DNA of 64,000 bases, taken from contig CAXXWS020000004.1 in the NCBI GenBank assembly GCA_963665325.3, positions 192,001-256,000 on the forward strand, given 5' to 3'. Both the position numbers and the translations under genes were made by a program. Below are positions 1 to 64,000 of this stretch, piece by piece. This DNA is from Alphaproteobacteria bacterium. Its GTDB lineage: Bacteria > Pseudomonadota > Alphaproteobacteria > Bin95. The notes beneath the pieces were generated by a model, which was given only the letters and a program-made list of their open reading frames with translations, had not been told where the DNA came from and made no database searches. Each line of letters begins with the position of its first letter. Positions within the stretch are counted from its first letter, which is position 1.

Positions 1-1
1 C

Positions 2-145
2 GAGATCGCGGCGGCAACAGGGCGCAGCCAGAGGGCTATCCGCTGGCACCTCGGTCATATCTTCGCCAAGCATGGCATCTCCCGGCAAGTCGAGCTGGTG
101 CAGCTGGTGACGGTGCTTTGCAACATTCCGGAGTCCCGGCCGTGA
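2..145 (+). CDS. LuxR-family HTH transcriptional regulator, C-terminal part (runs off window start)
   Basis: Manual translation of frame +2: EIAAATGRSQRAIRWHLGHIFAKHGISRQVELVQLV...; matches the LuxR/GerE HTH pattern EIA..GxS..T(V)R.HL..IF.K.G...Q.EL. TGA at 143-145. Confidence 0.75.
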   Translation, partial: EIAAATGRSQRAIRWHLGHIFAKHGISRQVELVQLVTVLCNIPESRP

Positions 146-318
146 CAGCCGCCCGGCGCCGAGAGACGAGATGCTCTTCGATATCCAGATGACGCTCCTG
201 GACGCTCCCTGACGATCGAGTTCGGGAGAGGACCGGCGCCTCGGACGGCCTCGCGACCGCCAACCGGCGATAGCCGATCAGGCCAAACCCGGGGCCCGGA
301 TCAAAACGGCCAAATGCT

Positions 319-360
319 CAGGATTCGCGGTCAAATCCCGCAGGAATCGCGGTCAAGTCC
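319..360. repeat. Two 20-bp imperfect direct repeats with 22-bp period (possible integrase arm-type sites)
   Basis: caggattcgcggtcaaatcc (319-338) and caggaatcgcggtcaagtcc (341-360), next to the truncated integrase. Confidence 0.55.
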
Positions 361-388
361 GCCAGGACTTTGCAGATTTCACCGGGTC

Positions 389-1030
389 TCATGGCGGTCC
401 AGCACCATACCGAGGCGGCGCCTCGGGCAACAGGAAACGGTCCGAGCGCTTCTGTCGATAGCGCCGGATGCCCTTGCAGGGATTGCCGCCATCGGGCCGA
501 TACCCCCAGGCTTCGGCCTGCTGCATGATGACGGACAGGATCGGCGCCGAACGGTTTGCCCCCGCCGGCGTCGCATGGAGCGAACGGAACCACCGCTGGA
601 CGTCCTCACGGGTGATTTCCGCGACAGGCCGGCCCGCGAAGAAGGGCAGGATCTGACTGCGGAGATAGCGGCGGTTGACCGCGAGCGTTCGCGGCTTCCA
701 GCGCCTGCCGTAGCGGACGAAGACTTCCTCTGCCACGGTCTCGAACAGCGTATCGCCGGACCCTTCCGTCTCTATATCCCTATCGTCGCGCAGTGCGGCC
801 AGCATGGACCGGGCATGGGCGCGTGCTTCCGCCTCGGACATGACCGCCGCATCGCCGACAATCTTCCAGACCCGATGGCCCCGATGCTGGCTGTGGAGGG
901 AATACCGCTTCGTGCCCGAGGGCGTGATGCGGACACCGTATCCCTTCAGTTCTGCGTCCCTGACACTGCGGACAGTCTTGCGGGACCGGAGGGCGTCGAC
1001 CCGGCGCTGGGTGAGGCGAATGGCTACCAT
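389..1030 (-). pseudogene. Truncated tyrosine recombinase/integrase (arm-binding and core-binding domains only)
   Basis: MVAIRLTQRRVDAL...VRDAELKGYGVRITPSGTKRY (arm-DNA-binding-like), then WFRSLHATPAGANRSAPILSVIMQQAEAWG...NPCKGIRRY. The ORF ends just after 'RFL', before the catalytic R-H-R-Y domain. Confidence 0.8.
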
Positions 1031-1283
1031 GACTGCGGTTCCCCGATCTGTTTGCATTCGTGTGCAAAACCGGGTTCGATTCCGCGCCCGGTTGCACCGG
1101 AAACGGAGACAATCCACAATCATGTCAGATGGTTAGCACCGAAGGTGCGCTGAGATGTGTGCATGCGGTAGCCCGCAAGCGGGAGGGGGGAACAGGCGCA
1201 GCCTCCCGTCGGGTGGAAGGGCAGCAGTGCGAAACGCCCCCGGACATGGGTCCCGCATCGAGCACTCCGGTTTGAGCGGGCCG

Positions 1284-1520
1284 ATGGCGCTTCACCAGAT
1301 TCTCGCCCTTGCCGTCCTCATCGCGCTCGGCATTGCAGTGGACGCCGCCGTGAGGCTCGTGCGCGCGAAGAAGCGCCCCGGCACCGACACGGCATGGCAG
1401 CGCAAACGCCTGGCCCTCTTCCTCGCGGTCTTCCTGGCGTTGGCGGCGGCATTCCTGACGATCAACCCGGACAGTCCGGGGACGCCGCAAAGCCTGTCGT
1501 CCGAAGGAGTATCCGAATGA
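1284..1520 (+). CDS. Small two-TM membrane protein
   Basis: Two hydrophobic stretches; ATGA overlap with the adenosine deaminase start. Confidence 0.55.
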   Translation: MALHQILALAVLIALGIAVDAAVRLVRAKKRPGTDTAWQRKRLALFLAVFLALAAAFLTINPDSPGTPQSLSSEGVSE

Positions 1521-2512
1521 CGGAACACGACGCCTGGCTGGCCGGCCTGCCGAAGGCGGAACTGCACCTGCATCTGGAGGGCGCCATCCCGCTGCCGGCG
1601 CTGTTCGAGCTGGTCGAGGCCGCCGGTGGGGACCCGGCCGTGCCGACCGTTGAGGCATTGCGGGACCGCCTTGCCTATCCCGATTTCCCGGCCTTCATCG
1701 ACGCCTGGATCTGGAAGAACGGTTTCCTGCGGACCTACGGCGACTTCACTTTCATCGCCGAGGCCGTCGCCAAAGACCTTGCGCGCCAGAACATCCGCTA
1801 TGCGGAACTGTTCTTCTCGCCCGGCAGGTTTGCGGACCGGGGGCTGACGACTGCCGGTCTGGCAGCGGCCATCCGCAGCGGCTTCGACCGGGTTCCGGAG
1901 GTGACGCTCTACCTGATCGCCGATCTCGTTCGCGACCTCGGGCCGCAAAATGCGGCAAGGACGCTTGCCGAGGTCGTGGAAGTCGCGGGCGAAGCCGGCA
2001 TTCCGGGTATCGGCATCGGCGGCTCCGAACATCTCTATCCGCCCGAACCCTTTGCCGCCGTCTATGAGGAGGCCCGCAAGGCGGGGCTGCGCACAAGCGC
2101 CCATGCCGGCGAGGCGGCCGGGGCCAAGAGCGTCCGCGGGGCGGTGGAGGCGCTGCGGGTGGACCGCATCGGCCATGCGCTCCGCGCGGAAGAGGACGAG
2201 GCGGTGGTCGATCTGCTGGCGCGCAGCGGTGTCGTGCTCGAACTCTGTCCGCTTTCGAATCTCGCCACCGGCGTCATCGGGCGGATCGAGGACCATCCGG
2301 TGCGCCGCTACTGGGGGCGCGGCCTCAACATCACGATCAACACCGACGACCCGGGCATGTTCCACAACAGCCTCGCCGGCGAATACGCCGTGCTGATGGA
2401 TGTCTTCGGGTTCGGCCGCGATGAAATCCGGCGTCTGGCCGCCGCCGCTCTGGAGGGCGCCTGGTGCGGGCCGGACGAGAAGGCGAAGCTGCGTCCGCTT
2501 TTCGCCGCTTGA
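1517..2512 (+). CDS. add: Adenosine/adenine deaminase
   Basis: LPKAELHLHLEG, AHAGEAAG, RIGH, ELCPLSN and INTDDP motifs; AAGGAG RBS upstream. Confidence 0.9.
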   Translation: MTEHDAWLAGLPKAELHLHLEGAIPLPALFELVEAAGGDPAVPTVEALRDRLAYPDFPAFIDAWIWKNGFLRTYGDFTFIAEAVAKDLARQNIRYAELFFSPGRFADRGLTTAGLAAAIRSGFDRVPEVTLYLIADLVRDLGPQNAARTLAEVVEVAGEAGIPGIGIGGSEHLYPPEPFAAVYEEARKAGLRTSAHAGEAAGAKSVRGAVEALRVDRIGHALRAEEDEAVVDLLARSGVVLELCPLSNLATGVIGRIEDHPVRRYWGRGLNITINTDDPGMFHNSLAGEYAVLMDVFGFGRDEIRRLAAAALEGAWCGPDEKAKLRPLFAA

Positions 2513-2547
2513 CCCGCACCGTCCGGACTTGCCACTAATCGGGCTGC

Positions 2548-2642
2548 GGAGGGGAATCCGGTCCGGTGGCCGGCTCGGTCTTCAAAACCGCTGCGGCGGC
2601 GCATCGCTGCCAGGTGGGTTCGACTCCCACTCTCCTCCGCCA
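2548..2642 (+). tRNA. selC: tRNA-Sec (UCA)
   Basis: 8-bp acceptor stem GGAGGGGA/TCTCCTCC, anticodon loop CTTCAAA in a CGGT/ACCG stem, long variable arm, 5-bp T stem GTGGG-TTCGACT-CCCAC, discriminator G plus encoded CCA; 95 nt, 8/5 fold. Confidence 0.95.
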
Positions 2643-2819
2643 GTCCGGGCGTATGCAGACATCTCGTTTGGATTTGCATCCGCTGCGCCCGCCGGGCCGA
2701 CCGCACCGCACTCCGCGCCGCTTTCGCCACTTCCGCCCGGGTCCGCAGCTGCCCGCGTTGTTTTCCACAAGATGATGACTCATTGGTTCTGAAATTTGGT
2801 AATATTTCCCAAAACAGGA

Positions 2820-2847
2820 CTTGACCCTCAGGAAATTATGCTAAGAT
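2820..2847 (+). promoter_or_regulatory. Sigma70-like promoter of element copy A
   Basis: cTTGACC-N15-TAAGAT with an extended -10 TG; same spacing in copy B (cTTGACC-N15-TAGTAT, 11485-11458 on -). Confidence 0.55.
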
Positions 2848-3146
2848 AGGTCCAAGGGAGGTGGCGTCCGCGCGGACCGCTTCCCTTCGCGTCGGCCCGG
2901 CGCGGAACGACCCCGATTCAGCAGACAGGTGAAGTGCGCCCTCCGGCTCGCGCGCGCAATCAGGCGCGCGAACCGCGCCGGCGCCAACACGCGCCCGCGC
3001 CCGCCCGCGATACGCGCGAAACAGGGTCGTTCCCCGCCGGGGCGGCCTGTCTGTCCGTCAACGCCGTCCCCGCCGGCCCGGCGCGGTCCCGCACCGCAGC
3101 CGGGCTTCCGGTATCGAACGCCAGCGGAACGAAGGAGCCGCACCCC

Positions 3147-4127
3147 ATGCCCATCATCCAACCCGCCGTCGCGCTGTCCACACGCCAGGAGGCCTTCTGC
3201 CGCCACTATGCGGTTTCCGGCAATGCCGCAGACGCTGCAAGGCAGGCGGGCTACTCCGACCGCTCCGCCCGCCAGACCGGCTGCGCCTTATTGGAACGAC
3301 CCTACATTGTGGAACGGCTGCGGCGCATCCGCCTGTCCTGGAAGCGCACCGAGAGGGACGAGGCCCGTATCCTGCTCGCCCGGCTGGAGCAGGCCTGGGA
3401 CGCGGCCGTCGCCAGCGGCTCGGCCTACACGATGCTGCGGGTACTGCGCTTCCAGGCCGAGATTGCAGGGCTTACGGGGCCGACAACCGCGCGCCGTGCG
3501 GGGCTCTGGCCGATGCCGCACGAGGACGAACTCGGCGAGATCGAAGCGGGCGAGGCGCAGGAGGCGGGCACCGAGCCCGGCCCCTTGGCCGAGGCCGTGC
3601 GCAGCGGCCTCGACAGCGCCCGATGCGCGCTCGCGCGGCACCATGCCAGCCGGGAGGAGCTCGAGGCGCAGGAGGGTTTCGACCGGGCCGCGCACGAGGA
3701 AGTTGCCCGCAGGATCGCCGGAGCCGTCGAGGAGCGGACGCGCCTGCCCGTCTGCTTCGAGGCTCCCGCACCGCCCCCGGACGACGACCGGCCCCCCGCC
3801 GACGACCCGCCCGAGGAGACCTACGAGAACTGCCCGTGGGCAGGCGGCGAAGGGTCTGGCGACGAGGACAGGGTCGACGGTGACAGGGCCGACGGCGCCG
3901 AACATGACTGGCTCTACCAGCGCCGCAACGGCTACGCCGAAATCTACGACCCCTGGGCCCCGGAGGAGGTCCGGCAGCGAACGCGGAACCGCCTCGAACG
4001 GGAAGAGCGGGGCAGCGGCGAAGACGGTGACTGGAGTGGACCGGCAACGAAAAAGAATAAGAAGAAGAGGGCAAGGAAGACCGGGCCCGAGGGCGCCGGT
4101 TCCGCGCCGGACCATGACAGAACATGA
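3147..4127 (+). CDS. Orphan protein with N-terminal phage terminase small-subunit-like HTH domain and acidic low-complexity tail
   Basis: LSTRQEAFCRHYAVSGNAADAARQAGYSDRSARQTGCALLERPYI resembles the Terminase_2 pattern LT.KQ..F..EY...NAT.AA..AGYS..TA...G..LL..P.I; AAGGAG RBS. Confidence 0.75.
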   Translation: MPIIQPAVALSTRQEAFCRHYAVSGNAADAARQAGYSDRSARQTGCALLERPYIVERLRRIRLSWKRTERDEARILLARLEQAWDAAVASGSAYTMLRVLRFQAEIAGLTGPTTARRAGLWPMPHEDELGEIEAGEAQEAGTEPGPLAEAVRSGLDSARCALARHHASREELEAQEGFDRAAHEEVARRIAGAVEERTRLPVCFEAPAPPPDDDRPPADDPPEETYENCPWAGGEGSGDEDRVDGDRADGAEHDWLYQRRNGYAEIYDPWAPEEVRQRTRNRLEREERGSGEDGDWSGPATKKNKKKRARKTGPEGAGSAPDHDRT

Positions 4128-4138
4128 CATTGCATGAC
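4113..4138 (+). repeat. Three CATGAC boxes at 10-bp period
   Basis: CATGAC at 4113, 4123 and 4133. Confidence 0.85.
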
Positions 4139-4185
4139 ACTTCCCAAGGGGTCTCCTGCGGCGAGGCCGCGCCATGCCGGGACAG

Positions 4186-4277
4186 CCTCCCTCGCAAGCG
4201 AAGGAGGGAGACAAGGAAGTCAGGCCGGCGCCATGGAATCCCCTCGCCCCGCTTGCGGGGAAAGGCCGGGAGAGGGG
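4186..4277. repeat. REP-like palindromes between convergent genes
   Basis: cctccctcgcaagcgaaggaggg and cccctcgccccgcttgcggggaaaggccgggagagggg resemble alphaproteobacterial REP-type hairpins; a related fragment cccgcaagcgggagggggg lies at about 1172-1190. Confidence 0.55.
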
Positions 4278-4306
4278 CCGGCTGGCCGCGCGGCCCCCGC
4301 CGTCGC

Positions 4307-6076
4307 TCAGTGCGAGTGGCGCGGCGGTTCCGCGGCGACGCGGCGGTAGCGGGTGGCGAACTCCAGGCAGCCGCCCTCGGCGAGCTGGCCCACATGGCTG
4401 CGGTAAAGCTCCTCCCAGGGCGTGTGGTTCTCCAGCGCCGGCGGGTCGTAGGCGGCCTGGCGCGCGGCGAGCACCTCTTCGGGAAGCAGGATATCGACGC
4501 GGCGCGTCCGCAGGTCCACCCGCAGCCGGTCGCCCGTTTCCAGTATGGCGAGATTACCGCCGACCGCGCTCTCCGGGCTCGCATTCAGGATCGACGGGCT
4601 GCCCGAAGTGCCGGACTGGCGGCCGTCGCCGATGGTCGGCAATTCGGTGACGCCGGCGCGGATGAGGGCCGCGGGCGGCTGCATATTGACGACTTCCGCC
4701 GAGCCCGGATAGCCGACCGGCCCGGCGCCGCGCATCACCAGTATGCAGGTTCCGTCGATGCCGAGCGCCGGGTCGTCGAGGCGCGCGTGGTAGTCCTCCG
4801 GCCCGTCGAACACGATGGCCTTGCCCTCGAAGGCGTCAGGGTCGTCCGGGTTCGAGAGGAACCGGGCGCGGAACTCCTCGGAGATCACGCTGGTTTTCAT
4901 CACCGCGGCGTCGAACAAATTGCCGCCCATGACGACGAAGCCGGCGCGCTCCTTCAGCGGCTGTCCCCAGGGGCGGATCACGTCCTCGTCGAGCGGCGCG
5001 GCATCGCCGATATTCTCTTCGATGGTCTTGCCCGTGACGGTGAGCGCGTCCGGGTTCAGCTTCCCGGCGCGCAGCAGCTCGCCCATGACAGCGGGCACGC
5101 CGCCCGCCCGGTGGTAGTCCTCGGCCAGATAGTCGCCGGCCGGCTGGCAGTTGACCAGGAGCGGGATGTCGTAGCCGCACTCCTGCCAGTCCTCCAATAC
5201 CAGTTCGACGCCCATATGGCGCGCGATGGCGTTGATGTGGATCGGCGCGTTTGTGGACCCGCCGATGGCGCTGTTGACCGTGATCGCGTTCTCGAAGGCG
5301 GCGCGGGTCAGGATGCGGTCGGGCGTCAGGTCCTCGTGGATCATGGCGACGATGCGCCGCCCGGTTTCATAGGCGTATTGCGCGCGCTCCTTGTGCGGGG
5401 CGGGCGGTGCGGCGGAGCCCGGCAGCGACATGCCGAGCGCCTCGGCGAGCGAGTTCATCGTCGTCGCCGTGCCCATGGTGTTGCAGTGGCCGGGGCTCGG
5501 CGCCGAGGAGGCCACCATCTCGATGAACTCCTCATAGCCGATCTCGCCCGCCGCCTGGAGCTTGCGCGCCTCCCAGACGATGGTGCCGGAACCGACGCGC
5601 CTGCCCTTCCACCAGCCGTTGAACATCGGCCCGCCATTGAGCGAGATCGCCGGCAGGTTCGCCGTCGCCGCCGCCATGATCATCGCCGGCGTGGTCTTGT
5701 CGCAGCCCGTGGTCAGGATCACCCCGTCGATGGGATAGCCGTGAAGCACCTCGACCAGACCCAGATAGGCGAGGTTGCGGTCGATGGCGGCGGTCGGGCG
5801 GCGCCCGCTCTCCTGGATCGGGTGTACCGGGAACTCGATGGCGATGCCGCCCGCCTCGCGGATGCCGGCGCGCATGCGCTCCGCCAGGCTCTGGTGGATG
5901 CGGTTGCAGGGCGAGAGGTCGGAGCCGGTCTGCGCGATGCCGACGATGGGCTTGCCGGACTGCAACTCCTCCCGCGTGATGCCGTAGTTCATGTACCGCT
6001 CGATATACATGGCGGTCATGCCCGGATCGTGCGGGTCGTTGAACCAACTCCGGCTGCGCAACTGCTTCCCGGCCAT
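4307..6076 (-). CDS. IlvD/Edd-family dehydratase (sugar-acid dehydratase type)
   Basis: GKPIVGIAQTGSDLSPCN, TTGCDKTTPA, GHCNTMGTATTMN, GDGRQSGTS. Confidence 0.92.
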   Translation of the reverse strand: MAGKQLRSRSWFNDPHDPGMTAMYIERYMNYGITREELQSGKPIVGIAQTGSDLSPCNRIHQSLAERMRAGIREAGGIAIEFPVHPIQESGRRPTAAIDRNLAYLGLVEVLHGYPIDGVILTTGCDKTTPAMIMAAATANLPAISLNGGPMFNGWWKGRRVGSGTIVWEARKLQAAGEIGYEEFIEMVASSAPSPGHCNTMGTATTMNSLAEALGMSLPGSAAPPAPHKERAQYAYETGRRIVAMIHEDLTPDRILTRAAFENAITVNSAIGGSTNAPIHINAIARHMGVELVLEDWQECGYDIPLLVNCQPAGDYLAEDYHRAGGVPAVMGELLRAGKLNPDALTVTGKTIEENIGDAAPLDEDVIRPWGQPLKERAGFVVMGGNLFDAAVMKTSVISEEFRARFLSNPDDPDAFEGKAIVFDGPEDYHARLDDPALGIDGTCILVMRGAGPVGYPGSAEVVNMQPPAALIRAGVTELPTIGDGRQSGTSGSPSILNASPESAVGGNLAILETGDRLRVDLRTRRVDILLPEEVLAARQAAYDPPALENHTPWEELYRSHVGQLAEGGCLEFATRYRRVAAEPPRHSH

Positions 6077-6184
6077 GAGACGCTCTCCCCTCTGCTTGAG
6101 GCCGCGAGGGTAGCGAAGCGTTTTGCCGCCGGGAAGGCGTGCGTTACAATCCGGCGCGCGACAGGACGGGGGCCGGGAACGGTC

Positions 6185-7126
6185 ATGCAGGGAATGCGGG
6201 TAACGGTATTCGGCGGCGCCGGGTTCGTCGGGCGCTACATCGTCAAGCGGCTCGCGGCGGCGGGCGCCGGCGTCCGGGTCGCATGCCGGGACCCGGAACG
6301 GGCGAAGTTCCTGAAGCCTGCAGGCGACGTCGGCCAGGTCGTGCCGGTGCAGGCCAATCTGCGCTATCCGGAGAGCGTGCGCGCGGCGGTCGAGGGCGTC
6401 GATGCGGTCGTCAATTGCGTGGGCGTTCTGGCGAGCCGGGGGCCGCAGTCCTTCTCGGCGATCCATGCGGCGGGCGCGGGCACGGTCGCCTCCGCTTCCG
6501 CCGAGGCCGGCGTCGGCAAGCTCGTGCATATCTCCGCCATCGGGGCGGATGCGGACTCCACGGCGGCATATGCCCGCTCCAAGGCGGCGGGCGAGGCCGC
6601 GATGCGCGAGGCCTTCGCGCATGCCGCGATCCTGAGGCCGAGCCTCGTAATCGGGCCGGAGGACGACTTCTTCAACCGGTTCGCGCTCATGGCCCGGCTG
6701 CTCCCGGCGCTGCCGCTGATCGGCGGTGGCCTCACGCGCTTCCAGCCGGCCTATGTCGGCGATGTGGCCGATGCGGCGGTCGCGGCGCTCGACCGGGCGG
6801 GCGGCCTGTTCGAGCTTGGCGGGCCGAAGGTCTATTCGTTCAGGCAGTTGATGGAATTGCTGCTCGCCGAGATCGGCCGCAAGCGCCTGCTGGTGCCGGT
6901 GCCGTTCCAGATCATGCAGGCCAAGGCCGCCTTCATCCAGTTCTTGCCCGGCGCGCCGATCACGCCGGACCAGGTCGAATTGCTGAAATACGACAATGTC
7001 GTGTCCGAGGGCGCGGCCGGCTTTGCGGAGCTCGGCATCGAGCCGAGGGACATCGAAACTGTCATCCCCACCTATCTCGACCGCTTCCGCATCCGGGGCC
7101 GCTTCGCCGGGCGCGATCCGGCCTGA
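6185..7126 (+). CDS. Complex I NDUFA9-like NAD(P)-dependent epimerase/dehydratase
   Basis: VTVFGGAGFVGRY Rossmann motif, GDVGQVVP, YARSK, FQPAYVGDVA. Confidence 0.88.
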   Translation: MQGMRVTVFGGAGFVGRYIVKRLAAAGAGVRVACRDPERAKFLKPAGDVGQVVPVQANLRYPESVRAAVEGVDAVVNCVGVLASRGPQSFSAIHAAGAGTVASASAEAGVGKLVHISAIGADADSTAAYARSKAAGEAAMREAFAHAAILRPSLVIGPEDDFFNRFALMARLLPALPLIGGGLTRFQPAYVGDVADAAVAALDRAGGLFELGGPKVYSFRQLMELLLAEIGRKRLLVPVPFQIMQAKAAFIQFLPGAPITPDQVELLKYDNVVSEGAAGFAELGIEPRDIETVIPTYLDRFRIRGRFAGRDPA

Positions 7127-7128
7127 CG

Positions 7129-8022
7129 CTGCAAGCGGTAAACCGGCCCGCCGGAGGGCGCGAGGCCCGCGCCATCGCGGCGGCGCTCGTGGCAATGGTG
7201 TTCTGGGGCGCCTGGTTTCCGCTGTCGCGCCTTTCCGTCACCGAGTCGATCACGCCCGAGGACCTCGCCATCCTGCGGGTGGGCGTGCCGGCCGTGCTGC
7301 TGCTGCCGGTAGCGCTCCGGTTGGGCTTCAAGGCCGGCAAGGCGGGCTGGTGGGGGACGGCGGCGATGGCCGGGACCATCGGCATCCCCTTCGCGCTGGT
7401 GCTCGGCACGGGCCTGCTCCACGCCCCGGCCGCTCACGCCGCGATCTTCATTCCCGGCACCTTTCCGGCCCTTACCGCGCTGCTCGGCATCCTGCTGCTG
7501 CGCGAGCGGGCCGGCGGACTGAGGCTCACGGGCGTCGGCCTGACCGTGGCCGGCGTCGGCCTGACCGCCCTTTCCGCGCTGCAGGACGCGCCGCCGGGCG
7601 GCCTCGGCGGCTACGCGCTGTTCCATCTGGGCGCCTGGATGTGGGCCATCTACACGGTGACGGCGCGCCGGGCCGAGGTCTCGCCGCTCCACGCGGCAGC
7701 GATCCTTTCCACCGTTTCGACGGCGGCCTTCCTGCCGCTCTTCCTGCTGTTCGGCGAGAGCCGGCTGCTGGAGATTCCCCTGGCCTCCCTGGCCTGGCAG
7801 GCCCTTGTCCACGGCGTTCTGGGCGGCATCGTCTCGATCTGGCTCTACAGCTACGCCATCGGCGTGCTGGGCGCAGGCCGTACCGGCGTCTTCGCGGGCC
7901 TGGTGCCGGGCCTCGGCGCGCTGTTCTCCGCGCTGCTGCTCGGCGAGAGCCTCGCCTGGCCGGAGCTCGCGGGCCTCGCGATCGTCACCGCCGGCATCGT
8001 CATGGTGCAGGCGGGGCGGTAG
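7129..8022 (+). CDS. DMT/EamA-family transporter (start uncertain)
   Basis: About 10 hydrophobic helices, with LLRER and LLGESL EamA-type ends. Confidence 0.8.
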   Translation: MQAVNRPAGGREARAIAAALVAMVFWGAWFPLSRLSVTESITPEDLAILRVGVPAVLLLPVALRLGFKAGKAGWWGTAAMAGTIGIPFALVLGTGLLHAPAAHAAIFIPGTFPALTALLGILLLRERAGGLRLTGVGLTVAGVGLTALSALQDAPPGGLGGYALFHLGAWMWAIYTVTARRAEVSPLHAAAILSTVSTAAFLPLFLLFGESRLLEIPLASLAWQALVHGVLGGIVSIWLYSYAIGVLGAGRTGVFAGLVPGLGALFSALLLGESLAWPELAGLAIVTAGIVMVQAGR

Positions 8023-8036
8023 GCCGGCGTCCTTGG

Positions 8037-8918
8037 CTACCGTCCTCTTGCGATCCGCGTTTCGGCGGCGAGGTTCCACCAGGCACCGGCGACGATCATG
8101 CAGGCGCCGACCAGCACCATCGTCTCCGGCACCTCCAGATAGAGGACGAACCCGACCAGGCCGAGCAACGGTAGCTGGATATAGGTGACCGGCACCACGA
8201 CCGAGATGTCGCCGAGGCGGATGGACTGGTTCATGGTGAGATGCGCGACCACGCCCGTGAAGCCGACAATGGCGATCCAGCCCGCGTCCTCCCACACGAC
8301 CGGCGTCCACTGGCCCCAATTGGCGAGCGCCGCGATGGGCAGCTGGATTATCAGCATGTAGAGGACGATCTGGATCGGCGTGTCCGTGCGCATCAGGTGC
8401 TTGGAGAGCACATTCGCGCCTGCATAGCCGGCCGCGCCGAAAATGCACACCAGCGCCGCCCATTCGACCGGCACCGCGTGGGGCCGCAGGATGACCAGCA
8501 CGCCCGCGAAGCCGAGCGCGACGACCGCCCAGCGCCGGAGCCCCGCGCGCTCGCCGAGGAAGCCGACGGCGAGCAAGGTCGCCCAGATCGGCGTGGTCGC
8601 CATCAGCGCGCTCATGTCGATCAGGCTCAGCGCCGCGATGCCGTAGAACCAGGCGTACTGGCCGACGAAGTGGACGCCGTTGCGGGCGAGATGCAGCAGC
8701 GGCCGGCGGGTGGCGATGCGCCCGGCGGCGAGCGCGAGCGGCAGGGCGGCGAACAGGCCCACGAAGCTCCGCAGCACCATGATCTGCGCGGTGGACATGG
8801 TGTCCGAGAGCTGCCGCGCCGCCACCGCCATCGCCATGAAGCAAAGCACGGTGCCGCACATCCAGAGTGCGCCGACGATATTGTTCCGGGCGGCTATGCG
8901 CCGGTCGGGCGCCCTCAT
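8037..8918 (-). CDS. DMT/EamA-family transporter
   Basis: FLGERAGLRRWAVVALGFAGVLVILRP; ATGA overlap with the upstream lyase. Confidence 0.85.
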   Translation of the reverse strand: MRAPDRRIAARNNIVGALWMCGTVLCFMAMAVAARQLSDTMSTAQIMVLRSFVGLFAALPLALAAGRIATRRPLLHLARNGVHFVGQYAWFYGIAALSLIDMSALMATTPIWATLLAVGFLGERAGLRRWAVVALGFAGVLVILRPHAVPVEWAALVCIFGAAGYAGANVLSKHLMRTDTPIQIVLYMLIIQLPIAALANWGQWTPVVWEDAGWIAIVGFTGVVAHLTMNQSIRLGDISVVVPVTYIQLPLLGLVGFVLYLEVPETMVLVGACMIVAGAWWNLAAETRIARGR

Positions 8919-10270
8919 CCGCGCGGCGGAAGGCCGGCGAGCAGGCGGTCCACCATCTCCGGCGCCTCGCCCACATAGTTGCCGGGCTCGCAAAGCTGCG
9001 CGAGTGCGTCGCGGTCGAGCTTGGCCGTTACCTCAGGCATGTCCAGCAGCACGTCCAGCAGGGCGCGACGCTCGTCGGTCGCGATACGGCAGGCTTCATA
9101 GACGAGGTCGTGCGCCGCCTGCCGGCCGAGTGCGGGCGCAAGGCCCATCATCACCGCTTCGGAGACGATCAGCCCGCGCGTCATGTCCATATTGGCCCGC
9201 ATGGCTTCCGGATTGACGCGCAGGCCGTCCATCAGGAAACGCGCCTGGGCAAGCGCGCCGGACGCCAGCACGAAGGCTTCCGGAAGCGCCGCCCATTCCA
9301 CGTGCCACGGCCCGGTGGAGCGCTCAAGGTCGGCTGCCATTGCGTCCATGACAAGGGCGGCCCGGCTCTGGACCTGCTTGGCGCAGGCGAGAATGAGTTC
9401 GCTGGAGACCGGGTTGCGCTTCTGCGGCATGGTGGAGGACCCGCCGCGGCCGGGCGCGAAGGGTTCGAAGACCTCGCCCGTCTCGGTCGCGGTCAGCAGC
9501 ACCACGTCGGTCGCGATCTTGGCGAGCGAGCCGGTGACGAGCGCGAGGAAGGCCAGCGTCTCGGCGATGGTGTCGCGCGCGGTGTGCCAGGCGATGGCGG
9601 GCCGGGCGAGGCCGAGCTCCTCCATCAGCGCGTCCGAAACTTCCAGTCCCCGGCCGTGCAGCGAAGCGAGCGTTCCGGCCGCGCCCGAGAACTGGCCCAT
9701 GAGCACGCGCGGACGCAATTGTTCGAGCCGCTCCAGATGGCGCTCGATCGGCGCCAGCCACACCGCCGCCTTGTAGCCGAAGGTGATGGGGAGCGCGTGC
9801 TGGAGGTGCGAGCGCCCGGCCATTGGCGTGTCGCGATATTTGCGGGCAAGGCGCGCAAGGCCGTCCCGGACGGCGATGAGGTCCGCTTCCACAAGGTCGA
9901 GCGCATCGCGGATCTGGAGCACGACGCCCGTGTCCTTGATGTCCTGCGTGGTCGTGCCCCAATGGACGTAGCGTCCCGCATCCCCCTCGCAGAGCGCGGC
10001 AAGGCGGTGCACCAGCGGCATGATGGCGTAGCCGACGCGGTCGACCTCCTCGCGCATGAGGTCCATGTCGATCAGGTCCGCGTCCGCCTTGCCGGAAATC
10101 TGGGCCGCCGCGTCCTCCGGGATTATTCCGAGCCGGCCCTGGACCCGGGCCAGCGCCGCCTCGACATCCAGCCATTTCTGCACTTGGCCGCGCTCGGAAA
10201 ACACCGCCCGCATCGCGTCCGAGCCGAAGAGGTTCCCGTAGATCCCGCTGTCGATGATGGAGACTGGCAT
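8915..10270 (-). CDS. pcaB: Fumarase/ASL-superfamily lyase, 3-carboxy-cis,cis-muconate cycloisomerase-like
   Basis: GGSSTMPQKRNP signature, HWGTTTQD, GRSHLQHA. Confidence 0.7.
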   Translation of the reverse strand: MPVSIIDSGIYGNLFGSDAMRAVFSERGQVQKWLDVEAALARVQGRLGIIPEDAAAQISGKADADLIDMDLMREEVDRVGYAIMPLVHRLAALCEGDAGRYVHWGTTTQDIKDTGVVLQIRDALDLVEADLIAVRDGLARLARKYRDTPMAGRSHLQHALPITFGYKAAVWLAPIERHLERLEQLRPRVLMGQFSGAAGTLASLHGRGLEVSDALMEELGLARPAIAWHTARDTIAETLAFLALVTGSLAKIATDVVLLTATETGEVFEPFAPGRGGSSTMPQKRNPVSSELILACAKQVQSRAALVMDAMAADLERSTGPWHVEWAALPEAFVLASGALAQARFLMDGLRVNPEAMRANMDMTRGLIVSEAVMMGLAPALGRQAAHDLVYEACRIATDERRALLDVLLDMPEVTAKLDRDALAQLCEPGNYVGEAPEMVDRLLAGLPPRG

Positions 10271-10403
10271 TGCCCCGCATTCCCCCGCTGCCGCCGGCGC
10301 GCGCAGCCTAGAGCGTTTCGCGCCACGCCGAAATCGCCCGGCGCTTGCGGGCCCGGTAGTGCAAAGGCAGTCTATCGGAGCAATTGCGGAGGGAAGCCGG
10401 GCG

Positions 10404-11108
10404 ATGGTGAAAGCGCTCCTGTTCGATGTGTTCGGCACGGTGGTGGACTGGCGGGGATCGGTAGCGCGCGAGGCGCGCAAGGCGCTGGCGCCGAAGGGCT
10501 ACGACCTCGACTGGCACGGTTTCGCGCGGCGCTGGCGGGACCGCTACCAACCCGCGATGGAGGAGGTCCGCAGCGGGGCGAGGCCCTACACCATCCTCGA
10601 CGTGCTGCACCGGGAGAATCTGGAGGCCCTGCTTGAGGAGTTCGGCGTGGCCGGCCTGAGCGAGGCCGAGAAGGACGATCTCAACCGCGCCTGGCACCGG
10701 CTGGACCCGTGGCCGGACGCGGTGCTGGGCCTTACACGGCTCAAGCGCAAATTCATCGTCGGCACCTGCTCCAACGGCAATATCGCGCTCATGGTGAACA
10801 TGGCCCGCCATGCGCGACTGCCCTGGGACGCGATCCTGGGGGCGGAGGTCGCCCGGGCCTACAAGCCGCAGCCGGACGCCTACCGCCTGAGCTGCGAGGC
10901 GCTCGGCCTCGCGCCGGAGGAAGCGATGATGACGGCCGCCCACAATGGCGACCTGCACGCCGCGGCCGCGCAGGGCATGGCGACGGCGTTCGTGGCGCGA
11001 CGAACCGAACACGGTCCCGGCCAGACGACGGACCTCGAGGCCGACCCCGGATTTACCGTTGTCGCGGAAGACTTCATCGACCTCGCGGACCGGCTCGGCT
11101 GCCCCTGA
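10404..11108 (+). CDS. Haloacid dehalogenase type II
   Basis: FDVFGTVVDW, SNGN, YKP, AAHNGDL motifs. Confidence 0.9.
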   Translation: MVKALLFDVFGTVVDWRGSVAREARKALAPKGYDLDWHGFARRWRDRYQPAMEEVRSGARPYTILDVLHRENLEALLEEFGVAGLSEAEKDDLNRAWHRLDPWPDAVLGLTRLKRKFIVGTCSNGNIALMVNMARHARLPWDAILGAEVARAYKPQPDAYRLSCEALGLAPEEAMMTAAHNGDLHAAAAQGMATAFVARRTEHGPGQTTDLEADPGFTVVAEDFIDLADRLGCP

Positions 11109-11138
11109 CGGCGCGCGGCGGAAAGGCCCCACCGCGAT

Positions 11139-11519
11139 GTCATGATGTGTCATGTTTCGTCATGGTTCGGCGGCTGGCGGCCGGCGCTCCGGGTCTTCCG
11201 TCCGGTTTCCTGTTTTCGCCATGGTCTCTCCTTTCCGTCCGTCTTCGTTCCACTTCCGCCGCCGACAGTTTGCCCGAGCGGCGGGTCCCTGTTTCGCGCG
11301 TATCGCGCGCGGGAGGGCGCGCCCGTTAGCGCCGGCGCGCAGGAACCCAGGCGCAGGACGCACGTCACCCGTCGGTTTAATGGGGGTCTTTTTTCGCGCC
11401 GGCGCGAAACGGGAAAGGAAGCGGCTCCGCGGACACCGCCTCCTTCCTCCTCGCTCCATACTACCACAGATATTCTGAGGTCAAGAAAAATTAGGAATTA
11501 TTGCGAAATATTTTAGAAC
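11139..11519 (-). mobile_element. Unclassified dispersed element, internally deleted copy B
   Basis: Reverse complement aligns with 2786-3026 and about 4075-4138; GTCATG at 11139, 11149 and 11159. Confidence 0.55.
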
Positions 11520-11618
11520 AAGAATCAACCTGCACGCTCCAGGCGGCGCGCCGAGAAAGGAAAATTCCGGAATCTCGCGCCGGCCCCCATTATCGGGTCC
11601 GGTCGGGGACCGTCCGGG

Positions 11619-12206
11619 TCAGGCGGCCAGCGCCTCCTCGACGAAGTCGAGCCGGTCCTGGCCGAAGAACATCTCGTCGCCGACGAAGAAGGTGGGCGCG
11701 CCAAACACGCCGCGCGCCACCGCCTCTTCGGTATTGGCGATCAATTGCTGCTTGATCCCCGGCTCCTGCGTGGCGGCGAACAGCGCATCGGCGTCGAGTC
11801 CGGCGGCAGTGACGACCTCGCGCAGCACATCGAGGTCGCCGGTGTTCCTGCCCTCGACCCACATCGCCGTGAACACGGCATCGGCATAGGTCTTGAAATA
11901 GCCGTCGCGCTGGGCGGCGAGGCAGCCGCGCATGAGGCCGAGCGTCATGATCGGGAAGAACGGGTTGCGCTGGAACGGCACGCCGTAGCGTTTGGCGAAA
12001 CGTGGAAGGTCGATGCCGTAATAGGCGGACTTGGCCTCCACGGTGCCCGGCGGCGTATTGCCCGTCGCCTTGAAGATGCCGCCGAGCAGCATCGGCTTCC
12101 AGGCGATCTCCGCTCCGGTGCGCTCGGCGATGCCGGGCATCTGCGTGTGGGCGAGATAAGCGGTCGGCGAGCCGACATCGAACCAGAATTCAAGGCGTTT
12201 CGGCAT
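11619..12206 (-). CDS. 2-hydroxychromene-2-carboxylate isomerase / DsbA-kappa GST family
   Basis: [33 protein letters not shown]. Confidence 0.9.
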
Positions 12207-12357
12207 GGGGGTGTCCCGTCTCCTCGGCGTTCGCCGGACTATAGCGGTTATGCAGCGGCTGGAAACGCCCTTCGCCTGTTGCAGAGAGGTCGCCGCATTG
12301 ACAGGACAGGCCGGTTCGGGAATGGTCCGGGGCCTTTTTCGGGGGGAGGGATCGCGC

Positions 12358-13200
12358 ATGTCGGACGGGACGATGCAAGCCGCCATCGACCGCGCCTGGG
12401 AGGACCGGGCCGGGATCGGGCCGGACACGAAAGGCGAGGCGCGCGAGGCCATCGAGGCGGCGCTCGACGCGCTCGACCGCGGCGAGGTGCGCGTCGCCGA
12501 GAAGGCGGACGGCGCATGGCATGTCCATCAATGGTGCAAGAAGGCGGTGCTGCTCTCCTTCCGGCTCGCCGATTCCGCCCCGGTCTCCGGCGGGCCGGAC
12601 GGCGCGCCCTGGTACGACAAGGTGCCCTCCAAGTTCGAGGGCTGGGACGCGGCCCGCTTCGCCGAGGCCGGCTTCCGCGCCGTGCCCAACTGCGCCGTCC
12701 GGCACTCGGCCTATATCGCGCCCGGCGCCGTGCTGATGCCCTGCTTCGTGAATGTCGGGGCCTGGGTCGGCGAGAACACGATGATCGACACTTGGTCCAC
12801 GGTCGGCTCCTGCGCCCAGGTGGGCGCCAACTGCCACATCTCCGGCGGCGTCGGGCTCGGCGGCGTGCTGGAGCCGCTCCAGGCAGAGCCGGTGATCGTC
12901 GAGGACAACTGCTTCATCGGCGCGCGCAGCGAGGTCGTGGAAGGCGTGATCGTCGGCGAGGGCGCGGTTCTCGCCATGGGCACCTTCATCTCCGCCACCA
13001 CCAAGATCGTGAACCGGGACACGGGCGAGGTGCATACGGGCCGCGTGCCGCCCTACGCCGTGGTCGTGCCGGGAAGCCTGCCGGGCCGGCCGCTGCCGGA
13101 CGGCAGCCCGGGGCCGAACCTCTCCTGCGCCGTCATCGTGAAGACGGTGGACGCGCAGACCCGCGCCAAGACGGCCATCAACGACCTGCTGCGCGACTGA
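12358..13200 (+). CDS. dapD: Tetrahydrodipicolinate N-succinyltransferase
   Basis: [35 protein letters not shown]. Confidence 0.96.
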
Positions 13201-14333
13201 TGTCCGGGGGCGCACTCGATCTCGCCCGCACCCTGATCCGCTGCCCGAGCGTCACGCCGGCCGACGAAGGCGCGCTGGACGTGCTGGAGGCGGCGCTCCG
13301 GCCGCTCGGCTTCGCCTCCGAGCGGATGCCTTTCAGCACGCCGGGCACGCCGGACATCGACAATCTCTACGCCCGGCGCGGCAGCGAGGGGCCGTTGTTC
13401 TGCTTCGCCGGGCATACCGATGTGGTGCCCGTGGGCGACCCTGCCGACTGGAGCGTACCGCCCTTCTCGGCAACGGTCGCCGACGGTCGGCTTACCGGGC
13501 GCGGCGCGGCGGACATGAAGGGAGCGATCGCGGCCTTCGTCACCGCCGTCTCCCGCCTCGGCCCGGTTCCGGGCTCCATCGCGCTGCTCATCACCGGTGA
13601 CGAGGAAGGGCCGGCGGTCAACGGCACCCGGCGGATGCTGGAACGGTTGGCGGCGCGCGGCGAGCGCATGGACGCCTGCGTCGTCGGCGAGCCGACCAAT
13701 CCCGCGCGGTTCGGCGAGATGATCAAGATCGGCCGGCGCGGTTCGCTGAACGGGCGTCTGGCCGTGGAAGGAGTCCAAGGCCATGCCGCCTATCCGGACC
13801 GGGCGGACAACCCCGTACATCCGCTGGTCGCCATGGCGCACGCGCTCGCGACCGCCCGGCTCGACGAAGGCACGGACCATTTCCAGCCCTCCTCGCTGCA
13901 GGTCACCAGCGTCGATGTCGGCAACCCGACCACCAACCTGATCCCCGCCCGCGGGGAAGCGCGCTTCAACATACGCTTCAACGACCGCCATACGGGCGCC
14001 GGGCTCGAAGAGTGGCTGCGGCGCGAATTGGACCGGCAAGGGCACGCCTATACTCTGGAGGTCTCGGTCAGTGGCGAGTCCTTCCTTACGCCGCCGGGAC
14101 CGCTGGTGGACCTTGCGGCCGACGCGATGCGGTCGGTTACGGGCCGGATGCCGGAGCTGTCGACTTCCGGCGGCACGTCGGACGCGCGCTTCATCAAGGA
14201 TTATTGCCCGGTCGTCGAACTCGGCCTGGTGAGCGAGACCGCCCATAAGGTGGACGAATATCTGGAAGTCGAGGACCTCGAGAACCTGACGCGCGTTTAC
14301 GAGGCGATGCTGGCGGGCTATTTCCTCTCCTGA
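13200..14333 (+). CDS. dapE: Succinyl-diaminopimelate desuccinylase
   Basis: [39 protein letters not shown]. Confidence 0.95.
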
Positions 14334-14356
14334 CACCGCTCGGGAGAGCGTTTCGG

Positions 14357-14899
14357 ATGCTCTGGGAAATACGGACGGGTTGCGCCGCAGCAATCGCACT
14401 GGCAGGCGGGAACACGCAACCGGTTTCCGCTCTGACGGACTTCTGGCGCTCTTTCCGCGCAGCCGTCGTCGCGTTTCCTCTTTCCCTGCTGATGCTCGCC
14501 CTGGCCCCGCACGATCTCGAGGTCACGGGAAAGTTGGTTGCATCGGATATCTTCGGTTACATCATCACCTGGACGGCCTTTCCGCTCATCGCCGTCTATG
14601 TGGCGGACCGGATGCAGGTCTTCCCGAACTACTGGCGGTTCATCGTCGCCACAAATTGGGCGAACCTGCTGCAGAGCGCGGTCTTCACCCTCGTCATCCT
14701 GGTCAGTGCATCCGGCGCATTGCCCGAACCGATCGCGGCGATGTTATTCATGGCGGTCTGGTTCTGGATTCTCCTGTTCAAATGGCGCCTCGCGCGCCAT
14801 GGTCTCGGGATTGCGCACTTCCCTGCGGTCAGCATCGTCCTGCTCGATCTCGCGCTCCGTCTCGTCGCCGCCCGGGCAACGATATGGTTCGGCAGTTGA
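14357..14899 (+). CDS. Hypothetical membrane protein
   Basis: Multiple hydrophobic segments; FWRSF and FIVATNW motifs. Confidence 0.65.
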   Translation: MLWEIRTGCAAAIALAGGNTQPVSALTDFWRSFRAAVVAFPLSLLMLALAPHDLEVTGKLVASDIFGYIITWTAFPLIAVYVADRMQVFPNYWRFIVATNWANLLQSAVFTLVILVSASGALPEPIAAMLFMAVWFWILLFKWRLARHGLGIAHFPAVSIVLLDLALRLVAARATIWFGS

Positions 14900-14932
14900 G
14901 AGGTCGGGACTTCGCGGCGGGCGGGCGCGATG

Positions 14933-14962
14933 TTGACAACGGGCGGACCGGACGAGTAGAAG
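14933..14962 (+). promoter_or_regulatory. Candidate sigma70 promoter for rpmJ
   Basis: TTGACA (14933-14938) with a TAGAAG-like -10 about 18 nt later. Confidence 0.4.
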
Positions 14963-14990
14963 CCGGGGCTTCCGGGCCGGGAAAGATTCG

Positions 14991-15116
14991 ATGAAAGTCG
15001 TTCGTTCGCTGAAGACATTGAAGAAGCGCCACAAGGACTCGCAGGTCGTGAGGCGGCGCGGCCGCATCTATGTGATCAACAAGACCAACCGCCGGTTCAA
15101 GGCCCGGCAGGGCTAG
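14991..15116 (+). CDS. rpmJ: 50S ribosomal protein L36 (type B, Cys-free)
   Basis: Manual translation [41 protein letters not shown] (41 aa); below the ORF-track length cutoff. Confidence 0.96.
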
Positions 15117-15120
15117 AGCA

Positions 15121-15666
15121 CTGCGCGCGCTGGCGTTCGCGATCCTTATTGCGCTTTCGGGCGGCATCGCCGCCGCCGACCAGAACGATCCGGAACTGCC
15201 AGCGCTGTTCGAACGCCTTCGGCAACCGATGACTCCGCAGGAAGCGGCGGAGGTGGATCAACGTATCTGGCAGCTCTGGCTGCATTCCGACGACAAGGCG
15301 GTCAACCGTCTCATGGCCCAGGGTGTGATTGCGATGCAGCGGGGCGCGCTCGACCGAGCGCTCGACCGTTTCGGCGAAATTACCAGACGGGCGCCCGATT
15401 TCGCGGAAGGCTGGAACAAGCGCGCCACCGTCCTCTACATGATGGGGCGTCATCGTGAGTCCGTGGCCGATGTGCAGCAGGTGCTCAATCTGGAACCGCG
15501 CCACTATGGCGCGCTGTCCGGCCTCGGCTTGATCCTGGTTGCGCTCGGCCGGGAGGAGGACGCGCTGAAATGGCTCCGCCGCGCCTTGGAACTGAACCCT
15601 TACCTCGACGGGATCCGCGTCCTGGCGGATGATCTCGGCGAGCGCCTGAAGGGCAAACGGATATGA
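15121..15666 (+). CDS. TPR-repeat protein, probably exported (start uncertain; first ATG at 15229)
   Basis: PDFAEGWNKRAT, LEPRHYGALSGLG; in-frame upstream signal-like LRALAFAILIALSGGIAAADQ. Confidence 0.8.
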   Translation: MRALAFAILIALSGGIAAADQNDPELPALFERLRQPMTPQEAAEVDQRIWQLWLHSDDKAVNRLMAQGVIAMQRGALDRALDRFGEITRRAPDFAEGWNKRATVLYMMGRHRESVADVQQVLNLEPRHYGALSGLGLILVALGREEDALKWLRRALELNPYLDGIRVLADDLGERLKGKRI

Positions 15667-16340
15667 GTCGGCTGCCGGCCGCCACGCTGGCGCAATTGGA
15701 GGCTGCCGGCGTCGAGACCGGCCGCCCATTGTTGATTTCCGATGCGGACGAAGTGCTGTTCCGCTTCGTCGAAACTTTCGTCGGGCATATCGAGGAACAC
15801 GGCTATTCGTTCGACTGGTCGTCTTTTCGCCTTACAGGGAACGTGCGCAGGCAGGTTGACGGCGCGGTGCTGGACCAGTCTCAGGTCTTCGCCCTGTTGC
15901 AGAATTTCTTCGCCGGGTGCGCCGAGGACATCCCGCCGGTGCAGGGCGCAGCGGAAGGGCTCGCCCGCCTTGCGCACGCCGGCGTTCAGATCGTGGTGCT
16001 GACCAATATCCCACCCGCCCAGCGGGACGCCCGGCGGGTGGCGCTGGCACGGAACCGGATGCCCTATCCCGTCGTCGTGAACACGGGAGACAAAGGCCCG
16101 GCGGCAGCCTGGCTTGCGGCGCGGGCCGGAAGCCGCGCCGTCTTCGTCGACGACGGGCCGAACAACCATGTGTCGGTCAAGCAGGCAATGCCCGCCATCA
16201 CATGCCTGCATTTCGTGGCGACCGAGCGCCTTGCACGGCTGGTCGAGAAACCGCCGGAAGCGGACGGTCGTCCTGAGGACTGGCCGGCGCTGGAGCGCGC
16301 CGTCGCGGCCGCGCTCGGCGTTACTTGTGGCGGAACGTGA
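15663..16340 (+). CDS. Conserved HAD-like hypothetical protein
   Basis: [19 protein letters not shown] motifs. Confidence 0.75.
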
Positions 16341-16539
16341 TCCGTCCCTTGGTCAGGTCGTAGGGCGTCATCTCGACATCCACCCGGTCCCCGACCATGA
16401 CGCGAATACGAAACTTGCGCATCTTGCCTGCGGTGTGCGCGATAATCTCGTGTTCGTTTTCCAGTTTTACGCGAAACATCGCGTTCGGCAGCTTTTCGGT
16501 TACGGTCCCGCCGAAGACCATCATTTCCTCTTTCGACAA
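16321..16539 (-). CDS. infA: Translation initiation factor IF-1
   Basis: [26 protein letters not shown]...[14 protein letters not shown]. Confidence 0.97.
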
Positions 16540-16599
16540 AGGCAGACGCCCTCCTTTTCGTGTTTACCGGCCCTTTATTCAGGATAGTAGCCGGCCTCG

Positions 16600-21253
<4,654 letters not shown>

Positions 21254-21265
21254 GGCGGCCGGATG

Positions 21266-22279
21266 TTATCCCTTGGGGGCCGCCGGAGGCGCCTGGGCCG
21301 GCTGCTGCGGCGCCTCGCTTGTCCCTCCGGTGCGTTCCCGCTCCATCAGCCGGGCGCGTTCCTTGAGAGCCTCATCTTCGGCCGCCCTCTTTTCCTCCAG
21401 TTCCTTTGCCAGCTCTTCGGCGCGCCCGCCGCCGCCGCCAATGACTTTTTCCGGATCGAACACGGCGTCCCAATTTCTCGAGAACCAGTCTTCATCGCCG
21501 TCTTCAGATCCGCTCTCACCCTTTTCGACGAGGCTGTAACTGTCCACGTACCACTCGTTGCCCGGATAGTTGTGCTGCAGCACGGCGGCAACCCTGACCG
21601 CCTCCTCGTCCAGACCCACGGCCGTATAGGCCTCGGCCAGGCGGTGCAGCGCTTCCGGCACATGGCTGGTGGTCTGGTATTCGTCCGCCACGATGCGGAA
21701 CCGGTTGATCGCGGCCAGCAAATGGCCCTGCCGCAGATAAAAGCGCCCGACGCTCATCTCCTTGCCGGCCAGATGGTCGCGCGTCAGGTCGAGTTTCAGG
21801 CGGGCGTCATTCGCATAGTCGCTGCCCGGGAAGCGCCTCACCACTGCCTCGAGCGACGACCGCGCCCTTCGTGTCACACTCTGGTCGCGTCCGACATCCG
21901 AGATCTGTTCGTAGTAGGCGATCGCCGCCAGATAGTACGCATAAGCCACGTCGGGGTTGCCCGGATGAAGCTCGATATAGCGTCGGAGAGCGGCGATCGC
22001 TTCGTCGTATTCATCCGCCTGGTAATGGGCATAGGCCCCCATCAACTGCGCTTTGGTGGCCCAGACCGAATAGGGGTGTTGGCGTTCCACCTCGTCGAAC
22101 CGCTCGGCAGCGACCACGAAATCGCCTCCCAGCAGCGCATCCATGGAACTGTTGTAGAGCTCCTCCACCGGGCGCTCCACATATTCCTCGCGCTCGTCGG
22201 TACTGCATCCGGAAAGCGTTCCGACGACGAGCAGAGCAACGAGGACATTCCGCCAAAGACAACCGTATGCCCGACTCAC
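21266..22279 (-). CDS. bamD: Outer membrane protein assembly factor BamD
   Basis: Lipobox LSGC, ERQHPYS, YYEQISDVGRDQ, LAGKEMSVGRFY. Confidence 0.93.
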   Translation of the reverse strand: MSRAYGCLWRNVLVALLVVGTLSGCSTDEREEYVERPVEELYNSSMDALLGGDFVVAAERFDEVERQHPYSVWATKAQLMGAYAHYQADEYDEAIAALRRYIELHPGNPDVAYAYYLAAIAYYEQISDVGRDQSVTRRARSSLEAVVRRFPGSDYANDARLKLDLTRDHLAGKEMSVGRFYLRQGHLLAAINRFRIVADEYQTTSHVPEALHRLAEAYTAVGLDEEAVRVAAVLQHNYPGNEWYVDSYSLVEKGESGSEDGDEDWFSRNWDAVFDPEKVIGGGGGRAEELAKELEEKRAAEDEALKERARLMERERTGGTSEAPQQPAQAPPAAPKG

Positions 22280-22343
22280 AGCACCCTCATGGCAACGGGA
22301 AAGGCGGCTTCAGTTTATGGCATACGCGCGTCGAAGCATAGTT

Positions 22344-23282
22344 TCAGGCGACGACCCGTTGCACTTCCGGCTCGGCGCCTTCCAATCGCCACGCCGAATC
22401 GTCGGCGAACAGCGCCCGCAGCACCAGATTGTTGAGCCGGTGACCCGACTTGAAACCCTGGAACGCGCCGAGCAACGGAGCGCCCGCCAGCGCGAGATCG
22501 CCGATGACATCGAGCACCTTGTGGCGCACCGGCTCGTCGGGGTAACGCAGACCGCCGTCGTTCATCACACCGTTCGGGGAAATCGCCACGGCATTGTCCA
22601 GCGAAGCTCCCCTGGCGTAACCCTGCGCCCGCAGCCGTTCCAGCTCATCCAGGAATCCGAAGGTGCGCGCGCGGCCCACCGCCTCCGAAAAGCTCTGCCG
22701 ATCCCAATCGAAGTCGTAACGCTGGACGCCGACATGGGGGTGGTCGTAGTCGATTGTGCAGGAAACCTTGAATCGGTCCGACGGCAGCAACCGGGCCCAG
22801 CTGTCGCCGTCCTGCACCTCGACCGGCTTCAGGATCTCGATCCGACGCCGCGGCCGGGAAGGCTGGGGCCGGACGCCGACGCATCCGATCAGGAAAGTGA
22901 AGTCATCCGAACTGCCGTCCATAATCGGCAATTCCGGTGCATCGACCTCGATTGTGGCATTGTCGATCCCCGCACCGGCCAACGCCGCCAAAACATGTTC
23001 CGGCGTGCTTATGCCGACACCGTATTGGTTGGACAACACCGTGCATAGCGTCGTATCGACGACCATGTCCCATCGCGCAGGCACCACAGCGGCATCGCCC
23101 GCAATATCGAGGCGCCGGAACACAAACCCACGCCCCACAGGGGCCGGTCCGAGGGTCAAATGCACCTTGCGGCCGCTATGGATGCCTATTCCTTCACACG
23201 CAATCGCCGCCCGTAAAGTGCGTTGTCCACCATCCACCCATCTCGAAAGACGTTCGACCGGTTTTCTCTCTCGTTCACTCAT
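22344..23282 (-). CDS. lpxC: UDP-3-O-acyl-GlcNAc deacetylase
   Basis: QRTL, GIGIHSG, STPEH, ELPIMDGS, ARTFG, RHKVLDVIGDL, KSGH. Confidence 0.95.
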   Translation of the reverse strand: MSERERKPVERLSRWVDGGQRTLRAAIACEGIGIHSGRKVHLTLGPAPVGRGFVFRRLDIAGDAAVVPARWDMVVDTTLCTVLSNQYGVGISTPEHVLAALAGAGIDNATIEVDAPELPIMDGSSDDFTFLIGCVGVRPQPSRPRRRIEILKPVEVQDGDSWARLLPSDRFKVSCTIDYDHPHVGVQRYDFDWDRQSFSEAVGRARTFGFLDELERLRAQGYARGASLDNAVAISPNGVMNDGGLRYPDEPVRHKVLDVIGDLALAGAPLLGAFQGFKSGHRLNNLVLRALFADDSAWRLEGAEPEVQRVVA

Positions 23283-23363
23283 TGCGTTGTAATATGGCGT
23301 CCCAAACTGGCGAATCTGCAAGGAGACCATATCGAGGTGTTTCGCAGTCCTACAAGTCACACT

Positions 23364-24059
23364 TTGTTAAGGAATGTTACGGCGGGATCTGCCTGGGGCA
23401 TCCTGCCGCTCAAGAATCCAGAATACGCGAAAACGAGGCTGGCGCCGGCGCTGACACATGAGGAGCGACAGAAATTGTTCCGGGCCATGGCGGAGGATGT
23501 GCTGGCCGCATTGTCCAGCGCCGAAGGTCTGGAGGGGACGGTCGTCGTTACCCGCGACAACTGGGCGCAAGGGCTCGCAGAAGAATACGGGGCCACGATC
23601 CTGGAAGAAACGAAGAATCGGGGCCAGAGCCCTGCCGTCGGCGACGCGGCGGCCGCCCTTGCCAAGGCCGGGGCCGGTGTCGCGTTGGCGCTGCCGGGCG
23701 ATGTGCCGCTTGTCTCGCCAGCGGAAGTCGACCGGGTCCTGGCCGTCCACGGGCCGGCCCCGGCGGTGACCATGACGCCTGCGGCCGACGGGCGGGGGAC
23801 CAATTGCGTAGCCTGCTCGCCGCCCGACATCATCCCGTTCCATTTCGGCCATGACAGCTTCGAGCCCCACAAGGCCGAAGCACTGGCACTCGGCCTCGAG
23901 CCGCGTATCGTCGCAGGCCTGTACGGTATCGCCCTCGATGTGGACAAGCCCGAGGATTTGCGCATGCTGCTTGCGCAGGGCGGCGTCTGTCGGGCGCTCG
24001 AATGGCTGAACGGCACGGACATCCCGGCGCGCCTCGCCGGGGAGGAGAGGAATAAATGA
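23364..24059 (+). CDS. cofC: 2-phospho-L-lactate/PEP guanylyltransferase (start uncertain)
   Basis: ILPLK...AKTRL, AMAEDV, LPGDVP, GRGTN, FGHDSF..H, LDVDKPEDL. Confidence 0.85.
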   Translation: MLRNVTAGSAWGILPLKNPEYAKTRLAPALTHEERQKLFRAMAEDVLAALSSAEGLEGTVVVTRDNWAQGLAEEYGATILEETKNRGQSPAVGDAAAALAKAGAGVALALPGDVPLVSPAEVDRVLAVHGPAPAVTMTPAADGRGTNCVACSPPDIIPFHFGHDSFEPHKAEALALGLEPRIVAGLYGIALDVDKPEDLRMLLAQGGVCRALEWLNGTDIPARLAGEERNK

Positions 24060-25081
24060 CAGCGCTTCAGTTCGGGATCATGAACCGGGGCCAGTTCCCC
24101 ATCGGCGACGACCCGAAGCTGCACTGGGACGAACTGGTCGAGCAGGCGCGGGCGGCCGAGCGGCTCAAATTCGATTCGATCATGAAGGGCTCGCACTACA
24201 GCTCCTGGCCGTTGATGGATTTCCAGCAGGTCCCGTTCCTGGCCCGCATGAGCGGCGAATGTCCGTCCCTACGCCTTCTCTGCGGCATCTGCCTGCTGCC
24301 GCTGCACAAGCCGCTCGATGTCGCGGAGACCTTCGCCAATCTCGATGTCATGAGCGGCGGCAAGCTCATCTTCGGTGTCGGGCTCGGCTACCGGGAAGTG
24401 GAATTCAAGGCGTTCGGCACAACGCAAAAGGATGCAGTGCCCCGCTTCGTCGAGAGTCTCGATGCGATCCGGCGGTTGTGGACCGAGGAGCGTGTGACGA
24501 TGAAGGGCTCGCATTTCGAGCTCATCGAGGCTGCCTGCACGGTCAAGCCGGTCCAGAAGCCGACTCCGCCCGTCTGGGTGGGCGCCAATGCCGACCGGGC
24601 GATCGAACGCGCCGCCCGGCTGACGGATGCCTGGTTCATCAACCCGCACAACACGGTGGCGACCACGGCCCGGCAGATGGAGGTGTACAAGCGCGCCCTC
24701 GACAAGGCGGGCAAGCCGATGCCGGCCGAACTGCCGATGATGCGCGAGGTCGTGGTGGGCCGGTCGCGCGAGGAAGCTATCCGCACTGCCGAACCCTATC
24801 TGATGGCGAAATACCGCGCCTACAAGGAATGGGGCCAGGACAAGGTTATGCCGGAGGGCGACGGCGATTTCGGTCAGGACTACGAGGACCTGCTGAAAGA
24901 CCGGTTCCTGTTCGGCTCGCCCGACGAGGTCGCGGAGCAGATCATCGGATATATCAACCGCTTCGGTATCAACCACTTCGTGTTCGGCATCCAGTATCCC
25001 GGCATGCCGCAAAGCATGGTGCTCGACGAGATGGCTATGCTTGCCGAAGAGGTGATCCCCATGGTGCGCTCTGGCGTCTAA
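24056..25081 (+). CDS. Luciferase-like (LLM) flavin/F420-dependent oxidoreductase
   Basis: LDVMSGGKLIFGVGLGYR, PVQKPTPPVWVG, GSPDEVAE. Confidence 0.9.
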   Translation: MTALQFGIMNRGQFPIGDDPKLHWDELVEQARAAERLKFDSIMKGSHYSSWPLMDFQQVPFLARMSGECPSLRLLCGICLLPLHKPLDVAETFANLDVMSGGKLIFGVGLGYREVEFKAFGTTQKDAVPRFVESLDAIRRLWTEERVTMKGSHFELIEAACTVKPVQKPTPPVWVGANADRAIERAARLTDAWFINPHNTVATTARQMEVYKRALDKAGKPMPAELPMMREVVVGRSREEAIRTAEPYLMAKYRAYKEWGQDKVMPEGDGDFGQDYEDLLKDRFLFGSPDEVAEQIIGYINRFGINHFVFGIQYPGMPQSMVLDEMAMLAEEVIPMVRSGV

Positions 25082-25332
25082 CCCGCATGTCCCAAAGGCT
25101 CACGGCCTGCGTCGCGTCCAAGCGTTCCATCCGCAAGGAGCGGGCCGAAAAAGCGTAGCAGAGCCTGCGGTTGAGGTCCGCGACGCCGCGCGCAACGCGG
25201 CAGTTTGTTCGGAGGCCGGCGGTTGTCCAGCCAACGGCGGTCGATTCATCCGGATCGAAGCGTGCTCCAAATAAACCGACGACCCACGATGCCATCGGTC
25301 TGGTCTGCCCCGCCGCTGCGAGGGCCCCTGGC

Positions 25333-26049
25333 CTAAAAGGCGAGCTTCGCTGCGCCAAGCATGCGCATGGTACGGCTGTCCTGAACCAGCAGCGCAACGC
25401 CGCCTGCAGTGTCCTGCTCCGTATCGACCTCGATTTCGCTTTCCATCGCCGCGCCGTGCCATTCGGCGACCTGCACAATCTCGCGCACGACATTGCTGTA
25501 GCTAAGGTGCCGCCCGGCATTCTCGCCGCGCTCGATATCCTGGTCGAGCTTGCGGGCGAAGCGCACCAGGTGGACGCGCGCCGCGCCGTCTCCCGCCGGC
25601 AACGCATAGCCGAGACGGCCCGGCCCGCGCCATTCGAGACTGACCTCGAGGCGCAATTCCGACGTGGCTTCCGCCTGGGCGATGGCTACCATTATCCGCT
25701 CTGCATCGAAGCCGACCACATCGTAGCGCCCATCGATCACCATCTGAGGGGTATAGACATTGCGGCGGCCGAGCACCGGGCTGTAGGCATATTGCCGGTC
25801 AGTTCCAGCCTTCGTGGCGAAGGGGTCCGGCCAGCCGAGACGGTCCCAGTAGTTCACATGGAAGCCGAGCGCGATTACGTCCTCCCGGTCCGCGAGACGG
25901 CCTAGGTTCCGGTCGGCGGGCGGACAGGACGAACAGCCTTGCGAAGTGAACAGCTCGACCACCACCGGCTTGGAGGAGCCCGCCCACGCCACAGCTGCGG
26001 CGAGCAGACCGGCTGCAACAAGCAGGACCCGCCCAAGGACAGCCATCAT
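25333..26049 (-). CDS. DUF1223 thioredoxin-like exported protein
   Basis: VVELFTSQGCSSCPPAD, HVNYWDRLGWPDPF, YTPQMV, GEN.G. Confidence 0.9.
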   Translation of the reverse strand: MMAVLGRVLLVAAGLLAAAVAWAGSSKPVVVELFTSQGCSSCPPADRNLGRLADREDVIALGFHVNYWDRLGWPDPFATKAGTDRQYAYSPVLGRRNVYTPQMVIDGRYDVVGFDAERIMVAIAQAEATSELRLEVSLEWRGPGRLGYALPAGDGAARVHLVRFARKLDQDIERGENAGRHLSYSNVVREIVQVAEWHGAAMESEIEVDTEQDTAGGVALLVQDSRTMRMLGAAKLAF

Positions 26050-26735
26050 TCGAACACCGCCACCGCCCGGATCGGGCTGCCGGTGCCGCCGCGAATCCTG
26101 AGCGGGAAGCCGATGAAACGGAACCGGCCGCGGCCGATCACCGCCTCCAGATTGGCGAGGCACTCCATATGCGTAATCCCGCGTTCGGCGCAGGCGCGGT
26201 GGGCGCGGAAGTTGAGTTCGCCCTCCGGAGCCGGGCTGACCGCCTCAACGCCGAACATTCCGATTCCCTTGTCGGCGAGCCAGTGGACCGACTCCGTCGC
26301 GAGTCCGGGGAACTCGTGCCCATAGGCCGGCGTGCCGAACATACGCCGGTTCACGCCCATGGCGAGCAGCACCGTATCTCCCTGGCGGATTTCCTCGCCG
26401 GACGCGGCTAACGCAGCTTCCATCTCTGCCACCGCCACCGCGTGGCGCGGCGGCGGCTCGCCGAGGTCGAGGCAGATCGCGGAGGTGTAGAAGCGCTCCA
26501 GCGCCATCCGGTCTATCGACTCAGCCTCAGGGTCGGGATCGAAATGGCAGAACGCATCGACATGCGTGCCGGAGTGGTCCGAGAGCGAGAGCGTCAGCGA
26601 TTTCGAAGTGAAGTCGAAGCCGCCGGCGCTCTTGATCTCCGAGTGGTCGTTCCAGACCGTCATCACCACCGGCGGGTGCGAGGGGTGGTGGGCGGTGCGG
26701 TGATGCAGTTCGCGGGAGAGATCGACGAGTTCCAT
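26046..26735 (-). CDS. Cyclase family (kynurenine formamidase-like) metallohydrolase
   Basis: HSGTHVDAFCHF, E.LANL, GGTGSPIRAVA. Confidence 0.88.
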   Translation of the reverse strand: MELVDLSRELHHRTAHHPSHPPVVMTVWNDHSEIKSAGGFDFTSKSLTLSLSDHSGTHVDAFCHFDPDPEAESIDRMALERFYTSAICLDLGEPPPRHAVAVAEMEAALAASGEEIRQGDTVLLAMGVNRRMFGTPAYGHEFPGLATESVHWLADKGIGMFGVEAVSPAPEGELNFRAHRACAERGITHMECLANLEAVIGRGRFRFIGFPLRIRGGTGSPIRAVAVFE

Positions 26736-27580
26736 CAGACCGGCCTGTCGCCTTCCAGCGTCACCCGGTGCATCGCCCGGCGGTAGCCCTGATAGTCGTT
26801 GAGCGCGTAATGCTGGGTGCAGCGATTGTCCCAGAACGCGATCGACCCCTGCTGCCAGCGGAACCGGCAGGTGAACTCCGGAAGCGCCGCCTGCCGGTAG
26901 AGGAAGTCCAGCAGCGGCCGGCTTTCCTCCGCGGTCCAGCCGTCGATCCGCCGTGTGAACGCTCCGTTGACGAACAGGCACTTGCGCCCGGTCTCCGGAT
27001 GGGTGCGCACCACGGGATGGCTGCTCTCGATGGTCTCGTCTACCTCGGTGAGCTTGGTGGTGCGTATCGAATTGGCGGCGTCGCGGCGGGCCTTGTTCGT
27101 GAATATGTCGGAGCTGTGGATGGCGCGCAGCCCCTCCAGCATTTCCTTCATGCCGTCCGACAGCGCCTCATAGGCACGATACTGGCTGGCGAACATCGTG
27201 TCGCCGCCCGCCGGCGGCACTTCCAGCGCATAGAGGATCGAGCCCAGCGCCGGCTCCGGGAGGTAGGTGACATCGGAATGCCAGACTCCGCCGATATTCC
27301 CGGTCGCCTCGGGCTCTTTCAGCACGGGGAGGATCTCGGGATGCCCCGGCAACGACTCGTAGTAACCGTGGATGTTGAGGTCGCCGAAACGCCGGCCCAC
27401 CTCCTTGTGGCTGTCGGGGTCCAGCGCCTGGTCCCGGAAGAAGATCACCTGATGGTCCAGGAAAGCCCGGTGAACCACGTCGAACTGTTCATCCGACAGC
27501 GAGTCCGCAAGATCGATGCCGTGGATTTCCGCACCAAGGGCTCCCGCTACCGGCCGAACCTCAATGCTGTTGGACTTCAT
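26735..27580 (-). CDS. TauD/TfdA Fe(II)/2-oxoglutarate dioxygenase
   Basis: WHSD, GGDTMF, HPVVRTHPETGRK, WDNRCTQH. Confidence 0.93.
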   Translation of the reverse strand: MKSNSIEVRPVAGALGAEIHGIDLADSLSDEQFDVVHRAFLDHQVIFFRDQALDPDSHKEVGRRFGDLNIHGYYESLPGHPEILPVLKEPEATGNIGGVWHSDVTYLPEPALGSILYALEVPPAGGDTMFASQYRAYEALSDGMKEMLEGLRAIHSSDIFTNKARRDAANSIRTTKLTEVDETIESSHPVVRTHPETGRKCLFVNGAFTRRIDGWTAEESRPLLDFLYRQAALPEFTCRFRWQQGSIAFWDNRCTQHYALNDYQGYRRAMHRVTLEGDRPV

Positions 27581-27640
27581 GGCCGTCCTCCCCTATCACT
27601 CCGCCGATAACCTACCCTATAGCTCCATAGACAACCAAGC

Positions 27641-28501
27641 ATGACGATGCCCGAACTACAGGGCTGCCTCGACCGGGCGGCCCGACGCCATGAGACAGCC
27701 TGTGGCGGCGGCCATATGGTCTGGCGCGAATGGGGCGCCGGGCCCACCGTGTTGCTACTGCACGGCTCCTTCGGCGCCTGGACGCACTGGCTGCGCAACA
27801 TCGAGGCGCTTTCGATGCATTTTCGTGTGCTGGCCTGCGACCTGCCGGGCATGGGCGAAAGCGCCCTGCCGCCGATGCCGTTCGATGCGGGCAGCCTTGC
27901 GGACATCCTGACGGAGGGGTTGGAGGAACTCGCGCCGGAACCGTTTCATCTGGTCGGCTTCTCTTTCGGCGGCATCGTCGGCGGCCATGTGGCCGTTCGC
28001 ACCATGCCGCGGGTGATGAGCTACACCGCAATCGGCTCGAACGCCCTCGGCCTGCCGATGGCTTCGAGAGCGCCGCTGCGCAAGCCCAACAGGAACATGA
28101 GCGAAGCGGAAATTCTCGATCTCCACCGCCACAATCTGGGCCTCCAGATGTTCGGCGACCCCGCGAGGATCGATGCCACCGCACTCGCAGTCCAGAACGC
28201 CAATACACGCCGGGCGCGCATCCGCTCCGGGAAGATCCCGGCAGGGGACAGCCTCGCCTGCAGGCTCGGCGAAATGGCGGCGGCCGGCCTGCCCCTCCAG
28301 GGCATCTGGGGCGAGCGCGACGCCACAGCAGGCGAACTGCTGCACACGCGGCGCGACCTGTTCCAGACCGTGCAGCCCGGCTGCCCCTTCCATGTCGTTC
28401 CCGGCGCCGGCCATTGGGCCGCGTTCGAGGCGCCGGACGAAGTGAACCGAATCCTCATCGACAGCCTGCCCGCCATGGAGACCCCACGTGCATGCCATTG
28501 A
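27641..28501 (+). CDS. Alpha/beta-fold hydrolase
   Basis: LLHG, DLPGMGES, GFSFGG nucleophile motif, AGHW. Confidence 0.88.
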   Translation: MTMPELQGCLDRAARRHETACGGGHMVWREWGAGPTVLLLHGSFGAWTHWLRNIEALSMHFRVLACDLPGMGESALPPMPFDAGSLADILTEGLEELAPEPFHLVGFSFGGIVGGHVAVRTMPRVMSYTAIGSNALGLPMASRAPLRKPNRNMSEAEILDLHRHNLGLQMFGDPARIDATALAVQNANTRRARIRSGKIPAGDSLACRLGEMAAAGLPLQGIWGERDATAGELLHTRRDLFQTVQPGCPFHVVPGAGHWAAFEAPDEVNRILIDSLPAMETPRACH

Positions 28502-29156
28502 AGCCATAGCCTCGCGCCGGTCCGTCCGCGCCTTCAAGCCGGACCCGGTGCCGCCGGAAGTCATCCGCGAGATCCTGGAGGTCTCGGCACGGGCGCCTTC
28601 CGGCACCAACATGCAGCCCTGGAAAGCGCGGGTCGTGACCGGCGCCGCACGCGAACGGCTGACCCGGGCGGCGCTTGCCGCCGGCATGAACGGGGCCGAA
28701 CTGAAGGCGGAGTACAAATACTATCCGGACCGCTTTCCGGAGCCCTATCTCACCCGCCGCCGCAAGGTCGGGTGGGACTTGTACGGCCTGCTCGGCATCC
28801 AGCGCGGCGAGACCGACAAGATGCGCGCCCAGCACGCCCGCAACCAGATGTTCTTCGATGCGCCGGTCGGCATCGTCTTCAGCGTCGACCGCGTGCTCGA
28901 GATTGGCAGCTGGCTCGACTACGGCATGTTCCTGGAGAATGTCATGGTAGCGGCGCGGGCTTTCGGCCTGCACAGCTGCCCCCAGGTGGCCTGGACGCCC
29001 TTTCACGAGACCGTTCGCGAAGTGCTCGGCATGCCGGAGGAAGAGGTGGTCGTGTGCGGCATGGCGCTCGGCTACGAGGACGAAAGCGCGGTCGAAAACA
29101 GCCTGCGCACCGAACGCGCGCCGCTATCGGACTGGGTCTCCTTCCACGAGGAGTGA
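28488..29156 (+). CDS. Nitroreductase family protein
   Basis: RRSVRAF, APSGTNMQPW, FFDAP, GMALGY. Confidence 0.92.
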   Translation: MHAIEAIASRRSVRAFKPDPVPPEVIREILEVSARAPSGTNMQPWKARVVTGAARERLTRAALAAGMNGAELKAEYKYYPDRFPEPYLTRRRKVGWDLYGLLGIQRGETDKMRAQHARNQMFFDAPVGIVFSVDRVLEIGSWLDYGMFLENVMVAARAFGLHSCPQVAWTPFHETVREVLGMPEEEVVVCGMALGYEDESAVENSLRTERAPLSDWVSFHEE

Positions 29157-29176
29157 AGCCGCGTCCGCCGGCCGGG

Positions 29177-29935
29177 CTACCGCAGCCCTCCGGTGACGAA
29201 GATCGTGTCGGCGGTGAGGTAGCTGGCGCCGTCGGAGCAGGCGAACAGGACCGTCTCGGCGATCTCTTCGGGCTGGGCCATTCGGCCGATGGGCATCTGC
29301 TCCGCATAGCCCTGCAGCACTTCGGGCGGCGTGTTGTCGTGGAAGGGCGTATCCACCAGTCCCGGCGAGATCGACAGGCAGCGCACGCCCCGGCTGGCGA
29401 ACTCCCTGCCGATGCCAAGCGTCATCGTGTGGACGGCGCCCTTCGACGAGGCGTAGTGGACCGAGTTACCCGCGCCGCCGATCCGGGCGGCCACGCTTGC
29501 GATATTGACGATCACGCCGCCGCCCCTCTCCAGCATGTGCGGCAGGACGGCCTGGGCGCCGTTGAAGGTGCCGCGGACATTGAGGGCGTAGGTGCGCTCC
29601 CAGAGATCTTCGGTAATCTCGAGGAAGGGCTTCCGCGCCAGCGCCGCGCCCGCGGCATTGAGTTCGAAATCCACCCGCCCGAAATCGGCGATGGCCCGGG
29701 CGACGGCCGCATCGACCTCGGCGCGCACGGTTACATCGCAGCCGACGAAGCTCGCCCGCGCGCCGAGCTGGATGACCTGGTTGGCCGTGCGCTCGGCGGC
29801 CTCGGGGTCGATATCGGCGCAGACCGTATTCGCCCCTTCCCGCGCAAACACCAGCGCCGTTTCGCGCCCGATGCCGCTGCCGGCGCCGGTTATCAGGATG
29901 GTCTTGTCCTTGAAGTAGTCCGGATCCCTGGGCAT
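29177..29935 (-). CDS. Short-chain dehydrogenase/reductase
   Basis: TGAGSGIG, NAAG, YASSK. Confidence 0.92.
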   Translation of the reverse strand: MPRDPDYFKDKTILITGAGSGIGRETALVFAREGANTVCADIDPEAAERTANQVIQLGARASFVGCDVTVRAEVDAAVARAIADFGRVDFELNAAGAALARKPFLEITEDLWERTYALNVRGTFNGAQAVLPHMLERGGGVIVNIASVAARIGGAGNSVHYASSKGAVHTMTLGIGREFASRGVRCLSISPGLVDTPFHDNTPPEVLQGYAEQMPIGRMAQPEEIAETVLFACSDGASYLTADTIFVTGGLR

Positions 29936-29960
29936 TGCGCTTCCCTCGGATCGCCGGCGC

Positions 29961-30752
29961 CTAGTTGAGCCAGCGTTTGCGGCGGCGATAATGCTTTACA
30001 TTGCGGTAGGACCTCTTCTCGCCATGCTCGCTGATGCCGAGATAGAACTCCTTGATATCGGCGTTCTCGCCAAGCTCGGAGGCCGGCCCGTCCATGACGA
30101 TGGCCCCGTTCTCCATCACATAGCCGTGGTCGGCGATGGCGAGCGCGAGCGCGGCGTTCTGCTCCACCAGCAGCACCGTCACGCCCTGCTCCTTGTTGAG
30201 CTTGCTTATGATGCCGAAGATCTCCTCGATGATCATCGGGGCCAGCCCCAACGACGGCTCGTCGAGCAGGACGATCTTGGGGTCCGACATCAACGCCCGG
30301 CCGATCGCCAGCATTTGCTGCTCGCCGCCCGACAGGTAGCCGGCCTGCACATGCCGGCGCTCCGCAATTCGCGGAAAGTAGCCATAGACCAGTTCCTTGC
30401 GCTGCTTCATGACAGCGCTCGACTGGATATGGCCGCCGGCGATCAGGTTCTCGTCGGCCGACAGGTTGACGAAGACCCGCCGCCCCTCGAAGACCTGAAC
30501 GATGCCTTTCTTGACGATGTCATGGGCTTCGAAAAGGTCGATGCGCTCGCCGTCAAGGTCGATGGAGCCGCGCGTAACCGCGCCGCGCTCGGGCTTCAGC
30601 AGGCCGGAAATTGCCTTGAGCGTGGTCGTCTTGCCGGCGCCGTTGGCGCCCAGCACGGTCGTGATCCGGCCTTCGGGCACCTCGATCGAACAGCCCTTCA
30701 GCACCAGGATCACATTGTCGTAAACGACCTCGATATTGTTGAGATTCAGCAT
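29961..30752 (-). CDS. Liv-type ABC transporter ATP-binding protein (LivF-like)
   Basis: GANGAGKT, LSGGEQQM, LLDEPSLGLAP. Confidence 0.93.
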   Translation of the reverse strand: MLNLNNIEVVYDNVILVLKGCSIEVPEGRITTVLGANGAGKTTTLKAISGLLKPERGAVTRGSIDLDGERIDLFEAHDIVKKGIVQVFEGRRVFVNLSADENLIAGGHIQSSAVMKQRKELVYGYFPRIAERRHVQAGYLSGGEQQMLAIGRALMSDPKIVLLDEPSLGLAPMIIEEIFGIISKLNKEQGVTVLLVEQNAALALAIADHGYVMENGAIVMDGPASELGENADIKEFYLGISEHGEKRSYRNVKHYRRRKRWLN

Positions 30753-30792
30753 CGCCTCATGTCCGGGCCGTCCGGTTGAAAATGGTCAAAGC

Positions 30793-30814
30793 GGCGGGAC
30801 CCGAAGGCCCCGCC
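30793..30814 (-). terminator. Stem-loop after the substrate-binding protein gene (terminator or mRNA stabiliser)
   Basis: On -: GGCGGGGCC-TTCG-GGTCCCGCC followed by GCTTT. Confidence 0.55.
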
Positions 30815-30833
30815 AAAGTCCTTTGCGCAAGCC

Positions 30834-32078
30834 TTACTGGCGGCTCGCATCCGCTTTCAGCAGTTCCACCACGGTGTCGCGGTAGCCCTGGAACCAGTCG
30901 GTGGTCGGCACGAAGTTGGCGCCCTGGACCTGGAAGATGCGCACCCAGCCGCCGCCTTCATGGTCGAAGCCGGTTATCTCCATCGGTGGAACCAGGCCGC
31001 CCAGCGTGAAGCCCTCGATCTGCTCCATGCCATTCTTCACGTCCTCACCGACGATGTCGCCGGAGCCCTTGGCCTTGATCGCATTCTCGATGGCCTTGAG
31101 ATGGATGGCCGCCACGAAAACGCCGCGGTTGTAATAGACCGTCGAGGCCATCGCATCCGGCGCGTCCTTGCCCTGGGCCTTGTACATGGCGCGGATATCG
31201 TCGAGCACCGGGTAGTCGCTGCCGACGCCGGCGAACTGCATCGCCGAATAGCCCTCGACCCGGTCGAAGCCGCCTGCCGCCGCGATATCCGCCTCGCCGC
31301 CGGCCCACACGAAGCCGAGCACCTTCTCGAGCGGATAGCCGGCGCGTTTGAACTCCTTCATCGACACCGACGGCGCCCGCCCGAACAGGTGGGACAGCAC
31401 GAAGTCCGCACGATAGCGGCGCGTGATGTCGAGCACCTGCGCGGACATCTCGATGCCGGGAGGCGGCACGGCGAATTCCTTCAGCTCGTAGCCGAGCTCG
31501 TCGCGCAGCTTGTGCAGCACGGGCAACGGCTCGCGGCCCGCCGGGTTGTCATAGTAGATGTAGGCGATCTTCTTGCCCTTGAGGTCCCCGCCGAGCTGCG
31601 TGCGGACATATTCGAGCCCTGCCGCCGCCTGGCTCCAGTAGGAAGCCGCGATCGGGAAGATATAGGGGAACTTCTCGCCATTGGCCGCCGCGGCGGTGCC
31701 GAAGCCCGGAGACGTGCCCGGGATCTTGTCTTCGGTCAGCTTCTGCGTCAGCGCTTGCGTGTGCGGCGTGCCGTAGAGGCCGATCAGGACGGCGCCTTCC
31801 TTCTTGTGCAGCGCATAAGCCTCGACGCCCGCCGGGACCTTGTACTCATGGTCGATCTCGATAGGCTTGATCGTGTGCCCCTCGATACCGCCCCTGGAGT
31901 TCACGAGGCTCACATAGTCGTGGTAGCCGGGGCACAGGAACGTGCCCACGGTCTGCGTCGGGCCGGTGCGGTCGCACTGCAGGCCGATGACGATCTCGGC
32001 CGCTCCGGCCGAAGTCGCCGCCCCCGCCGCGGCCATTGCGAGGCCCGCGCCGAAGAGCAGTTTGTCGAGACGTCTCAT
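30834..32078 (-). CDS. Liv-type ABC substrate-binding protein
   Basis: Signal peptide, DRTGPT, DHEYKVP, periplasmic binding protein pattern. Confidence 0.9.
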   Translation of the reverse strand: MRRLDKLLFGAGLAMAAAGAATSAGAAEIVIGLQCDRTGPTQTVGTFLCPGYHDYVSLVNSRGGIEGHTIKPIEIDHEYKVPAGVEAYALHKKEGAVLIGLYGTPHTQALTQKLTEDKIPGTSPGFGTAAAANGEKFPYIFPIAASYWSQAAAGLEYVRTQLGGDLKGKKIAYIYYDNPAGREPLPVLHKLRDELGYELKEFAVPPPGIEMSAQVLDITRRYRADFVLSHLFGRAPSVSMKEFKRAGYPLEKVLGFVWAGGEADIAAAGGFDRVEGYSAMQFAGVGSDYPVLDDIRAMYKAQGKDAPDAMASTVYYNRGVFVAAIHLKAIENAIKAKGSGDIVGEDVKNGMEQIEGFTLGGLVPPMEITGFDHEGGGWVRIFQVQGANFVPTTDWFQGYRDTVVELLKADASRQ

Positions 32079-32106
32079 TCCACGTCCTCCCTTCGCGTTT
32101 TGAGGG

Positions 32107-33174
32107 CTAGTAGGAGAAAGGCCATACCCGGAAGTAGTTCCGGATATTGAGCCACAGGCGGTTGAGGCCCTCGGGCTCCACCACCAGGAAGAACATGATC
32201 AGCGCGCCGAACAGGATAAGCCGGAACTGCGCCGTCACCTGGGCGAGAATCACCGGGTCGAAGAAGAACGCTCCGAACGAATCCATAAAGATACGGATCA
32301 CGATCGGAAGCAAGGTGATGAATATGGCGCCGAAGACAGAGCCCAGCACCGAGCCCAGCCCGCCGATGATGACCATCGCCAGATAATCGATGGAGACAAC
32401 GATCAGGAACTGCTCGTAGTTGGCGATACTGAGATAGTAGGTGTAGAGCACGCCCGCCACGCCGGCGTAGAAGGACGAGATGGCGAAGGCGTAGAGCTTG
32501 TAGCGGAAGACGTTGATGCCGATGATCTCGGCTGCAATGTCCTGGTCGCGAATGGCGATGAAGGCGCGCCCGACGCGCGAGCGCACGAGGTTCATCGTCG
32601 CGACGATGGCGATGACCGCGAAGGCCATCAGGAAGTAGTAGAGCTCGATTTCGGTGTTCATCGCCTCGCCGAAGACGACCGGGCGCGGCACCTCGATGGA
32701 CGCCTGCACACCGCCGGAAATCGCCGGCGTGTGGTTGATGACCCATTCGATGATGAACTGCGCGGCGAGCGTGGCGATGGCGAGGTAAAGGCCCTTGATG
32801 CGCAGCGACGGGATACCGACCAGAACGCCCACGGCGGCCGCCATGATGCCGCCCGACGGCACCGCCAGCCAGAAGGGCCAGTCGAGCTTGGTAATCAGGT
32901 TCGCGGCCGTATAGGCGCCCACCGACATGAATGCCGCATGGCCGATGGAGATCTGCCCCGTGTAGCCCAGCAGGATGTTCAGCCCGAGCGCGCCGACGAC
33001 GGCGATGGAAATCAGGCAGAGGATCGACAGGTAATAGGGGTCGAGGAACAGCGGTATCACGACCAGGAAGATAAATCCGACAAGTGCCACCGACCACCGT
33101 CCGACGGGCAGCGGGTAGAAGGCCATGTCCCCCTTGTAGGTCGTCTTGTAGTAACCGCTCTCGCGATGGAACAT
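32107..33174 (-). CDS. Liv-type ABC permease (LivM-like)
   Basis: GLNILLGYTGQISIGHAAF, LRIKGLYLAIATL, IIGGLGS. Confidence 0.92.
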   Translation of the reverse strand: MFHRESGYYKTTYKGDMAFYPLPVGRWSVALVGFIFLVVIPLFLDPYYLSILCLISIAVVGALGLNILLGYTGQISIGHAAFMSVGAYTAANLITKLDWPFWLAVPSGGIMAAAVGVLVGIPSLRIKGLYLAIATLAAQFIIEWVINHTPAISGGVQASIEVPRPVVFGEAMNTEIELYYFLMAFAVIAIVATMNLVRSRVGRAFIAIRDQDIAAEIIGINVFRYKLYAFAISSFYAGVAGVLYTYYLSIANYEQFLIVVSIDYLAMVIIGGLGSVLGSVFGAIFITLLPIVIRIFMDSFGAFFFDPVILAQVTAQFRLILFGALIMFFLVVEPEGLNRLWLNIRNYFRVWPFSY

Positions 33175-33180
33175 GGGAGA

Positions 33181-34086
33181 TCAGATCCTCTCGATGATCG
33201 GCTTGCCGAACAGCCCGTAGGGCTTGAACATCAGCATCAGGATCATGAGCACATAGGGCGTGAAGTCCTTGGTGCCGCCCCCCACCATTGGGTCGAGATA
33301 GCCGGCAGCCAGATTCTCTACGACGCCGACGATGATGCCGCCGACGATCACGCCGACGATCGAGTCCAGGCCGCCCAGGATCACCACCGGGAACACCTTG
33401 AGGCCGATGATCGCAAGCTGCGTGTCGACGCCCAGCAGGCTGCCCCAGATGACCCCGCCGAGCGCGGCCACGACGCCGGCCATCACCCAGGCGAGCGCGA
33501 AATAGCGCTGCACATTGATGCCCATCGCCATCGACACCTGGTGGCTGTCGGCAACCGCGCGCATGGCGACGCCCTTGCGGCTCTTGAGGAAGAACCAGCC
33601 GAAACCGAGCAGGAAGATCACAGCCGCCGCGGCGCCGAGCAGGTGGATCGGGTTCAGGTAGATGAAGTGGTCGCCGATGATGATCGGCGCGTCGTCGATC
33701 GGCAGGTTCAGCGGGCGCGTCTCGGCGCCGAAGAAGAACGGCCCGGCGCCGCGCAACAGCGCCGCAAGGCCGATGGTCGCCATGATGATCGCCACAATCG
33801 GGCGTCCGATCATCGGCCGCAGCACGGTGCGCTCGAGCCCGACATTGAAGAGCACCATGAACGCGACCGAGAGCGAGATCGCCAGCCAGAGCGGCAAGCC
33901 GTAGGAGGCCGCGCTGGCGCCGACGATGATGCCCGCGATCATGACGAATTCGCCCTGGGCGAAGTTGATCGCGTCAGTGGACTTGTAGATCAGCACGAAA
34001 CCCAGCGCGATCAGCGAATACATCAGGCCGATCAGGACGCCGGAGACCAGCAGCTCCAGGAAAAAGCCCCAATTGAAGTCTTCCAT
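33181..34086 (-). CDS. Liv-type ABC permease (LivH-like)
   Basis: YSLIALGFVLIY, INFAQGE, ILGGLDS. Confidence 0.92.
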   Translation of the reverse strand: MEDFNWGFFLELLVSGVLIGLMYSLIALGFVLIYKSTDAINFAQGEFVMIAGIIVGASAASYGLPLWLAISLSVAFMVLFNVGLERTVLRPMIGRPIVAIIMATIGLAALLRGAGPFFFGAETRPLNLPIDDAPIIIGDHFIYLNPIHLLGAAAAVIFLLGFGWFFLKSRKGVAMRAVADSHQVSMAMGINVQRYFALAWVMAGVVAALGGVIWGSLLGVDTQLAIIGLKVFPVVILGGLDSIVGVIVGGIIVGVVENLAAGYLDPMVGGGTKDFTPYVLMILMLMFKPYGLFGKPIIERI

Positions 34087-34102
34087 GGGAGATGCGTTCC
34101 TC

Positions 34103-35989
34103 TCAGGCCGCGTCTTGGATCTGCATGCGATTGTCGATGAAGGCTTCCCGGCCGTCTTCGAATGTAACCGCCGTGCGAAGCTCGACAGACGTTCCGCCGG
34201 AGTAGAACGCCTCGATCACGTCAGCATATTTGTCGGCGATGAAGGACCGGCGCAGCTTGCGGGTGCGCGTGATCTCCGCGTCGTCCGCGTCCAGGTCCTT
34301 GCCCAGCAGCAGGAACCGCTTCACGCGCCCGGCTTCCGGCAGGCCGCGGTTGATCCGCTCAATCTCGCTGCACACGAGTTCGTAGATTTCCGGCTTCTGG
34401 CTCAGGTCCATGTAGTTGGTGTAGGCGAGCGCCTGGCGCTCCGCCCAGTTGCCGACCGTGTTGGGGTCGATCGCCACCATCGCGCAGATGAAGGGGCGCT
34501 TGTCCCCGAAGGAAACCACCTCGCTGATGTAGGGGGAGAATTTCAGCTTATTTTCAATAAATTGAGGTGCATAGGCGGACCCGTCGGAGAGCTGGCCGAC
34601 ATCCTTGGCCCGGTCGATCACGACGATATGGCCGCGGTCGTCCATGAGGCCGGCATCGCCCGTGCGGAACCATCCTTCTTCGTCGAACGCCTCCTGCGTC
34701 GCCTCCTCGGCCTTGTAGTAGCCGGTGAACACGCCGGGGCTCTTGACGAGGATTTCGCCGGTGTCGGCGATGCGTACCGTCACCCCGTCGCAGACCGGCC
34801 CCACAGTGTCCGGGTTGGCCTGATCGTCCGGCTGCACGGAGATGACGCCCGTGACTTCGGTCGAACCGTAAACCTGCTTCAGGTTCACGCCGAAAGACCG
34901 GAAGAAGCGGAACGTGTCGGGCCCGAGCGGCGCGCCGCCGGTCAGCGCCCAGCGGGTGCGGCGAAAGCCGAACTGGTCGCGCACCGGCCCATAGACCAGG
35001 AACTCGCCCAGCCGGTAGCGCAGTCCGAGGCCCGCAGGTATCGGCTTCCCCTCGACCCGGCAGGTCTCCGCCTGCTCCGCGACACTGCGGAAATACTCGA
35101 AAACCCGCCGCTTCAGGGCGGATGAGTCGTTCGCGCGCACCAGGATGTCGGAAAGCATCGTCTCCCAGAGCCGCGGAGGCGCGATAATTCCCATTGGGCT
35201 GAGTTCGCGGAGGTCCCGGCGCAGGGTTTCGGGGCTCTCGGGGCAGTTGATCGTCGAACCCACCATCAGGGCGGCGCAGAGCCCGTAAAGCGAATCGCCG
35301 ACCCAGGCCATCGGCAGATAGGCCAGATAGTCGTCGCCCTCCCGCACATCCTCCACTTTGCAATAGATTTCCGCCGTCCGGACAAGGTTGTCATGGCTCA
35401 GCATGACGCCCTTCGGCCTCCCGGTCGTGCCCGACGTGTAGCAGATGAGGCCGATATCCCCGGGCGCCACTTCCTTGCAGAGCGCTTCGAAATCGCCTCC
35501 GGCGGCGCGGCCTTCCTCCTGCAGGTCGGAAAACGAGGCCAGGATTTCCTCGTCGTAATCCACCATGCCGCGGGGGTCGGAATAGACGAGCAGCTCCAGC
35601 GTCGGCAGCTCGTCGCGAATGGAGAGGATCTTGTCCGCCTGCTCCTGGTCCTCGGCGACGACGACCTTGACCTCGGCATGGTTGAGAACGAAGGCGAGTT
35701 CGCGCGCGATCGAGTCCTGATAGACCGGCACGGCCGAGCCGCCGAGGCACATGGCGGCCAGCTGCGACCAGTAGAGATGCGGGCGGTTGTCGCCGATCAC
35801 GGCGAGCTTGTCGCCCTCGGTGAAACCGCGCGCCTTGAGGCCGAGGGCGCAGGCGCGGACATTGTCCGCATAGCCCTGCCAGTCCCAGGTCTCCCAAATG
35901 CCGTAAAGCTTTTCGCGGATGGCGGGCTTCTGCGGCCGCGTCTCGACATTGCCGAGCAGCAGCGCGGGAACCGTTTTTGCGTCTGCCAT
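34103..35989 (-). CDS. Long-chain acyl-CoA synthetase (AMP-binding)
   Basis: YTSGTTGRPKG, YGSTE, WFRTGD, TRTRKLRR. Confidence 0.92.
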   Translation of the reverse strand: MADAKTVPALLLGNVETRPQKPAIREKLYGIWETWDWQGYADNVRACALGLKARGFTEGDKLAVIGDNRPHLYWSQLAAMCLGGSAVPVYQDSIARELAFVLNHAEVKVVVAEDQEQADKILSIRDELPTLELLVYSDPRGMVDYDEEILASFSDLQEEGRAAGGDFEALCKEVAPGDIGLICYTSGTTGRPKGVMLSHDNLVRTAEIYCKVEDVREGDDYLAYLPMAWVGDSLYGLCAALMVGSTINCPESPETLRRDLRELSPMGIIAPPRLWETMLSDILVRANDSSALKRRVFEYFRSVAEQAETCRVEGKPIPAGLGLRYRLGEFLVYGPVRDQFGFRRTRWALTGGAPLGPDTFRFFRSFGVNLKQVYGSTEVTGVISVQPDDQANPDTVGPVCDGVTVRIADTGEILVKSPGVFTGYYKAEEATQEAFDEEGWFRTGDAGLMDDRGHIVVIDRAKDVGQLSDGSAYAPQFIENKLKFSPYISEVVSFGDKRPFICAMVAIDPNTVGNWAERQALAYTNYMDLSQKPEIYELVCSEIERINRGLPEAGRVKRFLLLGKDLDADDAEITRTRKLRRSFIADKYADVIEAFYSGGTSVELRTAVTFEDGREAFIDNRMQIQDAA

Positions 35990-36002
35990 GGCCCCGTCCT
36001 CC

Positions 36003-36800
36003 CTAATGCGCAGTGCCGAGATAGGCCTGGATGACCTTGGGGTCCGCGCGCACCTGGTCCGGCGTGCCCTCGGCGATCTTCTCGCCCATGTCCAGCACGG
36101 CGACCCGGTCCGAGATGTCCATCACCACGCCCATATCGTGCTCTATCAGAACGATAGTCGTGCCCCACTCGGCGGAGACATCGAGGACATAGCGGACCAT
36201 GTCCTCCTTCTCCTCCTGGTTCATGCCCGCCATCGGCTCGTCCAGCAGCAGCAGGGTCGGGTCCGAAGCGAGCGCGCGGCCGAGCTCGACGCGCTTCTGG
36301 AGGCCGTAGGCAAGGGCACCGGCCGGCGTCTTGCGCAGGTCGGACAGCTTCAGGAAGTCGATGATCTCCTCGCAGCGACGCCGATGGAGGATTTCCTCCC
36401 TCTGCGCCGGGCCCCAATAGAGAAGCGACGCAAACACACCGGACTTCAGCCGCACATGGCGCCCGAGCATCAGATTGTCGAGCACCGTGAGGCCGCGGAA
36501 CAGGGCTATGTTCTGGAATGTGCGGGCTATGCCGAGTTCGGCGATCTCGTTCGGCTTCAACCGGCCGATGTCCCTGTCCCGGAAGAGGATTGCGCCCTCG
36601 TCCGGTTTGTAGAAGCCCGACACCATATTGAGCAATGTGGTCTTGCCGGCGCCGTTGGGGCCGATAATGGCGAAGATTTCGCCTTTCGTAACGGCAGTGG
36701 ACACGCCGGCAACAGCGCGCACGCCGCCGAAATGCTTGCTGACCCCTTCTACCGAGAGGGTCGGGCCTCCGTCCGCCTCCCCAAGCGTGCTATCGGGCAT
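36003..36800 (-). CDS. Liv-type ABC transporter ATP-binding protein (LivG-like)
   Basis: GPNGAGKT, ARTFQN, LLDEPMAG, VIQAYLG. Confidence 0.93.
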   Translation of the reverse strand: MPDSTLGEADGGPTLSVEGVSKHFGGVRAVAGVSTAVTKGEIFAIIGPNGAGKTTLLNMVSGFYKPDEGAILFRDRDIGRLKPNEIAELGIARTFQNIALFRGLTVLDNLMLGRHVRLKSGVFASLLYWGPAQREEILHRRRCEEIIDFLKLSDLRKTPAGALAYGLQKRVELGRALASDPTLLLLDEPMAGMNQEEKEDMVRYVLDVSAEWGTTIVLIEHDMGVVMDISDRVAVLDMGEKIAEGTPDQVRADPKVIQAYLGTAH

Positions 36801-36899
36801 CCTCCCCCCTCGCAGCACATTTCTGTCGCACAGACGCTAGACAGTTCCAGGGGAAACCGGAAGCCAAAAAAACAGGCGTCCGTCCAAAGGGGCGCCGGG

Positions 36900-37640
36900 T
36901 CACGCCAGGCAGCGGCGATAGAGGGCGAGCAGCCGCTCCCAGTGGCGCTCCGCCGCCGGCACGTCGTAGCACCAGCGCTCCGGGAAGGCGAAGCCGTGAT
37001 GCACGCCCGGATAGATCTCCATTTCGCCCCCGTTGCCCGAGGCGTCGAACAGCGTGCGAAGCTCCGCCACCATGTCCGGCGGCGCGAGGTCGTCATGCTC
37101 GGCGCAGGCGATGTAAAGCTCGCCCCTCGCCTTTCCGAGCGACAGATGAGGGCTCTCCTCGGCGTCCGAGACCAGCCAGGTGCCGTAGAAAGACGCCGCC
37201 GCGGCGACCCGGTCCGGATAGCGGGCCGCGGCGGCCAGCGAATAGGGACCGCTCATGCAGTAGCCGTGCGTGCCGACGGGGCCCGGCGCGGCGTCGGCCT
37301 GCCCGTCCAGCCAGGCCAGCATATCGCCGACATCCTCCATGACTGGAGGGATCGTCATGCGCGTGCGCACGGCCCGCATCGCGGCCTGTTCCGCGCTTCC
37401 CTTCTCGAGCACGTCCGGGCCGTACTTCGTTTCCCGGCCAGCGCGGTAATAAAGGTTCGGCAACAACACGAAATAGCCGACCGACGCCAGCCGTCGGGCC
37501 ATCTGGTAAAGTTCCTCGCGGATGCCCGGCGCGTCCATAAGGAACAGCACGGGCGGGAACGGGCCGCCCCGCTCCGGCCGGCAGGTAAAGGTCTCCATCG
37601 CGCCGGCGCGCGTCTCGATATCGACGATTTTCTCGATCAT
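36900..37640 (-). CDS. Dienelactone hydrolase family protein
   Basis: MDAPGIR, PNLYYR, GYCMSG, HGFAF. Confidence 0.9.
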   Translation of the reverse strand: MIEKIVDIETRAGAMETFTCRPERGGPFPPVLFLMDAPGIREELYQMARRLASVGYFVLLPNLYYRAGRETKYGPDVLEKGSAEQAAMRAVRTRMTIPPVMEDVGDMLAWLDGQADAAPGPVGTHGYCMSGPYSLAAAARYPDRVAAAASFYGTWLVSDAEESPHLSLGKARGELYIACAEHDDLAPPDMVAELRTLFDASGNGGEMEIYPGVHHGFAFPERWCYDVPAAERHWERLLALYRRCLA

Positions 37641-37735
37641 GGCGTTCCTTCTTCCCGCAGTCCCGCCGCACTATACAGCGGCGGGGAAATGGGCCACCAT
37701 TTTCTCGAGAACCGGAAGGACGGAAGGAGCGCCCC

Positions 37736-38293
37736 ATGCATGCCTCGGATATCGTCTTCGCCCTCAAGGAGGCCTCGGACGGCCCGCACGCGCTCCAGAA
37801 TGTTCGCCGCGTGCTGAACGACTGGCGCGAGCGCATCGACGAGGTGTCGGAGGCGTTGGACTACATATCCGGCATCGGCGGCAACGCGAACCAAGCCTTC
37901 TACCGCACGCCGGAGCTCAGCGTGCTGAAGGTATGCTTCCCCTCGGGCAAGCGGACGCCGCCGCACGACCACGGCTCCTGGGCGGCGATCCTGGTGCTTT
38001 CCGGCTCGGAGAAAAACGTAATCTACCGGCAAGGCGGCGACGGCCTCGAATACGCCAACGAGGCTGTGCTGACGCCGGGCACGATCCTGACCATGCCGGC
38101 CGATGCCGCCCATACGGTGGAGAGCCTGGGGGACAAGCCGGCAATCGGCCTGCATGTCTATGGCGGCGACGTGCTGGGCGTCGAACGCAGCATGTGGGAC
38201 CCGGATACGCTCGAAGAGCATCCGCTGGAATGGGACCACTATGAAGTTCTGGCCGAGAGGGCTTCCAAAGCCGACAAGGCGCCGCTGACCTGA
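37736..38293 (+). CDS. Cupin / cysteine-dioxygenase-like protein
   Basis: PPHDHGSW, GSEKN, AHTV, LHVYGGD. Confidence 0.75.
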   Translation: MHASDIVFALKEASDGPHALQNVRRVLNDWRERIDEVSEALDYISGIGGNANQAFYRTPELSVLKVCFPSGKRTPPHDHGSWAAILVLSGSEKNVIYRQGGDGLEYANEAVLTPGTILTMPADAAHTVESLGDKPAIGLHVYGGDVLGVERSMWDPDTLEEHPLEWDHYEVLAERASKADKAPLT

Positions 38294-38352
38294 TACGCGC
38301 TTCCCGCGCCTTTCCATTTTCCAGTTCCGACGCAGAAGGAGAAGCCATACCC

Positions 38353-38793
38353 ATGGCTGAAATCGGCAAACCGGCCCCGGCATTCCGGGCCGTCAACCAG
38401 GACGGCGCGTCCGTCGCGCTGGAGGACTTCAGGGGGCGGAATGTCCTGATCTGGTGGTATCCGAAGGCCGACACGCGCGGTTGAACCATCGAAGGCAACG
38501 GGTTCCGTGACCGAATCCAGGACTTCGAGGCAAAGAACACCGCAATCGTCGGGTGCAGTTTCGACACGCCGGCAGACAACAAGGCCTTCCGGGACAAGGC
38601 CTCCTTCCCGTTCGACCTGCTGAGCGATTCCGACAGGGCGATGTCGGTCGCCTACGGGGCGGCGGCGGACGCCGAAGCCGAGCGGCCGAAGCGCATCTCG
38701 GTGCTGGTCGGCCCGGACGGCAAGGTCGTCAGGCGCTATGACGCGGTGACGCCGGCGGACCATCCGGACGAGGTGCTCGCCGACCTGGGCTGA
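38353..38793 (+). CDS. bcp: Selenocysteine-containing BCP/PrxQ peroxiredoxin (in-frame TGA at 38482 read as U44)
   Basis: MAEIGKPAPAFRAVNQDGASVALEDFRGRNVLIWWYPKADTRG*TIEGNGFRD...FPFDLLSD...RISVLVGPDGKV...HPDEVL; the TGA replaces the C of YPKAxTPGCT; AAGGAG RBS upstream. Confidence 0.9.
38489..38514 (+). promoter_or_regulatory. Candidate bacterial SECIS hairpin
   Basis: TCG..ACGG-GTT-CCGT..CGA; apical loop starts with G, 17 nt after the UGA. Confidence 0.6.
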
Positions 38794-38831
38794 CAGGCGC
38801 GCGTCAGTCCAGGATGAAGTGCGGGACGAGT

Positions 38832-38879
38832 CGCCGGCCCCACTCATCGGTTCGGCCGGAGCTATGAGTGGGGCCGGCG
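38832..38879. repeat. Perfect 16-bp inverted repeat
   Basis: cgccggccccactcat (38832-38847) and atgagtggggccggcg (38864-38879). Confidence 0.85.
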
Positions 38880-38912
38880 GTCCAAATCGACTCGTTGAAA
38901 GTGCTTTCTCGT

Positions 38913-39773
38913 ATGCATCCGCCTATCATTTATTTTGGAGAGATAATCAAACGCCGCGGAGTGTCGTTAAAGCGGTCGCGATTGGTGCGTCACGACAAAA
39001 GAGGCGCGGAAGAATGGGGAAGGAGTAAGGAGGCGTTCGGCCATTTTGCGAGTTATCAGTCGACAAGTCCTGGCCCGTACAACAAATGTCGATATGCGTT
39101 CCACTTTATCCCCGACCGTCCGCTCGACGCTGAAACACATACGGCGTTATTCGTCGGCGCCACCGAGGTTTTGGGCGAGTGGAAGTGTGACGGAAATCGA
39201 CAGGCATGCATGACGACCGACATTGCGCTGCAAGCATCAACCTTTAGGCCCCAGCTCGGTGAGCGTGCATATGACTTGGTATGGATACCCACGTTTGATG
39301 ATCTTGTTGAGCGTATTGTAATCGCTTGGGGGCCGCGCTCAAGCACACGATCATGGTCGCAGTGGCCGGAACGGCAAGATAAGAAAGTAATCGAGATTCG
39401 CCGAGAAGCCCAAGAGCCGCCATTCCCAGGCTTTCAGGCTTTCATCACGACACTTGAGGAAATTCCATTTCTACCACGTTCATGGTGTGAAGTACTCGCG
39501 TCAGTGAACGGAGTGTATTTGCTTGTACATCCCGAAGGCAAGCAATATGTCGGCTCAGCTTATGGTGAAGGAGGTTTTCTTGGGCGCTGGAACGACTATG
39601 TCAAAACCGGAGACGGAGGAAATCAATTGCTCAAACAACGAGGACAGGCGGACTATACCGTGTCTATCTTGGAGATAGTGTCGTCCGCAATGTCACAATC
39701 TGATATCATTGAGCGTGAAAATATCTGGAAAGAAAAACTCGGCTCTCGGGTACACGGATTGAATGCGAATTGA
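38913..39773 (+). CDS. GIY-YIG nuclease family protein
   Basis: GVYLLVHPEGKQYVGSAYGEGGFLGRWNDY...SILE...RENIWKEKLGSR..GLNAN; low GC. Confidence 0.85.
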   Translation: MHPPIIYFGEIIKRRGVSLKRSRLVRHDKRGAEEWGRSKEAFGHFASYQSTSPGPYNKCRYAFHFIPDRPLDAETHTALFVGATEVLGEWKCDGNRQACMTTDIALQASTFRPQLGERAYDLVWIPTFDDLVERIVIAWGPRSSTRSWSQWPERQDKKVIEIRREAQEPPFPGFQAFITTLEEIPFLPRSWCEVLASVNGVYLLVHPEGKQYVGSAYGEGGFLGRWNDYVKTGDGGNQLLKQRGQADYTVSILEIVSSAMSQSDIIERENIWKEKLGSRVHGLNAN

Positions 39774-39945
39774 TTGGCGGAACTGCCGGGAGAGGGCATG
39801 AGGTGGACGTCAGTTAGGAGTACGCATCATGCTCGGGCCGGATCCTATTGAAGTGTAACGGTAGTGAAAGCGCCGTTGAGCCGGCGTTCCCGGCGGCTCA
39901 TGGATTGTAGTTCCCGCCTAACCGGCGATCTGGTTCTGGCGCGCC

Positions 39946-41106
39946 TCAGTCCAGGATGAAGTGCGGGACGAAACAGGCGTCGTCCGTGGTGATGTCGCCT
40001 TCGTCCTCGCGGATGCACATGCCGGCTGGCTCGCTCGCCACCAGCCAGACGCCGCACATCGGCCGCCGGCCCTCGAAGGAGGGGAGCGGCGCAACGGCCT
40101 GGCGCACGAACCCCTCCGCGCCGTAAGGCCCGTCGAAGTCCAACACCGTGCGCCCGTTCTCCACGAAGGCGATATTCGCGCCTTCGCGGGAGAGCAGCGG
40201 CTTGCGGACATAGCGCCCGCCCAGCGATGCCGCCTTTGGGTCGTCCTCGAAGAATGTCGGCAACAGGTTCGGATGCCCCTCGAACATCTCCCAGAGCAGC
40301 GCCAGCAGGCCCTTGTTCGACAGCACCGCCTTCCAGCCGGGCTCGATGAACTGCGTATCCGAGCCCGGTATGCGGCTGCCGAACTCCTCCTCCATCAGCC
40401 ATTCCCACGGATAGAGCTTGAAGAGCCAGCGGACCGGATCGTCATCGGTATCGGTGAAGCGCCCGTCGTCGGACAGGCCGATGTCCTCGATGAACATCCG
40501 CCGCGTGGCGAGCCCGGCCTGCCGGGCACAGTCCTCCAGATATTCGATGGTGCCGAGGTCCTCGTCGGTGTCGCGCGCGCAGGCGAGATGCAATGGCCCG
40601 TCCATGCCGAAACGGCCGATGGCGTCGATCAGCCGTTCATGGAGGGAGTTGAACTGGTCCGCGCCTTTGGGGACGAGGCCCTGCTCCATCGCCTGTTCCA
40701 GCCATACCCACTGGAATATGGCGCTTTCGTAGAGGGCCGTCGGCGTGTCCGCATTGTATTCATAGAGCTTCGCCGGGCCGTTCCCGTCATAGCGGAAGTC
40801 CATGCGGCCGTAGAGGTTGCGCTCGCCGTTCCGCCAACTGTCCGCGACATAGCCCCGGAACATCTCCGGGACCGCCAGGCGCCGCAGCACTTCCTCGTCC
40901 GCCACTGCCCGCTCGACGACCTCGAAGCACATCTGCTCCAGCTCTTCCGCAGGGTCTTCGAGGTTCTCCTCAATTTCCCGGAGCGTGAAACGGTAGGCGT
41001 GGGACTCGTCCCAATAGCGTTCGCCATCGGGCGTGTGGAAGGTGAAGCCGTGCTCGGCCGCGACCTGCTGCCAGTTGTCGCGCGGCCTGACCGCCCTGCG
41101 CTCCAT
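39946..41106 (-). CDS. Glutathionylspermidine synthase-family ATP-grasp protein (YgiC/YjfC-like)
   Basis: YWDE, YGRMDF, EYNADTPT, DQFNS, FKLYPWE, LSNK, KPLLSREG, FVPH. Confidence 0.93.
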   Translation of the reverse strand: MERRAVRPRDNWQQVAAEHGFTFHTPDGERYWDESHAYRFTLREIEENLEDPAEELEQMCFEVVERAVADEEVLRRLAVPEMFRGYVADSWRNGERNLYGRMDFRYDGNGPAKLYEYNADTPTALYESAIFQWVWLEQAMEQGLVPKGADQFNSLHERLIDAIGRFGMDGPLHLACARDTDEDLGTIEYLEDCARQAGLATRRMFIEDIGLSDDGRFTDTDDDPVRWLFKLYPWEWLMEEEFGSRIPGSDTQFIEPGWKAVLSNKGLLALLWEMFEGHPNLLPTFFEDDPKAASLGGRYVRKPLLSREGANIAFVENGRTVLDFDGPYGAEGFVRQAVAPLPSFEGRRPMCGVWLVASEPAGMCIREDEGDITTDDACFVPHFILD

Positions 41107-41642
41107 CAGCCCCCGCCGCCGAAACCCGTAGCGCGGGCGCGCGCGCCGAAACCGCCGCGCCGCTGCGTGTAGAGCTTCTTCGCCGGACGGGCCGCGGCAC
41201 GCTCGGAGACCTGCGTGCGGCCGACCTTGTCGCCGACCGAACGGTTGTCCGCCGTGCGGAAGGCCTTGCGGTCGTCCCCCGAACGATATAGCGGCTGCGT
41301 ATAGCCCCGCCCGCCCATCATCTGCCCCATCATGAAACCCGCCATGAGGGGCATGAAGACGCTGCCGCCGGTACTGCCCCGGTAGGGCGAGACCTCGCAG
41401 CCCTCGGCGCCGAAATCGGCTTCGCAATCGGCGCGCGAGTTGTATTTGGGCGAGACCTCGGCGTGTTGCGTCTTCGCCGCATCGAACTCGCCATAACATT
41501 GTTCGGCAGTCAGGCCCTGCTCGGCGACGCACTGCTCGACGGTCTCGAAAATCGCGGTGTCGATCTTCGGTTCCTCGCAGGCCGTCAATGTCAGCGCAGA
41601 AGTGCCCATCATCACGAGAGCGATTTTGCCCGAACGTTTCAT
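41106..41642 (-). CDS. DUF1190 lipoprotein (YgiB/YjfM-like)
   Basis: MKRS...LTAC lipobox, PKY...CEADFG..C, FMPLMAGFMMG, QPLY, RRGGFG; upstream of the ygiC-like gene. Confidence 0.88.
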   Translation of the reverse strand: MKRSGKIALVMMGTSALTLTACEEPKIDTAIFETVEQCVAEQGLTAEQCYGEFDAAKTQHAEVSPKYNSRADCEADFGAEGCEVSPYRGSTGGSVFMPLMAGFMMGQMMGGRGYTQPLYRSGDDRKAFRTADNRSVGDKVGRTQVSERAAARPAKKLYTQRRGGFGARARATGFGGGG

Positions 41643-41670
41643 GGCGTCTCCTTCCTTCGGTCTCGAAGAC

Positions 41671-42840
41671 TCACCGCGCGAGCCGCATCTCGACCAGATT
41701 GGCGAAATAGCTCGAGCCGATGGGCAGCACATCGTCGTTGAAGTCGTAGCGGGGGTGGTGCAGCCCAGGGTCCTCGCCGGTCACGCCGCCGCCGAGCCAG
41801 ATATAGGCGCCGGGGCGCTCGAGAAGCATGTAGGAAAAGTCTTCCCCGCCCATCACCGGCGGCACGGTGGCGTCCACCTTTGCATCGCCGACCGTGGCGG
41901 CCGCGGCAGCAGCGGCGAACCCTGTCTCGCGGTCGTGATTAACGGTGGGCGGATAGCCGCGCTCGTAGCGGAAGTCCGCGCCGCCGCCCATCGCCGTCGC
42001 CACAGCCTCGGCGATACGCGTCATGCCGGCCTCCATGGCGTCGCGCATATCGGGATCGAATGTCCGTACCGTCCCGTCGAGCGAGGCCGTGTCCGGGATC
42101 ACGTTGAAGGCCGTGCCGGCGTGGAACATGGTCGTGCTGATGACGGCCGACTTGATCGGGTCGGCCGTGCGCGACACAAGTGTCTGCCAGGCCATGACGA
42201 TCTGCGCCCCGATGGCGACCGGATCGATGGAGAGATGCGGCATGGCGGCGTGCCCGCCCTTGCCCTGGACGGTCAGCGAGAACCGGTCCGCCGCTGCCAT
42301 CATCGGACCCGGCACGACGCCGATCGTGCCGGCGGGAAGCATCGGCGCATTGTGCAGGCCGTAAACCTCATCGCAGGGGAAGCGCTCAAACAGGCCCTCC
42401 TCGACCATCTTGAGGCCGCCGGCGCCGCCTTCCTCCGCCGGCTGGAAGATCACATTCACGGTGCCGTCGAAATTGCGTGTCTCGGCGAGGTATTTGGCGG
42501 CGCCGAGCAGCATCGTCGTGTGGCCGTCATGCCCGCAGGCATGCATCCGCCCGGGATGGACCGACTTCCACGGAGAGTCGTTCTCCTCGTCCATAGACAG
42601 GCAATCCATGTCGGCGCGTAGGCCGATGGTGCGCCCGGACGACCCGTTCCCACGGATGACGCCGACCAGGCCGGTGCCGGCGACATTCCGCGTCACCTCG
42701 ACGCCCCAGCTTGCCAGACGCTCCGCGACAAGCTCCGACGTCCGGTGCTCCTCGTAGCCGAGTTCGGGATGCATGTGGATGTCGCGCCGCCATTCGGTCA
42801 ACAGGTCGTGGTCGGCGGCGATGGAATTGACAATCGGCAT
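41671..42840 (-). CDS. M20 amidohydrolase (hippurate hydrolase-like)
   Basis: HMHPELG, LRADMD, MHACGHDGH, FQPAEE, GGEDF. Confidence 0.92.
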   Translation of the reverse strand: MPIVNSIAADHDLLTEWRRDIHMHPELGYEEHRTSELVAERLASWGVEVTRNVAGTGLVGVIRGNGSSGRTIGLRADMDCLSMDEENDSPWKSVHPGRMHACGHDGHTTMLLGAAKYLAETRNFDGTVNVIFQPAEEGGAGGLKMVEEGLFERFPCDEVYGLHNAPMLPAGTIGVVPGPMMAAADRFSLTVQGKGGHAAMPHLSIDPVAIGAQIVMAWQTLVSRTADPIKSAVISTTMFHAGTAFNVIPDTASLDGTVRTFDPDMRDAMEAGMTRIAEAVATAMGGGADFRYERGYPPTVNHDRETGFAAAAAAATVGDAKVDATVPPVMGGEDFSYMLLERPGAYIWLGGGVTGEDPGLHHPRYDFNDDVLPIGSSYFANLVEMRLAR

Positions 42841-42846
42841 GGGCTC

Positions 42847-44241
42847 TCAGGCCTCCCTGGCTGCTTCCGTTCGGGACGGCGCGGCAACTGCCGCTACATC
42901 CTCTGTCTCAAGCTCCTGCTCGATAGCGGCGATCGCGGCTGCCTGGCCGGGCGCCGGCGGGGCCGGCGGCCGCCACTCCAGACTATCGAAAACTCCACAA
43001 TGGGGACAGGTGCCGCTCCATTCGGCAGCCAGGACGCTGCACGCCCGGCAGAACCAGGCCGGATCCCCCGGCGCCTGCCTTGCCCGCGCCAGCCAGCTCC
43101 TGGCGCCTTCCGTGTCGCCCTCGCCGAGCGCGACGCTGGCCATCTGGCGGCAGATGCGCGCGGACGCGCCCTCGCCGACAAGCGGCTCGACCAGCTTGCG
43201 GGCTTCCGCCTGCTGTCCGGCCCCCAGTGCCAGATCTGCCAGCAGCAAGCGCGTGTCGGGCCGCCCCGACTCGCCCTTGAACAGACGCTGGCCCTGACTA
43301 AACCGCACAGCCGGCGTCAGGCGGCTCCACAGCCCTTCCAACGCCTCGGCCAGCATTGGATGGGGGGCCTTCATCCAGCCGTCGCGAAGGACCTTCTCCG
43401 CGCGGCTGCCATGGCCGGCGACGCCTTCCAGACGCGCGGCGCGCGCCGTGGCCGCAGGAAGGGAGGGGTCGAGTTGCCAGGCGGAGCGGGCATGTTTCAA
43501 AGCCGCGGTATTGTCTCCGCGCTCCTCCGCGAGACGGGACCTCTCCACGGCTACAACGGCGCGCCTGCGCTTCAGGTCTTCGCCACGGACGAGTTTCCGG
43601 CCAGCCAGCGCCTCCAGCGCAGCGGACGCACCGTCCCAGTCGCCGTTCGCCGTGCGGAGGTCGAACAGTGCTTCCAGCACCCAGGGCGTGCCCGGCCGCT
43701 CCTTCTGCGCGCGCGCGGTAATCGCGAGCGCCTCGTCCCGGTCTCCGGCGCGGCTGGCCTGCGCCATCAGGCCGCGCAGTCCGAGCAGGCTGGTCTCAGG
43801 CTCGTCCACCATCGCCTCGAAGAACCGCCGGGCCGCACTGTCGTCGCCATCGAGCTGCGCCGCCTGGGCCGCGAGCAGCAGGGTTAACGGCGCGCCGTCG
43901 AGCAGCCGGTCGGCCTCGCGCGCCCGGCGTTTGGCTTCGTCGGCAGCGCCTGCCGCAACCGCCACCATGCCGAGGCTCAACGCCCGGTATCCCCGTTCGC
44001 GGCGTCGCCCCGCCCGCCCGAACCGCATCGCCTGCGGCGTGCGCCGAAGTGCCAGCCAGAACCGATATGAGAAAGCCGCCAGCAGACCGAAGAACAGGAG
44101 CGCCACCAGTAGTCCACCGGTCCGCGCATTGATACGCCAATCCCCCAGGCTGAATTCGCCATCGCCCGGCAGTTGCGCCAGCCAGACGGCGGCGCCAACG
44201 ACGAGGCCGATCTTGAACAGCGTCCAGAGCAGGCGGATCAT
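42847..44241 (-). CDS. hemY: HemY_N / TPR membrane protein
   Basis: Two N-terminal TMs, LTLLLAAQAA, LLGLRGL, C-terminal W.C..C..W...CP.C..F; position in the hem operon. Confidence 0.8.
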   Translation of the reverse strand: MIRLLWTLFKIGLVVGAAVWLAQLPGDGEFSLGDWRINARTGGLLVALLFFGLLAAFSYRFWLALRRTPQAMRFGRAGRRRERGYRALSLGMVAVAAGAADEAKRRAREADRLLDGAPLTLLLAAQAAQLDGDDSAARRFFEAMVDEPETSLLGLRGLMAQASRAGDRDEALAITARAQKERPGTPWVLEALFDLRTANGDWDGASAALEALAGRKLVRGEDLKRRRAVVAVERSRLAEERGDNTAALKHARSAWQLDPSLPAATARAARLEGVAGHGSRAEKVLRDGWMKAPHPMLAEALEGLWSRLTPAVRFSQGQRLFKGESGRPDTRLLLADLALGAGQQAEARKLVEPLVGEGASARICRQMASVALGEGDTEGARSWLARARQAPGDPAWFCRACSVLAAEWSGTCPHCGVFDSLEWRPPAPPAPGQAAAIAAIEQELETEDVAAVAAPSRTEAAREA

Positions 44242-45503
44242 CTGCTGTCCCTGGCAGTCAACGCCTCCAGCTCGGCGTCGGCCGCCAGCCTGTCCGTGGC
44301 GACAGCGAGCCAGCCGTCGAAAGGCGGCGGCAGGTCGCCGCCGAGTTCCGCGACCGCGCCAGCGAGGTCGCCGTCCTCGATATGGGCTTCCGCTCGCCCG
44401 AGAGCCGCGTCGGGACCGTCGCCCGGCAAGTCCTTGGCTACCTCGCGAACGCTCACGACATCGGAGAGCCGGCCGATCACGTCATCGAGCCAGGGCCTGC
44501 CGGTGACCCCTTCCGGCCGGACGGTGCGGGCACGCGCCAATTGCTTGAATTGCCTTGCCAACCCGTTCGGGGTCGGCAGGCCCTGTTCGGCGCGCGCCGT
44601 CCACGAGCCGAAGCCGGGATCGCCGGTCGCCCGCAGCGCCTCCAGTTCCTTCTTGAACGGAGTGCCGGAATCGACGGCGAACCTGAGACGCGCAACCGCC
44701 AGCTTCGCCGTCTCGCCGGCCTCGTCCGACCGGGCCAAGCTCCCGACAGCGTTGCGAAGCGCGGCCAGTTCCGCAAGCGCCTTGTCCGCCGCTGCGCCGG
44801 CTTCGACCGCCGCGCGGTCCGCCGCCGCCAGCTGCGCCTCCAGACCGTCCGCCCGGTCGCCTCCCTCGAGCCCTTCCAGACGCATTTCCAGCCCCGTAAC
44901 CGCAGCCTTGAGGGATGCCAGCGCCGGGTCGGCAACCGGCTCTGCCGTACCTTCGCCCGCCGGCCGCGCCTCCAGGACGGCGAGCCGTTCTTCCAACCCG
45001 CCCATTTGCGCGGCGACGGCGGGATCGACTGGCGGCTCCGCCTGCTCAAGGTTGGCAATCCGCTCTTCCAGTGTCTCCAGCCGCGCATCCAGTCGTTGTT
45101 CGAACCCCTCCAGGGCGCTCCGCAGGGCGGTCGCCTCCCCGGCTACCGCTTCGCTTTTCTCCCGGTTCGCCGCTATCGCGGCCGAGTGCGCGTCCACCTG
45201 CGCCCGATCGGCCGCCTTGCCCTCCACTTGCGACAACCGGCCGGCAAGGCGCTCGATATCGCCCGCTGTCGCCATGTCCGGCGGCTTGCCGGCGAGGAAG
45301 AGGGCAAGGCGCTCCGGCTGGCCCGCGACCAGGTAGCCGAGCGCCGCGATGAGGACGACCGGCAGGAGCCAGAGCAACAGGAACAGCCGTCCGCGCCGCC
45401 GGCGACGGGCGGCCGGTTCACCGGCCGTGGAGTCGTCCGCGACCGCTTCGACCTCTATCGGCTCCGCCTCGAGGACCGCCTCGTCTCCCGGTCGATCCGT
45501 CAT
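44238..45503 (-). CDS. COG4223 / mitofilin (alpha-Mic60)-like coiled-coil membrane protein
   Basis: One TM, coiled coil, AVDSGTPFKKEL, GLPT, LGRAEAHIEDGDLAGAV..W; lies between hemD and hemY. Confidence 0.75.
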   Translation of the reverse strand: MTDRPGDEAVLEAEPIEVEAVADDSTAGEPAARRRRRGRLFLLLWLLPVVLIAALGYLVAGQPERLALFLAGKPPDMATAGDIERLAGRLSQVEGKAADRAQVDAHSAAIAANREKSEAVAGEATALRSALEGFEQRLDARLETLEERIANLEQAEPPVDPAVAAQMGGLEERLAVLEARPAGEGTAEPVADPALASLKAAVTGLEMRLEGLEGGDRADGLEAQLAAADRAAVEAGAAADKALAELAALRNAVGSLARSDEAGETAKLAVARLRFAVDSGTPFKKELEALRATGDPGFGSWTARAEQGLPTPNGLARQFKQLARARTVRPEGVTGRPWLDDVIGRLSDVVSVREVAKDLPGDGPDAALGRAEAHIEDGDLAGAVAELGGDLPPPFDGWLAVATDRLAADAELEALTARDSR

Positions 45504-46246
45504 TGCCGTCCTTCGCCAGTGACGCCGGGCGTTTCCAGGATACGGTCCACTTCCGCCATCATCGCCTCGTGATCCGGTCGGCCGGCGATGCGGACCTCGC
45601 GCCACGCAACGCCTTCCAGAGCCCGGCCCACGGCCTCGCTGAGGACGCAGGCATGAACGGAACGGCAGGACTCTTCGATGCCGCTTCGCAGCGCCAATTT
45701 AGCAAACACCGCCGCCGTCCGGGGAGAGAAAAACAGGGCGAGGCAAAGACGCCCGGCCGCCAGTTCCCCGACGAGCGCCGGGCTGAACGCCTCCGCGGCG
45801 CGGGCACGGTAAAGCACCTCCCGCCGCACCGCGAACCCCGCCGCCGCCAGGCTGCCGGCAAGGTCTCCCGCAACGGCCTCGCCCGACGCATGGAGCAGGG
45901 GTCCCGCCGAGGGCTTGCAATGCGCCGCCGCCAGCCTCGCCAGTGCGCGGGCATCGCCAGCCGCGCTCTCGACCCGAAGGAAGCCCGCCACGCGCGCTTC
46001 TCGCGCCGTTGCATCTCCCGCCGCAAAGGACGGCAAGCCCCGCTCCGGCGAGGCCGCCGCAAAGGCGCGCACGCCGTTCGCGCTGGTGAAAAGCAGGGTC
46101 TGCACTCCCGCGAGGTCGAGGGCCGGCGCCGGCAGGAACTCGATCTTGAGCATCGGCTCCACAAGGGCGCTGATGCCGCGCGCCGCCAGCGCGTCGACGG
46201 TGCGGCCGGCATCGCGCAACGGCCGGGTGACGAGGGCCCGGTTCAC
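45500..46246 (-). CDS. hemD: Uroporphyrinogen-III synthase
   Basis: LVTRP, FTSANGV, GDATA, FFSPRTA. Confidence 0.92.
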
Positions 46247-47148
46247 GCCTCCAGCGCCCCCGGCGGCGCATCCGCGCGGAGCGCTTCCCCGGCGTCGAGC
46301 CCGATTGTCCGCGCGTCCGCAGCAGGGCCAGCGCGGCAAATCTCCCGCATCTCCGTCCCGTCCGGCGTGAGCAGACGGCCCCGAAGGACGAGCTCACCGT
46401 CCTGGAGGTTGGCATGGGCAGCAATGGGCGTCCTGCAGGACCCGTCGAGCGACGCGAGCAGGGCGCGCTCGGCTGCAACGCAACAGGAGGTGGGTTCGTG
46501 GTCGATGGCGGCCAGCCGTGCATGCAAAACACTGTCCCCGGCACGGCATTCGATGCCGATTGCGCCCTGCCCCGCCGCCGGCAGCATCTCCTCCGGTGCG
46601 ATGGGGGCGGCGCGCTCCGTCATGTCGAGCCGCGCGAGGCCCGCCATGGCGAGGAAGGTCGCATCGAACTCCCCGACGCGCACCCGCTCCAGCCGCGTTT
46701 GGACATTGCCGCGGATGAGCGCCGGCACAAGGTCCGGGCGCCGGGCCAACATCTGCGCCTGCCGGCGGAGCGAGGCCGTGCCGATGCGCGCGCCGGGCGG
46801 CAATTCGGCCAGCGTCCGCGCGCCTCCCGCCAGACCGTCGCGGGGATCTTCGCGCTCCAGCATGGCGGCCAGGACGAAGCCCTCCGGAAGAACGGTCTCC
46901 AGGTCCTTCACCGAGTGGACGGCGGCGTCGATTCGCCCCTCCGCCAGCGCCGCCTCGATTTCCTTCGCGAACAGGCCCTTGCCGCCGATGTCAGCCAGCC
47001 GGCGGTCGCGTATCCGGTCGCCGGTCGTGCGGATCGTGACGATCTCGATATCGAGGTCCGGCTCGCGAGCCCGCAATGCGGCGGCGGCCTGCTCCGCCTG
47101 CCGGAGAGCGAGCGGACTGCCCCGCGTGCCGAGACGGATCTTCGCCAT
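46243..47148 (-). CDS. hemC: Hydroxymethylbilane synthase
   Basis: [43 protein letters not shown]. Confidence 0.97.
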
Positions 47149-47175
47149 GCGCTGCGAGTTACCCCTTCCGGCCGC

Positions 47176-47245
47176 CGGGCGCAATCCGCCGCGCCCGCCA
47201 ACGGGCGCAATCAACCGCCGCGCCCGCCAACGGGCGCAATCCGCC
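47176..47245. repeat. Tandem repeat, about 2.5 x 26-29 bp, each unit a hairpin, in the hemC-tsaD divergent region
   Basis: cgggcgcaat(caa)ccgccgcgcccgccaa units at 47176, 47202 and 47231 (partial); cgggcgc/gcgcccg stem. Confidence 0.8.
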
Positions 47246-47283
47246 ATTGCACAGGGACACGGGGCCTGTATCGTCCTGCCGCC

Positions 47284-48300
47284 ATGCGGGTCCTCGGCAT
47301 CGAAACGAGTTGCGACGAGACGGCGGCGGCCGTGGTGGACGCCGACCGGCGCATTCTCGCCGAGCGGCTGCTGTCCCAGACCCGCGAACACGCACCCTAT
47401 GGCGGCGTCGTGCCCGAAATCGCGGCCCGCGCCCATCTCGACCATCTCGACCGGCTCGTGGCGGAGACGATGGCGGAGGCCGGCCTCGGTTTCGCCGACC
47501 TTGACGGAATCGCGGCAGCCGCCGGGCCCGGCCTGATCGGCGGCCTGCTGGTCGGGGCGACCACGGCGAAGGTGATGGCTCTTGCGAGCGGCCGGCCCTT
47601 CCTGGCCGTCAATCATCTGGAGGCGCATGCCCTCACAGCGCGCCTCACGGACGGCCTCGACTTCCCCTATCTGCTTCTGCTGGTATCCGGCGGGCACACG
47701 CAACTGCTGGGGGTCGAGGACGTCGGGCGCTACCGGCTTTATGGCGAGACCGAGGACGACGCGCTGGGCGAGGCCTTCGACAAGACTGCCCGGCTGCTCG
47801 GGCTGGGCTTTCCCGGCGGGCCGGCAGTCGAGAAGGCGGCGGAGACCGGCGATCCGGCGCGGTTCCGCCTGCCTCGGCCGCTCGCCGGACGGCCGGGCGC
47901 GGGCTTCTCCTTTTCCGGCCTCAAGACCGCACTGCGCCGCGCCGTCGAGGCGCTGCCCGCGCCGGACGAGCAGGACATTGCCGATCTCGCCGCCTCATTC
48001 CAGGCCGCCGCCGCCGACACGCTAGCCGACCGTACCGCCAATGCCGCCGCCATGTTCCGGCAGGACTGCCCGGCGGGCTGCGTGCTGGTGGCCGCAGGGG
48101 GCGTCGCCGCAAATCGCAGCCTCAGGGCGCGCCTGGAACGAGTGGCGGAGGAGCACGGCTTCGACTTCTTCGCCCCGCCGGCCCGCCTCTGCACCGACAA
48201 TGCCGCCATGATCGCCTGGGCGGGACTGGAGCGGCTGCGCCTCGGCGAGCGCGACGGCCTCGACTTCCGGCCGCGCCCCCGCTGGCCGCTCGCTTCGTGA
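47284..48300 (+). CDS. tsaD: tRNA N6-adenosine threonylcarbamoyltransferase
   Basis: [44 protein letters not shown]. Confidence 0.97.
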
Positions 48301-48310
48301 ACGCGCCGGC

Positions 48311-49165
48311 ATGAAGGTCGGCGTGCTGGGCGCGGGCGCATGGGGACGGGCGCTCGCGAAAACGGCGGAGCGCGCCGGGCACGAGGTTGCGCTCTGGAGC
48401 CGGGCCAGTAGCGGCCGCCGCTTCGAGGCTGCCGCTTCGGCCGATGTCGTGGTTTTGGCAGTGCCGGCCCAGGCCATGGCCGAACTGGCCGCCCGGCTCG
48501 ACCCCGAAAAGACACGCGGCGCGCTCGTAATCGCCGCCAAGGGGCTGGAGCGCGGCACGGGCCGGCTGATGAGCGAGGTGCTCGGCCCCGGCTTCGCCGC
48601 CGGCGCGTTGTCCGGCCCTAATTTCGCGGCCGAGATTGCCGCCGGCCTGCCGGCGGCAGCAGTGCTGGCGGGCGCGCCGCAGGCCGCCTTTGCGACCAGC
48701 GGCTTTCGTGTCTATGAAAGCCGTGATGTCGTCGGAGTGCAGCTTTGCGGGGCGCTGAAGAATGTCATCGCCATCGCGGCGGGGATCACCGAAGGACGCC
48801 GGCTCGGCGAGAACGCCCGCGCCGCGCTGGTTACACGCGGGCTCGCGGAAATCCGCCGCCTCGTGATTGCCGAGGGCGGCGAGGCGGAGACGGTTGCGGG
48901 GCTCGCCGGACTCGGCGACCTGATGCTGACCGCGACCGGCCCCACATCGCGCAACTACGCCTACGGGATGGCGCTCGGCCAGGGCGAACCGCCGCCCGAC
49001 GCGCTCGCCGAAGGCGCGTCCACGGCTGAACCCGCGCTCCTCCGCGCGGCGCGCGCCGGCGTGGAACTGCCGATTGCAGCGGCCGTCGCGGATATTGTCG
49101 CCGGGCGCGTCGATATCGAATCCGCTATGAAGCGATTGCTTGCCCGCCGCGCCGGCCGCGAATGA
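48311..49165 (+). CDS. gpsA: NAD(P)H-dependent glycerol-3-phosphate dehydrogenase (compact)
   Basis: GAGAWG, KG, SGPNFA.E, GALKNV, GLGDL, SRN. Confidence 0.88.
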   Translation: MKVGVLGAGAWGRALAKTAERAGHEVALWSRASSGRRFEAAASADVVVLAVPAQAMAELAARLDPEKTRGALVIAAKGLERGTGRLMSEVLGPGFAAGALSGPNFAAEIAAGLPAAAVLAGAPQAAFATSGFRVYESRDVVGVQLCGALKNVIAIAAGITEGRRLGENARAALVTRGLAEIRRLVIAEGGEAETVAGLAGLGDLMLTATGPTSRNYAYGMALGQGEPPPDALAEGASTAEPALLRAARAGVELPIAAAVADIVAGRVDIESAMKRLLARRAGRE

Positions 49166-49190
49166 CCGGAGAGGAAGAGGAAACCGCCCG

Positions 49191-49604
49191 ATGAATTACT
49201 GGCTGTTCAAGAGCGAGCCCGGCGCCTGGTCCTGGCAAAACCAGCTGGACGCCGGCACGGCGGAATGGGACGGCGTGCGCAACCACCAGGCCGCCAACAA
49301 CATGAGAGCGATGCGCGTCGGCGACCGGGGCTTCTTCTACCATTCGGTCGGCGAACGCATGATCGTCGGCACGGTCGAGGTAGTGAAGGAATACTACCCC
49401 GACCCGACCGATGCCTCGGGTCGCTTCGGCATGGTGGATGTACGCGCCGTCGAGAGCGCGGTCCGCCCGGTGAGCCTCGCCGAGATTAAGGCCGACCCGG
49501 ATTTCGCCGAACTCCCGCTCGTCCGCCAGTCGCGGCTCTCCGTCTCGCCGGTGCCGGCCCCGCTCTGGGCCAAGCTCTGCGCGATGGCCGGCGTCGCCGG
49601 CTGA
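49191..49604 (+). CDS. EVE domain protein
   Basis: YWLFKSEP, WDGVRNHQA, FFYHS, RLSV.PV. Confidence 0.94.
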   Translation: MNYWLFKSEPGAWSWQNQLDAGTAEWDGVRNHQAANNMRAMRVGDRGFFYHSVGERMIVGTVEVVKEYYPDPTDASGRFGMVDVRAVESAVRPVSLAEIKADPDFAELPLVRQSRLSVSPVPAPLWAKLCAMAGVAG

Positions 49605-49616
49605 CTCGCCCGGCGC

Positions 49617-50492
49617 ATGGGCTGGCTCGATCGAATCGCAGAGTGCAATAGGCACAACCTTTCAGGCTTCCTGCCCTTCGAGGTCGGTGAGACAAGGATC
49701 GGCTGGGTCCGCCGCAGTCTGGCGGAGCGGCTTGCCGAACGGCCGGAAGTCTTCGCCGTCGGGGCCGAGCGGGTCGATTTCGCGCCCGCCCTCGACACGC
49801 CCGAGCAGCGGACCGCCGGGCTCGCCGAAGTCGTCGATGAATGGCACCGGAGCGGCCTGCTGCGCCGGGTCAGCGGGGAGTTGCTCGCGGTCGGAGCGGG
49901 AATAGGGGAAACGCCGCTTTTCCTGATCGACCGCTCGGCCGTGCAGGCCTTCGGCTTCAGCGCGGTGGGCGTGCATGTCAACGGCTATGTGCGCGGCGAT
50001 GACGGGCTGCATGTCTGGACCGCGGAGCGCGCCGCCGGGCGCCACAGCTATCCGGGCATGCTCGACAATGTGGTGGCCGGGGGGCAGCCAGCCGGCCTTT
50101 CGCTCCGGGAGAATGTCGTCAAGGAAGCTGCGGAGGAAGCCGGCATTCCACAGGCGCTCGCGGAGCGCGCCCGGCCCGCCGGCGCCGTCACCTATTGCCT
50201 CGAAACCGAAGCGGGCCTGCGCCCCGACATCCTCTATGTATACGACCTCGAGCTTCCCGCCGGCTTCCAGCCCCGCAATGTCGATGGCGAGGTCGCGCAT
50301 TTCGAGCTCTGGCCGGTGGAGCGCCTGGCGGAAGCGGTCCGGGACACAAGGCGGTTCAAGTTCAACTGCAATCTCGTGATTATCGACTTCCTCATCCGCC
50401 GCGGCGTTCTCGGTCCGGAAGACCCGGACTATCTGGCCATCCTGGCGGGCCTCCGCCCGGCGCTCCCCATCGATCCCTGGCGGTTGTGGTAG
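49617..50492 (+). CDS. Nudix hydrolase with DUF4743 N-terminus
   Basis: GVHVNGYV, PGMLDNVVAGG, KEAAEEAG, FKFNCNLV. Confidence 0.88.
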   Translation: MGWLDRIAECNRHNLSGFLPFEVGETRIGWVRRSLAERLAERPEVFAVGAERVDFAPALDTPEQRTAGLAEVVDEWHRSGLLRRVSGELLAVGAGIGETPLFLIDRSAVQAFGFSAVGVHVNGYVRGDDGLHVWTAERAAGRHSYPGMLDNVVAGGQPAGLSLRENVVKEAAEEAGIPQALAERARPAGAVTYCLETEAGLRPDILYVYDLELPAGFQPRNVDGEVAHFELWPVERLAEAVRDTRRFKFNCNLVIIDFLIRRGVLGPEDPDYLAILAGLRPALPIDPWRLW

Positions 50493-50525
50493 GCTTTTCC
50501 GGCACGGGCGAGGCAGGAGGCTCCT

Positions 50526-51419
50526 ATGGTCCACGATGTCCTGAATGACGGTTTCCTGGAGATAATCGACCCGGATACGGCGCCGGAGCAGATCGGCAGC
50601 GGCTTCGATTTCACCGAGGGGCCGGTCTGGCATCCGCGCGAGAAGACGGTGATTTTCAGCGACATGCCGGGCAACCATATGCGCGTTTGGACCGAAGCCG
50701 GCGGCGTCAACACCTTCCGCAAGCCGAGCGATATGGCGAACGGCAATGCCTACGATCTGGAAGGCCGGCTCGTCACCTGCGAGCACGCTACCAGCCGGGT
50801 GACGCGCACCGGCCATGACGGCGGGATCGAGGTGCTCGCCAGCCACTATGACGGCAAGGAGCTCAACAGCCCGAACGACGTCATCGTGGCCTCGGACGGC
50901 GCAATTATCTTCACCGATCCGGGCTTCGGCCGCATGGCCTATTACGGCGTCGAGCGCGAGCCCGAACTCGGCTTCCGCGGCGTTTACCGCCTGGATGCCG
51001 GCGGCGGCGAAGCGCGCCTGCTCGCGTCGGACTTCGACCAGCCGAACGGCCTCTGCCTCTCGCTCGACGAAAAGCGGCTCTGGATCAATGACACCATGCG
51101 CGGCCATATCCGCGTTTTCGACGTCGACGCAGACGGCTCGCTCGCTTCCGGCCGCATCTGGGCCGAGGTTGCGGGCGAGGGGCCGGGCGCGCCCGACGGC
51201 ATGAAGATCGATGCGGAGGAGCGCATCTACTGCACAGGCCCCGGCCCCGGCATCCATGTGTTCGCCCGCGACGCCACGCCCCTCGGCATCATCCGTATCC
51301 CGGAAGGCGTCGCCAATTTCTGTTTCGGCGGCGCCGACATGCGCACCCTCTTCGTAACCGCCTCAACCTCGCTCTACCGCGTCCCCCTGCACGCCGCCGG
51401 GCCGGCATTGCGGTTCTGA
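50526..51419 (+). CDS. SMP-30/gluconolactonase family protein
   Basis: FTEGPVW, LNSPND, FTDP, PNG, PDG, NFCFGG. Confidence 0.92.
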   Translation: MVHDVLNDGFLEIIDPDTAPEQIGSGFDFTEGPVWHPREKTVIFSDMPGNHMRVWTEAGGVNTFRKPSDMANGNAYDLEGRLVTCEHATSRVTRTGHDGGIEVLASHYDGKELNSPNDVIVASDGAIIFTDPGFGRMAYYGVEREPELGFRGVYRLDAGGGEARLLASDFDQPNGLCLSLDEKRLWINDTMRGHIRVFDVDADGSLASGRIWAEVAGEGPGAPDGMKIDAEERIYCTGPGPGIHVFARDATPLGIIRIPEGVANFCFGGADMRTLFVTASTSLYRVPLHAAGPALRF

Positions 51420-51621
51420 ACTTCCGGAAACCGGAAATGGCGAGTTGGAAACCCGACTCGTCGCTCCAGGTGTCCGCCAGCGGGGCGGCAACCGGAGCAC
51501 AACCGTCACCCTGGCCGGAGCCAAGCGAAGGGCCGGGGGCCATTTCCCGACCTTCCCACCGAACGCAACCGGTCAGGGACGGACCCGCGCCTTTGCTGGG
51601 TGACGAAAAGGGCCGGGGCCT

Positions 51622-52017
51622 CTATGCAGCAGTGCCCAGGCCCGTGGGCGGCCCCTTCAGTTCGACGGTGTTGCCGTCCGGATCACGGATATAGATCGAC
51701 GGGCCGGTGCCTTCGGCGCCGTAGCGCGGAAGCGCCGCCTCCGTCTCGATACCGTGCTCCGCAAGCCAGGCTCGAAGGCCCGGCTCGTCGAACGGCGTAA
51801 TTCGCAGCGCGAAATGGTCCATATTGGCGCCGGAGGGCTCCGGTTCGCCCGGCACCAGATCGATCAGGCTCGCCCCGGCGCGCAACTGCACCAGGCCGAT
51901 CTCCTCCAGCCGCCGCTCCTCCCGGCAGCCGAGCACGCCGGTATAGAAAGCCAGCGCCGCCTCCATGTCGCGGACCCGGAGCACGACATGGTCCAGGTTG
52001 CGGATGCGAAAACTCAT
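51622..52017 (-). CDS. VOC/glyoxalase family protein
   Basis: LDHVVLRV, FYTGVLG, YIRDPDGNTVELK. Confidence 0.9.
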   Translation of the reverse strand: MSFRIRNLDHVVLRVRDMEAALAFYTGVLGCREERRLEEIGLVQLRAGASLIDLVPGEPEPSGANMDHFALRITPFDEPGLRAWLAEHGIETEAALPRYGAEGTGPSIYIRDPDGNTVELKGPPTGLGTAA

Positions 52018-52413
52018 CGTTCCGCCCTCCCCTTGCTCGGTGTAACACAAAACAACCATTTTTCATGATTGCTTCATGTTTGGCCACAGCGTCATCGTTC
52101 TCCCATTTCGATCATGAATACAGTGTCTTAAAATGCATGTCAAGATACAATCCGAGTTATCTTGCGAACTAATCAGCAGCATTTCCGAGAGCCATTCTGT
52201 TGCATTCGGGGAACTGGATGTGTATTCCGGAGGCAACAGTTCAAGTGAATGGATCTACATTGGCTCATAGGGGATTTGGACCGAAATCTGCCATGCATGG
52301 AATATATGTCGATAATTTTGCCTATGGCTTACTATGGGTAATTTCGTTGGAAATATGGGCCAATTGTTGTGCTGTGGCGGGCGCCACTGGAGCAATATGC
52401 TGCCGCCCGCGGC

Positions 52414-53097
52414 TCACCGGCTCCACTGCGGCGGGCCATCGGCGCTCCAGCGCGGCGCGGGGTCGGTCGGCCAGGTCGTCTCCCAAGGCGGGCAGAGATA
52501 CGCGGCGGTGACGTCCCTTGTCTTGGGCCGGGGACAATCGGGGCCGTCTGTTGTGAAATTGATCTGGCAGACAAAGGGCTGCGGCCCTTTCGTCTTGCGG
52601 GCCTCGTTGATGCACCAGATGGCGGCGCCGCCGTACCGGTTCCAGACATGGGCGCGCCAGGGCCAGGTGCCCCGAAACCAGTCGTCCTGCATGGGGAAGG
52701 CCGGGAGGTATGTGGCGGCGGCGATAACAGCGGACATGAGTGCGACGATCGTTGCCCACACCAGGTTGGTCCGGAGGCGGGTTCCGAGGAGTTCCTTGCG
52801 GTGGCTGACTTTCTGGCGGTCGAGGGTTTCCTGCATGGCGCGCAGCCGGGCGGCGTTCACGGTCTGCGGCTCCGGTCCAGTTTGGGGTTGTTCGTCGCGG
52901 GCGATCAACGGCGTCTCCGGCATCCGTGGCGCCGGCTCGTCGATGGGGGCCGGCTCGACCGGCGGCGGTGCGGCGGCGACCGGTTTCGAGGGGCCCGGGG
53001 AGGATTCAGGAACCGGCGTGGGGGACGGCGGATCGTTCCGGCGGTTCAGCCCCGCCCTCAGGCGGTCGAGAGCGGTTTCGGGCGGTTTGTCGGTCAT
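52414..53097 (-). CDS. Hypothetical membrane protein (Pro-rich N-terminus, one TM, Cys/Trp-rich C-terminus)
   Basis: MTDKPPETALDRL...; divergent from the RHH cluster. Confidence 0.55.
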   Translation of the reverse strand: MTDKPPETALDRLRAGLNRRNDPPSPTPVPESSPGPSKPVAAAPPPVEPAPIDEPAPRMPETPLIARDEQPQTGPEPQTVNAARLRAMQETLDRQKVSHRKELLGTRLRTNLVWATIVALMSAVIAAATYLPAFPMQDDWFRGTWPWRAHVWNRYGGAAIWCINEARKTKGPQPFVCQINFTTDGPDCPRPKTRDVTAAYLCPPWETTWPTDPAPRWSADGPPQWSR

Positions 53098-53160
53098 GGC
53101 ATTCCCCCAGCGGCGGCACCGTTGACAAAATACAGGCGATGACGGGAAAGGACGAAGGTC

Positions 53161-53490
53161 ATGACGAGGGACAGGGAGGACCGGCGGCGCCAGCACGCCA
53201 TTACAGTGACCGACAGCGAGTGGCTCCGGCTGAAGACGCGGGCGAAGGAGGCGGGCATGCCGGTCTCGCGCTTCATCGTCCACCGGCTGGTGGAGGCGGA
53301 CCCGGGCCCGCCGCCGGACCGGGGGCCGGGCGGGCTGCCGGCGCAGATCTGGCGGCAGGTGGCGCGTGAGGTGCTGCTGCTCGGCCGCATCGAAGAACAG
53401 CGTATGGCCGGCCAGCATGTGTCGGAGGAGCGCGCGGCGCTGGCGGCCGAAGTGGACGCCTGGCTGGACCGGCAGGAGGAACTGGCATGA
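53161..53490 (+). CDS. MobC-like ribbon-helix-helix protein 1
   Basis: ITVTDSEWLRLKTRAKEAGMPVSRFIV. Confidence 0.75.
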   Translation: MTRDREDRRRQHAITVTDSEWLRLKTRAKEAGMPVSRFIVHRLVEADPGPPPDRGPGGLPAQIWRQVAREVLLLGRIEEQRMAGQHVSEERAALAAEVDAWLDRQEELA

Positions 53491-53807
53491 AGCAGGCGAA
53501 GTCGCGCTGCCTCTATCCGACGCCGGCGGAGTGGTCGCGCATCCAGGCGCGGGCGAAGACGGCGGGCATGAAGGTCTCGCCGTTCCTGGTCGCCTGCGCG
53601 CTGAAGAGCGATGCGGAGCCCCGTACGGGACAGGCTCTCGTGCTGACGGGGGAGGAACAGCGGGAACTCCACGACCGGGTAGCGCGGCTCGACCTTTGCA
53701 GCCGGACCATGCTGGCGCCGCTGCCGGGCATGGACATGTCCGCCTTCGAGGCGGTCGCGCTCCTCTGCCGACTGCTGGCGTCCGAAGAACCGGGAGAGGC
53801 GGCATGA
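53487..53807 (+). CDS. MobC-like ribbon-helix-helix protein 2
   Basis: LYPTPAEWSRIQARAKTAGMKVSPFLV; ATGA overlap. Confidence 0.75.
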   Translation: MKQAKSRCLYPTPAEWSRIQARAKTAGMKVSPFLVACALKSDAEPRTGQALVLTGEEQRELHDRVARLDLCSRTMLAPLPGMDMSAFEAVALLCRLLASEEPGEAA

Positions 53808-54256
53808 GGCGTCCGCGCTCCGGGCCGAAGAAGATCGTGCGCTCCTTCTCCTGCACCGACTGGCAGAGGGAGGAAATCGGCAAGCGCGCGGCGGAAGCCG
53901 GCATGAACCTCTCGCCCTTCGTCATCGAGCGCGGCCTGACGGTCGACCTCGATGCTGCCGAAGACGAGGCTGCCTCGCCGCCCTCCCTCATCCTCGGACA
54001 GGAAGAACAGCGGCAACTGCACGACCGCGTTGCGGGCATCGCCGAGCGGTGGCTGGGTCCGGCCCCGCCCGATCCGGCGGGCATGGCGGAACTGCCGGCG
54101 GTGCTCGGCGTGCTGCTCGAACGGCTCATGACCGACATGATCGAGATGGGCCAGGAAGAGCGGATGCGCGGCCTGCTCCGGGACGCCTTCGGCGAGGCCC
54201 GGGGTTCGGAGCTCGCCCGGCAATACGCCGCAAAGGCGCGCCGGCCGGACAGCTGA
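53804..54256 (+). CDS. MobC-like ribbon-helix-helix protein 3
   Basis: FSCTDWQREEIGKRAAEAGMNLSPFVI; ATGA overlap. Confidence 0.75.
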   Translation: MRRPRSGPKKIVRSFSCTDWQREEIGKRAAEAGMNLSPFVIERGLTVDLDAAEDEAASPPSLILGQEEQRQLHDRVAGIAERWLGPAPPDPAGMAELPAVLGVLLERLMTDMIEMGQEERMRGLLRDAFGEARGSELARQYAAKARRPDS

Positions 54257-54259
54257 CCC

Positions 54260-57200
54260 TCAGGGCGTCATGCCGCCGCCGATATCGCGGCTGCGGTCCC
54301 GTCGACGGGCCGCATCGTCGATGCCGACCTGCCGTTCGAGCCTCTTGCGGGCGCCGGGGTCCAGTTCCGGGCGCGTCAGCAGACGCCGGGCCTCCCCGGC
54401 GACCCTTCTCAGTTCGGGGCCGCCCAGATCGTAGCGGGCGAGCTTCGGGGCGATCTTGCCGTAAGCCGTGTCGGTCTCCAGCGCCTGCGAGAGCCTCTTC
54501 CCGTCCCGTCCGATGGCCTCGCGCGCGCCCTCGATACGGTCCAGGTGAACGGCATACCGCTCCTCTCCGAGAATCCGCTCTGCCGTCCTGCAGAGCTGCC
54601 GCGCCACCTCCGACCAGATCCGGTAGCTCGCCCCGTCCTCCGTCAGGCTCCTGCCGCGCGGCGCGGTGACGTCCGACAGCTGCTCACGCGCCTCCAGGGC
54701 GGAGCCGAGGTCCCGGACGAGGCCCTCCACCTCCGAGCGTGCCGCCGCCTCCCTGTCATGCTCCGCGACCAGCCGGCCGAGGAGCGCGCGCGTGTCCCCG
54801 TTCAGCTCCGGCTCCATCGCCATCAGCCGCATGCGCAGCACGACCTCCTCATTGCCCTCGCGGTAGAAGAGCGGCGTACCGGTCTCCCGACGCATGACCT
54901 CCCGCCTCTCCAGCAGGCAGGCCGCAAGGCGCCTGTCCAGCCAGACCGCGTCCGTCAGCAACCTGCGGTCCGCCGCAATGCCGTCGCGCAGGTCCGGCAG
55001 AGCGCCGGCATGGCCGAACGAGCCGTCTGCATCCAGAAGGTCCCGCGCCTCGTCCAGCAGGCGGCCCGCCTCCTCACGCCAGGTCTCAAGTCGCGAATCG
55101 AGCGAATATGTCGCCCTGAGTTCCCCGGTCCTCTCGATCAGGCGCTGGCGCTTCTCCACGCAGTCGCGGAGCCTCTTTGCGAGCGGCCTGAACCTGTCTT
55201 CCGCGGCGGCGATGCCGCGTCCCTCCGCGACAATGGCGGCAAGGCCCGTGCGCAGGGCGGCGTCCATGTGCGGCAGTTCCGGCACCGTTTCAATGCGGCT
55301 GAGCACGTCCTCGCGGCCGTCTTCGTGGAACCAGTGCGTTCCGGCCTCCCTCGCGCGCCCGTCCAGCGCCCTCCAGTCATCCAGGATGGGGAGCACGGCC
55401 TTGTCCGCTTCGAGGATGCCCTTCAGCTTCTCGCAAGCTTCTGCGATGCCGTCGCGAATCGCCGGCAAGGCGTTGAGATGCGGCCGGTAGCGTTCCTCCT
55501 CTCCGGCGATCCCGTCCGCCTCGGCCCGGAGCTTCAGCTCCCCCGCGCACCAGAGCTCGTAGTCGCGCCCGCGGTCGCCGGTCCTGTCGGTAAGGCCGGT
55601 CCGCCCGGCGATTTCGGCCTCGAGTTTCTCATGCAGCCGGTCGAGGGCGGCGCGGGCCGCGGCTGCCGCTTCGTGCGTCTCGGCCGCGCGTTTCGCCTCG
55701 GCGGCGATACCTGCCGATATGCCGGGGGCGCGGCCAAGCTCGGCAAGCCGTTCGACCGCCTCCGCGCATCCCTCCATATAATACGGGATCGTGCCCTGCT
55801 GCCGCGCCTCCTCCTCCAGCGCGCGCCAGGCGGAAAGCTCCGGCCACACCGCCTCGTGCTCCGGGATAGGCAAGGGCACAGGCGGGGCGATCTCCTCGCC
55901 CACCGCCTCCAGCGCCGTCATCGGCAGGCCCGCATGTTCCTCCAGCGCCTCGACAAGGTCCTCGCGGTTGTCGGTCAGCACCACCGCATTGTCGCGCGCC
56001 CGGCTGATCCCGACATAGAACGCCGCCCGGTCCACAGGCGCGTCATGGCCCGAGTCCAGCACTGCGATGACATTGTCGCGGGTCGTGCCCTGCGCCGCAT
56101 GCAGGGTCGCGCTCCAGGCATGGTCGACATGGCGCAGCTGCGGATCGTCCCGGCGCAGTGACAGGGTGAGGCCGTCATCCGTCTCCAGCTTCACGAACCG
56201 GTAGCCAATGGAGAGGATCTCCGCCTCGTCGCCATTGACCAGGCCGCGCTTCCCGTCATTGCGCGTCCACCGGATGCGGTCGCCCGCCTGAAGGCGGATC
56301 GGGCGCGTCTCGTAGACTTCGTAGCGGTAGCGGATCGGGTCCGAGGGATCGATCCGGCGCGGCCGCCCGTCGGGATGATGCAGCGATACCTGTCCACGAT
56401 CGGTTTCCGTCACCGTGCAGGCATCGTCCGTCTTCACCCGGAACTGATAAATGTCGTTGTGGAAGACCAGCACGTCGCCGGGGCGGTAGCTGGCGATATC
56501 GGCCTTCTGCGCGCGCGTGAGCCCTAGGCCGACCAGCCGCTCGATCTCCAGAACCCGCCCGTGCAGCACGCCCTCGTCGCGAAGCCCCTCGCGCACCGCC
56601 TCGTTGATGTCCTCCCTGAGCGCATGGGTCGGCGCCAGGATCGCCGTCCGGGCGCGCGCCTCGGGATGGAGCGAGAGCCAGAGCCGGGCCGCCGCCTCGC
56701 CGAGCTCGTCCGCTTCCGCCTCGTGGACATTGTCGCCGAGGCGGCCCATGGCCTCGGCAGGCTCCCCCTCCCGTATGGCCACGACCGCTTCGTGCAGGTC
56801 CGGGTCGCGCTGGCGCAGGATCTCGTCCATGCGCGCCGTCGCCATGCCCGCCTGCTGAAGTTGCCGGAAGGGCTGACCGGCCTCGACCGAACGCAGCTGC
56901 CCGCTGTCGCCGACAAGTGCCAGGCGCGCGATCCCGATCCGCTCGGCAATGCGCATCGTCTGGCGCATCTGCGCCGCGCTCACCATGGACGCCTCGTCCA
57001 CCACCAGCACCGCACCGCCGAACGCGAGCCGCGCCTCGGCCAGCCGCTCCGGGCTCGCCATCCGGTCGCCGATATCCCGGTGGCGCGCCAGGAACCATTG
57101 CAGCGTCCGCGCCGGAATGCCCGCCTCCCGCTCCAGCGCCCGCACCGCCGCCTTCGACGGCGCGAGACCCACCACCTTTCGCTCGCCCGCGAGTCGCGCC

Positions 57201-58588
57201 ATTTCGCGCAGCATGGTCGTCTTGCCCGTGCCCGCATGGCCCTGCACGCCCACCACACGGTCGCACGACAGCAGGATCGTGCGCACCGCCTCGCGCTGGC
57301 CTTCCGTCAGCAGGCCGGCCGCCAGTTCCGTCTCCACCGCCGCCCCGTCCGCCGCCGCCTGCCCGGCGCCGGCGCCGTCGCGCATCCAGCCGATATTGCC
57401 GCGCTCGGCCCTGAGCGCCCGGTCGGTGACGAAGGCCCGGTCCGCCCCGCGCAGTACCGCTTCAACCAGATGACCGTCACGGCGCAATGCTTCGATCGCC
57501 GCTTCCGCCTCCTCGACCGAATACCGCCCGGGCGCCTGGCCGAGCGCATGCGCCGCAATGTCGCCCGCCGCGAATACCGACGACCGCTCCTCCAGATGTT
57601 CCACCGCCCGCCAGACCGCTTCAAGCACCGGCAGAACGGGGCGCGCGTCTGCCTGCCGCCTGTCCCGCCGCTCGCGCCTTGCCCGTGCTGCCGCCTCGCG
57701 GGGCAGCAGGCCGGCCTCGCGGGCACGCCGCCGCCATATCCGCCGCAGCAGATGCATGGCCGGCTCCGCCTTGCGCCGCCGCGTGAAGAGCGCCGCCTGC
57801 TGCGCCCTGGCCGCGCTGTAGGGGCCGCCCCGTTTCTTTATGTCCTCAAGGATGTCGCGGCGCCGGGTCGAGAACGCGTCGCGCATTTCCCGGTCATAGC
57901 CCGCAAGCTCGAAGCCCGGCACCGGCCCGATCATCGTCGGCACGGTCTCGTAGCCCATCTCCTGAAGCCGCCGCGCCAGCTCGTTGCGGTAATGCGCCCC
58001 GATCAGCTTCCTGTTGCGCCGGATCGCCGTCGCCTCGATGCTCCGCCACTCCCCGGCGCCGTTCCGGGTCATGTTCGCCACCACGCAATGCGTGTGCAGC
58101 TGCGGGTCCAGGTTGCGGCTCGCCAGATGCCGGAAGGTCGCCGCCACCATGCCGTGCGCCTTCACGCGCGGGCGGCGCCGCGTTGCGGGGTCCCAGCCCC
58201 GCGTCTTCAACAGCTCCGCCTCCACCCGGTCCAGCGCCGCCCGCACCGCCTTGTCATGCGCGCGGATCACTCGCTTGTCGCCGTGCAGCAGAGCCGCCAG
58301 CGACACCGACTTCGGTGCCGACAGCGTGACGTCCAATCCCGGACGGTGCTGGTGCCCGCCGTCGCGCATGCGGCCGAGGCGCAGCCCCGTCCCCGGCACA
58401 TGGCCCTCAAGGATCGCATTGAAGCGCTTCGGCGACACGTGCCGCCCCAGGCCCAGCGCCTGCGCCGCCTCCCCGTGCCAGAAGCTCGCCTTGCGGTGCT
58501 CCGGGTCCCCCTTCGCGTAGTAGCCGTCCTGCTCGAAATAGTGGACCGTCGAACTCGCCGAGCCGATATTCGTCACCGTCGCGACCAT
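54260..58588 (-). CDS. MOBF (TrwC/TraI-type) relaxase-helicase with repeated C-terminal extension
   Basis: YFEQDGYY, RPGLDVTLSAPKSVS, HLASRNLDPQLHTH, FSTRR, Walker A GHAGTGKTT, VVDEAS, AQGTT, YVGISRAR. Confidence 0.95.
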   Translation of the reverse strand: MVATVTNIGSASSTVHYFEQDGYYAKGDPEHRKASFWHGEAAQALGLGRHVSPKRFNAILEGHVPGTGLRLGRMRDGGHQHRPGLDVTLSAPKSVSLAALLHGDKRVIRAHDKAVRAALDRVEAELLKTRGWDPATRRRPRVKAHGMVAATFRHLASRNLDPQLHTHCVVANMTRNGAGEWRSIEATAIRRNRKLIGAHYRNELARRLQEMGYETVPTMIGPVPGFELAGYDREMRDAFSTRRRDILEDIKKRGGPYSAARAQQAALFTRRRKAEPAMHLLRRIWRRRAREAGLLPREAAARARRERRDRRQADARPVLPVLEAVWRAVEHLEERSSVFAAGDIAAHALGQAPGRYSVEEAEAAIEALRRDGHLVEAVLRGADRAFVTDRALRAERGNIGWMRDGAGAGQAAADGAAVETELAAGLLTEGQREAVRTILLSCDRVVGVQGHAGTGKTTMLREMARLAGERKVVGLAPSKAAVRALEREAGIPARTLQWFLARHRDIGDRMASPERLAEARLAFGGAVLVVDEASMVSAAQMRQTMRIAERIGIARLALVGDSGQLRSVEAGQPFRQLQQAGMATARMDEILRQRDPDLHEAVVAIREGEPAEAMGRLGDNVHEAEADELGEAAARLWLSLHPEARARTAILAPTHALREDINEAVREGLRDEGVLHGRVLEIERLVGLGLTRAQKADIASYRPGDVLVFHNDIYQFRVKTDDACTVTETDRGQVSLHHPDGRPRRIDPSDPIRYRYEVYETRPIRLQAGDRIRWTRNDGKRGLVNGDEAEILSIGYRFVKLETDDGLTLSLRRDDPQLRHVDHAWSATLHAAQGTTRDNVIAVLDSGHDAPVDRAAFYVGISRARDNAVVLTDNREDLVEALEEHAGLPMTALEAVGEEIAPPVPLPIPEHEAVWPELSAWRALEEEARQQGTIPYYMEGCAEAVERLAELGRAPGISAGIAAEAKRAAETHEAAAAARAALDRLHEKLEAEIAGRTGLTDRTGDRGRDYELWCAGELKLRAEADGIAGEEERYRPHLNALPAIRDGIAEACEKLKGILEADKAVLPILDDWRALDGRAREAGTHWFHEDGREDVLSRIETVPELPHMDAALRTGLAAIVAEGRGIAAAEDRFRPLAKRLRDCVEKRQRLIERTGELRATYSLDSRLETWREEAGRLLDEARDLLDADGSFGHAGALPDLRDGIAADRRLLTDAVWLDRRLAACLLERREVMRRETGTPLFYREGNEEVVLRMRLMAMEPELNGDTRALLGRLVAEHDREAAARSEVEGLVRDLGSALEAREQLSDVTAPRGRSLTEDGASYRIWSEVARQLCRTAERILGEERYAVHLDRIEGAREAIGRDGKRLSQALETDTAYGKIAPKLARYDLGGPELRRVAGEARRLLTRPELDPGARKRLERQVGIDDAARRRDRSRDIGGGMTP

Positions 58589-58807
58589 GAAGGCAGTCTA
58601 GCTGCACGGGCCGCGAAATAGCACATCGCCGCATGCGAATTCGCAGCCAGGCGACAACCGGTTGCCCTTCCAGCGCCGGCAGGACCATAATCACTCCTGC
58701 AATCGTCCATGAGGCTTCCCGCTCTGTCGGGTCGCCCGCTTCATGATTCCGATCCTTCAAACGAGTCCCGTCCGGCTACAACGCTACTCTCGACAAGTGA
58801 GTCCACG

Positions 58808-60400
58808 ATGAACGCGCTCAAGAGGCTCCCCTTTGCCGCCGTCGCTCTTGCCGTAGCCGCGTGCGGAGGTGGGGGAAGCGGATCGGGGCCGCAAACGGCG
58901 GTTCGCGTCGAGCCGCCGCCTCCCTCGAAACCCGTTGTCCAGCCTCAGGGGAATTCCAATACGCGGTTTGGCACGACCAAGCGAGACTACTATCCGCTGA
59001 ACGCCAGGTTTCAGAAGATCAGGAAACCGACTCGACAGGAATACAATCGAGAATTCTACGAAGCTGCATTGGTAGAATATGAGGCCGGAACATGCTGTTG
59101 GGAAATGGCAGAAGGAAGCTCCGATATTGCCTCGCGCGAAGAAGTCCTGTCTATGCTGCGAGAAAACATCTATTCCTTTGAGAACCTTGTTAGAAAGGAC
59201 GCCGATCCCGATACTCCTCCCGGAATAGTGGCTTCCATCAAGGGACACAGTTCGCCTCCGGAAGTTCGCATTGTTTCCGGGTCCGAGCCAAAGGCTGCAC
59301 TCACAAGGGCCGTTGACAACATCAATGCTTGGCTCCCGTACAGATTGCATATCACCGTCGGAAACGACATATCCGCGAGCGCCGATCCCGGCACAAATGT
59401 TATCAGAGCAAACTTGAACCAAGTCCGTGATGATGAATTTGACGGGGATGGTGGATTTTACGAAATAAACATCACTGAAAAACACAATGAAAATGTGAGT
59501 CTTATACAGCATGAGCTATTGCACGCTTTGGGGATGAGTGGAGGCAGGTCTTGCTACGAAACATTCGGGGCAGATTGCGACACCGCGAGCCTTTCTGGCC
59601 CACAGAATGCCTATAGTCATGTGCCGATCTCTGAGTTCCCCGAAAGCACTATGTCCTATGTATCTCCCTATGATGATGAACACGGTTTGTCGCAGATAGA
59701 TGGCGAGACGATACAGACTATCTATACCAGACTTCACACCAAGCGAGAAACTTATTTGGAACGACCGGGAGCATTTTATATTGAAGACGAGACCATATCT
59801 GCGGAAGATTTGGGGCCGTGGGACGACTCGGTAATCCGCTACAGTGGAAGTTTTGACCGGCCCATCGACACAGATTTTCACGCTCGCGGCCACTCTGTCC
59901 ATGGAGGTGGCAGGGTATTCTGGCATAGTTCCGGCAGCGACCCGCTTTCAATGAGCGCGGCGTTCGGCGTTGATTGGCGCAATGGTATTGCAAGGCCGTG
60001 GACAGTCGGGCAACCGCCGGAGGCAACCTTTGCTGATTCGGGTCTTGTAGGGAATGCGGCCTGGCGCGGTGAGCTTGTGGGCTTCACGCCGATCAGGGAA
60101 GCCGTTTATGGCAACAGCGCGATCTCGGTGAACTTGGCGACAATGGCGGGCAGTGCGGCATTCACCGCACTTGAGCACTGGAATGCCGGTGCAGCGCCAG
60201 GCGAGCCGGGAACGGGAATGCAGTGGAACGATGGCGACTTGCATTACTCCATCGGCTTGGGCGGGAATTACCTTCGCAGCAATGGAGGCGACGAGGGTTA
60301 TGTCTCCGGGCGCTTCGTTGGTGGCAGGCACGAAGGGGCGGTTGGAATTCTGGAGCGCCCTGATTTGACGGCCGCGTTCGGTGCCTCCCGGAAAGAGTAG
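58808..60400 (+). CDS. Surface lipoprotein with zinc-metallopeptidase motif and C-terminal TbpB-like beta-barrel
   Basis: Lipobox VAAC followed by GGGGSG; HELLHALG and STMSY (Met-turn-like); C-terminal A.WRGELVG...V.L....G...FT...GRFVG.RHE.AVG......AAFGASR. Confidence 0.7.
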   Translation: MNALKRLPFAAVALAVAACGGGGSGSGPQTAVRVEPPPPSKPVVQPQGNSNTRFGTTKRDYYPLNARFQKIRKPTRQEYNREFYEAALVEYEAGTCCWEMAEGSSDIASREEVLSMLRENIYSFENLVRKDADPDTPPGIVASIKGHSSPPEVRIVSGSEPKAALTRAVDNINAWLPYRLHITVGNDISASADPGTNVIRANLNQVRDDEFDGDGGFYEINITEKHNENVSLIQHELLHALGMSGGRSCYETFGADCDTASLSGPQNAYSHVPISEFPESTMSYVSPYDDEHGLSQIDGETIQTIYTRLHTKRETYLERPGAFYIEDETISAEDLGPWDDSVIRYSGSFDRPIDTDFHARGHSVHGGGRVFWHSSGSDPLSMSAAFGVDWRNGIARPWTVGQPPEATFADSGLVGNAAWRGELVGFTPIREAVYGNSAISVNLATMAGSAAFTALEHWNAGAAPGEPGTGMQWNDGDLHYSIGLGGNYLRSNGGDEGYVSGRFVGGRHEGAVGILERPDLTAAFGASRKE

Positions 60401-60521
60401 GGTCATGGCCAGAGACAGCGGTCGAGGCACGTCCGCCTGCGGTCTCTGCCCCGTCACTGCCTCATCTGGACCGTCGCCGAACCTCTCCTTGATCGTCGCG
60501 CCGCAACTGCCACAGCGCTAG

Positions 60522-62591
60522 CCCAAGTTTAACGTTTTGGTGGCCGATTTTGTCGAGGTTGGCCGGCGCGGTGTCATCAAGCCATTGATATTGCTGGATT
60601 GAGGTTTCCGGGGGCGCAATGTAGTGCCATAATATTTTCACTTGGGGATTTCGAGACCTTGCGCCCGCTCCTATGCTGTGCGCCATGTTCATTCGCCGCA
60701 CCAGGACCGGAACCGGCGAGCGCGGCGAGGTCTATTATTCCCATCGCCTTGTTCGCTCGGAGCGCGACGGCGGGAAGATCCGCCAGCGCACCCTGCTCAA
60801 CCTGGGGAGCGACTTCCCTGTCGAGCGGCGGCACTGGGCGGTGCTGTGCAGCCGGATCCAGCAGCAGCTCGACCGCCAGGCCGAGCTGGTTTCGCTGTCC
60901 TGTCCGGAGGAGGTCGAGCGGCACGCCCAGCGCATCGCCGCGCAATTGCTCAACAGCGCGCCGTCCGGCGGGACCGGGCGCCCTGACCTGCAGACGGTGG
61001 ATGTCGGCTCCCTGGAGCTGATCCGCCCGCGTTCGGTCGGCGTCGAGCATGTCGGGCTGTGGGCCATGGAGCGGCTCGGCCTGGAGGCTTTGCTGGAGCG
61101 CCTGGGCTTCAACGGCACGCAGCGCGCGCTCGCCATGGCCACCGTGATCGCGCGCATGGCGGCGCCGGGCTCGGAGCGCGCCTCCTGGCGCTGGCTGTGC
61201 GAGCGTTCGGCGCTCGGCGAGTTGCTGGGGGTGGACTTCGAGCGCATGAGCATGATGCGCCTGTACCGCGCCTCCGACGCCCTGATGGCGCAGCGCGCGG
61301 CGATCGAGGCGCATCTGTTCGATCGGGCGACGGATCTGTTCGGCCTGCGCCACACGGTGACGCTGTACGACCTGACCAACACCTTCTTCGAGGGCGCGGC
61401 GGCGGCCCAGGCCAAGGCCGAACGCGGCCATTCCAAGGAGAAGCGCTCGGATTGCCCGCTCTTGACCCTGGGGCTGGTGCTCGACGGCTCGGGCTTCGTG
61501 CGCCGCTCCGAGGTGTTCTCGGGCGCGGTCAACGAAGACAGGACCCTGGCGTCGATGCTCGGCGCCCTGGGCGCGCCGGCGGACGCGCTGGTGGTGATGG
61601 ATGCGGGGATCGCCACCGAGGCCAACATCGCCTGGCTGCGCGCGAACGGCTACCGCTATCTCGCGGTCAGCCGGGAACGCACCCGCCGCTTCGATCCCGA
61701 GCTGGCGCTGGCCATCGAGACCCGGTCGCGCCAGACGGTCCATGTCCACAAGGCGGTCGACGCCGAAGCTGGAGAGGCGCGGCTCTACTGCTACTCCGAG
61801 GCGCGGGCGAAGAAGGAACAGGGCATCGCAAACCGCTTCGCCGCGCGCTTCGAGGGCGAGATGCAGAAGCTCCACGACGGCCTCAAGCGGCCGCGCACCC
61901 GCAAGCGGCTCGACCATGTCTGGCAGCGGATCGGCCGGATCAGGGAGAAGAGCCGCGGCGCCGCGGCCCACTACGACATCGACGTCATCGCCGACGAAAG
62001 CGGCGAGAAGGCCCGGGCCGTCACATGGGAGCGCCGCCCGCTCGCCGGCACCATGGCCACCCATCCCGGCGTTTACTGCCTGCGCACCAACGTCGAGGAC
62101 TGGGACGAGGAGGCGCTGTGGCGGACCTATACCTCGCTCACCGATGTGGAGGCGGTGTTCCGATCGCTCAAGTCGGAACTCGGCCTGCGCCCCATCTTCC
62201 ACCAGACCCAGAGGCGCTCCGACGGCCACCTGTTCATCACCGTGATCGCCTACCAGATGGTGCAGACCATCCGCCGGCGCCTCGCCGAGCACGGCGAACA
62301 CGCCAGCTGGGCCAGCCTGCGAGCCATCCTCGAAGGCCAGCAGCGGGTCACCGCGACCTTCAGGCGCAAGGACGGACGCACCTTGCATGTCCGCAAGGCC
62401 ACACGGGCCGAGCCCGAACAGCAAGAAATCTATCGCGCGCTCGGCATCGACCCCGCCCCTGGAGGCATCAGGAAAATGATCGTCTGATCCCGAACCGGGC
62501 GAAATAACCGAAATGTAGTGCCAGACGCGAAATTATTGCTCCGTAAGGCATTGATAATCAATGATCTTCAAAATGCTCTGTTAAACTTGGG
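60522..62591 (+). mobile_element. IS1634-like insertion sequence (2070 bp)
   Basis: Terminal IRs CCCAAGTTTAAC (60522-60533) and GTTAAACTTGGG (62580-62591), CTAG on both flanks (60518-60521, 62592-62595). Confidence 0.88.
60685..62487 (+). CDS. IS1634-family DDE transposase
   Basis: YDLTNTFFEG, RGHSKEKRSD, VVMDAG, VEAVFRSLKSELGLRPIFH. Confidence 0.92.
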   Translation: MFIRRTRTGTGERGEVYYSHRLVRSERDGGKIRQRTLLNLGSDFPVERRHWAVLCSRIQQQLDRQAELVSLSCPEEVERHAQRIAAQLLNSAPSGGTGRPDLQTVDVGSLELIRPRSVGVEHVGLWAMERLGLEALLERLGFNGTQRALAMATVIARMAAPGSERASWRWLCERSALGELLGVDFERMSMMRLYRASDALMAQRAAIEAHLFDRATDLFGLRHTVTLYDLTNTFFEGAAAAQAKAERGHSKEKRSDCPLLTLGLVLDGSGFVRRSEVFSGAVNEDRTLASMLGALGAPADALVVMDAGIATEANIAWLRANGYRYLAVSRERTRRFDPELALAIETRSRQTVHVHKAVDAEAGEARLYCYSEARAKKEQGIANRFAARFEGEMQKLHDGLKRPRTRKRLDHVWQRIGRIREKSRGAAAHYDIDVIADESGEKARAVTWERRPLAGTMATHPGVYCLRTNVEDWDEEALWRTYTSLTDVEAVFRSLKSELGLRPIFHQTQRRSDGHLFITVIAYQMVQTIRRRLAEHGEHASWASLRAILEGQQRVTATFRRKDGRTLHVRKATRAEPEQQEIYRALGIDPAPGGIRKMIV

Positions 62592-62599
62592 CTAGGCAT

Positions 62600-62690
62600 G
62601 TGGCCGCTCGGTTCGACACTGCAAGTAGCGAAAAGCTCGGTGCAGCCGGCCGCGTCTTCGAAGTACTGCAGTCGATGATGTTCCGGGCCG
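62600..62690 (+). pseudogene. Possible decayed integrase fragment next to the IS
   Basis: VAARFDTASSEKLGAAGRVFEVLQSMMFRA resembles the segment VQRWFRSLHATPAGANRSAPILSVIMQQA of the integrase at 389-1030. Confidence 0.35.
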
Positions 62691-63123
62691 CCGGCTCGCA
62701 ATATAGTCCCCCGTGCCGTCAGGCGGATTCGGTCGGCCGGGCGAACGGTGGCGCTTTCCCAGCGGGAGAGCGCGGTGTCGACCTGCGGGCCAAGGGGGCC
62801 GTCGACGCGACCAGAGCAAGACATAGCGGCGTGGCGGACGAACGACAGGGTGCTCTGCTTGTCGAGGCGGACACCGAGGACGTGGGCTCCGCCTGACAGA
62901 TCCCTTGGAAACGCCCGTGTTTCGGAACTACCAGAAAAGCCCGGTGGCGGAAGAACGCAGACACCGCCGTGTCGGCCGCCGCATGCTCCTTCACCCCCTC
63001 AACACCTTGCCGTGACGACTGTCGGCCGACAGGACGCCCCCACCGCCCTCCGCCGCCGGCTTGGCTGGCCAGAGATGGGTACGCATACCAATCTTCAGCG
63101 CGTGCCGAGTGAAGGAAGGCGAG

Positions 63124-63384
63124 ATGTCTCGACCCAACGCAGTTCTAACTATGGCGAGAGCCGCAGCCGAACGAAATGCCATTGATTTGCTCGCATATTC
63201 TAACACCATATTTCCTGATGGGGATAAAGATCTAGTTTCCGTCAAACTTATCGAAATCGGCGTGGCATTTACAGTCAATGCCCGTCGGTGCTTTGAAGTC
63301 GACGGCCAGCCTGTGGAAATAACGGCGAAGCGTTGGAATTACACTATGAATGAGATGCAAAATACGGCTACGTTATCGAGATGA
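63124..63384 (+). CDS. Hypothetical protein (low GC)
   Basis: ORF with purine-rich sequence upstream and AT-rich codons; no recognised motif. Confidence 0.4.
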   Translation: MSRPNAVLTMARAAAERNAIDLLAYSNTIFPDGDKDLVSVKLIEIGVAFTVNARRCFEVDGQPVEITAKRWNYTMNEMQNTATLSR

Positions 63385-63389
63385 AATCG

Positions 63390-63998
63390 TCAGAACATCC
63401 GGGAAATTCCGAAGACGGCGCCGTGATTGCTGTAGGCATTGATCGGGATATTGGAGCGGTTTCGTTCGTAGAAATAGCCGACATAAGGAGCGAAACCCTG
63501 AAATTGTAGCGTACGGTAAAGCAGGTTTACCGACACACGCATCTGCCGGTCGAAGCGCGTTTTCCGAAACAGCGCGTCCTTGTCTCCATAGCGCCGCCAA
63601 CGGGTGGAAATCCGGGGCGAAATGGAAAAACCCCCATGGAAGGCATGAGAGAATGCAAGCGCCAGTCCGCCCATGCGGTTTCCGAAGCGGTCCTCCTTGG
63701 CTCCGACATGCTCCAGGTCGAGTTCGACACGCAACGTCGTTCCAGAGTTCAGCGCATAGTTGAGGCCGGGACGCAGGTTGACGACCCATCCGTCCAGGCC
63801 GGACTGTTCCGGGTGAGCGCGACGTTCGGCACCGAGCGCGGCATCGAACCTCAGGACCGGCGAGAGCCTCAGGCGGCCGCGCGTCCAAGGGCCGACGCCG
63901 GTGCTGTGATGGTCCCCGCCAAGCCAACGCTGGGCGATGCGAAGGCCGCCCGAGGTACTGCCCCGGTCGAACAGCCGGGCGGTTCCGACATCGCCCTG
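63390..63998 (-). CDS. Slam / DUF560-like outer-membrane beta-barrel, C-terminal part (runs off window end)
   Basis: Frame is open to the window edge; amphipathic strands ending GFAPYVGYFYERNRSNIPINAYSNHGAVFGISRMF (terminal Phe, SNIP..Y motif). Confidence 0.75.
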   Translation of the reverse strand, partial: QGDVGTARLFDRGSTSGGLRIAQRWLGGDHHSTGVGPWTRGRLRLSPVLRFDAALGAERRAHPEQSGLDGWVVNLRPGLNYALNSGTTLRVELDLEHVGAKEDRFGNRMGGLALAFSHAFHGGFSISPRISTRWRRYGDKDALFRKTRFDRQMRVSVNLLYRTLQFQGFAPYVGYFYERNRSNIPINAYSNHGAVFGISRMF

Positions 63999-64000
63999 TA

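Follow-up and report, generated by a model that had tools for sequence, protein, structure and literature searches.

Small intergenic elements with a TerS-like gene and phased CATGAC boxes form a dispersed family in a genus of sponge-associated Alphaproteobacteria

An isolated gene currently annotated as 'terminase small subunit' lies in a 64,000-nucleotide stretch (hereafter, the window) of the genome of an uncultured marine alphaproteobacterium, and raises the question of what kind of element it belongs to. The original prediction recognised two copies of a dispersed module (A and B, the second deleted and 7 kb away from the first) and considered them a satellite or packaging cassette. The 21-mer, promoter, boxes, open reading frame (ORF), and limits of both copies were all recovered at the positions given there, and the dispersal is real; the count of two is not, as copies A and B are members of a family of approximately 60–70 elements scattered through one genome. 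We give about an even chance to the reading that the family, confined to one genus, consists of small intergenic elements without a transposase, in autonomous and non-autonomous forms, that are mobile now or were so recently, and in which the box array is the recognition site of the TerS-like protein.

Full-length copies consist, in order, of an AT-rich tract, a promoter, a hairpin, a GC-rich leader, a LexA-type box, a TerS-HTH gene, and a CATGAC array. Copy A, on the forward strand, begins approximately 100–145 bp downstream of tRNA-Sec (2548..2642, forward strand; ARAGORN; Rfam RF01852, 72.6 bits), which is context rather than part of the element; position 2786 is 144 bp past the tRNA end, in agreement with the predicted distance of about 140 bp. 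The neighbouring genes encode an adenosine deaminase, tRNA-Sec, an ilvD/edd-type dehydratase, a lyase, and DsbA, and the ORFs on either side are convergent, as was correctly noted for both copies. Homology with relatives stops just past tRNA-Sec; in one of them (G004), tRNA-Sec and the ilvD/edd-type gene are 64 bp apart with no element between them. Family-wide similarity starts at the AT-rich, UP-element-like tract (2786..2820; consensus TTTGTTC-N9-TTTGAAATAATTCC), as seen in the stack of left ends and in an alignment of five full-length copies, and the bases 5' of it vary. A small terminator-like hairpin and a GTTGTTTTCCACA tract (2738..2785) may also belong to the full-length element, as its outer left end; in another genome, the GTTGTTTTCCACAGG tract is found again 5' of TerS-type copies, at three loci (L073, L074, and L079).

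The promoter-like site (2821..2847) consists of TTGACC at 2821–2826, a 15-nt spacer, and TAAGAT at 2842–2847, with the TG of an extended -10 at 2839–2840, and is conserved family-wide as TTGACc-N13-TGTGnTAgAAT; a consensus scanner misses it because it requires spacers of 16–18 nt. There follow a predicted 5' hairpin (H1, 2856..2885; GGGAGGTGG...CCGCTTCCC), a near-invariant GC-rich core (2954..2984; GCGCAATCAGGCGCGCGAACCGCGCCGGCGC) that is the part with the most copies (approximately 66 blast matches), and the conserved 21-mer CGCGATACGCGCGAAACAGGG (3006..3026), the columns of the core being invariant or nearly so in 49 sequences from several genomes. A GAAC-N7-GAAC direct repeat of LexA/SOS-box form (3116..3130) stands just 5' of the Shine-Dalgarno sequence of the gene for the 326-aa TerS-HTH protein (3147..4127), the stop codon of which is the TGA of the second of three CATGAC boxes (4113..4138; starts at 4113, 4123, and 4133). 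Since the boxes recur with an exact period of 10 bp, they place an ATG and a TGA in each of the three frames. A conserved 3' tail (4139..4157; consensus AyyTCgCnGGAGTGGGCC in a stack of 51 right ends, and present at the right junction of locus B) closes the element, and family similarity ends after it.

The N-terminus of the 326-aa protein is, by sequence and model, a genuine phage small-terminase helix-turn-helix of SF6/SPP1 G1P type, as had been suspected. It matches Pfam Terminase_2 (PF03592; E 2.4e-12, residues 11–80 on profile positions 2–71 of 141) and the PHROG 51 small terminase family (3.5e-14), sequence matches in the PDB are 4zc3, 2cmp, and 3zqp, and the top Foldseek matches of the modelled protein are 4zc3 and 3zqq, with a TM score of 0.82 and an rmsd of 0.8 A over 50 columns at 42% identity for 4zc3. 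In the AF2 model, the helix-turn-helix (12–49) and the helices at 52–106 are confident; beyond residue 110, confidence is low and the remainder consists of helices and disorder, with zero strands and an acidic tail of approximately 200 residues. Nearly all invariant residues lie within residues 10–121. Compared with the G1P-type small terminases (Terminase_2; 2cmp, 4zc3, 3zqq), the protein shares the N-terminal domain but appears, from its sequence and model, to lack both the central oligomerisation domain and the C-terminal beta-barrel ring; because the Pfam match goes no further than position 71 of 141 and strands are absent from the model, the part that oligomerises and binds TerL is probably missing or replaced. 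A homo-oligomer prediction for four copies of residues 1–115 (score 0.12 against a mark of 0.42) speaks neither for nor against a ring, and a search of the ESM Atlas with residues 120–326 returned no usable match. The gene further differs from that of a phage small terminase in having no adjacent terL, portal, or capsid gene and in carrying its own promoter and leader.

Copy B (11139..11519, reverse strand) is a short member of the family: its promoter (TTGACC at 11484–11479 and TAGTAT at 11463–11458) and its 21-mer (11307–11287, identical to that of copy A, CGCGATACGCGCGAAACAGGG) are in place, and a 20-codon ORF (11222–11160) runs into boxes at 11164–11139 with low ends at 11159, 11149, and 11139, all on the reverse strand. 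Positions 2786–3026 of copy A and 11519–11287 of copy B share 172 identical positions over 241 and 233, respectively. Relative to its ortholog in G011, whose core is intact, copy B misses 27 bp of the conserved core. It is an old, decaying member of the family rather than a derivative made from copy A by deletion.

Copies were counted, as had been suggested, across the genome: 70 loci were found by blastn, and the 21-mer has 63 matches with at most 4 substitutions, 51 of which have a phased box triple downstream of them within 1.4 kb (distance 76–1107 nt). Conversely, the 21-mer precedes 57 of the 67 box arrays that allow at most 1 mismatch in all; the reversed, non-complemented genome contains none of these. 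In a separate scan, 58 arrays are exact, against none in the control of that scan, so that the array is far more frequent than chance would allow. Five full-length copies of approximately 1.35–1.4 kb each encode a 326-aa protein, with 90–100% identity among the five. The remaining members, about 50–60 and 0.3–0.7 kb in length, have lost or replaced the TerS-like gene—absent from approximately nine-tenths of all copies—and keep both end modules: on the 5' side the AT-rich tract, TTGACC-N15-extended -10 promoter, hairpin, and GC-rich core with the 21-mer, and on the 3' side the three CATGAC boxes at exact 10-bp period. Internally deleted gene remnants persist at C3:1324863-1325168 and C1_2446969. 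Short members that lack the gene and retain both end modules constitute the pattern expected where an autonomous element has given rise to non-autonomous derivatives. The copies in this genome are old, with a best-partner identity of at most 92.9% (median 76%), so that no recent movement is visible here.

The family was traced through 17 genomes of the host genus, a group of sponge-associated Alphaproteobacteria that includes this bacterium. Leader DNA occurs in 13 of the 16 other genomes and in none of 14 genomes of other genera. The same 13 genomes contain 9–171 exact box arrays each; there are none in the other three, none in 20 genomes of two sister genera, and none in controls. Twelve of the 13 array-bearing genomes also have the TerS-like gene, the exception being G009 with its 9 arrays only; where present, the gene occurs in 5–17 copies or fragments per genome, and many of those in relatives are N-terminal-only or C-terminal-only. 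More distant genera have multi-copy TerS-like genes (44–57% identity) with a LexA-type box and phased ATGAC/CTGAC/CTTAC boxes, and without the leader. Because the boxes accompany the gene even there, the protein and the boxes plausibly form a pair of binding protein and binding site; the boxes of these distant relatives are always read in one frame (..DHDISLH..), so that conservation there could instead lie at the level of the peptide.

The search for empty sites that had been proposed for the family found orthologous sites both occupied and empty among relatives. Locus B is occupied in this genome (G000) and in G011 and is empty in G016, G005, and G009; the L011 locus is likewise empty in G009, and the elements of relatives at L047, L063, and L079 are missing from this genome. 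One locus is polymorphic for the element together with a downstream aldolase gene, which could be gene loss rather than insertion, and at the L014 and L017 loci no site was found from which just the element is cleanly missing.

How such copies would move is less apparent from their ends. The left and right end stacks are unrelated and directional, with no terminal inverted repeats; an imperfect inverted pair occurs at L079 alone and was not found in this genome. Target duplications vary, from 0 bp at L047 through approximately 10 bp (GCCATGACCG) at the L011 locus to 22 bp at L079, with none evident at locus B. The inserted segments exceed the conserved core by 40–160 bp per side, the excess being unique sequence, so the ends of the mobile unit are not defined; the most conserved part of the element is internal (the core and 21-mer) and not terminal. 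In line with the original prediction, neither a transposase or integrase for the element nor a consistent target duplication was found; the sole ORF product has no match among the transposase and recombinase families of Pfam, NCBIfam, and PHROGs, and a mobility enzyme was identified neither within the element nor in trans. A CATGAC-like box lies 5–17 nt upstream of the left end at A, B_C3_82k, E, and the L011 locus; site-specific integration at such targets was rejected as a general rule, as most copies lack the upstream box. Retro-mobility, which the variable flanks and duplications had brought to mind, was set aside because every copy includes the promoter part that is not transcribed; the genome contains one RVT_1 ORF.

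If the elements are mobile, the following scheme may apply. The TerS-like protein, supplied by the few full-length copies and ancestrally under SOS control, would bind, along a single face of the DNA, the arrays that all copies carry and thereby mark the copies for an enzyme provided in trans, by the host or a prophage, that copies or moves them. New copies would survive only in intergenic DNA and only with their outward promoter running along the neighbouring genes, and ribosomes translating an internal ORF would be stopped by the array ahead of host sequence, whatever their frame. The SOS link draws on the GAAC-N7-GAAC form, which we take to be the alphaproteobacterial LexA consensus: the box is present in four of the five full-length copies and at only 119 sites genome-wide, the upstream region of lexA itself carries GAACTAATGTAGAAC, and an AT-spaced GAAC-type box directly follows the -10 in 11 of 15 distant TerS-like genes. 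Taken further, the elements might represent a new class of mobile element, in which an ancestrally SOS-induced TerS-type protein and its phased array recruit a nuclease or replication activity of the host or a prophage, and miniatures spread cassettes of promoter, leader, and stop-start boxes through the genus; this bolder proposal we consider improbable as it stands.

A different account, rather improbable and overlapping with mobility rather than excluding it, takes up the alternative of the original prediction, a domesticated helix-turn-helix regulator with its own sites, and is that the elements are dispersed regulatory cassettes: portable units of promoter, leader, and operator that wire some 60 unrelated genes into the regulon of a domesticated, SOS-linked TerS-like helix-turn-helix factor, with the leader and a short upstream ORF tuning expression and the three-frame TGA/ATG boxes uncoupling or restarting translation. 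The arrangement of neighbouring genes speaks for it. The elements lie in intergenic DNA and, between genes on the same strand, 26 are co-oriented and 4 opposed (p 6e-5), a bias that counts for the mobile-element reading too and suggests that the promoter is active; 38 of 51 elements point at a co-oriented downstream gene, 34 of the 51 have the start of a co-oriented ORF at most 170 nt from their 3' end, and in 17 the downstream frame is open as far as a box ATG. No terminator was found 3' of the boxes in the right-end stack or by a terminator scan, the core and boxes are near-invariant while the remainder of the copies has drifted to approximately 76% identity, and the GAAC-N7-GAAC box is linked to the TerS-like gene. 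However, 13 of the 51 have a convergent gene in front of them or are directed away from genes, and no common theme links the 20 downstream genes that were scanned (among them lepA, ssb, alanine racemase, dapF, and genes for solute-binding proteins and hydrolases). Pfam domains begin 20–100 residues into the extended ORFs, and the box ATGs are therefore probably not real start codons. Additionally, the core of copy B has been lost in this genome without replacement, and the system is missing altogether from three genomes of the genus.

It is distinctly less probable that the family is primarily one of small RNAs or small proteins, in which each copy yields a structured RNA and/or a basic peptide of 15–60 aa ending in ..HDxT or ..HDIS, the copies were spread by duplication, and the TerS-like gene is the cargo of one member. 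Each copy does have a promoter of its own, and the 5' hairpin shows some compensatory change: its stem has at least 7 bp in 46 of 54 copies (mean 8.8, versus 6.4 in shuffles), five of eight outer pairs include changes on both sides, and 15 cells are changed on both sides against 6.4 in shuffles, a value reached by none of 500. Short ORFs with a good Shine-Dalgarno sequence recur (MPKT.., approximately 41 aa, and MEERHAG.., approximately 29 aa), and two of the frames through the boxes yield a ..HDxx tail before a stop; these peptides are nevertheless little conserved, and the frame in which they end differs. Among the core helices no covariation was seen, and one-sided changes disrupt them; what is conserved there is the primary sequence. 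RNAalifold places only 11 pairs, with zero compensatory change, on the 49-sequence leader alignment, and the fold of a single leader has a z of -2.7; on these results, a structured RNA is claimed for the 5' hairpin alone. In Rfam 15, only tRNA-Sec reaches the gathering score, and the best match within 2700–4200 is not below E 1.4. Four small contigs from two metatranscriptome libraries match the leader, ORF, and boxes, but such contigs cannot show transcription, starts, or ends. Nor does tandem or segmental duplication yield empty orthologous sites, or homology limits that unrelated loci have in common at both ends.

Least probable, and very much so, is the reading first put forward, namely that the elements initiate DNA packaging: the TerS-like protein would bring the large terminase of a helper phage or gene transfer agent to the arrays, flanking DNA would be transduced, and the short copies would serve as extra pac sites. 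The DNA-binding domain is indeed of TerS type, the repeats at the end of the gene resemble phage pac sites, which lie in or beside terS genes and have repeated short motifs, and the LexA-type box suggests co-induction with prophages. The genome also has a Mu-like prophage on another contig (C1:~483 kb) that carries its sole large terminase, a T4-type TerL; this TerL, however, adjoins its own gp27-type partner. Neither an HK97-type capsid (PF05065) nor PF03354 was found in the genome, and hence no RcGTA-like cluster was detected. The TerL-binding part of the protein is probably gone or replaced, most copies are devoid of the gene, and no helper was identified; a pac role would also explain neither the conservation of the promoter and leader, which equals that of the boxes, nor the co-orientation with host genes.

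Known systems resemble the family in part. P1 pac, which uses hexamer repeats (PacA), and SaPI/PICI islands, which encode TerS, offer a TerS-like protein, short direct hexamer repeats, and the idea of redirecting a helper, but the boxes described here number three at a 10-bp period with starts and stops in all frames, and exact arrays number 58 in this genome and as many as 171 per genome in the genus. Unlike SaPI/PICI, moreover, the element is a single-gene unit of 1.35 kb, with no integrase, replication or capsid-remodelling genes, att repeats, or helper-responsive repressor. Parallels to the mobile-element reading are offered by MITEs, which likewise occur as tens to hundreds of short intergenic copies with internal deletions of longer coding copies, presence/absence polymorphism, and an outward promoter; the Correia elements of Neisseria are non-autonomous elements with outward promoters. 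MITEs differ in their terminal inverted repeats, which were not found here, and in a target duplication of fixed length, where the lengths observed here vary, and the long form of the present element encodes a DNA-binding protein only, with no DDE, HUH, serine, or tyrosine enzyme. An IS200/IS605-type element would have an HUH (Y1) TnpA and a conserved tetra- or pentanucleotide at the left end, neither of which is present. REP/BIME-type repeats are similarly GC-rich and palindromic, strictly intergenic, genus-restricted, and numerous, whereas the element has ten times their length, a modular and directional build with a promoter and ORFs, and a master form that codes for a protein. A search of a plasmid collection found no match to the element, and a search of literature listings found no description of the family.

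Should the mobile-element reading be right, a recognition domain of phage packaging would have been re-used as the sole protein of a proliferating element, by a mobility strategy beyond the known transposase families, and, in uncultured symbionts, a single repeat family would place identical promoters, leaders, and translation-insulating boxes before dozens of genes that have no relation to one another. In practice, the annotation 'terminase small subunit' can mislead predictions of prophages and satellites in such metagenome-assembled genomes. Replication-strand bias, which bears on the IS200/IS605 comparison, was not seen, as 22 of 51 elements in this genome follow GC skew; the test is weak, since several contigs have skew curves of abnormal appearance. 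Finally, the repeats break draft assemblies, and many of the leader matches among the genomes lie at contig ends.

Copies A and B, the two elements in the window, carry every feature that the original prediction ascribed to them, each found in the sequence where it had been placed. Copy A occupies 2786-4138 on the + strand, with an AT-rich tract at its start and the third CATGAC box at its end, and contains an ORF (3147-4127) encoding 326 aa; copy B lies on the - strand, from 11519 to 11139. The two share the identical 21-mer, their leaders agree at 172 positions over 241 and 233 nt, and their boxes are spaced by exactly 10 bp. Both are flanked by convergent genes: adenosine deaminase/tRNA-Sec (tRNA-Sec, 2548-2642) and an ilvD/edd-type dehydratase on either side of copy A, and, for copy B, a DsbA-like gene on one side and on the other a + strand ORF whose end is near 11108. 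Between tRNA-Sec and the ilvD/edd-type gene there are 1,664 bp in the window (2643-4306), 64 bp in one other genome of the genus (G004, locus L134), and 385 bp, made of other repeats, in another (G010, L136); a TerS-type element lies 3' of the same tRNA-Sec in G016, as does the leader in G007 and G012.

Where the prediction fell short is in extent, as the pair belongs to a much larger family in its own genome (G000; 5.58 Mb, five contigs). There, the leader of copy A gave at least 40 scored matches (166 candidates at first look), and local blastn returned 70 loci, A and B being the only ones in the window. With up to four substitutions allowed, the 21-mer has 63 matches, 51 of them followed by the phased CATGAC triple 76-1107 nt downstream. 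Triple-box sites number 67, versus none in the reversed genome, and 57 have the 21-mer within 1.5 kb upstream; of the remaining ten, at least three resemble solo arrays and several follow a leader that has diverged. The G000 copies are old: identity to the best partner does not exceed 92.9%, and its median is 76% among the 32 of 51 copies having a near-full-length partner. The evidence best supports a family of promoter-bearing elements without a transposase, in which a master form encodes the TerS-HTH protein and miniature derivatives are numerous; searches of literature listings turned up no account of elements of this kind.

When the copies are stacked, the element proves to be directional and built of modules. 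Its 5' module consists of an AT-rich tract (consensus TTTGTTC-N9-TTTGAAATAATTCC); a promoter-like site made up of TTGACC and a TG-extended -10 with a 15-nt spacer, too short for the consensus promoter scanner to call it; directly 3' of it, a hairpin (stem 7 bp or longer in 46/54 copies, outer pairs with changes on both sides in 5/8); palindromic CGCGCCGGCGCG and an A-run; and a near-invariant core, GCGCAATCAGGCGCGCGAACCGCGCCGGCGC, followed by the 21-mer. Covariation was never seen among copies in the core helices, so that what is conserved there is the primary sequence, and no Rfam family matched. Between the two modules the sequence varies; this part contains an ORF, a Shine-Dalgarno sequence, and another hairpin. 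Stacked right ends define the 3' module as CATGACaAAACATGACAyTTCATGACA plus the tail AyyTCgCnGGAGTGGGCC, 3' of which the copies diverge. With their 10-nt spacing, the boxes provide ATG and TGA in all three frames; element ORFs end in ..HDxT-stop (stop in box 2), in ..HDIS-stop (box 3), or directly at box 1, and in this genus the boxes are kept whichever frame reads them.

The 326-aa gene occurs in five copies (90-100% protein and 85-93% DNA identity to copy A) and, with internal deletions, at two further G000 loci; many gene fragments in relatives consist of the first 35-144 codons alone or of codons around 243-297 alone. Loss of the middle with retention of both ends is the hallmark of non-autonomous derivatives. 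Other short members carry loosely conserved basic mini-ORFs (MPKT.., ~41 aa; MEERHAG.., ~29 aa; MQE..), and some contain internal tandem repeats or other inserted repeats. One tandem unit of ~48 nt (..AACGCCGCCATCTGCAATGTTCGCCGCGTTCGGCGCGGCGGCG..), in one frame a repeated MFAAFGAA.., stands in two to four copies between 21-mer and mini-ORF in G000 elements C3_1198967, C4_746589, C4_243273, C3_374356, and C1_2384706 (contig_position). In element C4_114150 (G000:C4:~114000), a different upstream region bearing a perfect GTTC-N7-GTTC box (GTTCGTATTATGTTC) stands in place of the usual promoter, and LexA may control this variant. Further GC-rich repeats of REP-like type (..CCCCGGCTCGGGGGCCGGGGCGACG..) are found repeatedly between genes and within some elements.

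Leader DNA is present in 13 of the 16 other genomes of the genus and in 0 of 14 genomes of other genera. The same 13 hold 9-171 exact box arrays each (58 in G000), many element matches in draft genomes adjoining contig ends; no exact array was found in G001, G003, or G014, in 20 genomes of two sister genera, or in controls. The TerS-like gene occurs in 12 of the 13 (6-17 matches each); G009 is without it and has nine box arrays. Weak N-terminal matches to the gene were found in 2/10 genomes of one sister genus and 0/10 of the other.

Locus B is occupied in G000 and G011 and empty in G016, G005, and G009, in which the two convergent genes lie 15-25 bp apart; the core is intact in the G011 ortholog and has been lost from the G000 copy. 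Locus L011 is empty in G009. Among elements in the fetched loci of relatives, 23 had usable flanks, and for 3 of these (L047, L063, L079) G000 has a clean empty site. On each side, the inserted segments include 40-160 bp of unique sequence beyond the conserved core; target duplications are 0, about 10, and 22 bp, and no inverted ends common to copies were found among stacked left and right ends or in a search of G000 with the L079 end motif. At L017, the polymorphic unit is an element plus a class II aldolase gene, which may reflect gene loss. From these comparisons we conclude that the family has spread and been lost repeatedly within the genus. The L079 insertion (record OY730441; 1,683 bp with a TerS-type element, compared with G000:C1:2184018-2184039) is flanked by a 22-bp direct repeat, single in G000, and by imperfect inverted ends (~17/20 positions), the end motif being absent from G000. 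At L014 (positions 1934-2090; G000:C4:~1065400-1065560), an element adjoins a different ~150-bp repeat with at least ten copies in G011 (89-94% identity).

Residues 10-80 of the 326-aa protein form a small-terminase HTH (Pfam Terminase_2; PHROG 51) and match SF6/SPP1 G1P DNA-binding domains in sequence and fold searches. An AF2 model built on a 36-sequence alignment, whose invariant residues nearly all fall within 10-121, has high confidence through the HTH and a pair of long helices, up to residue 106, past which it has helices (146-199, 247-289) and disorder and nothing else; no enzyme family in Pfam, NCBIfam, or PHROGs matched. In public records the protein is labelled 'terminase small subunit'. 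The phased CATGAC array is likely the recognition site of this protein. Distant TerS-like proteins (44-57% identity, other MAG lineages) are multi-copy, with two to three loci fetched per genome, and their genes carry phased ATGAC-N5-CTGAC-N5-CTTAC boxes, once to three times, inside the ORF or at its end. These boxes always read ..(D/N)(H/P)DISLH.., and their conservation may be at the peptide level. The large leader is absent from the distant genes; HTH protein and phased boxes are therefore the ancient partners, and only this genus has added the leader. In 11 of 15 distant loci examined, a strong promoter predicted from sequence is followed at once by GAAC-N7-GAAC with an AT-rich spacer. We take this direct repeat to be the alphaproteobacterial LexA box; the lexA upstream region in G000 bears GAACTAATGTAGAAC, GAAC-N7-GAAC sites number 119 across G000, and 4/5 full-length copies have GAACGCCAGCGGAAC (in one copy, GAACGTTAGCGGAAC) just 5' of the Shine-Dalgarno sequence. 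Dense long palindromic repeats (GTCAT(T/C)CCGACCG..CGGTCGGAATGAC) just 5' of the distant genes (L103-L120) have the pentamer ATGAC in common with the boxes.

A serious rival, partly overlapping with the element-family account, is that the elements serve as regulatory cassettes. By a crude GC3-based gene caller covering 69-79% of each contig, the 51 box-bearing elements lie in 30 same-strand, 9 convergent, and 12 divergent intergenic regions, the background being roughly 60%, 21%, and 19% by a cruder gene call. Within same-strand regions, 26 elements point along the genes versus 4 against (p 6e-5), a bias compatible with an outward promoter that is active and with counter-selection of antisense insertions, and one that a regulatory cassette would equally show. 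A co-oriented ORF lies within 170 nt of the element 3' end in 34/51, and the downstream frame is open up to the box ATG in 17/51. All 20 downstream ORFs scanned, out of the 34, are ordinary enzymes, transport proteins, or housekeeping genes, with Pfam domains beginning 4-100 residues into the upstream-extended frames (near residue 600 in the dapF frame). Orientation of the 51 elements does not agree with GC skew; on contig C1 of G000 (2.57 Mb), cumulative skew rises almost monotonically (minimum at 1.9 kb, maximum at 2.55 Mb), an unusual shape for a circular replicon replicated both ways.

The suggestion in the original prediction that the elements are phage packaging-initiation sites or satellites is weak: the one large terminase of G000 lies inside a Mu-like prophage, neither PF05065 capsid nor PF03354 terminase was found in G000, and nothing was found to link the elements to the prophage terminase. 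That prophage (L165; G000:C1:474000-493000, outside the window) encodes a T4-type TerL, Mu portal, lysozyme, a Mu gp27-type protein, a Mor-like activator, and an MT-A70 methyltransferase. The genome's single reverse-transcriptase (RVT_1) match (G000:C1:451037-451468), in a 326-aa open frame, sits ~25 kb from the prophage, whose Mu F-like head protein (717-aa frame) has a C-terminal ADP-ribosyltransferase domain.
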